A DNA stretch of 64,000 nucleotides from Phyllobates terribilis (taxonomy: Eukaryota): positions 1,150,782,001-1,150,846,000 of the forward strand of contig NW_027362761.1 in the NCBI RefSeq assembly GCF_046119375.1, in the 5' to 3' direction. Below are positions 1 through 64,000 of the stretch, piece after piece (position 1 is the first letter of the stretch; the number at the start of each line of letters is the position of its first letter). The translations under genes and the position numbers were made by a program. The notes below the pieces were generated by a model. The model was not told the origin of the DNA and made no database searches. It saw only the letters and a list, made by a program, of their open reading frames with translations.

Positions 1-250
1 TTAAAGAAAAACTAACAGCCCTGTGAGAGCCAGAATTCTTGCTAGTTGGTAGGTGATCAAATACTTATTTCATGCAATAAAATGCAATTTAATTGTTTAA
101 AAATCATACAATGTAACTTTCTTTATTTTTTTTACATTCTGTCTCTCAAAGTTGAAATGTACCTACGATGAAAATTACAGACCTTTCCATGCTTTGTAGG
201 TGGGAAAACTTGCAAAGTAGGCAGTGTATCAAATATTTAATTCACCACTG
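1..250 (-). mobile_element. Tc1-like element, 5' terminus only (rest lies left of the window)
   Basis: Ends in ...CACCACTG followed by TA. Paired inner and outer repeats (GATCAAATACTTA / TATCAAATATTTA) are typical of Tc1 IR/DR ends. Orientation is inferred from resemblance to Tc1 promoter-side sequence. Confidence 0.6.
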
Positions 251-281
251 TATATGTCAGTCCATCAAGTTGGCCCCTTTC

Positions 282-760
282 AGGTATATATGTCCCCCAT
301 CCTGGGTACCTTCCTGGTATATACAGTTGTACTCAAAAGTTTACATACCCCGGCAGAATTTTTACTTTCTTGGCCTTGTTTCAGAGAATATGAATGAAAA
401 CAAAAAATTTTTTTCTCCACTCATGGTTATTGGTTGGGTGAAGTCATTTATTGTCAAACTACTGTGTTTTCTCTTTTTAAATCTTAATGACAACCAAAAA
501 CATCCAAATGACCCTGAGTGGAGGAAAAGTTTCTTTTTGTTATCATTCATATTTTCTGAAACAAGGCCAAGAAAGGAAAAATTCTGCCGAGGTATGTAAA
601 CTTTTGAGCACAACTGTATGTCCCAGATCCTGGTATATATGTCCCCCATTCTGGTATATATGTCTCCCCTCCTGGGCACCTTCCTGGTATATATGTCCCC
701 GATCCTGGTATAAATGTCCCCCATCCTGATATATATGTCCCCCATCCTGGGCTCCTTCCT
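282..760. repeat. ~20-bp minisatellite (GGTATATATGTCCCCCATCCT), interrupted by a Tc1 MITE
   Basis: Repeated TATATGTCCCC(C)ATCCTGG units on both sides of 324-616. Confidence 0.85.
324..616. mobile_element. 293-bp non-autonomous Tc1 derivative (MITE), same family as 3381-15620
   Basis: TIRs CAGTTGTACTCAAAAGTTTACATACCCCGGCAGAATTTT / AAAATTCTGCCGAGGTATGTAAACTTTTGAGCACAACTG with TA on both sides. Removing the element and one TA restores the minisatellite unit GGTATATATGTCCC. Confidence 0.92.
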
Positions 761-761
761 G

Positions 762-972
762 CAATACACTTCACCGAATGTGCGTCATAGGAGTACTCTA
801 CTACGTCTGAGTGTTCTCCTCCTGTAGGCGTACACTCCCGAAAATGATGCACGGCGCATGTTCGCTCTGTCTGCAACTTTACTGTCTGTGGCCCCGTCGG
901 CGCATATGTCCGAACCCCGTTTTGCAGGGAGGTTCGGACGTATGCCCCAAGGGGACCCCCGAACACAATGTG
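762..972. mobile_element. Probable Harbinger-type MITE fragment
   Basis: Ends in ...CAATGTGAAAGCACCC, similar to the Harbinger-like termini elsewhere in the window. Internal short hairpin (CATATGTCCGAACC...GGTTCGGACGTATG). No matching left end seen. Confidence 0.35.
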
Positions 973-1809
973 AAAGCACCCTCATTCACATGAGGTATAC
1001 CACCAAGAGGAGGCCAATTTGCTGTCCGTCTGCTGAATGGGAGTCTATGGATCCATTTGACAATGCAATAATGGAGATCTCCAATAACATGGTTGTACTG
1101 TGTCAGTTCATTTATTACATTGTAAATTGCCCTTTGTGTGACATTGACAAATTGTTAGTGAAATAGGTCACGTCCTTTGTTGGTATCTATGTCAATAAAT
1201 CTCTTGAAAATTCCCCAAGGTTAAAGATAAGTTAATCGAAATTGCATCTCAAGAGGCGAAAGGTTAAAACCAAGCCTAATGAATGCACAATGGCCCTCGT
1301 CAATAAAAGCAGCTCTGGGAATAATGGCAGTGATGCAGCCAATCAGATTGCATCTTTAATCTTCCCAGAGCATTTCCTAAAATGAAGGAGATCTGATTGG
1401 TTGTTATAGGCAACCATTTTTATACATAAGGCCCAAAGTTTTTTTTCTTTAAAATGGCAGTGCAAAATCTCATTGTTGTGATAAATCTATTGTCATTAGA
1501 TTACAACATGTATCTGTGATTGGGTTTTACTTATTTTACTTTCCGACTTTGTGATTTTGTGGGTGTAGGTGTAAATGTCCAAACGGCCTAGCCTGGCAGT
1601 TACCTAATGGGGAAGGCGCTGGTGGCAACATCTCCTCACTGTACAAAGAAGGACTGTCCTAGGTTTATACAACATGTGCACAATTGTTTCTGTGCCATAG
1701 CAACCTCCTCCTGTGTCTCCAATGCGGTCATTAGAGTGACCCTATAAACAACAATGCCAACAGGATGCCACTTATAAATAATAGTGCCATTGATTGAAAT
1801 GTTGGTAGA

Positions 1810-2330
1810 ACCCACACAGTATGATGCACCCAAAGTGAACCTACACACAGTATGATGTCCCCACAATCCCCCAGTACAATATGATGTACCCACAGTGACC
1901 TCCCCAGTATGATGCATCCAGAGTATGATACACCCACAGCTCATCACACAGTATAATTTCTCCCAGAGCTCCCTACACAACATGATACCCCAAAAAGCCT
2001 GCCACACAATATGATATCCCTACAGCCCCCCCACATGGGACGTGGGCTCTATAGGTACAGTATGATTCCCCACACCCCCTCTCCAACAGTATGATGACTC
2101 TCAGAGCTCTCCCCCCACAGTACGAGCGCCCCTACAATTAATCAGACAAAATAAAAAAATGACTTACTTAGCTCCAAACCCTTGACTCTCACTGCTCCGG
2201 TCTGTTCTGTGTGTAAACTGGGGCTCAATGCAGCAGGCATGATCAAGAGATGTCATTCAGCATCAGGCTCCCACAACTCATTGGACCCATAGCGGCCATG
2301 TGGTCTGCCACTATTAGTGGTACACTACTG
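1810..2330. repeat. Degenerate CACAGTATGATGCCCC minisatellite ending in a relic hAT-type terminus
   Basis: Repeated CAGTATGAT units at 1810-2140. The 2283-2330 segment (GGACCCATAGC...TTAGTGGTACACTACTG) aligns by eye with the right end of the element at 38356-39777. Confidence 0.6.
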
Positions 2331-3118
2331 ATTAAAGAGGTTTTATAACCATTGTAACAAGTCACCAACCCCCCCTGTTAACTTTATTTTCTTTTTTTTA
2401 GCTCCCCTTCAGACCCTTGCAGCCAGACTACATTTTCCAGGAGGCAGTACTCTCTGCCTCCTCTGCCAGAGCTGTCTGTCCTATAGCTCCTTCACTACCA
2501 CCCTGAGTCTCAGTTCACTACACTTAAAAAGCACCATCCTGAGACTCCTATACAGTTTCAAGATGGATAAATCACGGACCACAGTTTTTTCATTCTTAAC
2601 CTCACCCCAGTTAACCTAGGATGTGTTATACTGAAACTCTCCTGTTACATTTGCTGACACTGGCACAACACAGGCTCAGTATAGTGTAGGGGAACATTGA
2701 GTCATATAATGTATTTATTATCATACAATTTATCACTTTGGAATGCCTTGCACCTTCCCCTGTGGCCACGGTACTGGTTGATAAGATTACAAATATTGAT
2801 ATTAATTACACAAGTCTGCAAAAGTAAAATTGTTTGAAAAGTAAGAGGTGATTTTATATACTTTTGATCCCTGAAAAAATTCCATCACGTACAGGTTTTT
2901 CACAAACCCTGACTCCATATTCTTTTTTTTGCACTATACTTTGACCCCTTTGCGTGACCTTGGCTGGATGATTTTGGTATCTTTAGATTGCCACATCTTT
3001 TTTAACAGCTTGATTTAAATATTTTAGTCAGGGACTTGGACCTTCCTAAACATTCTGCAGAACTTTTAGGCTCTAGACTAAAGGAAAAGAACCTGCTAGC
3101 TTCTGGTACCTGTTTTTC

Positions 3119-3380
3119 ATGGTACAGAAGCAGAGAAAAGGTACTGTACTTACACATACATATGGTGCTCTAGCGTATTGCAGTGATGTTCCTGGGCTGA
3201 TGGAAAAATTTAACATTGAATACAAAGCGAGCGGATGGAGACTCTTTATTGATTTATCCAAAAAAAGTCTGAAAGCTGTGCTACTGCACAATGGCAGCAA
3301 GTATGCTTCAGTGCCTGTTGGACATTCTGTGCATTTGAAGTAAATCTATGAGAATTTAGACTTTATTCTCAAAAAACTTA
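3119..3380 (+). pseudogene. DNA transposase remnant, part 1 (probably Chapaev3/CMC group)
   Basis: Translates as ...GALAYCSDVPGLMEKFNIEYKASGWRLFIDLSKKSLKAVLLHNGSKYASVPVGHSVHLK*IYENLDFILKKL and continues after the Tc1 at 15621. The family assignment is from recollection of the WRLFID..SLKAVLLHNG motif, not from a search. Confidence 0.65.
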
Positions 3381-4777
3381 CAGTTGTGCTCAAAAGTTTA
3401 CATACCCCGGCAGAATTTTTCATTTCTTGGCCTTGTTTCAGAGAATATGAATGATAACAAAAAACTTTTTCTCCACTCATGGTTATTGGTTGGGTGAAGC
3501 CATTTATTGTCAAACTACTGTGTTTTCTCTTTTTAAATTTTAATGACAACCAAAAACATCCATATGACCCTGATCAAAAGTTCATATACCCTGGTGATTT
3601 TGGCCTGATAACATGCACAAAATTTGACACATATAGGTTTGAATGACTACTAAAGGTAACATTCTCACATGTGACCTGTTTGCTTGTAATCAGTGTGTGT
3701 GTATAAAAGCTGAGTGAGTTTCTGGGAGCCAGACAGACTCTTGAATCTTTCATCCAGCCACTGACATTTCTGGGTTGTGAGTCATGGAGAAAGCAAAATA
3801 ATTGTCAACGGATCTACGGGAAAAGGTAGTTGAACTGTATAACACAGGAAAGGGATACAAAAAAATATCCAAGGAATTGCTAATTCCAGTCAGCAGCATT
3901 CAAACTGTGATTTACAAATGGAAAATCAGGGGCTCTGTAAAAACCAAACCATAGTCAGGTAGACCAACAAAGATTTCGGCCACAATTGCCAAGATAATTG
4001 TTCGGGATGCATAGAAAAACCCACAAATAACATTAGCTGAAATTCAGGACTCTCTAAAAACTAGCGGTGTGGCTGTTTCAAGATGCACAATAAGGAGGCA
4101 CTTGAAGAAAAATGGGCTGCATGGTTGAGTCGCCAGAAGAAAGCCATTACTGCGCAAATGCCACAAAGTATCTCGCCTACAATACACCAAACAGTACAGC
4201 GACAAGTCGCAAAACTTCTAGAACAAGGTAATTTGGAGTGATGAGACCAAAATTTAACTATTTGGCCACAACCATAAACGTTACATTTAGAGAGAGGTTA
4301 ACAAGGCCTATGATGAAAGGAACACCATTCCTACAGCAAAGCAGGGAGGTGGATCGCTGATGTTTTGGGGATGTGTGAGCTATAAAGGCACAGAAAACTT
4401 GGTAAAAGTTAAAGGAAAGATTAATTCAGCACGTTATCAGCAAATACTGGAGGCAAATTTGCACTCATCAGCCCGGAAGCTGCGCATGGGACGTAATTGG
4501 ACATTCCAACATGACAACGATCCAAAACACAAGGCCAAGTCAACCTGTTATTGGCTACAGCAGAACAAAGTGAAGGTTCTGGAGTGGCCATCTCAGTCTC
4601 CTGACCTCAATATCATTGAGCCACTCTGGGGAGATCTCAAGCGCGCAGTTCATGCTAGACAGCCCAGGAATTTACAGGAACTGGAGGCTTTTTGTCAAGA
4701 AGAATGGGCAGCTTTACCATCTGAGAAAATAAAGAACCTCATCCACATCTACCACAAAAGACTTCAAGTTGTCATTG

Positions 4778-5545
4778 TGTGACATGAAGAAGAAGTGCTG
4801 TTGCTTCAGAAGCATCCAGCAACTAGAGGGTTTAACACAGTCACAGGAGACAGGGAGTGTTTTAGCAGAGCCCCAGGGGGATTGTGGGGAACATGTTATT
4901 GTAGTTTGACTGAAGCAAGAGAAATATAGTGTGTTATGTGTATCTGACAGAAGGCAACTGAACAGGATTCAGATCAGGAGAGAAACTAAACACAGGTCAG
5001 ATGAACTCCCTGAACTAACAGTGCAGAGTATTATTGGGCAGGAAGATAAGGACTGGAAGGAATTGTGTCACAGGGATCATCTCCCTCATCAACCCCCCCC
5101 CCCCTCCAGCTCCATGCAGGATAAAAATGCTGTGTACTATTGTGTCCTTGTGAAGGAAAAGCCTGTGGTTGTGTATGCATAGAAGTGTGCTGCTAAGAGA
5201 TCTAATTTATGCTGAATTATGCTACTGAAGAGACAGTAATACTGTGCCTTGTGAAGAAACTACTGCATTGTTACTGGAGCCGGTTGCTCAAGAAACTCAG
5301 ACTGTACTGTAATGAAGATTGTGCTGTAATATCCCTGAATTGCACTGGCCGTGCTTCAGATTAAATTCCACTGTTAAACTGTTGAGAAAGACTCTTGTCA
5401 GATGTGTCTGGTCAGCAATTCAATCTATCATTTGCCTGAGAGAAGCTGCAGCCTATGGTCACCCTGAGTAGTGGTTCCCCCAGGATTCCAAAGAATTCAT
5501 GAAACCCGTCTTGCCCTATCTGAACCTAATGGCGTGCATGTAACA
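4778..5545 (+). repeat. Gypsy 5' LTR (768 bp)
   Basis: TGTGACATG...GCATGTAACA; direct repeat of 14605-15370, roughly 5-10% diverged by eye. Confidence 0.95.
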
Positions 5546-5546
5546 T

Positions 5547-5564
5547 TGGTGGCCCATACAGGGA
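5547..5564 (+). promoter_or_regulatory. Primer-binding site, tRNA-Ile(AAT)
   Basis: TGGTGGCCCATACAGGGA lies directly after the 5' LTR. It differs from the complement of the vertebrate tRNA-Ile(AAT) 3' end (TGGTGGCCCGTACGGGGA, from memory) at two CpG positions only. Confidence 0.8.
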
Positions 5565-5697
5565 ATCCTGAGAGGGAATTAGCATGTAGAGGGAATAGAG
5601 GAAAAGTGTCTGAAAAAACACAGCAGCACAGCACCTCAATTCAACTCTGCTACACCAGTTAAATGGGGCCAGCCCTAAAGAAATCTCACTAGCAGCA

Positions 5698-8600
5698 ATG
5701 GATGTGGAAATACAAATGGACAGAATTAGTGAGCTGCCTCTTCAGTTAACCTGTGAAGAATTGAGAACAGTAGCAGAACATATAAAGATGTTAGAAGAAC
5801 AGATTTCTAAAGCACACAACCACAAGCAACTGTTAGCTGCCATTAATGTAAAAATGGATGAGCTGGGGGAGAAAGAAGCTGAAGACATCATGGGGATGTT
5901 CCTCCAGGAGCTAACACAGTTTCTAACCAGGTTGAAGTTAGAGGATGGAGGGGCGGCACCAATTACCAAAAGCGGGAATCTCCGTCCGCAGACAGAACTA
6001 CAGGAATTGAAAGAACAATCAAAGCCCTAATAACAGCCCTGCAGGAATCGACCAAAACCTCTGAACGAGTGACAGATTCAGACAGAACCTTTACCTTGCT
6101 CGGGTTAGATAAATCATTAAGACAGTCCTCTCTAACACCACAAATCACCATAAGGAAAGAATTCAAGATCCTGGGACAGATTGGAGCGTGTGAACACAAA
6201 GAGAAACTGTCCTATATTAACTTGTTGCACCCGATCTATGCAGGCTTACAGAAAGGCTACCAGCCAAATGAGATCGTTGAGGGGGTGGTGAAAGCGATCA
6301 GCCCAGGACTGAACCTACGTAGTATGCTAGAAATGAAGAGTAAATTGACCTTGCAACAGCTAAAGATGATTTTAAAAGGGCACTATAAAGAAGAGAGTAC
6401 AGAATTGTTCCACCGACTCATTAACCTCTCACAAAAAAATAATGAATCACCCCAAAATTTCTTGTTTACAGCAATTGAACTGAAGGATAGACTGTTGTTT
6501 GCATCAAGAGATGTAGAAGCGGAGGAGAAGTTTGATGCTGGACTAGTCCAGAATCATAGAATCATAGAATCATAGAATCATAGAATGGTAGAGTTGGAAG
6601 GGACCTCCTGGGTCATCTGGTCCAACCCCCTGCTCAAAGCAGGATTCACTAGATCATCTCAGACAGATGTCTGTCCAGCCTCTGTTTGAAGACGTCCATT
6701 GAAGGGGAACTCACCACCTCTCGTGGCAGCCTGTTCCACTCATTAATCACCCTAACTGTCAAAAAGTTTTTTCTAATATCTAATCTGTGTCTACTCCCAT
6801 TTAGTTTCATCCCATTGCTTCTAGTCTTTCCTTGTGCAAATGAGAATAAAGATGATCCTTCTACAATGTGACAGCCCTTGACATATTTGTAGACAGCTAT
6901 TAAGTCTCCTCTCAGTCTTCTTTTTTGCAAGCTAAACATTCCCAAATCCTGCAACCGTTCCTCATAGGACATGGTTTGCAGACCAGTCACCATTCTGGTC
7001 GCTCTTCTCTGAACTTGCTCCAGTTTGTCTATGTCTTTTTTAAAATGTGGTGCCCAAAACTGTACACAGTATTCCAGATGAGGTCTGACCAAAGAGGAGT
7101 AAAGACCGATAATGACTTCACGTGATCTAGACTGTATGCTTCTGTTAATACATCCCAGAATTGTATTTGCCTTTTTTGCTGCTGCATCACACTGTTGACT
7201 CATGTTCAGTCTATGATCTATTAGTATACCTAAGTCTTTTTCACATGTACTGTTGCTTAGCTCTATTCCTCCCATTCTGTATATGCTTTTTTCATTTTTA
7301 TTGCCCAGATGTAGTACTTTGCATTTTTCCCTGTTAAAAACCATTCTGTTGGTTGCTGCCCACTGCTCCAGTTTATTTAGGTCTTTTTGAATCCTCTCTC
7401 TCTCTTCTCTAGTATTAGCTATCCCTCCTAGCTTTGTGTCATCAGCAAATTTAATCAGTTTACCCTCAATTCCTTCATCTAAATCATTGATAAAGATGTT
7501 GAACAATACAAGTCCCAGGACGGAGCCCTGTGGTACCCCACTTGAGACATTCATCCCTTTGAGTCCGATCACTAAGCCAGTTATGAATCCACCTAACAGT
7601 TGCCTGGTCCATTGCATACTTGGTCATTTTTTCAATAAGGATGGTGTGAGATACTTTGTCAAATGCTTTGCTGAAGTCAAGATATACTATATCTACAGCA
7701 TTTCCCTGATCCACCCAGTCAGTGATTCTGTCATAGAAGGAAATTAAGTTAGTCTGACATGACTTGTTAGTTACAAACCCATGCTGACTCTGATTAATCA
7801 CTTCATTCTTATCCATGTACTTACATACATGTTGTTTAATAATTTGTTCAAAGATCTTTCCTGGTATAGAAGTCAGACTCACCGGCCTATAGTTCCCTGG
7901 GTCCACCTTCTTCCCCTTTTTGAAGATAGGAACAACATTTGCTCTTCTCCAGTCTTCTGGGACTTCTCCTGTTCTCCAAGAATTTTCAAAGATTATGGAG
8001 AGTGGTTCTAAAATTTCTTCTACGATCTCCTTCAGTACTCTGGGGTGTAATTCATCTGGACCTGGAGACTTGAACTTATGTTAGCTAAATATTCCCTCAC
8101 AATCTTTCTGTTTACAGATAACTTGGATTCCTCTATTCCTTTAAAAGGACAGTGAAGATCAGTTGATGTTACATTTTCTTTCTGAGAGAAAACAGATGCA
8201 AAATAGGAATTAAAAAGTTCGGCCTTCTCAACATCCTCTCTTACCATTTCTCCATTTTCATCCTGTAAAAATCCTATAGCATCTTTGACTTTTCTTTTAC
8301 TTTTGACATACCCCCAAAATCCTTTTTTATTGCTTTTGACATCTCTTGCAAGCCTTAATTCATTGTCAGCTTTAGCTAACCTGATACGTGCCCTGCAGGA
8401 TCTGCAGACTGCATTATAATTTTCTTTAGATATGCCTCCCTCTTTCCATTTAATAAACATTTCTTTCTTTCTTTTTAGCATGTGTTTAAGTTCTGTGTTC
8501 ATCCATCCTGGTTTCCTTAAATGCTTCCCATTCTTCCTACTTTTCGGGATTGTTAACGATTGTGCTTTGAGAATCTCATTTTTAAAAATTTCCCATCCTT

Positions 8601-9696
8601 CCTGGACATTTTTGTCCTTAAGGACATCCAGCCATTGGATCCCTCCTATTCTCTTTCTGAGTCTCTTAAAATCTGCCCTTCTAAAATCTAACCTTGAAGT
8701 TTGAGTCTTCACATGTCTTCCTCCTCTAGTTATCCAAAATTCTATAATAGAATGATCGCTGCCTCCTAGGGTCCCAGCCACCTTTACCTCCTCAACCATT
8801 TCCTCCCTGTTTATAAGGATTAGATCCAAAGTAGCAGATCCCCTTGTTTTCTCCCCTACCTTTTGGAAGATAAAGTTGTCAGCAAGAGAGGATAAGAATT
8901 TGCTTGACCTGTTAGTTTTACTTGAGAGAGATTCCCAACAAATGTCTGGATAGTTGAAATCTCCCATGACCACTAAGTCATATTTTTTGGAGAACTTGGT
9001 CATTTGATACATAAAGAGTTCATCCATATCTTCAGCTTGCCCAGGTGGCCTGTAGTAAATGCCTACAATGGTGTCCTTTCCGTTGTTCTCTCCTTGTATT
9101 CTTACCCAAACAGTTTCCAGAAGTTCTTGAGATCATTGGGAACAGGAATAATCAGCAAAGACATCAAGTTGCAGCTGAAACAGTACGGAGAAGATCCTGG
9201 CATTCTGGACGATGTCCTAATTGAAAAAATGAATGAGGCAGCTAGTTTGAAGTTAGAGAGCGAACAGAAGTTAAAGAAAGGCTCTGCTCCTAAAATCACT
9301 AAAATGAGTCAGCTGAAGTTGGAGACCCACAGTGGTCAGTCCGAAGATCATCATGGAGACCCTCCAGTGCCACCTCAGAGAGGGAACCTTAAATCACCAA
9401 CAAAAGAGAGGACCGCCAGCGCTAACTGGGAGGAAGTAATAGGAGAACTGCGAGCCGAGTTGATTGAGGTGAAAAAGTTGATTCGTTCCAGGCCAGAACC
9501 TTTATCCCTCAGACCCAGGAGTGGGTTCCAGAACAGAAGATACCCAGCTTGTGAAGCTTGCCGTTCATCAAATCAAAGTACGGTGTGTGTCCACTGTCTA
9601 AGATGTGGTAAGGAAGGACATTATGCCAAGGAATGCCGATGGTCATGGTCGTTTGAGTTAAAAGACATGAGGTTGCTAGTGCCTGGCGATTGGTAA
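5698..9696 (+). pseudogene. Gypsy gag, frameshifted and interrupted by CR1 (coding parts ~5698-6553 and ~9120-9696)
   Basis: Rejoining across the CR1 gives FDAGLVQ|KFLRSLGTG. C-terminal zinc knuckle CLRCGKEGHYAKEC. Confidence 0.85.
6550..9119 (-). mobile_element. CR1 LINE, 5'-truncated (~2.57 kb), inserted in Gypsy gag
   Basis: (ATTCTATG)n tail at the left end. ORF2 pieces contain MGDFNYP, LDLIL, DFSKAFD, QGSVLG and FADD. TCCAGAA is duplicated at 6547-6553 and 9116-9122. Relative to the + copy it has a 4-nt deletion near 8078 and a ~29-nt deletion near 7558. Confidence 0.96.
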
Positions 9697-12600
9697 CCGT
9701 GACACAGAGGAGGCCCCAGAAGCAAATCCAAATCTCACCAAATCCCAGAATGGCGCATGAGGTAAAACGGCTGCGTCAGAACGATCTCCAAGTGTGTTTC
9801 CGTTTACAACAGCTGCAACAGAGACAGAGGCATCAGTTACTTAATGTCCAGTGCGGAGATCAAACGATGTACTCCTGGGAGGAGGATTCCTCGGTTAGTA
9901 AAGATAGCCTCATCAGCCTAATCTGTGAAAGGTGCTTTATACAGTGCCAGCTAGATGGACTCCTGGTAAAAGCTCTGTGGGACACAGAAGCCAAAGCAAG
10001 CCTTTTAAATGAAGAATGGAGAAGGTGCTACCTGTCACATACCTGCCTTCTGTCACTAAAAGAACTCTTAGGACCAGTGGAACTCCACCGCAAAGCTGTC
10101 AACCAGACCGAAATCCCTTTCATAGGCTGGGTGGAAATGACTTTCCAACTGAGGGCCATGAAGAACAGCAACACCATTGAGTTTTTGGTACCTTTTCTCG
10201 TGACCAGTGATGAGAGCGTGGCAGAGGATCCTATCCTGGGTTATAATGTAATCAGTGAGGTCATCACGAAACACAAGTCAGGGACGCTGGTGGTTGATGC
10301 AATTGCCACATCACTTGCCATACCCAACACCATGGCGGAAAATGTGATTCATAGAGTAAAGAAAGCATAGAATACAATGGACCTAAAAGAAGTCAAGGTA
10401 AGCTGATGCCCAACCATCATCCCTGCAAACCAAATGGTGGGGGTGAGGTGTGGAGTCTGGGTAGAACCGGGAAGAAATGTACAGAAAAGACTGTTCGTGC
10501 CAAAAGACTCCTCAGAACTTCTGGAAGGCCTAGTTCAAGATGAGGCTGTGCTTATGATTCCTACTGGTGTGTTTGCTCGACTGACAGTAACGGTGATGAA
10601 TAGTAAACACAAAACACGAAATTAGACTGGATCCAAAGACTGTGTTAGGCCACATTGAAACTGTTAAAACGGTATATCCAGCCAGTGTGGGATCCGCCCA
10701 GGGGTCTACCGTGAATTCAGTCTCCCCACCAAGGAACAGAGGTTGCTCAGGGGAGGAAATTGCACAACCCACCTCAGGGTCCTGGGATCCCCCAGTATCC
10801 CTGGAACACTTGTGTGCTGAAGATATAGTGATAGCAAAACAGATGCTGAGAGAAGAGTATCATGCATTTTCTAAAGATGACTCTGATATAGGCTGTATCC
10901 TGTCATTGCAATTGAAAATCAATTTGTAAGACACGACCCCAGCAACCAGAAGTTACATGTCTGTGCCGAAACCATTGCACCGTGAAGTGAAAGAGTATTT
11001 GTAAGATTTAATCAACAGAGGTTGGGTCCAAAATTCGAAGTCGTTTTATTCCTCTCCTATTGTTTGTGTTAAGAAGAAGGACGGTACGTTGAGACTCCGC
11101 TGTGATTACCGGGAACTAAACCGAAAATCAGTACCTGATCAGCACCCGATACCAAAGATTCAAGATATGCTGGATAGCCTATCAGGAAGTACCTGGTTCT
11201 CTGTCCTCGATCAGGGTAAAGCATACCATTAAGGGTTTGTTTAAGAGTCCAGTAGACCCTTGACAGCATTCATCACACCGTGGGGGTTATATGAGTGGAT
11301 CCGCATACCGTTTGGGCTTAGTTCAGCTCCAGCAGAATTTCAGAGGAGCATGGAGACCTGTTTGGAAGGATTGAGGGACGATATCTGCCAACCGTACTTG
11401 GATGACAATGTGGTACACAGCAAAACTTTCCGGGAGCATGTTGAACACATGAGGACCGTATTACAGCAGTATCAATAACACGGAGTTAAGTTTACCCCAA
11501 AGAAGTGTGAACTGTTCAAAAGGCAAATCCGATTTTTAGGGAAAATTGTGTCCGGAGAAGGATATACCATGGACCCAGCAGAAATCGCTCTGGTACTGGC
11601 CTTAAAAAACAAGCGGCCCTCTACTGTTGGGGAGTTGAGGCAGATCTTAGGAGTCCTCTCCTACTATCGTACTTACGTTCGGAACTTCTCCAGGATTGCT
11701 ACCCTGCTATACCTGCTCTTGGGGGGGACAACAGAGTCAACAACACCCACGGATAAAATGAAGAACGCGGGTAGGACCGGGCTTAAAAGAAACAACGCCG
11801 TTTCGTCCCAACAGCACATTCTCTGAGCAGTAGACCACCAGGAGGTATTGGAAGAATTAGTAGACTACCTGGTAAAACCACCCATCTTGGGATATCCTGA
11901 TTTCAACTTACCATTTGTTCTTCACTGTGATGCTTCTCAAGTTGGACTGGGAGCTGCCCTGTATCAGCATTAAGATGGAAAATTGAGATTCATTGGTTAC
12001 GGTTCTAGAACATTGACAGATGCCGAGAAGAATTATCATCTACATTCTGGAAAATTGGAGTTTCTGGCATTGAAATGGGCTATCTGTGAACGATTTAGAG
12101 ATTATCTCTACTACAGCAAAGAGTTTGAGGTATACACTGACAACAACCCTTTGACCTATGTCCTCACTACAGCCAAACTGAATGCAACAGGTCAGAGATG
12201 GGTCGCTGAACTAGCTGACTTCAATTTCAGCATCAAGTACAGGCCAGGATAATGCAACGCGGATGCTAACGGATTGTCGAGAATGCCACTAGAGCCTAAT
12301 TAGTTCATGCCAGAATGCTCGGAAGAAGTCAGTCTAGAAGCAATTGAGATCACTACCCAAGCAGTGCAAGCTTATCAAGAGGAAGATACAACACTGTGGT
12401 GTCCATTGACGGTGGAAACCACCATAAAAGCAAGAGAACAAGATTACCCCCTGTCCATTCAACAACTACCAAAAGGAAAAAATCCATAGAGCACAACGGG
12501 AAGATCAGATAATTGGTAGAATACTACTTTATGTGGACCAAAATTGGTTTCCAAGTAAACGGGAGAGAGAGAATGAGTCACCAGCAGTATCTGTTTTAGT

Positions 12601-13500
12601 TAAAGAATGGATGAAGCTCTACATCAGTGAAGACGGTATCCTGTGTCGTAAAGGAGGACAAAATCAGCAGTTGGTACTACCCAGAGTATTCCGTAGGTTG
12701 GTCTTCAAAGAACTCCATGAAAACATGGGACACCTGGGAGCGGAAAGGACAACCAACTTGATCCGTGAACGTTTCTTCTGGCCGTACATGCAGAGAGATA
12801 TTGAGAGGTACGTGACCAGGGAGTGTGGGTGTCTGAAAGATAAACATCCCAATACATCAACCCGGGCACCTGTGGGCAACATCCAAACTACATATCTGTT
12901 TGAGATGGTCTCAATAGACTTTTTACATATCTACGTGCAAGGGTGGTTATGAATGTATATTGATGGTGATGGATCATTTTACTAGATTTGCCCAAGCATA
13001 TGCCACCACCAATAAAGCTAGTCGAACAGCGGCAGAGAAGATCTTCAATGATTTTGCTTTGAGGTTTGGGTTCCCTGTGAAGTTAAACCATGACCAAGGA
13101 AGACAATTTGAGAACCAGCTCTTTGCCAAGCTAGGAAAGTACTGTAGAATTCAGAGTTCCCACACAACGCCCTATCACCCAGAGGGTAATGGACAAGAGA
13201 ACGTTTTAACCAGATATTTTTGTCAATGTTGCACACTTTAACAGCTGACGAGAAGAAAGACTGGAAGAGTTCTCTGTCAAAAATGGTACATGCCTATAAC
13301 TGTACAAAGAGCGATGCAACAGGTTACTCACCCTTCTTCCTATTGTATGGACGATCGCCAAGACTGCCAATTGACATCATGTTCTATACTCCGGTGTCAG
13401 AGACTTACAGAAGGTATCCGGAGTATGTTCGGAAATGGAAGGAACGGATGGCAGAGGCATACAACATAGCGTCCAAAGTGGTTACGCAAGGATAGACCAA
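9690..13500 (+). pseudogene. Gypsy pol (protease, RT, RNase H, integrase) with many stops and frameshifts
   Basis: ALWDTE (decayed DTG protease motif); YSSPIVCVKKKDG, PFGL and YLDD (RT); CDASQVGLGA, LEFLALKWA and YTDNNPL (RNase H); HENMGH...CGC, SIDF and HDQGRQF (integrase). Confidence 0.92.
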
Positions 13501-14588
13501 GAGTAAGGAGTACTATGATCAAAAATGTTATGGCTCAGAATTGGCACCGGGAAGCCGGGTGCTAGTCGAGAATGTACATGAGAAAGGTGGTCCAGGAAAT
13601 CTGATTGGAAAGAGGGGACAAGAAAATCAGAATAGTCCATCAGAATTTATTACTACCCTGTGATTATCTCCCACCACAACAAGACTTCCCAGAAGCAAAC
13701 TGACATCGACAGAGATCGACTAAGAGACCACCACAGATTGAAGCTCCGGTGGTGGATAGTGATCTTGAAAGTTCCGATGAAGAAGAGCACACCGTTGTAT
13801 TTCTCGAACTGACAAGGGTAGGGATGTACCATCCTCAGGAAAGTGAGCTAAGTCCCGAGGCTCCAGAGTTTATACCAAGGAGTACAGATGAAGTCGAATT
13901 CAGATCTGATGATCGAACACAGGTCACTGGAGAGACCGATCGACACTCAGGAAAAGCGGAATTACCAGACCGTGTGGTACCAGGCAATTCCGTAGAAGTA
14001 CAGGAACTTACAGAGGCAGTTCCAGGAGCATTGGAGGAAGCACAGGAAATGAGGATGGCGGAAGAAACTCCTGTGACCAAAGAACCCGTGGTATCTGAGG
14101 AACAACCCACCAGGAGGATGTCGACTCGAGAAGTGAGGAGGCCCGTGATGCTGACGTATGAGACACTTGGTGAACCGAGTCAAGTGCCAAGGACTGTCGA
14201 CTGGAAACAGGTATCTCTGCCTACGGACCAGGTAAGCCCACTGGAGTGGTATTCACCACCGAAAGGGAGTATGGAAGATGTTGCCTGGTGGAAAGACTTG
14301 TTTTCATACTTTGATTTTCCTTAAAAGACTTTGTAGAAACAAAGAACTGTTAAGGCCTAGTGAGAGAGAGAGCTGGTTGAAGACGTACAAAAAGCTCCAG
14401 CTGAAGAGACACTGATTGTGTTAATTGTTTATTTCTTACAGGAGTACTACAAGAAAAAGTTTGTAAAATAGGTTGTTATAAATGTTTATAAATGTTATAC
14501 CAATTTGTATATAAAGTTACTCAACTTTCACCACTGTCTCAGAATTGGTTAGATTGACCAATTAAGATGAATGTCGAGGACGACATTC

Positions 14589-14604
14589 AAAAAGGAGGGA
14601 AGAG
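14589..14604 (+). promoter_or_regulatory. Polypurine tract
   Basis: AAAAAGGAGGGAAGAG immediately before the 3' LTR. Confidence 0.85.
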
Positions 14605-15370
14605 TGTGACATGCAGAAGTAGTGCTGTTGCTTCAGAAGCATTCAGCAACTAGAGGGGTTAACACAGTCACAGGAGACAGGGTTGTGTTTTAACCGAGCC
14701 CCAGGGGGATTTGGGGGAACTTCTTATTGTAGTCTGGCTGAAGCAAGAGAAAGGTAGTGTGTTATCTATATCTGACAGAAGGCAACTAAACAGGATTCAG
14801 ATCAGGAGAGAAATTAAACACAGGTCAGAAACTCCCTGAACTAACAGTGCAGAGTATTATTGGGCAGGAAGATAAGGACTGGAAGGAATTGTGCCACAGG
14901 GATCATCTCCCTCATCAAACACCCCCCCTCCATCTCCATGCAGTATAAAGAATGCTGTGTACTATTGTGTCCTAGTGACGGAAAAGCCTGTGGTTGTGTA
15001 TACATAGAAGTGTGCTGCTAAGAGATCTAATCTATGCTGAATTATGCTACTGAAGAGACAGTAATACTGTGCCTTGTGAAGAAACTACTGTATTGTTACT
15101 GAAGGCGGTTGCTCAAGAAACTCAGACTGTACTGTAATGAAGATTGTGCTGTAATATCCCTGAATTGCACTGGCCGTGCTTCAGATTAAATTCCACTGTT
15201 AAACTGTTGAAAAAGACTCTTGTCACATGTGTCTCGTCAGCAATTGAATCTATCTTGTGCTTGAGAGAAGCTGGAGCCTATGGTCGCCCTGAGTAACGGT
15301 TCCCCCAGGATTCCAAAGAATTCATGAAACCTGTCTCGTCCTATCTGAACCTAGCAGCTTGCATGTATCA
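14605..15370 (+). repeat. Gypsy 3' LTR (766 bp)
   Basis: TGTGACATG...GCATGTATCA; direct repeat of 4778-5545. Confidence 0.95.
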
Positions 15371-15620
15371 ATTAATGTTAGAGGGGGCAATACACGGTAT
15401 TAAGAACTGGAGTATGTGAACTTTTGATCAGGGTCATTTGAATGTTTTTGGTTGTCATTAACATTTAAAAAGAGAAAACACAGTAGTTTGACAATAAATG
15501 GCTTCACCCAACTAATAACCATGAGTGGAGAAAATTTTTTTTGTTATCATTCATATTCTCTGAAACAAGGCCGAGAAAGGAAAAATTCTGCCAGGGTATG
15601 TAAATTTTTGAGCACAACTG

Positions 15621-15950
15621 TAACTGCGAGGATTAAGGATGGTCAATATGTGGTGATCTGAACGTTCTCTCTTTGCACCTTAGGTAGCAATGAGGATAAA
15701 CAAAGTACCCATGCTTTTTGTGTGAATGGAACAGCCGGGAAAGGACTCATCACTGGAGCCAAAAAAGTTGGCCAACAAGAACATCTTTGCAACCTGAACT
15801 CAATAACATAGTTGCAGAAAGTTTAGTTGATGCCATTAAAGTTCTCCTGCCACCACTCCACATTGAGCTTGGACTGATGAAGCAGATTGTGAAAGCTCTA
15901 CTGAAAGACTTTTAAGTACCTGTATACCAAGTTTCACCAAGTGTAAATTG
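15621..15950 (+). pseudogene. DNA transposase remnant, part 2 (probably Chapaev3/CMC group)
   Basis: Reads WSICGDLNV...TKYPCFLCEWNSRE...LLPPLHIELGLMKQIVKAL with stops. The GDL..CxxC..LH layout resembles CMC/Transib/RAG1-type catalytic cores. Confidence 0.65.
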
Positions 15951-16090
15951 AATTGGTGACCCACTGTAGATAAAACTGTAGAATTAACTCCACTAGTGTC
16001 TTCAGTGGTCACATTCGCATAGTGATGTTTTCTGTGCAATGTTTCTTCATTAACACCTGTCCTGTCATTATCTTTGGATTCCGTGTCTAG

Positions 16091-16227
16091 GTGGCGTAGG
16101 TCTGTTTGCAGTAACCACAATAGTGATGCATGCTCTGAAGCTCGGCTACTTTATTGGATACATAGAATGCATGTCGATAATTGAAGGAATATACCCGGTC
16201 ACCCACATTATTCACACAGTTTTCCAG
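16091..16227 (+). CDS. otop1: Otopetrin-1-like proton channel, exon 2 (137 bp)
   Basis: TCTAG|GT GGC...TTC CAG|GTAGGC; encodes xGVGLFAVTTIVMHALKLGYFIGYIECMSIIEGIYPVTHIIHTVFQ, matching OTOP1 LFAV...LKIGYFIG..EC...EG..PVTH..HT..Q. Phase 1 to phase 0. Confidence 0.93.
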
Positions 16228-16511
16228 GTAGGCATTAAGAAGATAAATCACTGGGTTTTCCCTGCTCTGTTAAATCATGTCCAGAAACTGATGCTCCAGT
16301 GTGTGATGCAAGTAGAAAAACTATTCTGTTCATAGCAAAATTCCAATTCTAACAATTTGACCTATTTTTGTACTTATGGTAAATTGTTCATGTTTGCTAG
16401 ATGATAAAACAAAGAGTCACTTCTATATATATAGGATAAGAATTTATATGGAGTTTATAGGATAAGTATTTATGCTTCATTTACGCTTTGGTGGCGCTGT
16501 AGGAAAATTAA

Positions 16512-17042
16512 AGGGAACCTTTCAGGTTTCAACCGCTACTATAGTATCTGGCTTCTTTAATCTGATAGGGAGTTTTATGTTGATTGCTAATATTGCAATG
16601 TTTGAAAAATGAACTTTTATCCGACAATATCACATATGGTAATGAGGCAGGACTAATTCAGTAGTGCGTCTCTTACCCCAGGCTAGTTCTGCCTTGGATC
16701 TTCTAATCATGCCTCCCTGGGCATGAGTAAGCCTGAATATAATTCCCATTATAGCAGTACCGATATACATGCTGTCAATCACACCCAGGGAGGTGTGATT
16801 AGAGGAGCCAAGACAGGACATTATCCTTCAAACACTTTCTTCTGTTCACACATAAGTATCACTGTACACAGCTGGCTGCAGAATGAGTTACCAGTGAATC
16901 CGACAGCTAGCTCGTCCGGCAGAGTATGTATCCCTAGCTCTCTTCTGTTGCACTTGCTGACTATTACAACCTTGCTGTGGTCATACATCAGTTGAAAATA
17001 ATTTTAAACTGCCGTCAGAAGAGCTCACTGACGGATTCACTG
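16512..17042. mobile_element. TTAA-flanked Kolobok/T2-type MITE relic(s)
   Basis: TTAA+AGGGAACC at the left and ...GATTCACTG+TTAA at the right. An inner TIR pair CAGTGAATCCGACAG / CTGACGGATTCACTG spans ~16893-17042. Confidence 0.4.
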
Positions 17043-17227
17043 TTAACTCTTTCTGCAAACTGCTATGTACTGTGATACAAAGAGTCTGCAGAGGCAAAAA
17101 AGTCCCAACATTTTAATGAAAATTTTTGCAAAAATGATACATACTGTACATTTGAGTATAGAAAATGCCCCATAAAATGTTTGATTTTTTTTAAAAAATG
17201 AAACCCTATTGTAGAAATGATTTTTAG

Positions 17228-17527
17228 TAGTGTTGAGCGAGTATGTTCTATTAACCCTTTCGCCGAGTATGCTCGGGCCGAGCTCCGAGTATTTATAGCT
17301 GCTCGGTGATATGGTTGAATCGCTCCCGTGTGCATGATTTGCGACTGTTTGACAGTTTTATTACATGGGAGGAATGTCTATTTCTTACACATTCCTCACA
17401 TGTAATAAAGCTGTCAAACAGTTGCAAATCATGTACACGGGAGCGATTCAACCATAACACCGAGCAGCTATAAATACTCGGAGCTCGGCCCGAGCATACT
17501 CGGACAGAACATACTCGCTCAACACTA
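17228..17527. mobile_element. 300-bp fold-back hAT MITE
   Basis: Ends TAGTGTTGAGCGAG...CTCGCTCAACACTA; nearly the whole element is an inverted repeat. Perfect 8-bp TSD ATTTTTAG. Confidence 0.93.
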
Positions 17528-17647
17528 ATTTTTAGCCAAAAATGTATGCATTTGAGTAAAAAAAAAATACAAAAGATATCCTTTAAGAGAGCAGCCTAAG
17601 GATTGGGGTCACACGAATGTTTTTGTCTCATCTGAGAAGTCCATTGC

Positions 17648-17841
17648 AATGTTCGGAGTTCCAGGGAAAGTCCATTGCAGAGAGAGAGATTTTCCAGTAC
17701 AGAAGTTCGGGTCCCATTGTTTTCAATGGGGCTTGGGTTCTGGTTCAAGTTTGGGTACAGTTTTGGTACCCGAACTGAACTTTTGAATAAAGTTTGGGTC
17801 GTGTTCCAAAACTCGAACTTCTACGGGTACGCTCATCTCTA
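17648..17841. mobile_element. hAT MITE fragment (one end), same family as 32397-32655
   Basis: Ends ...CGCTCATCTCTA. The internal GTTCGG/CCGAAC repeats and CATTGTTTTCAATGGG are the reverse complement of the 32.4-kb copy. Confidence 0.7.
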
Positions 17842-19349
17842 CCTAACATAGCACTAGAAGTGATAAGTTAATAGTGTGGTATATTATTATCAAGAATTAT
17901 TATTATTTAAATAACTAAAATATTATAATAAAACATAATAATAAATAGAATATAAAGAAAGTATCAATTAATGTAAAATAAGAAATTTGTGTATAAAAAT
18001 GTAATATAAAAATGTCAAAATATTCAATGAAATAGAACCCATCAGGAGCATTATACTACTACTAGTGGTATGGCTATATAGTCCGTTGTCCAACAATAAA
18101 AAAATATACTATTTTTTGTAGAAATCTGAAGTGTCAGCAGTAAAAGTGCATGGACACGCCCCCAGTGCACTTCTAACCTTATTTGCATTACCTCTACAAC
18201 TACATTTCTGGGACTTCAGATTTGTCCAAGAAAAGTTATCATTTTGACTAAGGACCATGTACAGTGTAGGTCCGAAACATGTTGCCTGGGAGCACAGCGG
18301 ATATTTCTTTTTTGCCTTTTTAATTGTTATACTATTGTGTTCAACCATTTTTGTGTGCCTTTTATACTATGTGAGTACCGGCTATCGTTTGGACTGTTGC
18401 TATCATTTTTATAGCTGGACGTTAAGAGCCACACCAGTAGTTCCATGAGTATTATTCTGACATTCTCTTTACTCCATGTTTTCTTTACGGTATGTTGTAT
18501 TCTACAAACATACGACGTTCATCCTTCCAAAAAAGGCTATTCATGCTGATCAGTTTCCCTCTTCCCTTCATTTCCATCTCTGCCTCGGGCCACTATATAC
18601 TTGAGAGCGGTTTTTCGATACCACTCATAAACATACTACATTTAGAAACTAATTTTCCCATATCATATAACAAATGATCTCTATATATAAATTCAAAGGT
18701 TCTTATGATACATATGCCCGAACACGGCTGAGCTACTTAGGGCTGTACGAGGTGGGATCAGCTCTGTGAAAGTTGTTCATTTGCAATTCCGATCCTTTAT
18801 ATGTGATTATATTTCACTTGAAACACAATTACATTGGCGAGACAATGATTGTACAGATTTCAATGCCTTTTCTATCTATAGACTCAGCGCTTTCCTTCTG
18901 TAAGGAGGAGATGCTTGGAATAATAGAGAAAAGGGAATCTGTTGTAATACTAAACTTTTGAATAGGAAAGACTAAGTCGGACAAAAGACTTTAAAGTGCA
19001 TTACTGACATAGATGCTGACATCACTCTATACTTTAAAGGGAAACATCTTTATATCATTATATTTCATTATTATTCATGTTAAACGAGTTGTCTGGTCAA
19101 AACAACTCATCACCTGTCCATAAGATAAATGATAACTTGTTGGTGGGTGACCGACCGCTGGGACCTATGTTAATTGGCAGAACGGGGAACATTTATCCAT
19201 GTTAGAATAGATCAGTAGAGCAAATGTTCAACCGCTGCTACATTAATTCCCTATGTTGCTGCTGCAGTGTCGGACTTGGGTGGCAACGGCCCACCAGTAA
19301 CATTGACTTGGGGGCCCACTGTTCTGCTTCATGCAAATATTATATTTTT

Positions 19350-19479
19350 TATGTGGAAACCCACATAAACACTGGGAAAGCATACAAACTCCTTGTAGAT
19401 GTTGTCCTTGGTGGGATTTGAAACCAGGACCCCAGCGCTGCAAGGCTGCAGTGTTAACCACTGAGCCACCGTGCTGCCC
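19350..19479 (-). mobile_element. tRNA-derived V-SINE-type element (5' part)
   Basis: Minus strand reads GGGCAGCACGGTGGCTCAGTGGTTAACAC (A box)...GGTTTCAAATCC (B box)...GGAGTTTGTATG...TGGGTTTCC (V-SINE-like core). Confidence 0.8.
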
Positions 19480-20735
19480 TCATTATATTACCCTCTTTCA
19501 CAAATTTACTTTTGCTTCTACAGTATATAAAAATAAACTAGGTCGTTTGTTGAATGAATGATGAAATCCTGCTCATGTTCGGAGTAAGTGACTTACTCTC
19601 GCATAGGGGCCCACAGGAGGTTTCCCCTGTTCTCCTGTGGGCCAGTCCAAGTGATGTGCTCAGCTTTTTCCAGCAGCCCCCATTTAGAAAGAATGGAATG
19701 GTGGTTGTGCATCCAATCTGCCAAATCATGGTCATTGGTGGGATACCCACAGATCAGTAAGTTATCACGTATCCTGCAGGTAGGTGATAAGTCATTTTCA
19801 CTAGACAGCCCCTTTAACACTTTTCTGATCTTAGATGTATCCATATGTCCACATGGCCTGGTACTTACCGACCGTGGAAGTATGGATACGTCTAGGCGAT
19901 TTTGCGTGCACAGAGGCTGTGTGCATGTGATGGCCATCGGGTGTCAGCTGATTCTGACAGCTGACACCCGGCACTCAGTGCCAGGAGCAGTGCCAGCACC
20001 ACTTCTGGCACTTTTACCCCCTAAATGCTGCTATTGCTGCGATTGCAGCATTTAGCGAGCAGGCAGAGGGACAAAAGCCCCTCTGCTCTTGGATCGGAGA
20101 CCCCGCGACCCATGCGCAGTGCATGATCTAACTAACTAACTAACTTGTATCTGCAGCACTCACTAGTTATAAAGTATAGCAGTGATCCTGCATCGCTATA
20201 CCTTATAACTGCGATGAGATTGCAGAAAGTGAATGTCTCACAGTGGGACTAAGTGAAAAAAAAAAAGGGAAAAAAGTTGTAAAAATATAAAACAAAAAAT
20301 CACAAAATAATAAAAAAAAAATATTGTACCCATAAATAAATATTTTTTTAAAAAAAATTAACAATAAAAGTACACATATTTGGTATCGCTGCATCCGGAA
20401 GGACCGGACCTATAAAACTGTCCCGCTAGTTAACCTCTTTAGTGAACACCATAAAAAACGACGCAAAAACTATGATATATCATCATACTGGCAAACAAAA
20501 AGGTGAATGTAAATTAAAATTGTCATCTTGTCTCTCAAAAGCTGCCATACAGCTCCATCAGCGGAAAAATAAAAAAAGTTTAGCTTTCAGAAGAAGGCGA
20601 TGCAAAAATATTTTTTTTTCTACAAAATAGTTTTTGTATTTGTGTAAAAGCGCCAAAACATAAAAAACTATATATATAAACTATATAAATTTTTTAAGCT
20701 TTTTTCACTGTTTTCAGAACATTAACAATAAGAAC

Positions 20736-21697
20736 ATGGAAGAGTCCAGGAGCCATTTGGTGAGCTGCATATCCTGCTACATGTTCACAGACTTGCCAGT
20801 GGAAAAGCAAAACTTCACATGCCAGAAATGCAGCTTGTGTCCCTGTTGGAGGAAAAGTTGCGAAATCTAGAAGAGAGGTTAACTACCTTGAAAATCATTA
20901 AGGAAGGTGAAGAGTTCTCAGACAGAGCAGAATTATCTCTTCATGATTCAGAAAGAGAAGAAATTCGAACTGCACCTGACGAAACAGAGGAATGGAAGCA
21001 TGTGACCCACAGAAGCAGGAGGATCGAGAGGCAGTCAGCACCCATACTGCTCAGGAACCAGTACCAGGCTCTCACGCAGGAGAACCATGAAGAAATACAG
21101 CAAAATAAGACTTTGCCAGCAATGAATAACCTTGTAAGCCCTCAGAATCCTCCTGGATGGAGAAAGAAGAATGTTGTGAAGAAAAAACGGAGAGTGGTGG
21201 TCATGGGGGATTCCCTGTTAAGAGGAACAGAGGCCGCTATCTGCAGACCAGACATAACCTCAAGAGAAATGTGCTGTCTTCCAGGAGCAAAAATTAAAGA
21301 TGTGTCTGACAGGATATCAAGACTCTTCAGACCTACAGATCACTACCCATTCCTGCTAATACATGTGGGGACAAATGACACCGCAGGAAAGGACCTGGAA
21401 ACCATCTGCAGTGACTTTGAAGACTTAGGCAAGAAAGTGAAAGAATTGGGAGCGCAGGTGGTCTTCTCATCCATCCTCCCAGTGGATGGCCATGGAACAA
21501 TGAGGTGGAATAAGATTCTACAGGTGAACAACTGGCTACGTCGATGGTGCCGTCAACAAGGATTTGGATTTCTGGATCACGGAATGAATTACCTATACGA
21601 TGGACTACTTGCTAGAGATGGGGTGCACCTTACAAAGACTGGAAAACATGTATTTGGAAGTCGCCTTGCTACACTCATCAGAAGAGCTTTAAACTAG
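20736..21697 (+). pseudogene. CR1 ORF1 (zinc finger + SGNH/esterase-like domain), one frameshift
   Basis: MEESRSHLVSCISC...FTCQKC (CxxC..CxxC), then a frameshift into the 20819-21697 frame with VMGDS, HVGTND and DGVHL. Confidence 0.85.
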
Positions 21698-21819
21698 AAC
21701 AATGTGGGAAGGGAAGCAAAAGGCCAGAAAAAGCCATACAGCTGACAAATACTATTGAGATCTCTGCTACTGGAAGTGGAAAAGAAGAACAAAGACAAAA
21801 AAATCTAAATAATAAAAAT

Positions 21820-24607
21820 ATGGGAGGAAGAGAAACCAATCACAAACTAAAATGTTTTTATACAAATGCACAAAGCATGGGCAACAAACAAGGAGAATTG
21901 GAACTACTAATGCAGGAAAAGGAATATGATGTCATTGGAATCACTGAAACTTGGTGGGACGATACACATGATTGGAATAAAAGGCTAAAAGGATACAACT
22001 TATTTGCAAGAAACAGACTTGATAAACGAGGAGGAGGTGTTGCATTGTATGTTAGAAAAGCGTATATTGCACAGAGATTGAAGCTTCAGAGACTGGGAGT
22101 TCTGTGGAAACTGTTTGGGTAAGAATACAAGGAGAGAACAACGGAAAGGACACCATTGTAGGCATTTACTACAGGCCACCTGGGCAAGCTGAAGATATGG
22201 ATGAACTCTTTATGTATCAAATGACCAAGTTCTCCAAAAAATATGACGTAGTGGTCATGGGAGATTTCAACTATCCAGACATTTGTTGGGAATCTCTCTC
22301 AAGTAAAACTAACAGGTCAAGCAAATTCTTATCCTCTCTTGCTGACAACTTTATCTTCCAAAAGGTAGGGGAGAAAACAAGGGGATCTGCTACTTTGGAT
22401 CTAATCCTTATAAACAGGGAGGAAATGGTTGAGGAGGTAAAGGTGGCTGGGACCCTAGGAGGCAGCGATCATGCTATTATAGAATTTTGGATAACTAGAG
22501 GAGGAAGACATGTGAAGACTCAAACTTCAAGGTTAGATTTTAGAAAGGCAGATTTTAAGAGACTCAGAAAGAGAATAGGAGGGATCCAATGGCTGGATGT
22601 CCTTAAGGACAAAAATGTCCAGGAAGGATGGGAAATTTTTAAAAATGAGATTCTCAAAGCACAATCGTTAACAATCCCGAAAAGTAGGAAGAATGGGAAG
22701 CATTTAAGGAAACCAGGATGGATGAACACAGAACTTAAACACATGCTAAAAAGAAAGAAAGAAATGTTTATTAAATGGAAAGAGGGAGGCATATCTAAAG
22801 AAGATTATAATGCAGTCTGCAGATCCTGTAGGGCACGTATCAGGTTAGCTAAAGCTGACAATGAATTAAGGCTTGCAAGAGATGTCAAAAGCAATAAAAA
22901 AGGATTTTGGGGGTATGTCAAAAGTAAAAGAAAAGTCAAAGATGCTATAGGATTTTTACAGGATGAAAATGGAGAAATGGTAAGAGAGGATGTTGAGAAG
23001 GCCGAACTTTTTAATTCCTATTTTGCATCAGTTTTCTCTCAGAAAGAAAATGTAACATCAACTGATCTTCACTGTCCTTTTAAAGGAATAGAGGAATCCA
23101 AGTTATCTGTAAACAGAAAGATTGTGAGGGAATATTTAGCTAACATAAATGAGTTCAAGTCTCCAGGTCCAGATGAATTACACCCCAGAGTACTGAAGGA
23201 GATCGTAGAAGAAATTTTAGAACCACTCTCCATAATCTTTGAAAATTCTTGGAGAACAGGAGAAGTCCCAGAAGACTGGAGAAGAGCAAATGTTGTTCCT
23301 ATCTTCAAAAAGGGGAAGAAGGTGGACCCAGGGAACTATAGGCCGGTGAGTCTGACTTCTATACCAGGAAAGATCTTTGAACAAATTATTAAACAACATG
23401 TATGTAAGTACATGGATAAGAATGAAGTGATTAATCAGAGTCAGCATGGGTTTGTAACTAACAAGTCATGTCAGACTAACTTAATTTCCTTCTATGACAG
23501 AATCACTGACTGGGTGGATCAGGGAAATGCTGTAGATATAGTATATCTTGACTTCAGCAAAGCATTTGACAAAGTATCTCACACCATCCTTATTGAAAAA
23601 ATGACCAAGTATGCAATGGACCAGGCAACTGTTAGGTGGATTCATAACTGGCTTAGTGATCGGACTCAAAGGGTGGTTGTAAATGGCTTCACATCCAGCT
23701 GGATGAATGTCTCAAGTGGGGTACCACAGGGCTCCGTCCTGGGACCTGTATTGTTCAACATCTTTATCAATGATTTAGATGAAGGAATTGAGGGTAAACT
23801 GATTAAATTTGCTGATGACACAAAGCTAGGAGGGATAGCTAATACTAGAGAAGAGAGAGAGAGGATTCAAAAAGACCTAAATAAACTGGAGCAGTGGGCA
23901 GCAACCAACAGAATGGTTTTAACAGGGAAAAATGCAAAGTACTACATCTGGGCAATAAAAATGAAAAAAGCATATACAGAATGGGAGGAATAGAGCTAAG
24001 CAACAGCACATGTGAAAAAGACTTAGGTATACTAATAGATCATAGACTGAACATGAGTCAACAGTGTGATGCAGCAGCAAAAAAGGCAAATACAATTCTG
24101 GGATGTATTAACAGAAGCATACAGTCTAGATCACGTGAAGTCATTATCGGTCTTTACTCCTCTTTGGTCAGACCTCATCTGGAATACTGTGTACAGTTTT
24201 GGGCACCACATTTTAAAAAAGACATAGACAAACTGGAGCAAGTTCAGAGAAGAGCGACCAGAATGGTGACTGGTCTGCAAACCATGTCCTATGAGGAACG
24301 GTTGCAGGATTTGGGAATGTTTAGCTTGCAAAAAAGAAGACTGAGAGGAGACTTAATAGCTGTCTACAAATATGTCAAGGGCTGTCACATTGTAGAAGGA
24401 TCATCTTTATTTTCATTTGCACAAGGAAAGACTAGAAGCAATGGGATGAAACTAAATGGGAGGAGACACAGATTAGATATTAGAAAAAACTTTTTGACAG
24501 TTAGGGTGATTAATGAGTGGAACAGGCTGCCACGAGAGGTGGTGAGTTCCCCTTCAATGGACGTCTTCAAACAGAGGCTGGACAGACATCTGTCTGAGAT
24601 GATCTAG
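21820..24607 (+). pseudogene. CR1 ORF2 (APE endonuclease + reverse transcriptase), two frameshifts
   Basis: YTNAQS, GITETW, MGDFN, SDH, DFSKAFD, PQGSVLGP and FADD. Frameshifts near 22075 and at a T-run near 23927 (4 T here versus 5 T in the minus copy). Confidence 0.92.
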
Positions 24608-24970
24608 TGAATCCTGCTTTGAGCAGGGGGTTGGACCAGATGACCCAGGAGGTCCCTTCCAACTCTACCATTCTATGATTCTATGATTCTATGATTCTAT
24701 GGTATCGCTGTAATCGTACTGACCCGAAGAATAAAGCTGCCTTACCAATTTTACCACATGCGGAACGGCATAAAAAAAAAACCTAAAAACAATTCCTGAA
24801 TTGTTGGTTTTTGTTTATTCTGCCTCACAAAAATCAGAATAGAAAGCGATAAAAAAATGTGATGTGCCCGGAAATGGTGCCAATAAAAATGTCAACTTGT
24901 CCCTTAAAAGCCCTTACATGACTCTGTCGGCCGAAATATGTAAAAACTACAGCTCTCAAGATATGATGAT

Positions 24971-25096
24971 GTTATCTGCGTGACAGCTTGGCAAATCAGT
25001 GATGTTCATGGACGGAGACGATTTTTTGGCGCAAACAAGCCGGAACCCCGTACACGAACACGAATTTGAAATGCCGAACAAATTTGCTCCACACTA
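24971..25096. mobile_element. 126-bp hAT remnant with one recognisable terminus
   Basis: Flanked by ATGATGAT at 24963-24970 and 25097-25104. Right end ...GCTCCACACTA; the left end lacks a TIR. Confidence 0.5.
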
Positions 25097-25350
25097 ATGA
25101 TGATGCAAACACTAGTTTTTGAAAAAAAAAAGTCTTTTAGTGTGTGACAGCAGCCAAACATAAAAACCCGCTATAAATCTGGTATTGCTGTAATCGCTCC
25201 GACACGAAGAATAAAGTCATCATATCACTTATACTGCATGAGGATTGGTGTAAAAAATAAATAAAACCAATTTTTGTCCTGCTGTTGATTTGTTCATTCT
25301 GCCTCCCAAAGATTGCAGTAAGGCTCGGCGCACATTTATCCTGTACTCTA

Positions 25351-28300
25351 CGCCGAGTTCATTGGACATGACCTCACCCCATGCACGTCACTGACAGCGT
25401 GGGAAAATTCTCCTGCGCTCAGCGCTTCAGCGTGAGAATTTTCCCACGCTGTCAGTGACGTGCATGAGGTGAGCTGAGTTCATTGGACATGACCTCGGCT
25501 CATCTTTTTGCCGTCACAGCCAGACACTGAGGAGTGCAAGTATGCCTGCGCTTCTCAGTGTCTGCGGGATGACAGGCTGAATGGCAGCGTTCTGCTGCAG
25601 TCCAGCCTGTCATCTCGATGTAGCAGAGCTGGAGCCGTCGTGGGAACCATGGAAAGGTAAGGATGAGGTTGCTTTATTATTTTACTTTTATTGCAGGAGA
25701 TCGTTGGCTTCAGCTGGAATGGGCGTGACTGTAAGTATGGTTTAATTTAGAACAATAAAGAATTGTGTCTTTATTTCAATTAAAGGACTTTATTCTGGGT
25801 GTTGTGTTTTTTTAAATACTTTACTATAAATTCATGGTGGTCATGTCTAATATTGGCGTGACCCCATGAATTCCGGGCTTAGGGCCAGCTGATAATGCCA
25901 AGCTGGCCTTAACCCCTTTATTACCCAGTGAGCCACCGCACCAGGGCCCTGGATGAGTTGGGTACAGCGCCAGAAGATGGCGCTTCTATGAACGCGCCAT
26001 TTTCTAGGGCGGCTGCGGACTGCAATTTGCACCGGGGGGGGAGGGGGGCAGAAAGCTTGGGCCTCCCAGGGCTGCGGATTCCAGCTCCCAGCTGCCTAGT
26101 TGTACCTGGCTGGACACAAAAATAGGGCGAAGCCCCACGTATTTTTTTTTTTAATTATTTCATGAAATTCATGGAATAATTAAGAAAAAAAGGGCTTCCC
26201 TATATTGTTGTGTCCAACCAGGTACAAATAGGCAGCTGGTGGTTGGGGGCAGCCCGTTCCTGCCTGCTGTACCTGGCTGGACGCAAATATAGTGCGAAGC
26301 CCCACGTCAATTTTTTTTAAATTATTTCAGGAAATTCATGAAATAATTAAAAAAAAATTATGTGGGGCTTCGCCCTATATTTGTGTCCAGTCAGGTACAG
26401 CAGGCAGGAACGGGCTGCGCCCAACCAACAGCTACCTATTTGTACCTGGCCGGATACAACAATATAGGGAAGCCCTTTTTTTCTTAATTATTCCATGAAT
26501 TTCATGAATTTAAAAAAAAAAATACGTGGAGCTTCGCCCTATTTTTGTGTCCAGCCAGGTACAACTAGGCAGCTGGGGGCTGGAATCTGCAGCGCAGGGA
26601 GGCCCAAGCTTTCTGGGCCCCACGCGCTGCAAATTGCAGTCCGCAGCCGCCCCGGAAAATGGCGCGTTCATAGAAGCGCCATCTTCTGGCGCTGTACCCA
26701 ACTCATCCAGGGCCCTGGTGCGGTGGCTCACTGGGTAATAAAGGGGTTAAGGCCAGCTTGGCATTATCAGCAGGCCCTAAGCCCGAAATTCATGGGGTCA
26801 CGCCAATATTAGACATGACCACCATGAATTTCTAGTAAAGTATTTAAAAAAAACACAAACACCCAGAAAAAAGTCCTTTAATTGAAATAAAGACACAATT
26901 CTTTATTGTTCTAAATTAAACCATACTTACCGTCACGCCCATTCCAGCTGAAGCCAACGATCTCCTGCAATAAAAGTAAAATAATAAAGCAACATCATCC
27001 TTACCTTTCCATGGCTCCCACGACAGCTTCAGCTCTGCTACATCGAGATGACAGGCTGGACCGCAGCAGAACGCTGCCATCCATCCTGTCATCCCGCAGA
27101 CACTGAGAAGCACAGGCATGCTTCAACTCCTCAGTGTCTGGCTGTGACGGCATCCAGATGAGCCGAGGTCATGTCCAATGAACTCGGCGCACCTCATGCA
27201 CGTCACTGACAGCGTGGGAAAATTCTCACGCTGAAGCGCTGAGTGCAGGAGAATTTTCCCACGCTGTCAGGGACGTGCATGAGGTGAGCTGAGTTCATTG
27301 GACATGACCTCACCTCATGTATGTCACTGACAGCGTGGGAGAATTCTCACGCTGAAGCGCTGAGTGCAGGAGAATTTTCCCACGCTGTCAGTGACGTGCA
27401 TGAGGTGAGCCAAGTTCATTGGACATGACCTCGGCTCATCTTTATGCCGTCACAGCCTGATACTGAGGAGCGCAAGCATGCCTGCGCTTCTCAGTGTCTG
27501 CGGGATGACAGTCTGGATGGCAGCGTTCTGCTGCGGTCCAGCCTGTCATCTCGATGTAGCAGAGCTGAAGCTGTCCTGGGAACCATGGAAAGGTAAGGAT
27601 GATGTTGCTTTATTATTTTTCTTTTATTGCAGGAGATCGTTGGCTTCAGCTGGAATGGGCGTGACGGTAAGTATGGTTTAATTTAGAACAATAAAGAATT
27701 GTGTCTTTATTTCAATTAAAGGACTTTTTTCTGGGTGTTTGTGTTTTTTTTAAATACTTTACTAGAAATTCATGGTGGTCATGTCTAATATTGGCGTGAC
27801 CCCATGAATTTCGAGCTTAGGGCCAGCTGATAATGCCAAGCTGGCCTTAACCCCTTTATTACCCAGTGAGCCACCGCACCAGGGCCCTGGATGAGTTGGG
27901 TACAGCGCCAGAAGATGGCGCTTCTATGAACGCGCCATTTTCCGGGGCGGCTGCGGACTGCAATTTGCACCGGGGGGGGGCAGAAAGCTTGGGCCTCCCT
28001 GCGCTGCAGATTCCAGCCCCCAGCTGCCTAGTTGTACCTGGCTGGACACAAAAATAGGGCGAAGCCCCACGTATTTTTTTTTTAAATTATTTCATGAAAT
28101 TCATGGAATAATTAAGAAAAAAAGGGCTTCCCTATATTGTTGTGTCCGGCTAGGTACAAATAGGCAGCTGGTGGTTGGGGGCAGCCCGTTCCTGCCTGCT
28201 GTACCTGACTGGACACAAATATAGGGCGAAGCCCCACATCAATTTTTTTTAATTATTTCATGAATTTCCTGAAATAATTTAAAAAAAATTGACGTGGGGC

Positions 28301-28613
28301 TTCGCACTATATTTGTGTAGAGCCATGTACAGCAGGCAGGAACGGGCTGCCCCCAACCACCAGCTGCCTATTTGTACCTGGTTGGACACAACAATAAAGG
28401 GAAGCCCTTTTTTTCTTAATTATTCCATGAATTTCATGAAATAATTAAAAAAAAAAAAACGTGGAGCTTCTCCCTATTTTTGTGTCCAGCCAGGTACAAC
28501 TAGGCAGCTGGGGGATGGAATCTGCAGCGCAGGGAGGCCCAAGGTTTCTGCTCCCCCCCCCACTGAAAATTGCAGTCCGCAGCCGCCCCAGAAAATGGCG
28601 CGTTCATAGAAGC
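25351..28613. repeat. Fold-back (alternating inverted) array: three full ~0.95-kb arms plus a partial fourth, with hairpin junctions
   Basis: Arm forward 25375-26330, reverse 26338-27286, forward 27311-28260, reverse partial 28270-28613. Junction hairpins at ~25420, 26334, 27238, 27359 and 28265. Confidence 0.95.
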
Positions 28614-28699
28614 TGGATGCTGTACCTGGCTGGCATACAAAAATATGGCGAAGCCCACGTCAAAAGTTTTGGGAAAAATTAATTAAAAAATAAATAATA

Positions 28700-30957
28700 A
28701 TTTAGGGACTACATCTTTATTAACTCCTCAAATGTCATTTAGTGTTAAAATAAAGGATTTATTTAAAAAAAAAAATGGCGTGGGATCCCCCATAATTTTA
28801 GTCTCTAGCGGAGGTTAAGCAGACGGCTGGGGCAGATGTTTCAAGCCTGGGAAGGGGGTAAAACCCACGGAGCTTCCCAGGCTACTAATATCAGCCCCCA
28901 GCTGAATACCTAGCCTTTAATAGCTATTAAAATGGGGGACCCCCCCCCAAAAAAATGACGTGGGGTCCCCCCTCTTTTAATAGCTAGCAAAGGCTAGGCA
29001 GACAGCTGGGGGCTGATATTAATAGCCCAGGAAGGGTGCCATGAATAATGGCCCCCTCCCAGGCTAGAAACACCAGCCATCAGCCGCCCCAGAAATGGCG
29101 CATCCATATGATGCGCCAATTCTGGCACTTAGCCTCGCTCTTCCACGCTGCCCTGGTGCGGTGGCAGGGGGTAATAGTGGTGGGGTTCATGTCAGCGCCA
29201 GCTGCCATGAAGCCCAGGTTAGTAATGATGGGCGTCTATAAGACACCCCCATTACTAACCTACAAAGTGTTGAAAAGAAAAAACACACTACACCCAGAAA
29301 AAAATAATTTATTTGAAATAAAACAGACCATTTTATTTAATTCTTAGTTTACTAAAAATAATAGTTACCTGTCCACGTTCCTGCGCTGATCTCCCATGCA
29401 CAGCTGTCACATCTGGAGATGGTGACAGCTGTGCATGGCTGCTGTAAGCTCACGCTGCCGGGAACACGTCCGCTCCCGGCAGCGGGAGCCCCTGACTGAG
29501 GTCACCGGAGTGCATTCAGTCAGCGCAACTCCGGAGACCTCCCTTATGGCAGTGCTGTACCGTGGGAATTTCTCACGATACAGCAGGGCCGTAAAGGAGC
29601 TAACCGGAGCAGCGCTGCCTGAACTCCGGCGAACCCTTACGGCCCCGTCATTCTAGCGGCGGCAGCGGTTCAGAGCGGTCACATTCTATGTGGCTGCTCT
29701 GAACTGGAGATCTTCGTGGGACACTCGTGGACTACTACGGAGGGGTAAGGATAAGGTTGTGGTTTATTATTTTATATTTTATTACAGGAGATCGATGGCT
29801 TCGGGGAATTAGGTGTCTAGGTGAGTATAGGTGTAGTTTTTTATTTTTTACTTTATTTTAGGTGGCGATCGGCGGGGACAGGTAATGTATGAACTAATTT
29901 ATTGTAGGTAACCACTGGCCACCAATGACATGTATTTAAAATTTATTGGGGCACAGTAGGGCAATTTAAATAGCAGGATCAGGCTGATGGGAACTACTGC
30001 TCCCATCGAGCTGATCCTGCTGGCACGAGTGGACGGGGGACAGACATAGGCCGATGGGAGTAGTAGTGTCACATCGGCCTATATCTGCCTGCACGCACAC
30101 ACCCGCACACATCGCAGACACCGCGCACACCCTCGCAGACATCGCACAGACACCGCACACGTCGCACAGACACCGCGCACACCCGCACACACCCACAAAC
30201 ATCGCACAGACCCGCAGACACCGTACAGACACCCCACACACCCGCACACACCCGCAGACATCGCACACACACCCCGCACACACACGCGCACACACACTAA
30301 TCATGACCGGTCTGATGGTCTGGGAGGTGAGGCTGACCTGTGCGGCCGTGGGAAAGTTCATGTGAGTTCATGCAATGCAGTCAAGCATGAACTCACATGA
30401 ACCCTCTGAGGGCACCGCAGCTACTTCAAATGAACAGCTGATCGGCATCACCTGATACCTCAGCTGTTCATTTGAAATAACTGGCGGGAGAGCGCAGCAC
30501 AGAACGGGAAAGCCGGCGGTGAAGTCTTTTCACTGCCGGCTTCCCCGCCCGGGTCCTTCGCTCCCCGCTCCTTGGTGCTGCGCTCCCCGCCCGGTCCTAA
30601 CTTACGATCGGGATGGGAGGTGGCGAGGGGAGCGGAGGATCGGGGTGGGAGGCTGCGGGGAAGCAGTATGGGGCTGTGTGATTGTTTAAAAGCCGGCGGC
30701 TTTTTACCGCGCGCCGGCTTTTAAACAATCAGGAGAATTCTCCCCCGCTGGGATGGCATTCTGATGACAGGCTGGATCTCAGCTGAGCGCTGCCATCCAG
30801 CTTGTCATCCTTCACAGACACTGCAGAGCGCAGGCATTATGGGAACTTCCGATTCCGGTATTCGATATTGTAAAAGTATCGGAATTAAGTATCGGAATTC
30901 CGATACCGCGAATATCGGCCGATACCCGATATTTCAGTATCGGAATGCTCAACACTA
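28700..30957. mobile_element. Hairpin-rich non-autonomous hAT element body and right terminus
   Basis: Contains a diverged paralogue of the fold-back arm (CCGCCCCAGAAATGGCGC...CCCTGGTGCGGTGGC...CACCCAGAAAAAA). Many local hairpins and CCGATAC/GTATCGG subterminal repeats; ends ...GCTCAACACTA at 30957. No left end or TSD found. Confidence 0.6.
30090..30300. repeat. CA-rich degenerate microsatellite (CACACCGCAGACATCG-like)
   Basis: Direct inspection. Confidence 0.8.
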
Positions 30958-31241
30958 CTGTTTACTCAAGATATCTTGCTGATTAAAGCTCTCGTAAGTA
31001 CAGTGGTGACTGTAAGAAGATGCACTCTGCGACAGGCTTTTGTGCTTTTTTTTGATCAGGAACAGTGTTTACTAAGTGCCCTATGTTATTTATATGTATT
31101 ATTACATTTTACTTAGAAGCAAGATATTTGCCCATTTTGCTTCCATATAAAAAATATATTAATGTACCTACAACTATAAAATCAAACCAAAAGATAAAAA
31201 CACAGCACATTATTTCTCTTTCAATGACTAACCTTTATTAA

Positions 31242-32210
31242 CCCCTTCATGTCAAGGCATTTTTTCCTTTTTGCACTTTAGTTTTTTTCCTCCCCCTTCT
31301 TCCAAGAGCCATAACTTTTTTATTTTTCCATTGACATAACTGTACAAGGGCTTGTTTTTTTTTTGCAAGACGAGTTGTAGTTTTGAATGACACAATTAAT
31401 TTCATCAGACGATATAACGAGAAGCAGGAATAAAAATCCAAATGGGGTGAAATGGTGGAAAAAAATTGCAATTCCACCATAGTTTTTTGGATTTTGTTTT
31501 TTATGGCTATTTTTGCATGGTATAAAATGATGTGGAAAAATTATTCTCCAGGTCAGTATGATTACAACGATACCAAACTTTCGTAGATTTTTTAAAAATT
31601 GTTATTTATTTAGTGGTGAGTGGATTATTAGTGGATTATTTATTATTATTTAGTGATGAAAAACATTGATTTATGTCGCCATTTTCTGAGATCTATAACA
31701 TTTTTATTTTTCTGCTGACTGAGTGATGTGAGGGGCTGTTTTTTATGTGGTGAGTTATATTTATAGCATTTTAGAGTAAATATGACATTTTGATAGTTTT
31801 ATATTATATTTTTGAGGGGCCGAAAAATTGCCGTTCTGACGTTTTGATGTTTCTTATCTTTACAGCATTTACCATAGGGGTTAATTCATTTTATGTTTTC
31901 ATAAACTGGACTTATATGGATGCAGCAAAACCAACTATGTTTTTTTTTTAAAATAATCCATATTTAATGGGGGAAACGGGGAGTGATTCACTTGTTTATA
32001 TTTTTTAAAATACTTTTTTTTTTAATATATTTATTACTTTTACTTTGTTTACGCCCCTTAAGGGACTTGAACTTATAGTACTGCCGTATTGTAATACTTA
32101 TAATTATAGTATTTTAGTAAATCACGGTCTCTTATGAAGCTCAGCCAGTGGGTGGGCTTCATAGGAGAACCAAGATGGCAGCCTTCAGCAGTCTCCTGCC
32201 TACCATGGTA
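31242..32210. mobile_element. TTAA-CCC (piggyBac-type terminus) non-autonomous relic
   Basis: TTAACCCCTTCATG start followed by a T-rich repeat body. The right boundary is approximate and no second terminus was seen. Confidence 0.45.
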
Positions 32211-32396
32211 AACCACCGGTTCCCCATGACTGCATAAAACATTGACCTGCATTTGGTTCGGACACCATGAAACTGATAGAGGTTTGAGAAATTTTTCGTT
32301 ATGGGACTTTTCAAAACCATGAAAAATCGCTTAAAAAAAGCTTGACTTATTTTTCCAATTAATTTCTATTGTAAAAACCACTTTGCTCGTCTTATG

Positions 32397-32655
32397 TAGG
32401 GATGAGCCGTCTCATGGAAGTTTGGGTTCTGGTACCCGACCCGAGCATAATTCGAAAGTTTATTTTGGGTACCAGAACTTGAACCAGAACCCGAACCCCA
32501 TTGAAAACAACAGGGACCCGAACTCTCCCTCTCTTTCCTGGAACTCCGAACATTGAAACGGACTTCCAGGAGAAGTTCGTGTTTGGCGTTAAGCATCGGA
32601 CACTAACTGTCCGGTAAGAAACCCGAACTTTTAAGTTCAGGTTCACACATCTCTA
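32397..32655. mobile_element. 259-bp hAT MITE
   Basis: TAGGGATGAGC...CACATCTCTA; perfect 8-bp TSD GTCTTATG. Confidence 0.9.
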
Positions 32656-32911
32656 GTCTTATGTACAAACTTTTAAACGTTTTTTATTTCACTTCACATG
32701 GTAGCAAAAAAAACATGTCACTTCTTTGGAGCGAATCCTGTTGAAATCCGCTCCAAACTAGAAGGCTGCAAAACAACTTCAGGAAATGAAAAATGTCTTC
32801 AAAAACTTCTCAAAGAAGGAGTGTTTGTTAAAGCGGTTTCCACTTGAAAAATTAGTTGTCTTTGAGTGCCTGAAAAAAAACTCCATCTGCACATGGCCCA
32901 CAGGATATAAT

Positions 32912-33120
32912 GTATTTATTTATTTATTTTACTCACTTATATAGCACCATTAATTCCACAGCTCTGTACAGACCATATCGGGCACTGTCCCCATTGGGGC
33001 TCACAATCTACATTCCCTATCAGTATGTCTTTGGACTGTGGGAGGAAACCCACGTAAACACAGGAAGAACATACAAACTCCTTGCAGAGGAGTGCTAACC
33101 ACTGAGCCACCGTGCTGCCC
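32912..33120 (-). mobile_element. V-SINE-type element, internally deleted
   Basis: Same GGGCAGCACGGTGGCTCAGTGG head as 19479, plus a 3' body ending in (AAAT)n on the minus strand. Confidence 0.75.
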
Positions 33121-33414
33121 TAATGTATGCTGGCATGTACCAGGAAAATCTCTACTACAGTACGACAGTACTGGTGCACCTATACATGTGTAATTACTGC
33201 CTTATTTTAAGATTGTTGGATTAGATACACCCACTACAATTAAAACGCTGTTACCAGGTGAGACAAGTTAACTACTTTTGTCTATTAAATGTTATAGCAC
33301 AATTTAACGATTTATTGCTCCAATAAAAGTGTCTGTAATTTTTTGTTCACAGTGATTCATCTTAAGATCCATTTACTAAAAATAAAACCATTTCTACATG
33401 TTTATAAATTACAG

Positions 33415-33473
33415 GTATATTTTCTTTGGCGACATTCAAAAGACATCGTCAAGTCCTTTAAAACGTTTGAAAG
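33415..33473 (+). CDS. otop1: Otopetrin-1-like proton channel, exon 3 (59 bp)
   Basis: TTACAG|GTA TAT...GAA AG|GTAAAA; encodes VYFLWRHSKDIVKSFKTFE(R), matching OTOP1 VYFLWGHAKDIIQSFKTLER. Absent from the ORF track. Confidence 0.93.
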
Positions 33474-33603
33474 GTAAAAGTATTTGATTTCATATTAATC
33501 TTCTTGGAATGATTTCCACTAATCTCTTTGTATTTTCTGAGGTTTTGTTCTGAGGTTTTCTGAGATTCGCTTTACATCTGCGACATATTAAACCTCAGCC
33601 TTT

Positions 33604-35157
33604 GGCCTCATTCAGACGTCCATTTTTCACGTACGAGTGTAATTTGTGGTTTTCACGGATAGCACTCGTACCTGTGATAGTCTATGGGGCAGTTCACATG
33701 TCTGTAATTTTACATGGACCGAGCTCGGTCTGCGGAAAGTCGCGGAGACATTTCGGATTGTGATCTGAGGACCGTACTTGGACCGTACTTGGATGACATC
33801 TAAGTGCAGTCCGATTTTCACAGAGTGTCAGAAAGGAGAAGGTGGAGAAACTTTTTTTTCTTCCATGTGCGAGAAAAACTGATGACACTTGGATCAGAGT
33901 CTGATCAGAGTATGATCAAAATAATCGGTTTGTTTTTCTCATACGTGAGACGTCAGTTTTTTCACGTACGAGAAAAACTGACTGAGCTTCATCAGTGATT
34001 TTTGGTCAGAGTTTCATCCGCGTCATCAATTTTTCTCGGACGTGAAAATTTTGTTGATGCTATGTTTTTTTGTTTCTTGTTGTTTTAGCATGCTTTAAAT
34101 AAAGCTGCTTTGATTTTGATATTTCCTGGTATTTGGCTTTGACAAAATTTTATACTTAGATGCAGATTACATACATTTCAGCTGTGAAAACACACTAAAC
34201 ACGCATGTGCATTTTATACCTATGGATTTTCTACGTCTAATGTAAGTCTAAGGATTTGAAACCTGCACCGCAGGTCAGATTATGCAGCGGTAAAAAAAGC
34301 ACAGTGGGCAGGAGATTTCTATAAATCCCATTCACTTTGCTGGAACTGCATGACGCTGCGATTTTGACAGAGACAAAATATGCAGCTTCAAAAACGCACC
34401 AAAACCTCATCCAGGGAATGTAGCCTCACAGTCTGTGAAAATTAGATGCCATCTGTCATGGGTGTGCCAGAGGTGACAGACAGTCATCCTGCAGTGGGTT
34501 GCAAGAGTGCTCCACGTTTGGCATTGCAGACAGTTGCTTAGATAGGAGGCTGTCTTTAGGACCGAGCGACTACCTCTCTTGCTAATTTGCTCCCTGGCCT
34601 GGGTGTATATATGCCTGGTGTGTCTGAGAGGGTGTCGCCGGTTATATTCATTTCTACTTGTGAAGCTTAGCATTTACTGTACCTTGTCCTCTCTGGAGCT
34701 TGAGGCCGTGTGCACATTTGGAGTTCATCTAAAGCTAAGCCATTTTCCCCTGTTTTGTCTACCCTTGTTGTCTTTAGAGTTTTAGTGGAGGTTGACTAGT
34801 GCTCATCTCCTTCCATCCCTAGCCGTAGCCTTACGCCAGGGAAAGTAGGGCGAGGCACGCGATCGGTGATAGCTGAGGAGACTATATAGGGACGTTAGTT
34901 GATACAGGGTGACGCTAGACCAGACTAGGAGGTCTCCACTTCCCCCTTTTCCTAATGTCTGGGCTCCCTCTCCCTTTTCCCTATATGTTGCACTTACACC
35001 TGGCGTGACACCATTCGAGTGCTGTCTGATTTTTTTCATGGACCCATAGGCTTTCATTGCCAGTTTTGATCTGACGCTTGGATCGAAATCGGACATGTCT
35101 CTGCAATTTGGCACTGACCACTCGGTGCACTGAAAATCATGAACATGTGAATGGCCT
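33604..35157. mobile_element. Harbinger-type MITE relic(s) interrupted by later insertions
   Basis: GGCCTCATTCAGAC at the left and ...CATGTGAATGGCC at the right; internal CACGTACGAG inverted motifs. Confidence 0.45.
34454..35010 (+). mobile_element. Solo LTR (557 bp)
   Basis: TGTCA...TGACA termini; flanks CCATC / CCATT (5-bp TSD, one mismatch); TATATA box near 34605. Confidence 0.7.
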
Positions 35158-35170
35158 CAGACCGATACTA

Positions 35171-36860
35171 CAACCCCTGGCAAAAATTATGGAATCACCG
35201 GGCTCTGAGGATGTTCATTCAGTTTTTTAATGTTGTTGAAAAAAAGCAGATCACAGACATGGCACAAAACTAAAGTCATTTCAAATGGCAACTTTAGGGC
35301 TTTAAGAAACACTAAAAGAAATCAAGATAAAAAATCTTACTCAGTAAGGGTAATTTTTTTCAGACCAAGCAGAGGGAAAAAATTATGGAATCACTCAATT
35401 CTGAGGAAAAAATTATGGACTCACCCTGTAAATTTCATTTCCAAAACTAACACCTGCATCAAATTAGATCTGCTCGTTAGTCTGCATCTAAAAAGGAGTG
35501 ATCACACCTTGGAGAGCTGTTGCACCAAGTGGACTGACATGAATCATAGCTCCAACACAAGAGATGTCAATTGAAACAAAGGAGAGGATTATCAAACTCT
35601 TAGAAGAAGGTATATCATCATGCAATGTTGCAAAAGATGTTGGTTGTTCACAGTCAGCTGTGTCTAAAATCTGGACCAAATACAAACAACATGGGAAGGT
35701 TGTTAAAGGCAAACATACTGGTAGACCAAGGAAGACATCAAAGCGTCAAGACCGGAAACTTAAAGCAATATGTCTCCAAAACAGGAAATGCACAACAAAA
35801 CAAATGAGGAACGAATGGGAGGAAACTGGAGTCAATGTCTGTGACCGAACTGTAAGAAATGCCAAAAGGAAATGGGATTTACATACAGAAAAGCTAAACA
35901 TAAGCCATCATTAACACCTAAATAGAAAAAAACAAGGTTACAATGGGCTAAGGAAAAGCAATCGTGGACTGTGGATGACTGGATGAAAGTCATATTCAGT
36001 GATGAATCGCGAATCTGCATTGGGCAAGGTGATGATGCTGGAACTTTTGTTTGGTGCCGTTCCAATGAGATTTATAAAGATGACTGCATGAAGAGAACAT
36101 GCAAATTTCCACAGTCATTGATGATATGGGGCTGCATGTCAGGTAAAGGCACTGGGGAGATGGCTGTCATTACATCTTCAATAAATGCCCAAGTTTACAT
36201 TGATATTTTCGACAGTTTTCTTATCCCATCAATTGAAAGGATGTTTGGGGATGATGACATCATTTTTCAAGATGATAATGCATCCTGCCATAGAGCAAAA
36301 ACTGTGAAAACATTCCTTGAAAGAAGACACATAAGGTCAATGTCATGGCCTGGAAATAGTCCAGATCTCAATCCAATTGAAAATCTTTGGTGGAAGTTGA
36401 AGAAAATAGTCCATGACAAGGCTCCAACCTGCAAAGCTGATCTGGCAACAGCAATCATAGAAAGTTGGAGCCAGATTGACGAAGAGTACTGTTTGTCACT
36501 CATTAAGTCCATGCCTCAGAGACTGCAAGCTGTTATTAAAGCCAGAGGTGGTGCAACAAAATACTAGTGATGTATTGGAGTGTTCTTTTGTGTGTTTGTT
36601 TTACATGATTCCATAATTTTTTCCTCAGAATTGAGTGATTCCATAATTTTTTCCCTCTACTTGGTCTGAAAAAAATTACCCTTACTGAGTACCACATTTT
36701 TTATCTTGATTTCTTTTAGTGTTTCTTAAAGCCCTAAAGTTGCCATTTGAAATAACTTTAGTTTTGTGCCATGCCTGTGATCTGCTTTTTTTCAACAACA
36801 TTAAACAACTGAATGAACATCCTCCGAGCCCGGTGATTCCATAATTTTTGCCAGGGGTTG
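35171..36860 (+). mobile_element. Full-length Tc1 (DD34E) element, 1690 bp, transposase broken
   Basis: ~260-bp TIRs starting CAACCCCTGGCAAAAATTATGGAATCAC with three internal direct repeats; TA on both sides. ORF pieces 35564-35914 and 35971-36567 carry FSDES, QDDN and SPDLNPIE (D-34-E), separated by a frameshift and a stop. Confidence 0.96.
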
Positions 36861-37474
36861 TATTAAAACCCCATGACAGTTGGGGGAAATTTTTTAAATT
36901 TTGCACGAGGACCCCTAAACTTAATGTTGAAATTTGCTCCTGAAAAGAAGTGAGAGAACTGCAGCAGCTTCCCCCCAGAATCTATCCCTTATCTATCCTC
37001 ACACACCCATTCCATAACCTTTCTGTATTACTATAAACATTCATTTTCTGCCTGACTTGTGCCCGTTGCGGGATGGCATAATGCAGCCATTGTCTACCTA
37101 TGTTGTTGCTACTAGTTAATTGCAATCAATGAGGATAATCTTAAATTGTAGGTTCTTAGAATGGTTGCATGTTGTGAAATCTCTTGTTCCTTGAATCAAG
37201 AATAGATGTGGAGAAAAAACGCGAAACATGAGTCTTTCTCTTAATAAACCTGGACCTGCTTACTGAAATGACCCAGACTATATAATTGTAATACGATACA
37301 AAGCACTATGAGCCACACATACTGTATACGTGATGTGAAAAAAAACAATTCAATGAATAGCTTTCTATGTGATGAATAACTGGTTAAGTAGTCGTAAATG
37401 TCAGCAGTAATTGTGAGGTGAAGAACCAACCCAAACACTCATTTTTCAAATAAACAAATTTGCAGACAGAGAGC

Positions 37475-40085
37475 TACTTAAAGTGGTTGTACCAAGATAG
37501 CAACTTATCACCTATCCAAACTTTGAAAGACAGAAATGAGGGATATATACTGCAATACGCTCAGCACAATTTTTTTACGCAAAGCCCGATCTCAAACTTG
37601 TCCCTATTGTGTGAACGTAAAGAACAATTGCCCCTAATGAAGACCTTCTATTTTTACACAAAGTATGATGCCACAACACACAGTATGATGCCCCAACACG
37701 CAGTATGATGCCCCTTCTATAAACCTCCATACAGTATGAGGCCTCAGGTAGGCCTCCTCACACACGGAATGATGCCCTCATAGTATGATACCCCACATGA
37801 TGCTTACAAAGTATGATGCCCCCTACACACAGTATGATGCCCCCACATGATGGCTCCACACAATATCTGCCACAGTGCCCCCCCAGACATTTTGATACCC
37901 CAACAGTGCATTCTCACACACTCACAGTATGATGTCCCCTCATATAGAATGATACCCCCATGGTGCTCCCCCACACAGTTTAATGCCCCCACAATGCACA
38001 CCCCTAATAGTGCATTTCTCTACACAGACTATGACTCTCACATAGTACTTTCCCCACACACAGTATGATGCCCCCAAAATGCCCCCTATACACAGTATAA
38101 TGCCCCCACTTGATGGTTGTACAAAGATCGCAACTTATCACCTATCCATACTTTGAATGACAGAAATGAGGGATATTTATTGCAATGCGCTCAGCACAAT
38201 ATTTTTTTACGCAAAGCCAGACCCCAAACCTGTCCTTTTTGTGTGAACGTACAGAAAAATTGCTCCTAATGAAGACCCTCAATTTTTTCACAAAGTATGA
38301 TGCCTCAGCATGCAGTATGATGCCCCTTCTATAAACCTCTATACAGTATGAAGCCCAGGGGTGTACATAGAAATCATTGGGCCCCATAGCAGAAATTCTA
38401 ATTGGGCACCCTCCCAAAAAAAAAAAAAAGAAAAAAAGAAAAACAAAAATTAAATAATTGTCGGGGTCACAGAAGAGCAGATCTCACAAAGTTTCCAGCC
38501 TTTACTTAGTAGTTTTCCTCCTGCTGAAGTCCTAGATTCCTCTTTCATTGCCCCCATTAAATATGGTGGCAACAAAAGTGCTCCCCAAACACAGTATGAT
38601 ACCCCCATGGTGAATTCCTCCACATGCACAGTATAATCACCCTATTGTACCCCACCTAAACTCCCGACGCAAAGTATGGTGACCCCCAACATAGTATGAT
38701 CCCCCAACTGTGACCCCACACAGCCCTCCATGCAGTATAATGGGCCTACATACAGTATAATAGCCCACACTAGCCCTCCAAACAGTATAATGGCCCCCAC
38801 ACAGTATGAAGGACCTCACGCAAACATTCACACTGTATAATTGCTTGCACACAGTATAATGGCCCCACATAACCCTCCAAATATTATAATGACCCCACAT
38901 AGCCTTTCATATAGTATAATGCGCCCCCCATGGTCCTCCATGCAGTATAATGTATCCCCCATGGTCCTCCATGCAATATAATGTACTCTCCCATGGTCCT
39001 CTATGCAATATAATGCACCTCCCCATGGTCCTCCACTCAATATAATGCACCCCCATGGTCCTCCATGCAATATAATGAACCCCCCATGGTCCTCCATGCA
39101 ACATAATGCCCCCCCCATGGTCCTCCATGCAATATAATACACCCTCCCATGGTCCTCCATGCAATATAATGTAACCCCCATGGTCCTACATGCAATATAA
39201 TGCACCCCCATGGTCCTCTATGCAATATAATGCACTTCCCCATGGTCCTCCACACAATATAATGCACCCCCCCAGGGTCCTCCATGCAATATAATGCAGG
39301 CCCCATGGTCCTCCACACAGTATAATGCGGCCCCCATAGGGCTTAGTGCGGTCTCATAGGGCTTAGTGCGGCCCCCATAGGACCCAGTGCGGCCCCCCCA
39401 TAGGACAGAGTGCAGCCACAGTCCTCCAGTAATATGGGCGCCACGTACGCACTGATTGTAAAATAAATAAATACATACTTCCCCCCTCCTCCTTGTTCCC
39501 CCGCTGCTTCAGTCTCTGCAGCACGTCTCCACAGCTCCACAGCCTGACCCAGTGGCGCGATAAAGTGACATCATCGCGCTGCTGCATCACATGCAGAGGG
39601 GGAGTGTCACATGACGCTCCCTCCACCATCACTGCTGTTAACTGTATCGGCATCTGTCAATACATTTGAATGCGGGTCGTGGTCGCTGTGCTGACTGTGC
39701 GGTGCTGACACCGCCCCCCCTGGCTCACGGGCCCCATAGCAGGTGCGTGGCCTGCCGCCATTGGTGGTACGCCACTGATGAGGCCTCAAGTAGCTCTCTT
39801 CACACACAGAATGAAGCCCTCATAGTATGATGCCCCCACATAATGCTTACAAAGTATGATGCCCCTACACACAGTATGATGCCACAGTGCCCTGCAGACA
39901 TTTTGATACCCCAAAATTCTCACACACTCACAGTATGGTATCCCTACATATAGAATTATACCCCCCCACAATGCTCCCACACACAGTTTGATGCCCCCAC
40001 AATGCACACCCCAAATAGTGCATTTCTCTACACAGACTATGATTCTCACATAGTACTTTCCCCACACACAGTATGATGCTTCCAC
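37475..40085. repeat. Old ~640-bp tandem duplication containing a CAGTATGATGCCCC minisatellite; second copy split by a hAT MITE
   Basis: 37475-37745 matches 38114-38355, and 37745-38100 matches 39778-40085. Confidence 0.85.
38356..39777. mobile_element. 1422-bp hAT-type non-autonomous element carrying a ~24-bp minisatellite
   Basis: Ends CAGGGGTGTAC / GTACGCCACTG; 8-bp TSD ATGAAGCC / ATGAGGCC; internal (CCCCATGGTCCTCCATGCAATATAATGCA)n at ~38900-39330. Confidence 0.85.
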
Positions 40086-40091
40086 AGAGTA

Positions 40092-41260
40092 CAGGTGCAT
40101 CTCAGTAAATTAGAATATCATAAAAAAGTGAATTTATTTCAGTTCTTCAATACAAAAAGTGAAACTCATATATTATATAGAGTCATTACAAACAGAGTGA
40201 TCTATTTCAAGTGTTTATTTCTATTAATGTTGATGATTATGGCTTACATCCAATGAAAACACAAAGGTCATTATCTCAGTAAATTAAAATATTAACAAAA
40301 AAAAACCTGCAAAGGCTTCCTAAGCGTTTAAAAAGGTCCCTTAGTCTGTTTCAGTAGGCTCCACAATCATGGGGAAGACTGCTGACTTGACAGATGTCCA
40401 GAAGGCAGTCATTGACACACTCCAGAAGGTCCCAGAGTTCCAATTTTCATTTGGAAATCAAGGTCCCAGAGTCTGGAGGAAGAGTGGAGAGGCCACAATC
40501 CAAGCTGCTTGAGGTCTAGTGTGAAGTTTCCACAATCATTGATGGTTTGGGGAGCAATGTCATCTGCTGGTGTAGGTCCACTGTGTTTTATCAAGACCAA
40601 AGTCAGCGCAGCCGTCTCTAGAGCACTTCATGCTTCCCTCTGCCGACAAGCTTTTTAGAGATGGAAATGTCATTCTCCAGCAGGACTTGGCACCTGTCCA
40701 CACTGCCAAAAGTACCAATACCTGGTTTACAAACAACAGTATCACTGTGCTTGATTGGCAGCAAACTCACCTGACCATAACCCCATAGAGAATCTATTAT
40801 AGAGAATCTATGGGGTGTTGTCAAGAGGAAGATGAGAGACATGAAACCCAACAATGCAGACGAGCTGAAGGCTGCTATCAAAGCCACCTGGGCTTCCATA
40901 ACACCTCAGCAGTGCCACAGGCTGATCACCTCCATGCCACATTGATGCAGTAATTGATGCAAAAGGAGCCCTGAGCAAGTATTGAGTGCATTTACTGAAC
41001 ATACATTTCAGTACACCAACGTTTCGGTTTTTAAAAACATTTTTCAAGCTGTTGTTATAAAGTATTCTAATTTATTGAGATAATGACTTTTGTGTTTTCA
41101 TTGGCTGTAAGCCATAATCATCAACATTAACAGAAATAAACACTTGACATAGATCACTCTGTTTGTAATGACTCTATATAATATGAGTTTCACTTTTTGT
41201 ATTGAAGAACTGAAATAAATTAACTTTTTGATGATATTCTAATTTACTGAGATGCACCTG
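40092..41260 (+). mobile_element. Internally deleted Tc1 element (1169 bp)
   Basis: TIRs CAGGTGCATCTCAGTAAATTAGAATATCAT (~190 bp). C-terminal transposase remnants, e.g. FQQDLAPVH and AVIDAKGA. Confidence 0.9.
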
Positions 41261-41702
41261 TGTGTTTCCCACAAAGTGCATTTCCACACATGTATGATGC
41301 TATTACAACATTTTGATGTTAGAGTATCACCTACAAAGTATGATGTCCCCACAGGGTCTCTTACAATGTGATGCCCCATAATGCTGTGAAGTCACCGGCA
41401 GCTATATCAAAGAGGCAGAAGTTCCAAGCTCAATGGACTGCTCCTCAATCATAAATAGCTTAATTCTGAGAGAGTTGGTGTTAGCATAGTGCCAGAACTC
41501 ACAGACTTACTACTATACAACTAAAGCGATCATTTCGACACATTAGACATTTTTGGATCTGGAAGGTCTGGGAGATATCTATATGTAGAAGTGATCAATT
41601 TTACTGACCAGAAATTATTGATTTAGAGTCTGCACTGTTTATTCCTGTCACTTACCAGTAACACATATCTATGGACATTTTATACTGACTGAATGTCTTT
41701 AA

Positions 41703-42005
41703 AGGGAACCTGTTATGTACAAAAAATGCTATTTACCTATATAGGGTTAATCTGCAAGTAAATATCTTCAGCTGCTACAGGTAGAAAATTAAGTTATAGT
41801 CTTTCAACAGCTGCTTGCTTCCAGTTATTGGGGAGACGCAGGGAACAGTCACAGTCACCGCTCACTTTGATTGACAGTCTGCTCTACACACACATGCTGC
41901 ACACATGCTCTGCAGAGCAGGCTGTCAATAAAAGTGCTGCAGAGTGATTACAGCTGCGATCTCTGTGTAGAAATGGAAAAAAGACATTTCTTTATTGATA
42001 AAGGT
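41703..42005. mobile_element. Probable Kolobok/T2-type MITE relic
   Basis: TTAA+AGGGAACCTGT start; internal imperfect inverted repeat (TTGACAGTCTGCTCT...AGAGCAGGCTGTCAA). Confidence 0.35.
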
Positions 42006-42451
42006 TTAAAATCTTCTTGTACTTCAACAAAAAGGTAACAAAAAGGTAAGAAAAAAATCATTCTTAATTATGAGGAGAGCAGACTGTCTTTCATTACATG
42101 TCTCACACAGGCAAAAGCCTGTTCTAAGCTACTGTGGGGGCGTGTTCTTCTTTCCTCTTTATGTTGCTGCTTTCTTATGATTGGTAAACCTCATGCCTGT
42201 GAAGAAGTACACGTCCCCAGAGAAAAATCTCTGGTAACATCCAGTTAGGCTTGTCATAAATTATAGCCTAAACTTTACAAGATAATATCTCTGCAATGGA
42301 GAGGAGAAATTAAAATATAAAATTAATGATTTATTCAGCCCTGCAGCCACTATTCTATGATGTAGCCTGTTTAACATGCTCAAAATGGTGAAAGGTCATG
42401 CTGTTTGCTCAAAATAGTTTGTTCCCTACATAAGCCTGTGGCTGTTGTATA

Positions 42452-44051
<1,600 letters not shown>

Positions 44052-44132
44052 TACTTTGACAATATCTATTTACAGATGTACATCATCCATGTTCTGTATC
44101 TTAATAATGTTCTCTTTTTATTCTGTTTTTAG

Positions 44133-44263
44133 GTTTGGTTTAATACACTCTGTATATACAAATTTACTGCTGTGGGCCAGTGCAGTGGCTACAGAATCTG
44201 ACCATCAGCTAGAGGAGCACAAGGGCAGACTGACATCATTGGGCTTTGTTAACATAACTATAT
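44133..44263 (+). CDS. otop1: Otopetrin-1-like proton channel, exon 4 (131 bp)
   Basis: TTTTTAG|G TTT...ATA T|GTAAGT; encodes FGLIHSVYTNLLLWASAVATESDHQLEEHKGRLTSLGFVNITI, matching OTOP1 FGVIHSVFTNLLLW...ESKHQLNEHKERL..LGF.NIT. Confidence 0.95.
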
Positions 44264-44942
44264 GTAAGTTAAAATAGTGAGAGTCACTGGAAGGACATTC
44301 ACAATGACAACCATGAATATGTAGTATATATACAGTAAAATTCATTTTATCCTCTACCAATAAGAACGGTTGGGTGCCAACTCATCCTGGAGTATTGGAT
44401 ACATGCCTCCCAACAGTCCCAGATTAAGCGGGTCTATCCTAAAATTGGTGAATCGTCCTGGTCTCCAGGGAAGTTGACGGCATTTTCCACTTTCAATTAT
44501 ATCAATGTCTTTAGGGCTTGTGTGAAAATCTGATGTACTTTTAGTTAAAACTTATGCAAAAATATGAAAAACTCTAAAGTGTTCACAAACTTTCAAGCCC
44601 AACTGTACGTGTCTCTAGGGTTACAGACTTCACACAAGTGCTGTGGACAATTGGTCAAGGTACATGAAGTATCTAATGTCAACATAAACAATCTAAGAAT
44701 TGTGTTGTGTACTATCTAATACTACTACTAAGTATGGTTCTGCACCAAAGTAATGTCAAAAGAAAGGAGAAAGAAATGCATGATGAACCAGTATAAAATG
44801 AACACATATTTATTGAGTACAAAATAGATTAAAATACAGAAAAGTTTATTTGGCCAGAAATAAAAACATAATGTGAAACAACCAGTAAATGCACTTCACC
44901 ACAACTAGGAAAGTCTCGAAAAAACGTGTGATTGATATAATA

Positions 44943-46532
<1,590 letters not shown>

Positions 46533-46989
46533 TATATAGTCAATATAAAGATATAAGGATGTGTAATACTAGCAGATACCCATGATAATTATATGATATA
46601 GTCCATATAATGATTAATTATATAAATAATCCATGTGGAAATATAGTACAAAAATGGAATATAACTTAGAAATTGCCCTATTATTTGGAAAATGAAAACA
46701 CAATATAAAATGGTGAGACTAACAATAGTAATACACATATGGGGGGCAGAGATCAATCACAATTGTTAGTAAAGGATAGAGTAGAGAAATACCTAAATAC
46801 CTTAGATGTGGTGCAATGTCATATCCCCAACGTGCGTTTCGGCGCTGTGCCTTCTTCTGAGGAAGTCAAGTGCTGTGGGTAGTCTGCTCTTCAAATCATG
46901 CGCTTCCCAGTTCCATCTGCTCCTCCTGCTTACCTAACTACATAGACTTTGTCATTTTTTAAATAAGGAAAATTATCCAATATCACATG

Positions 46990-47560
46990 TCTGTGAATGG
47001 CAAAAGTATGTGAACCTTTGCTTTCAATATCTGTTCTAATTCCCTTTTGCAGCAATAATTGCATCTTAGTGTTTCCGGTAATTGTTGATTAGTTTTGCAT
47101 ATCAGCTTGGTTGAATTTTAACCCTTTTCTCCCTAGTACTAAACAGTTTCACATCTATTATGTTGGTGGGTTTTCTTCCATGAACTTCTCACTTCAGGTC
47201 ATTCCATAACATTTCTATTGGACTAAGGTCAGAACTTTAGCTTGGCCATTCCAAAATGTTTCCTGTTATTCTTCTTTAACCATTTGCTGATGAAATGTAG
47301 AATTCATTGTTCCATCAATAATGGCAAGTCGTCTTGGCCTAGATGCAACAAAACTGGGCCAATTCATGATGCTACCACCATGTTTTACAGTTGGTATAAG
47401 GATTTTATCCTGTAATGCCATGTTTTTCTTTCTCCAAGCATAACGTTTCTCATGTAAACCAAAAAACTCTATTTTGCTGTCATCTGTCCACAAAACATTG
47501 TTTCAATAACCTTCTGGTTTGTCCAGCAATGTTGTTTTTGGGGGATAAAGGTGTTGTCTC
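46990..47560 (-). mobile_element. Tc1 fragment (3' half)
   Basis: ORF 47266-47493 (MWTDDSKIEFFG...PTVKHGGSIM); TIR-like GGCAAAAGTATGTGAACC at the left. Confidence 0.75.
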
Positions 47561-48014
47561 ATCTTAAATGGGTAAAATTGTAAAGTGCTTATTAAAACAA
47601 AGAACATTGCTGTAACGCACGTGGTAGTGGAACCACTGTGCCGTGAGCCTGGAGGGATGTGACTAGGCGAACACCTGACTCTTCGCTAGAGCGTCTGATG
47701 GTGTGGATAGACTTGGCTCCAGATGGATGCTAGGTGCTACTCCAGGACAGACCTCGGACACATGGCAGCTGACCTCCAACTGGGTATGAAGCTAGAACGG
47801 CTAGGAATAGGTGACACAGCTGGCACAGGCGCGAGCTGGACAAGAATGGCTGGTATACAGGTGGATGCTGGCATGCATGGCTTGTATACAGGCAGGTACG
47901 GCAGGCATGGCTGGTATTCAAGATTTCTCCCATGCATCCCCCCTACTCTGGAACTCTCTACCGCAGCACATCCTTTTTCGCATGTAAAGTGCCATGGAAT
48001 AAATAGCACTATAA

Positions 48015-48876
48015 GGGTATGTGCACACGATGCAGAAATGCTCAGGATTTTTTCCTGAGCGTTTCTGCATCTCTCTGGCAGGAAAAAACGCATGCGGATT
48101 GTACATGCGGTTTCCTGCCAGGGACATGCGGAAATGAAGCGGTCTTCACTTTCATTTCCGCATGCGGGTTGACAAGCGCTTCCCAAGCGATTTTAGCATC
48201 ACTTGGAAAGTGCTTGTCAACTTCACACTATATAAATCCATGCAACCGGCATGGATTTATATAGTGTGTGATGTCAAAAAATAAAAAATAAATCTATACG
48301 TTACCATCTGATGGCCCCCGGTGTCCTGCTTCATCGGTCCCGGCTGCCGGCAGTGAAGACTGTAGGACCTTCCGACGTCAGCGTCACGTGACCCGTCACA
48401 TGACTCTGACGTCAGCGAAGGTCCTTCATTCAACCGCGAAGTGCGCGGGAAGCCGGCAGGACGCAGCGCGGGCCGTCAGAAGGTGAGAATATATGTATTT
48501 TTTATTTTATTCTTTTTTTTTAAATGGTACCTGGGTCTGGATGAGAGTCCTCTCATCCACACCCGGGTACCATCCGCACATTAGACCGCATGAAAAGCGC
48601 ATCAACATATACAGTGATGCGGATTCCATGCGGTCTAATGCAAGTCAATGGCGGCAAAAGAGCAGCGTTTCCGCAAAATTAATTGACATGCTGCGGATTT
48701 TTGACCGCAGCGTTTACGCTGCGGAAAAATCCGCATCATTGGCACAGCACATGCGGATTTCCATTGGGGAACATTGCTGCCCTTCTACCATGCGTTTTTC
48801 ATGCGTTTCCGCGGCGTTTACGCAACTGCAAAAACGCCGCGGAAACGCATGAAAAACGCATCGTGTGAACTCAGCC
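48015..48876. mobile_element. PIF/Harbinger-type MITE (862 bp)
   Basis: GGGTATGTGCACACGATGC / GCATCGTGTGAACTCAGCC ends; 3-bp TSD TAA; many internal ACGCATG/CATGCG hairpins. Confidence 0.8.
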
Positions 48877-48933
48877 TAATAATGAATAATAATAAAGTAT
48901 ACAGGCAGGTACTGGCAGGCACGGCAGGTACTG

Positions 48934-49020
48934 GAGAATTTAGATTGTGAGCCTCAATGGGGACAGTGATGATGATGTCTGTAAAGAGCTGTGGGAATAA
49001 TGGCACCACAACATAAAGTG
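48934..49020 (+). mobile_element. 3' fragment of the same SINE family as 32912-33120
   Basis: AGATTGTGAGCCTCAATGGGGACAGTG...AGAGCTGTGG matches the reverse complement of 32950-33010. Confidence 0.55.
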
Positions 49021-49278
49021 TTGTGGGGACTACTAATGAGAAGAGGCAACGGGGATAAGTAGTCGAAGGTTTGCAGTCCATCGGCCATGAACTACCGACA
49101 TTGATGCATTGCTGACATAGATGCTGGATTAGGGTTCTGCAAATATTTTTTGCTCAATTCTACTAAGAATATTAAAACAAAACACATTGCCCCAAGGCAG
49201 AATCACATAAGTGTCGGGCAATCCCTCTAAAAGTATCATTATTAAAAATAATTTTTAAAAGATTTTATAAAACACATA

Positions 49279-50878
49279 CAGTACAGACCAAACGTTTGGA
49301 CACACCTTCTCATTTAAAGATTTTTCTGTATTTTCATGACTTTGAATATTGTACATTCACACTGAAGACATCAAAACTATGAATCAACACATGTCGAATT
49401 ATAAAAAGTATGAAACAACTGAAAATATGTCTTATATTCTAGGTTCTTCAAAGTAGCCACCTTTTGCTTTGATGACTGCTTTGCACACTCTTGGCATTCT
49501 CTTGATGAGCTTTAAGAGGAAGTCACCAGAAATGGTTTTCACTTCACAGGTGTGCCTTGTCAGGTTTAATAAGTGGGATTTCTTGCCTTATAAATGGGGT
49601 TGGGACCATCAGTTGTGTTGTGCAGAAGTCAGGTGGATACACAGCTAATAGTCCTACGGAATAGACTGTTATAATTTGTATTATGGCAAGAAAAAAGCAA
49701 CTAAGTAAAGAAAAACGAGTGCCCATCATTACTTTAAGAAATGATGTTCAGTCAGTCCAAAAAATTGGGAAAACTTTGAATGTGTCCCCAAGTGCAGTTG
49801 CAAAAACCATCAAGCGCTACAAAGAAACTGGCTCACATGAGGCCCGCCCCAGGAAAGGAAGACCAAGAGTCACCTCTGCTTCTGAGGATAAGTTTATCTG
49901 AGTCACCAGCCTCAGAAATCGCAGTTTAACAGCAGCTCAGATTAGAGACCAGGTCAATGCCACACAGAGTTCTAGCAGCAGACACGTCTCTACAACAACT
50001 GTTAAGAGGAGACTTTGTGCAGCAGGCCTTCATGGTAAAATAGCTGCTAGGAAATCACTGCTAATGACAGGCAACAAGCAGAAGATACTTGTATGGGCTA
50101 AAGAACACAAGGAATGGACATTAGACCAATGGAAATCTGTGCTTTGGTCTGATGAGTCCAAATTTGAGATCTTTGGCTCCAACCACCATGTCTTTGTGCG
50201 ATGCAGAAAAGGTGAACGGATGGACTCTACATGACTGGTTTCCACCGTGAAGCATGGAGGAGGAGGTGTGATAGTGTGGGGGTGCTTTTCTGGTGACACT
50301 GTTGGGGATTTATTCAAAATTGAAGGCATACTGAACCAGCATGGCTACCACAGCATCTTGCAGCGGCATGCTATTCCATCCGGTTTGCGTTTAGTTGGAC
50401 CATCATTTATTTTTCAATAGGACAATGAACCCAAACACAGCTCCAGGTTGTGTAAGGGCTATTTGACCAAGAAGGAGAGTGATGGGGTGCTACGCCAGAT
50501 GACCTGGCCTCCACAGTCACCAGACCTGAACCCAATCGAGATGGTTTGGGGTGAGCTGGACCGCAGAGTGAAGGCCAAAGGGCCAACAAGTGCTAAGCAT
50601 CTCTGGGAAGACCATTTCCGGAGACTACCTCTTGAAGCTCATCATGAGAATGCCAAGAGTGTGCAAAGCAGTCATTAAAGCAAAAGGTGGCTACTTTGAA
50701 GAACCTAGAATATAAGACATATTTTCAGTTGTTTCACACTTTTTTGTTAAGTATATAATTCCACATGTGTTAATTCATAGTTTTGATGCCTTCAGTGTGA
50801 ACGTACAATTTTCATAGTCAAGAAAATACAGAAAAATCTTTAAATGAGAAGGTGTGTCCAAACTTTTGGTCTGTACTG
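49279..50878 (+). mobile_element. Full-length decayed Tc1 element (1600 bp)
   Basis: ~200-bp TIRs CAGTACAGACCAAA(C/A)GTTTGGACACACCTTCTCATTTAAAG; TA flanks. Transposase from 49683 (MARKKQLSKE...WSDESKFE...SPDLNPIE) with stops. Confidence 0.95.
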
Positions 50879-51377
50879 TATATGTAAACTAGTGTTGAGC
50901 CACCCCCGTAGTGTTCGAGTTCGGTTCGTCGAACACCCGTGTGTTCGCCGAACTGTTCGTCGAACACCTTCGAACACCGTTAAAACCAATGGCAGGCAAA
51001 CAAAAACACATAGAAACACATAGAAAACACCTTCAAAGGTGTCCAAAATCTGACAAACTGCTCAGAAGACACAACTAACACATGGAAAAGTGACAAGTAC
51101 ATATAGTCATGCGAAAATAAAAGAGGTGGAGGAGTAAAAGGAGGGGGAGACACAGATATAGGCATGTCATGCCCTTCTAAAATCCAAAAAGTGAGAAGCC
51201 GACACGGCCAGTCCGCTCCTGCCCGTGCCACCTCCGTGTCGCCGGGTTTGTGCCAGAGCCGCGGTGAACCCTGATGGCCAGCCCCCCTCTCCCAATACTG
51301 GTGCCTGTCCGCTGGTGGGTCGAGCGAGCCCCCCTGTGGTGGAGGCAGCTCTAAGCTTTTTAATTTAAATTGTCTCT

Positions 51378-51645
51378 CTAATTTGAATGAATACACTTTA
51401 AATCCATTTACAAGGATCTATTGGAGGGCAAGTCTCATGCCAGCAGCCGCGTAATTCCAGCTCCAGTAGCGTCCACTAAAGCTGCTGCAGTTAAAAAGCT
51501 TTTATAAGGATCGAGCTCGGCTGTCCACCGCAAGGCATCCTACTGCCAGTCCCAGCCCCTATGCCTTGGGGTGCCTCCTGATGCTCTTCACTGAGTATCC
51601 CATGGTCCCGAAGCATTTCCTTTGAAAAAATTAAGTGTCTAAACT
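51378..51645 (+). pseudogene. Degenerate 18S rRNA fragment (~270 bp)
   Basis: TTGGAGGGCAAGTCT..TGCCAGCAGCCGCG.TAATTCCAGCTCCA.TAGCGT...GCTGCAGTTAAAAAGCT and CCCGAAGC.TTT.CTTTGAAAAAATTA match the universally conserved central 18S sequence with scattered substitutions and deletions. Confidence 0.92.
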
Positions 51646-51751
51646 ACAGGTGGTGTTGCTTGCTTAACAGCCGGGATAATCCGCTGACTAGCAGACACTG
51701 CTACTAGGCACAAAGTATTTCCTGGGCTAGATGCAGTTTAAAATTTGTAAT

Positions 51752-53578
51752 TAGATACTCTCGTTGGATGCTGAGAAAGCATTCCATAGAGTCTCCTGGC
51801 ACGCCATATATGATTCTCTTAAAAAGCTTGGGGTAGGGGTCTAGGGGACCCTTTTATAGCCAAAATCACGGCCCTGTATCGCAATACGTCACCTAGGCTG
51901 AAGATAAATGGAACTGTAGCACCCTGAGGGCTCGGTTGCTACAGACGTATTGCACCTCACCCAGAGGTGTGATATCTCACTCTCAGGTAAGGATGGAGTG
52001 TGGATCAGGACCCGACACCTGCATGCATTACACCACATTGCCGTGGGGCAGGGCGACCAATATGCCCCTAAGATGGGCACGTCAGTCCCTGTCCCTGGCT
52101 GGAGTGGGGGGAGGGAACACTGAGAAAGGGGAACCCTGTAGTGCAGGAGCAGGGAGGAAGCAGTTCCTGGGTGCATTGAGAAGGGAGTATAAAAGGTGGG
52201 CACCATCTTAGTTCAGTGCAGAGAAGTCTGAGCAGAAGTGGCAGGGAGCAGGGGCTCTGCATGAGCTCTGCTCCGGAGGCGGGCCTAGTAACAGAGGCCC
52301 AGGCCTGGAAGAGGGAGAAGGAAGGAAGAGGAGCGGAGAAGGCTCCAGGAACGAGGAATGAAGGGATCCCAGGGGTGCGGACGGGCGAGTCGCCACCGCA
52401 CGCCCGAATCCACCTGCGTGGAGGGGTCAGGCCAAAGGGGGAGACCGGTCCCCGAACTAGTGGAGGCAGGAAACGACCCTCAGCTAGAAACCGGAGGCTC
52501 TGACATTTTATGTGGCGCAGCCCCTCGCTACACCCGCTAGGAAGGCACCACATAGGGTCAGGGAAACTGGCGCCAAGTTTACCAAGAGGAGGCCCGAGGC
52601 AGCCGGACAGAAGTGTTGGTAAGAAAGGCCAGACAAGGGACACACAAAGGGGGTCCTGTGAAGTGCTCCAAAGTTATCTGGGAGTTGTCTGAGCCCCTCA
52701 CCTGGTGAGCACAGTACGACGTGGGCAGCCGTTACCTGCAGACGTGGTCTGGATAATAAGAACTGTGAGTAAAGGCCCTGGACTGCATCACTGACTCCGT
52801 GTCGTTACTGCTGCTGCCCTGCACCATCACCCCCATCCTCCGCATACACTGCCCTGAGGCTATACTCCTCCCGTGGGGAGTTATGCTACGCTCTGCTGCA
52901 CCCACAACACCAGCCTCAGCGGTCTGCCCTGTAGCGGCGGTTCACTCTGACCGCAATCCACGGGTGGCGTAGTCGGACATTTAAACATCAAAACCACATA
53001 AATAGTTCCGCCACTGGTTTGACCGCCCTGAGCCACGGAACCGGGTCGCCGCCACGAAGACTACAACCACCAGCATCCACCAAAAAGGGTCCGGCTCCGG
53101 GTGTCCCAAGGCCCAGGGGGTGCGTCAGAACATTTTCATCACCTTTCACAATCACCAATGGGACAAGGCAGGGATGTCCTCTGTCCCCTCTCTTATACAT
53201 CCTAGTGACGGAGCACCTGCTCTCATCAATTCGCCATAACCCCAATATTAGGTGGATTGAGGTGGGAGGCACCGAGTACAAGTGCTCTCTATTTGCTGAT
53301 GATGTCCTAGTATATATCACTCAATCACATATATCCATCCATGCTGTTATGGCTGAAATAGATCACTTTGTTACATGGTAAAATTTTAAAATCAATGCAG
53401 CGAAGTCTGAGGCCCTCGATGTCTCCCTCCCCAAATCCATATAGGATTCCATCCAGTCCAACTTTCCCTTTGCCTGGCCCTCACAGGGTATCAAATACTT
53501 AGGAATTCCTATTCATAGAGACCTCTCCCATCTATGTTATCTTAATTTTGGGCCCTTTATTGAACAACTCCATACAGA
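51752..53578 (+). pseudogene. L1-clade RT fragment split by a solo LTR (parts 51752-51914 and 53128-53578)
   Basis: LSLDAEKAFHRV...RLKINGT|FSSPFTITNGTRQGCPLSPLLY...LFADDVLVY...KYLGI. No poly(A) tail or TSD. Confidence 0.88.
51915..53127 (+). mobile_element. Solo LTR (1213 bp, Gypsy-type)
   Basis: TGTAGCACCC...GGGTGCGTCA ends; perfect 4-bp TSD GAAC; TATAAAA at ~52188. Confidence 0.88.
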
Positions 53579-55144
53579 CCACGGTTGGCAAGTTAGAACT
53601 GTAAGATTCACTACGTGAACCGCTGGTGTTTTGTGGAAAAGCACATGTACACCGCGTTCCAAATTATTATGCAAAAAGTGTTTAGGAGTGATAAGGGAAG
53701 AATTTGTTTGTTTGTCAGTTAAACTCATTGATGGTGATGTGTGTCAGGGCTCTTTATATCACTGTAAGCAATTGCAGACACCTGTGCTAATTAGTTTGGC
53801 AGGTGTGTCCAATGAAAGGCAAGACTACTTAAGAAGGCTCTCTCACATTATTAAGCAGCCTACATTTTCTGCCAAAATGGGAAAGAAAAAGGATGTGTCG
53901 GCTGCTGAGAAGCAACAAATTGTGGAGTGTTTAGGTCAAGGCATGACTACAATCAACATTGTGCGATGATCAGGATGAAGTGTCTTGGCAATCAAGAAGT
54001 ATGTAGCTGATTCACAGTACACACGTGTGCGTGCTGATAAGGGCAAATTGAGGACTCTTTCCTACAGGCAATTACGTCAGGTTGAAAGAGCAGCGGCAAA
54101 AAAGCCTTGTCATAGCAGCAGACAAGTTTTTGAAGCTGCTTGTGCCTCCAACATCCCCCGAACAACAAGATGCAGGGTCCTTCAGAGGTTTGCAGCTGTG
54201 CATACGCCATCCTGTCGACCTCCTCTATCCACTTCACACAAGCAGAAATGGCTCCAGTGGGCCAAACATTACATGAAGACTGATTTCAAAACTGTTTTGT
54301 TCACGGATGAGTGCCGTGCAGCGCTCGATGGTCCAGATGGATGGAGTGGAGGATGGCTGGTTGATGGACACCCCACGCAAACACGGCTACAGCGCCAACA
54401 AGGAGGAGGTGGAGTAATGTTTTGGGCTGGAATCATGGGGAGAGAGATTGTCGGCCCCTTTAGGATCCCTGAAGGCGCTAAAGATGAACTCCATAATGTA
54501 TGTGGATTTTCTCAAACAGCACTTCCTGCCATGGTTCAAGAAGAAGAACCGTGTATTTCACAGCAAGATCATTTTTCTGCATGATAATGCACCATCTCAT
54601 GCTGCACATAAAACATCTGCATCTCTGGCTGATATGGGCATAAAAGGGGACAAACTTATGGTGTGATCCCCATGCTCCCCTGACCTCTACCCCATTCAGA
54701 ACCTTTGGAGCATCATTAAAAGGAGTGTCTATGATGGCGGGAGGCAGTTCACATCTAAGCAACAGCTCTGGGAGGGTATTCTGTCCTCATGCAAAACAAT
54801 TGAAGCAGAAACCATCCAAAATCTGACAAATTCAATGGACGAGAGAGTTCAGAAGCTCCTTTCGAACAAGGGGTCCTATGTGAAAATGTAACATCACCTA
54901 GAATAAAGTTTTGAGTTGAAAACTGTTTGATTTCAGTTTCTAACAACCTGCTAATGCTTATAATTTCAAAAATGACCATTTTTTTGGTCTTTATTAAAAT
55001 GAAAAGGTTGATCGAAAAGTTTGGGGGATCTAAGAGTGTGGCAACCCAGTAGTCATGATTACTTCGAATTCTGACAATATGAGGGTCATGCTGCAGGTAG
55101 TGCAGCAAGAAGGCACTTATGTGTCTTGCGCATCTCGGAGCCCC
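53579..55144 (-). pseudogene. Diverged second copy of part of the hAT transposase (pieces 53579-53649 and ~55025-55144), split by a Tc1
   Basis: 53579-53649 matches 55800-55870, and 55025-55144 matches 55960-56080 (HYLQHDP.IVRIR...DYWVATLLDP). Confidence 0.88.
53650..55005 (+). mobile_element. Decayed Tc1 element lacking its right terminus
   Basis: Starts TA|CACCGCGTTCCAAATTATTATGCA. Pieces MGKKKDVS, LFTDECRA, HDNAPSH and SPDL.PI; no 3' TIR. Confidence 0.85.
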
Positions 55145-55348
55145 AAAATTATTTTCCGGGCTAGATGCAGCTAAAAATTATTTTTAATTTTAAATCTGGT
55201 GGAGCTTATTATAGATGGCCTAATAGGATCAGTGCTGCACACTGCTACAAAGCCCAAATTATTTTCCAGTCAAGATACAGATAAACATGATTAGTAATTT
55301 GAAAGCTTAAAACGTTTGGTAGGGTGATTTTAACCAATCATCAAGCTT

Positions 55349-58300
55349 TTACTCTCCCCAGGATGACACAGGGGTAGAAAAGTCGTTTCGGATCCATGAT
55401 TTGTTCATCTTTATGAACGTGAGTCTGTCTACATTATCAGTGGAGAGCCGTGTGCGCTTATCTGTCAGCACACCACCAGCAGCGCTGAACACACGTTCAG
55501 ACAGAACGCTGGCTGCGGGGCATGACAAGATCTCCAAGGCGTAAGTGGCTAGCTCCGGCCATTTATCCAGATTGGAAGCCCAAAAAGAGCAAGGGTCCAG
55601 TGACACAGTCGTGGCTTCAATGTTTACTTGGAGATACTCCTGTACCATCGTCTCTAGGCGTTGACTATGTGTCAGACTTCTTGTCTCCTGTGGCCTTGCA
55701 AAGGATGGGCTAAAAAAGTGGTGAAATGATTCCGCAAAATTGATGTTACCAGCAGATACTGTGGTTCTGTTACGGTTTGAGTGCTGAACACTTGACGGTC
55801 CCACGGTTGGCAAGTTGGAACTGTGAGATTCACTACGTGCACCACTGGTATTTTGTGGAAAAGCACATGTAAGATTCTGCAACAGTCTCTGCTGATACTC
55901 CTGCATGCGTGCATCCCTTTCTATGGCAGGAATAATTTCTGCAAATTTACTTTTGTACCAGGGATCTAACAGTGTGGCAACCCAGTAGTCAGGATTATTT
56001 CTAATTCTCACAATTCGAGGGTCATGTTGCAGGTAGTGCAGCAAGAAGGCACTCATGTGTGTTGCGCATCCAGGAGCACCAAGTCCCTGTTGTGTTGGTG
56101 GCGAGGTAACAATCATGCTTCCTTCCTCTGTCCTCTCCCCCCAACCTCGCACAACAGAAATGTGATCAAGGTCTCCCTCATCTGATGAGTCTTCCATCAG
56201 TTCGTCCTCCACTTCTTCCTGGGCTCCTGCACCTTCCTCACTAGTTTGGCTGCTACCATGCGCCCTGGTAAAACCATCTCCCCCACCCTCACATGCCTGC
56301 CGCCTTGGTGCTGCCGACCTTCTGGACCTTGCAGATGTTAGCCCTTCCGCATACAACTCCTCCTCCTCTACTTCCTCCACCTCCTCTTGTGCCACCACCT
56401 GACTCCAAATTCTGTTTAACATGTGCTCCAGCATGTAAATCACCGGAATAGTCATGCTGATAATGGCATCGTCAGCACTAAACATCTTCGTCGCCATTTC
56501 AAAACTGTGCAGAAGGGTGCATAGGTCCCTGATCTGAGACCACTCCTCCAGCGTGATTTGCCCCACCTCTGAATCTCGTTGGCCCAGGCTATACGTCAGA
56601 ACGTATTGCACCAGGGCTTGTCGGTGCTGCCACAGTCGCTGCAACATGTGCAGAGTTGAATTCCACCGGGTAGGCACATCGCATTTTAGCCGGTGAAGTG
56701 GCAGGCCCAACGACTTCTGTAGAGATGTAAGTCGCTGAGCTGCGGGATGCGAACGGCGGAAGTGAGCACACAGCGACCGTGCCCTCTGCAGAAGGCCATC
56801 TAGTCTGGGATAGTGGGCTAAAAATTGCTGGACAACCAGGTTCAACACGTGAGCCATACAAGGCACGTGTGTGACATTGCCCCGGCGAAGGGCCGCACCC
56901 AGGTTTGCAGCATTGTCGCACACGGCCTTCCCTGGTTTCAGGTCCAGTGGAGACAACCATTCATGAAATTGGTTCTCCAGAGCTGACCACAACTCCTCAG
57001 CTGTGTGACTCACATTTCCCAGACATTTCAATGTAAAAACCGCCTGATGACGTTGAGCCCTACTGCCAGCATAGTAAGGAGGTGTGCAGGATCCCTTCTG
57101 CGCAGTTAGAAAGCTTGTGGCATGACCAGACAGGCTTTGGGTGCAGGTGGAAGACCGAGAGGAGGTTGAGGAGGCAGAAGCAGTGGAGGAACTTTGACAT
57201 AAAGAGGATTGACGCACAACTCGTGGGGACGGCAAGACTTGGACAGCAGCCCCTTGTCCTGCTGTCACCATAGTTACCCAGTGCCCAGTCAGCGACATGT
57301 AACGCCCCTGTCCATGCCTACTCGTCCAAGTGTCTGTGGTGAAATGCACCCTGTCACACACAGAGTTTCTCAAAGAAGCGGTGATGTTGTGTGCGACATG
57401 CTGGTGGAGCGCAGGCACACCTTTCTTTGAGAAGTAGTGCCGGCTGGGCATCTGGTACTGGGGCACTGCGACGGACATAAGGTCTCGAAAATCCTCTGTG
57501 TCCACCAGGCGGAAAGGCAGCATTTCTGTAGCCAAGAGCTTGCAGATGGTGAAATTCAACCTCTTAGCTTTCTCATGGCTAGGAGGAAATGGTCTTTTAC
57601 TTGTCCACATCTGAGGGACCGAGGGCTGGCTATTGTGCTTAGACGGGGTTGATAAGGGTGTCCCCGGCAAACTGCCGGTCTGTGAGGAAGATGCAGGCGG
57701 ACATGTTAGGTTGCCTTCATCCAAAGGTGGTGCTATCGATGTCGGACAGCGCTCAACACCAGCTGGTGTTACCACCTCCAAAGAAAATGATGACCTGCCA
57801 ATCACGCTGGCTGTTGCGGGTAAAGAGGTGGCAGGTCTGCGCCCCAAAACAGATGTGACTGCTGTCCCCCCAGTCACAGAGGATGAAGAGGCCGCGGATG
57901 CACAAGATATGGCAGACGGTGGTTGGCCCGGCCGGCTAGGCCGCATTGTAGCACACTGAGCTTCCCACTGCAACTTATGCTTCATGTCCATGTGCCGGTT
58001 CATGCATGAAGTACTCAAACTATGTATTTTTTGGCCTCTACTTAGCTTTTGCTGACAAATGTTACAGATAACACGAGTTGGGTCATCTTTATCGATCTGA
58101 AAAAATGCCCAGGCTATGCAAGGCTTAGCACCCATGCGACCTGAAGAGCCACCACGACTTGTGGTGAGAGGCAGAGTTGTGTTTGAGGATGCAGTTGTTG
58201 ACGTGCTTCCAGTACTACGTCTCTGTCCAGGAAGGCGCAACCTGACCTCGTCGTCACTAGCATCTTCCTCCACCTCCTCTGCTGACCTCATCTCTTGGCT

Positions 58301-59050
58301 GACTGTGGGTCGACAGTAAGTGGGATCTCCGACCTCATCATCATCACCCTGTGCGTTATCACACCCGTCGTCCTCAGAGCCAACCTGTTCCTGCCCTGAC
58401 AAAAAACTAAAGTTGTCGCTCCAATCAGGTATTTGAGTCTTATCATCGTCTTCCTCATTGTCTCCACCAACAGGAGTTACAGTTTGGGAATGAGGGTCTA
58501 CATTATGGTCAGAACCTTCTGCGTCTGGTCCTGGATCCGACTCATAAAGATTCTGGGCATCAGTGCAGATCATTTCCTCGTCTGGATTCACAGAAGCGCT
58601 GGAGTCGACCTCTGATTCCCAGGCTATAGTATGAGTAAACAGCTCTGCAGACTCAACCATCTGTTCTACCTCATACTCAGACGGGCAGCTGGAGATTTGG
58701 GAGCTGTGAGGAAGCAAGTGCGATTTGGGTGACACCTTTGAGGACTGGAGTATTTGTGATGTTGAAGTTGATGTGGAGGAGAGCCCACTTAAAGGAGCAC
58801 TTGATATCCGTTGAAGCACCTGCTGTTTTTGTGCCTCATCTGGAATTTGTACCGATTGGCGTGGCCGTAAGAAAGGGATCTTATCACATTGTCCGCTAAA
58901 AGAAGTAGACATTTTAGTTTGGCTGGAAGATGGTCTTTCTTCTGCAGATGTTACTGTTGCTTTAACACCTACCCCACGGACACAACCTTTTTTCCCCTTC
59001 CCAACACGCCTATTCCCCTTTCCACCAGCAGCAGGCCTTTTTCCACTCAT
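55349..59050 (-). CDS. hAT transposase with BED zinc finger (ZBED4/6-like), 1233 aa, uninterrupted
   Basis: BED finger (AWAFF...CNIC...RHMDMKH); catalytic D (FTTDTW), D (VCDNAAN), CxxH (CMAH), PTRWNST; E in the hAT dimerisation block (CPAASVLSERVFSAAG). Confidence 0.95.
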   Translation of the reverse strand: MSGKRPAAGGKGNRRVGKGKKGCVRGVGVKATVTSAEERPSSSQTKMSTSFSGQCDKIPFLRPRQSVQIPDEAQKQQVLQRISSAPLSGLSSTSTSTSQILQSSKVSPKSHLLPHSSQISSCPSEYEVEQMVESAELFTHTIAWESEVDSSASVNPDEEMICTDAQNLYESDPGPDAEGSDHNVDPHSQTVTPVGGDNEEDDDKTQIPDWSDNFSFLSGQEQVGSEDDGCDNAQGDDDEVGDPTYCRPTVSQEMRSAEEVEEDASDDEVRLRLPGQRRSTGSTSTTASSNTTLPLTTSRGGSSGRMGAKPCIAWAFFQIDKDDPTRVICNICQQKLSRGQKIHSLSTSCMNRHMDMKHKLQWEAQCATMRPSRPGQPPSAISCASAASSSSVTGGTAVTSVLGRRPATSLPATASVIGRSSFSLEVVTPAGVERCPTSIAPPLDEGNLTCPPASSSQTGSLPGTPLSTPSKHNSQPSVPQMWTSKRPFPPSHEKAKRLNFTICKLLATEMLPFRLVDTEDFRDLMSVAVPQYQMPSRHYFSKKGVPALHQHVAHNITASLRNSVCDRVHFTTDTWTSRHGQGRYMSLTGHWVTMVTAGQGAAVQVLPSPRVVRQSSLCQSSSTASASSTSSRSSTCTQSLSGHATSFLTAQKGSCTPPYYAGSRAQRHQAVFTLKCLGNVSHTAEELWSALENQFHEWLSPLDLKPGKAVCDNAANLGAALRRGNVTHVPCMAHVLNLVVQQFLAHYPRLDGLLQRARSLCAHFRRSHPAAQRLTSLQKSLGLPLHRLKCDVPTRWNSTLHMLQRLWQHRQALVQYVLTYSLGQRDSEVGQITLEEWSQIRDLCTLLHSFEMATKMFSADDAIISMTIPVIYMLEHMLNRIWSQVVAQEEVEEVEEEELYAEGLTSARSRRSAAPRRQACEGGGDGFTRAHGSSQTSEEGAGAQEEVEDELMEDSSDEGDLDHISVVRGWGERTEEGSMIVTSPPTQQGLGAPGCATHMSAFLLHYLQHDPRIVRIRNNPDYWVATLLDPWYKSKFAEIIPAIERDARMQEYQQRLLQNLTCAFPQNTSGARSESHSSNLPTVGPSSVQHSNRNRTTVSAGNINFAESFHHFFSPSFARPQETRSLTHSQRLETMVQEYLQVNIEATTVSLDPCSFWASNLDKWPELATYALEILSCPAASVLSERVFSAAGGVLTDKRTRLSTDNVDRLTFIKMNKSWIRNDFSTPVSSWGE

Positions 59051-59166
59051 TTTGGTGGTTAACTAATTCACAACTCTGGAGTTGTTTGCACAAAAAAACA
59101 ATGGATGGTAACCGAGCAGAGCTGAGTGGCCAAACTGTGGTATTAGGCCAAAACTATTGGCTGGGT

Positions 59167-61995
59167 TAGATGCAGAAAAAAATTATTTTGAATTTGCAAC
59201 CTGATGGAGGTCAGTATAGATGGACTAATACAACAAGTCCCACACACAGCTAGAAGCCCAAATATTTTTTCAGAGGTACTGTAGATACAGATAAAAATTA
59301 GTTTTAATTTGCAACCTGATGGAGGTCAGTATAGATGGACTAATAGAGAAAGTCCGACACACTACTAGAAGGCCAAATATTTTTTCAGAGGTAGATGCAG
59401 AAAAAAATATATTCAGTTTGCAACCTGATGGAGGTCAGTATAGATGGATTAATAGAACAAGACCCACACACAGCTAGAAGCCCAATATTTTTTCAGAGGT
59501 AGATGCAGAAAAAACTATATTCAGTTTGCAACCTGATGGAGGTCAGTATAGATGGACTAATAGAACAAGTCCCACACACTGCTAGAAGCCCAAATATTTT
59601 TTCAGAGGTACTGTAGATGCAGATAAAAATTATTTTTAATTTGCAACCTGATGGAGGTCAGTATAGATGGACTAATAGAGAAAGTCCGACACACTACTAG
59701 AAGGCCAAATATTTTTTCAGAGCTAGATGCAGAAAAAAATTATATTCAGTTTGCAACCTGATGGAGGTCAGTATAGATGGACTAATAGAGAAAGTCCGAC
59801 ACACTACTAGAAGTCCAAATATTTTTTCAGAGGTAGATGCAGAAAAAAATATATTCAGTTTGCAACCTGATGGAGGTCAGTATAGATGGACTAATAGAAC
59901 AAGTCCCACACACTGCTAGAAGCCCAAATATTTTTTCAGAGGTACTGTAGATGCAGATAAAAATTAGTTTTAATTTGCAACCTGATGGAGGTCAGTATAG
60001 ATGGACTAATAGAGAAAGTCCGACACACTACTAGAAGGCCAAATATTTTTTCAGAGATAGATGCAGAAAAAAATATATTCAGTTTGCAACCTGATGGAGG
60101 TCAGTATAGATGGATTAATAGAACAAGACCCACACACAGCTAGAAGCCCAATATTTTTTCAGAGGTAGATGCAGAAAAAAAAATATTCAGTTTGCAACCT
60201 GATGGAGGTCAGTATAGATGGATTAATAGAACAAGACCCACACACAGCTAGAAGCCCAATATTTTTTCAGAGGTAGATGCAGAAAAAACTATATTCAGTT
60301 TGCAACCTGATGGAGGTCAGTATAGATGGACTAATAGAACAGGTCCCACACACTGCTAGAAGCCCAAATATTTTTTCAGAGGTACTGTAGATGCAGATAA
60401 AAATTATTTTTAATTTGCAACCTGATGGAGGTCAGTATAGATGGGCTAATAGAGAAAGTCCGACACACTACTAGAAGGCCAAATATTTTTTCAGAGCTAG
60501 ATGCAGAAAAAAATTATATTCAGTTTGCAACCTGATGGAGTTCAGTATAGATGGACTAATAGAGAAAGTCCGACACACTACTAGAAGGCCAAATATTTTT
60601 TCAGAGGTAGATACAGAAAAAAATATATTCAGTTTGCAACCTGATGGAGGTCAGTATAGATGGACTAATAGAACAAGTCCCACACACTGCTAGAAGCCCA
60701 AATATTTTTTCAGAGGTACTGTAGATGCAGATAAAAATTAGTTTTAATTTGCAACCTGATGGAGGTCAGTATAGATGGACTAATAGAGAAAGTCCGACAC
60801 ACTACTAGAAGGCCAAATATTTTTTCAGAGGTAGATGCAGAAAAAAATATATTCAGTTTGCAACCTGATGGAGGTCAGTATAGATGGATTAATAGAACAA
60901 GACCCACACACAGCTAGAAGCCCAATATTTTTTCAGAGGTAGATGCAGAAAAAAATATATTCAGTTTGCAACCTGATGGAGGTCAGTATAGATGGACTAA
61001 TAGAGAAAGTCCGACACACTACTAGAAGGCCAAATATTTTTTCAGAGGTAGATGCAGAAAAAAATATATTCAGTTTGCAACCTGATGGAGGTCAGTATAG
61101 ATGGACTAATAGAACAAGTCCCACACACTGCTAGAAGCCCAAATATTTTTTCAGAGGTACTGTAGATGCAGATAAAAATTAGTTTTAATTTGCAACCTGA
61201 TGGAGGTCAGTATAGATGGACTAATAGAGAAAGTCCGACACACTACTAGAAGGCCAAATATTTTTTCAGAGGTAGATGCAGAAAAAAATATATTCAGCTT
61301 GCAACCTGATGGAGGTCAGTATAGATGGATTAATAGAACAAGACCCACACACAGCTAGAAGCCCAATATTTTTTCAGAGGTAGATGCAGAAAAAAATATA
61401 TTCAGTTTGCAACCTGATGGAGGTCAGTATAGATGGATTAATAGAACAAGACCCACACACAGCTAGAAGCCCAATATTTTTTCAGAGGTAGATGCAGAAA
61501 AACTATATTCAGTTTGCAACCTGATGGAGGTCAGTATAGATGGACTAATAGAGAAAGTCCGACACACTACTAGAAGGCCAAATATTTTTTCAGAGCTAGA
61601 TGCAGAAAAAAATTATATTCAGTTTGCAACCTGATGGAGGTTAGTATAGATGGACTAATAGAGAAAGTCCGACACACTACTAGAAGGCCAAATATTTTTT
61701 CAGAGGTAGATGCAGAAAAAAATATATTCAGTTTGCAACCTGATGGAGGTCAGTATAGATGGATTAATAGAACAAGACCCACACACAGCTAGAAGCCCAA
61801 TATTTTTTCAGAGGTAGATGCAGAAAAAACTATATTCAGTTTGCAACCTGATGGAGGTCAGTATAGATGGACTAATAGAACAAGTCCCACACACTGCTAG
61901 AAGCCCAAATATTTTTTCAGAGGTACTGTAGATGCAGATAAAAATTAGTTTTAATTTGCAACCTGATGGAGGTCAGTATAGATGGACTAATAGAA
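59167..61995. repeat. Tandem array of 25 full 108-115-bp units in three variants, inside the hAT element upstream of the transposase
   Basis: Near-constant block TTTGCAACCTGATGGAGGTCAGTATAGATGGA(C/T)TAATAGA followed by variant a (109-110 bp), b (108 bp) or c (115 bp). Confidence 0.97.
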
Positions 61996-63377
61996 TGATG
62001 CTATGCCCAAAAGATTTTACTTCACTAGGTGCAGTAAAAAAATTGGTATTCTATACACAGGTGGTATATCTTGCAACACAGATAGGCTACTCCACTGACT
62101 AACACACTCTGCAATAGGCCAAAAAGGATTAGCTTTGCTAGATTCAGCCAAATGCTGTGAAAAAAACTTGCACAGCACTGGCACAGACCTGCCTGGCAAA
62201 AACTGATAGGAACTGATGTAACCTAGTCCTGAAAAGGACTCCAATTACAATTAGTCTTTACTCCCACAATCTATCTATTTAAGAGCACAGACCTCCCTGA
62301 TAAAAGTCGTAGGAAATGCTGTAACCTAGTCCTTAAAAGGACTGCAATCACAACTATTCCCTACTCCCAAGCTATCTGTATATTTGTGCGAAAATTGGCT
62401 TGAAATTAACAAATTGCAGCAGTGAGAAAATGGTGGCGACGGGGAAAATGGCTTGGTCTTATAGGGCAAGGACATGTGACATACACTGCCAATGACACAT
62501 GCCCTTGCTTGTGTGAAAAAAAGCATTTCGCTCCGTGTGTGCGCTGCTGATAGGCTGACAGATTGCACCTCCCCACTGTAAATGCGGGAAAGAGAAAAAA
62601 AAATGGAGATCTTCATTGTTCCTGCAGAGATCCATCCCCTGCCCCTCCCCCCACCCCGCTGTGCACTCAAACTGCGTATTAACATTAATTTTCATCATTA
62701 CTGAGAAAAAATCCAGTTATGATTTTGGTGCACGAACAGTTATCGAACATAACCTCGAACAGCCGAATTTTTCTCAAATTGTTCGTGTTCGCCGAACGGC
62801 TCGAACACCGCCCAAAACAGCTCGAATTTGAGATTGGCGAACAGTTCGAGTAGAACAACGCTCATCTCTAATGTAAACATAAAATAAAACGGTAGATCAA
62901 TACAAGGGAGGTGCAGAGGCCACTAGACAAAAGCAACAATACTGGGACACGTCACACATAACAATGCTATCAAAAAATACAAGCAAAAACAAGTAACAAC
63001 CTGTCTGTGCTTTTAAAGATGACAAAAAAGCAATGTAATCCAATCATGCCTCAATGTCACTTAGTGAATGAATAAGGTCCATCTTTTATAGATTTTAACA
63101 GTTCATAAAATTCTCAAATAATACATTATCAGATAACAACTGTGTATCACTGTGCCTTAATGCATGTTTTACCCTGCTTCATCAGGGGGCATCAATCTGT
63201 TTGCTTAACATTACTGTAAATATTAGTTGTCTCCTTCTTCATGCAAGCTATCAGTTTCATGTTTTTTTTCCCCACGGTCTCATTAATGACTTTATCCCAT
63301 GTATACTATTGTAATATATCTGCTTATCACGAGGTTTACATTTACCACATTTTTATTATTATTTATTTTTATTACAG

Positions 63378-64000
63378 CTGAAAGCCACCTATCGTGTAAC
63401 TGTACCATGGATCTTTGTGACAACTTTAGGAAAGGAATCTATTACATCTACCCATTCTACATTGAATATCAGATCTTAGCCTCGGCCATGCTGTATGTAC
63501 TGTGGAAGAACATAGGGAACAATCTTGGATATTGTCATCATAGATCGAAGCTTAATTTTCGAGGGGTGGTCCCTGGCACACTTTTAGGATCCACTGTGGT
63601 AGCTGCAACAATTGCTGTGGTGGTAACATACCTAATGAATATAGGACGATCAAAAAATAACAGCGAATCCGCTTTGAGTATCTTCTACTTCTATTGTATC
63701 GCTGTCCTAAGCTTCATGTGCATAGTATCAATAATTGGCCTTGCAATATATAAACTGGATAACATACGTACCATGAAAGAGAAAAGCCCAGCAGTAAAGC
63801 TGGATGAAAGCCTACTGGTGGGTTCTGCCATTGGATCTTGGATTACATCATGGGGCTCCATTATTGCTATAATATTTACTAGTAGCCACCCTGCTTATAC
63901 CTGGTACACTTTACCCTACTCCATACTCATGATATTAGAGAAATACCTACAAAACATGTTCATAATTACATACATAAACAAAAAAGACAAGAAAAGTGCT
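63378..64000 (+). CDS. otop1: Otopetrin-1-like proton channel, exon 5 (large exon, runs off the window)
   Basis: ATTACAG|CT GAA...; open frame to the window end: (S)ESHLSCNCTMDLCDNFRKGIYYIYPFYIEYQILASAMLYVLWKNIG...AATIAVVV.YL..IGRSK..SESAL...SWGSI...HP.YTWY.LPYSIL...EKYLQNMFI. The ORF track missed it because no stop codon falls in the window. Confidence 0.96.

Follow-up and report, generated by a model that had tools for sequence, protein, structure and literature searches.

A palindromic array in the Phyllobates terribilis genome as the probable inherited interior of a non-autonomous hAT transposon

The array of alternating inverted arms found in a 64,000-nucleotide stretch of the Phyllobates terribilis genome (hereafter the window, with positions counted from its first letter) is probably the inherited palindromic interior of a non-autonomous hAT transposon, whose inverted middle arm likely arose once, through two template switches in an ancestral copy. 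An earlier interpretation, referred to here as the sequence-only reading, had proposed a non-coding, hAT-associated element that grows by repeated hairpin-primed strand switching. We identified related copies throughout the genome, and compared their ends, arms and junctions with those in the window.

The array and the transposon around it

The surviving element begins with a small spacer hairpin, s (25352-25378, plus strand), its left end and TIR (~2 kb) being missing. This is followed by hairpin H1 (25373-25473), with a ~40-bp stem and a loop (25413-25433) in minus orientation, as in the genomic copy L003; by arm A1 (25434-26329, plus), which has the arm-1 haplotype of L002/L003 and switches near C1 to the haplotype of the inverted partial arm; and by the C1 loop (26330-26338, minus), which is the reverse complement of C2 and the centre of nested A/T-rich hairpins, with minor hairpins of this kind at 26144-26190 and 26477-26523. 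Arm A2 (26339-27227, minus) is the inverted copy of the triplication. It is separated by a 121-bp unit (27228-27369, plus), consisting of the H2 loop (27228-27248), a spacer s and the H3 loop (27349-27369), from arm A3 (27370-28260, plus), the haplotype of which is that of the L001 arm and of the last arm in L002, L003 and L004. The C2 loop (28261-28269, plus) and A4, a 344-bp partial inverted arm 'a' (28270-28613, minus) that is part of the basic one-arm element, complete the array.

The alternation of ~0.95-kb arms (plus, minus, plus and partial minus) described by the sequence-only reading was confirmed, the four arms differing pairwise by 3.3-7.7%, and all the motifs that it quoted were recovered in place. 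The C loop motifs are GGAAATTCA at 26330 and TGAATTTCC at 28261, one hairpin being an inverted copy of the other, and the H loops lie at 25413 (H1), 27228 (H2) and 27349 (H3, 121 nt after H2), with both loop types present in flip and flop orientation. Self-BLAST of the window returned two overlapping palindromes of about 94% identity, at 25373-27288 (1.9 kb, 93.7%) and 25982-28613 (2.6 kb, 94.1%), with E = 0. Folding energies of the H1, H3 and C2 hairpins range from -47 to -52 kcal/mol (z -13 to -17), and none of 200 shuffles folded as well. The doubling of the 121-bp H and spacer unit had been placed after the inversion, an order that we could not support; clusters of one to four H are also present in one-arm copies, and the doubling therefore need not postdate the inversion.

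We searched the source genome (10.57 Gb) with a 541-bp piece of A3, which gave 891 candidates, of which 40 were scored, and examined the 38 loci around these. The examined loci reach a common left end, and the right end that is seen in the window at 30957. These copies, termed family A, have an 11-bp TIR at both ends, and an exact 8-bp TSD in all 22 copies with both ends (18 independent sites). TIRs together with an 8-bp TSD are a hallmark of hAT elements, and the proposed hAT association was thus borne out. In the window, the right part of the transposon, R, occupies 28614-30957 (plus), including a segment (28733-29337) that, once inverted, is 89% similar to the left part; an inverted copy of the first 160 bp of R is present in the three-arm parent form. 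R ends in the 11-bp right TIR (30947-30957, minus), followed by the right copy of the expected 8-bp TSD (30958-30965, plus), the left copy having been lost with a deletion.

The simplest copy, L029 (5.0 kb), consists of the left end, an older inverted arm that is 79% like A3, H, an arm, C, a partial arm of 345 bp in inverted orientation, R and the right end. A3, C2, A4 and R of the window have the same layout, and thus constitute the basic element. The three-arm parent of the window copy reads left end, H, arm 1, an insert of inverted R160, partial arm, C and arm 2, then H, arm 3, C, partial arm and R. Both one-arm and three-arm forms have transposed intact, each with 8-bp TSDs. The older 79% arm around H, and the partial arm around C (92-96%), support the earlier suggestion that H and C are recurrent inversion pivots.

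The element contains only short frames, 14 in the interval 25300-31000 (stop-to-stop, 80-133 aa), and the three longest-looking of these have no Pfam match, in agreement with its description as non-coding. No Rfam family was matched at the gathering threshold; the 30 matches with E <= 0.1 are all to miRNA hairpin models and all sub-threshold. By eye, we noted donor- and acceptor-like motifs (GTAAG, a pyrimidine run, then AG) ~40-50 nt apart at 25656-25740 and 29745-29830, possibly remnants of leader exons.

On its left side, the window copy was truncated when a deletion joined the small spacer hairpin, at its foot, to another repeat. The flank (24700-25351) is an unrelated dispersed repeat, joined to the element with ~6 nt of microhomology (GC[C/T]GAG), and five relatives differ from the window in the sequence past this junction. 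Neither a left TIR nor a left TSD of this copy was found within the whole window.

Several features link the window copy to L002 and L003. The alleles diagnostic for arms 1, 2 and 3 of these two copies are found in its own arms; its R part is sister to that of L002, which has three arms and the insert (support 99/84), in a tree of 42 family-A rows with more than 1 kb of R, L003 and L006 being among those left out; and its surviving token string is the right part of that of L003, loop orientations included, save one insert. Thus, the flips in the window are inherited. The stem variants, which the sequence-only reading had seen split 2:2 on a diagonal, are present as stated: AGTGCGAAG at 26291, its reverse complement lying at 28300, CCAACCAGG at 26214 and 28377, AGGGCGAAG at 28223 and 26368, and CCTGACTGG at 28204 and 26387. 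This pattern is explained by a crossover in A1, likely between ~26175 and 26293 (three homopolymer-side sites disagree), through which A1 acquired the partial-arm haplotype near C1 as the insert was lost, although the CCAACC variant was already common to arm 1 and the partial arm in L002/L003.

Genomic copies and a sister family

The H-loop motif has 40,599 exact matches in the genome, and the A4-R (a-R) junction 9,308. We classified all 52 loci behind the first 100 of the H matches, assigning 17 to family A (nine one-arm, two one-arm with a remnant insert, five three-arm and one five-arm) and 35 to a second family, B (four without an arm, eight one-arm and 23 two-arm); these arm counts use a 30-nt motif, miss mutated copies, and wrongly label one locus (L037) as having none. 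Scaled from 52 loci per first 100 matches, there would be roughly 21,000 H-motif loci, of which about 7,200 would belong to family A. As a rough product with lengths of 3-8 kb, H-motif loci amount to ~1% of the genome, many with kb-scale arms of 92-97% identity. Copies vary in arm number, as had been anticipated, with one-, three- and five-arm forms in family A. One fixed structure throughout the genome, which the sequence-only reading would have taken for a single ancient event, was not what we found.

Family B has other termini, with an 8-bp TSD of at most one mismatch at 33 of 38 loci, the remaining five lacking the other end or a match, and its elements are almost palindromic over their whole length. 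It carries the same core as family A, inverted wholesale in some copies. An assignment of the palindromic two-arm copies to family A, as elements with two left ends, was rejected, as these belong to a second family with two different ends. Seven family-B loci (L041, L042, L063, L075, L083, L084 and L089) carry one arm and then ~2 kb unlike all four query parts, constituting a further core variant. We additionally noted elements lying head to head or adjoining (L034:8863-8872, L085/L086 and L069), with two left ends 8 bp apart in L034 that share a TSD-like spacer.

Eight of 18 hAT-transposase loci match the family-B end over their first 149 bp (92-95% identity), and an element with a family-B-like end contains a 1237-aa ORF with BED and hAT-dimer domains. 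No autonomous element with the family-A end was found among the 18 loci, beyond a TIR-like motif, nor were the far ends and TSDs of seven autonomous-looking hAT copies. A transposase acting in trans, likely the BED-finger hAT of this genome, may have spread the element forms. Loci L091-L102 carry numerous hAT frames (820-1237 aa) in which BED and dimer domains are present, and point to a young family of autonomous hAT elements in the genome.

Formation of the inverted arm

In most three-arm copies, arm 1 is separated from the inverted C by an insert in which both the partial arm and the first 160 bp of R are present as inverted copies. The inverted-R piece is joined by one and the same T-run microhomology junction, ~14 nt before the centre of C, in all 19 family-A loci that carry it. 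Among the first 100 A4-R junction matches, 16 of 77 loci have a matching junction pair 2.4-2.8 kb apart, and seven have shorter pairs (hand count). The arms run forward, inverted and forward, as in an inverted triplication, with an H-cluster (inverted repeat) junction on one side and the T-run microhomology junction on the other. One junction of each kind is a described route by which DUP-TRP/INV-DUP arrangements form, in the part of PMC11293582 drawn on here, and the erosion of ODIRA products via new direct repeats has likewise been described (PMC10766186, in part).

The junctions point to template switching as the formation route. In this scheme, stalling of a polymerase at the C hairpin foot would have been followed by a jump, at the T-run microhomology, onto the opposite strand ~520 nt further on; the polymerase would then have copied back as far as the H cluster and switched a second time, through the H inverted repeat, possibly during fork restart or in gap repair after excision. 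Later recombination or slippage between direct repeats could then account for loss of the R160 insert (in the window and L016), for the collapse of other copies to a single arm, and for five-arm forms through doubling of the two-arm unit, and exchange between inverted repeats could have flipped the 20-nt loops and, in the sister family, the whole core. The first event is visible through its products only, and similar junctions also result from folding back at H, from a switch of the ODIRA type or from crossing over between two copies. The tree of R needs nine changes for the three-arm-plus-insert label, its deep forks being weak, so that the case for a single origin depends on the junction that these loci have in common, and such a junction could arise more than once.

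Loss of the insert is seen among five duplicates of one insertion with flanks in common (L010, L014, L015, L016 and L026), where L016 alone lost it, by a single clean crossover in the arm interval 791-829; the A1 crossover in the window is less clean. These five loci, on contigs C12 and C65, belong to a large segmental or tandem duplication, or are haplotigs, and repeated insertions with flanks in common were likewise seen in L012/L032/L033/L035/L036 and in L011/L025/L030.

The array shares with the DUP-TRP/INV-DUP and ODIRA systems (PMC11293582, PMC10766186, PMC13334657, each in the portions that concern such products) its forward-reverse-forward order, its pair of junction types, and its later erosion by recombination between new direct repeats. 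It differs from these in lying inside a mobile element, in its size of ~0.9-1.4 kb, and in having been transposed to ~1,500 copies (scaled from the 16 of 77 loci).

The inverted arm could alternatively derive from ectopic recombination or conversion between two element copies in opposite orientation, as proposed for Galileo, although we consider this improbable. Arms 1 and 2 are 2.27% apart, and differ from arm 3 by 2.73-2.97%, and two donor copies may therefore be involved; arm 3 also groups with basal one-arm copies (92/77), the arm haplotypes are mosaic, families A and B have a common core under different ends, and chimeric Galileo copies have been explained in this way (PMC3573991, in part). 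However, homology at one junction is limited to a short T-run microhomology instead of a long match, and such a junction needs replicative switching or end joining. The idea moreover overlaps with template switching, our preferred explanation, in which gap repair could proceed from an ectopic donor.

The mechanism favoured by the sequence-only reading, in which the array grows in situ through rolling-hairpin synthesis or repeated fold-back, with H or C as the site at which every new arm is copied off the adjacent one, is less probable still. In its favour, the flipped H and C of the window would both be expected after two self-templated fold-backs in succession, the H and C hairpins are strong and have been inversion centres at several ages, and the alternating concatemers of AAV show mixed ITR orientation (PMC11575299). 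Under fold-back copying, a new arm is expected to be identical to its inverted neighbour. However, across 131 arms at 52 multi-arm loci, 128 had their nearer match in an arm from a different locus (median 0.61%), the inverted neighbour being more distant (median 2.54%), and the nearest arm was in the same orientation for 122 of 131. The three exceptions are arms 1 and 2 of L006, only 0.6% apart, and arm 3 of L058. In a tree of 57 arms, built from 16 three-arm and nine basal loci after removal of four paralogous duplicates, four changes are needed for the labels (arm 1, arm 2, arm 3 and basal), versus 31 in shuffles. The arm 2 sequences of the subfamily of the window group weakly with arm 3 in this tree, and this, with the three exceptions, indicates that some local copying or conversion occurs.

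In the five-arm copies L018 and L082, arms of the same orientation differ by 0.0-0.6%, and opposite arms by 1.8-3.7%, indicating that the five arms are a direct tandem duplication of a two-arm unit. The flips of the window, moreover, are the same as those of L003; the ends of the element are hAT TIRs with a TSD in chromosomal DNA, not hairpins; and among its 14 short frames, of which three were scanned against Pfam without a match, no Rep/HUH nickase was found. We therefore reject in-place fold-back growth, since arm ancestry follows position, the five-arm forms are direct duplications and neighbours are not sisters, and rolling-hairpin replication at this locus is already largely refuted. The likeness to parvovirus rolling-hairpin concatemers, as these appear in the relevant part of PMC11575299, lies in alternating units and flip/flop junctions, and is real but not diagnostic; the array differs from these in having no hairpin termini, no Rep-type frame found, and neighbours that are not sister copies.

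An assembly or fold-back read artefact, to which long inverted repeats are prone, can practically be dismissed, for although no record in four runs (short-read contigs, too short) spans the whole array, its arms are several per cent apart, identically ordered haplotypes recur on other chromosomes with their own TSDs, and an 87-nt contig of sequencing run X1, which may be the assembled sample, crosses the locus-specific left junction with zero differences.

Loop orientation and related systems

The H loops counted were 161 in plus and 138 in minus orientation, with one unclear; all eight isomers of the H-spacer-H unit were found, and 36 cluster strings, the cluster counts leaving out seven loci without an assigned family. 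In family B, five loci match others better with the whole core inverted against the ends (0.9-1.3% versus 3.6-4.0%). Thus, inversion between inverted repeats acts from 20 nt to several kb, since H loops and family-B cores both flip. Template switching between short inverted repeats is known to invert spacers (PMC8604942, in part), and flip/flop loops are therefore not diagnostic of the rolling-hairpin process; such junctions in raw sequence are no evidence of it. The shared feature with spacer inversion as that source presents it is a loop between short inverted arms in both orientations, and the difference is that here all eight isomers of a two-hairpin cluster occur, across transposon copies.

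Loop orientation differs between separately inserted relatives that are ~1% apart (L002, L003 and L001), whereas the five duplicates of one insertion have two deletions and no loop flips. This contrast gives a hint, which we consider speculative and on balance unlikely to hold, that strand switching is programmed to take place at the H and C hairpins, where it would be driven by every round of hAT excision with its gap repair, so that the element is remodelled as it jumps. Such a process would cover the loop flips, core inversion, changes in arm number and swaps of ends between families. Were it true, a self-diversifying system of palindromic transposons would make up ~1% of a vertebrate genome, and its thousands of copies would be a natural record of the rates of inverted triplication and spacer inversion.

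Short TIRs, an 8-bp TSD and the absence of a coding frame are shared with Ds-like non-autonomous hAT elements, as is the presence in the same genome of an autonomous-looking BED-finger hAT, which has a terminus in common with sister family B. The elements described here differ from the Ds-like type in their length of 3-8 kb, nested hairpins and kb-scale inverted arms, numbering from zero to five, and in that two families with different ends carry one core. Tandem and inverted repeats also ride within a non-autonomous amphibian DNA transposon in the case of Xstir/Xmix, a likeness compared by description only, although these are of TTAA type with short units, unlike the hAT core here. The Xstir/Xmix T2-MITE repeats of Xenopus are named in PMC9659126 and PMC2872659, as far as the relevant parts of these go.

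Foldback-type elements (Galileo, PMC3573991, in part; FB; and Tetris) have similarly long, internally repetitive inverted repeats and structural variation among copies, with internal sequence recruited as inverted duplicates and chimeric copies, and a comparable structural dynamism is described for Galileo. Galileo belongs to the P superfamily, with a 7-bp TSD and long TIRs, whereas the TIRs here measure 11 bp, and long inverted repeats are confined to the interior. The mechanisms involved are known, and the family looks undescribed: we found no description of a hAT family with such architecture in the literature, Repbase and Dfam lying outside this search, so that it may already be catalogued. 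Long inverted repeats with short spacers are unstable and rare in genomes, in the sections of PMC10766186 used here. The family could serve to measure the rates at which loops flip and inverted triplications form and erode, and to establish whether these events follow transposition.

We additionally noted other repeats in the window. Two inverted copies of a 2.6-kb repeat, 98.3% identical and 13 kb apart, lie at 6555-9119 and 22105-24701, and presumably represent the 3' part of a CR1-type LINE with a short tandem tail. A tandem array of ~110-bp units, 86-95% alike and with higher-order periods, occupies 59145-61995. Finally, other palindromic elements, or inverted ends of 200-280 bp, were identified at 314-626, 17228-17527, 35166-36865, 40091-41261 and 49272-50885, and palindromic non-autonomous elements are common within the window.
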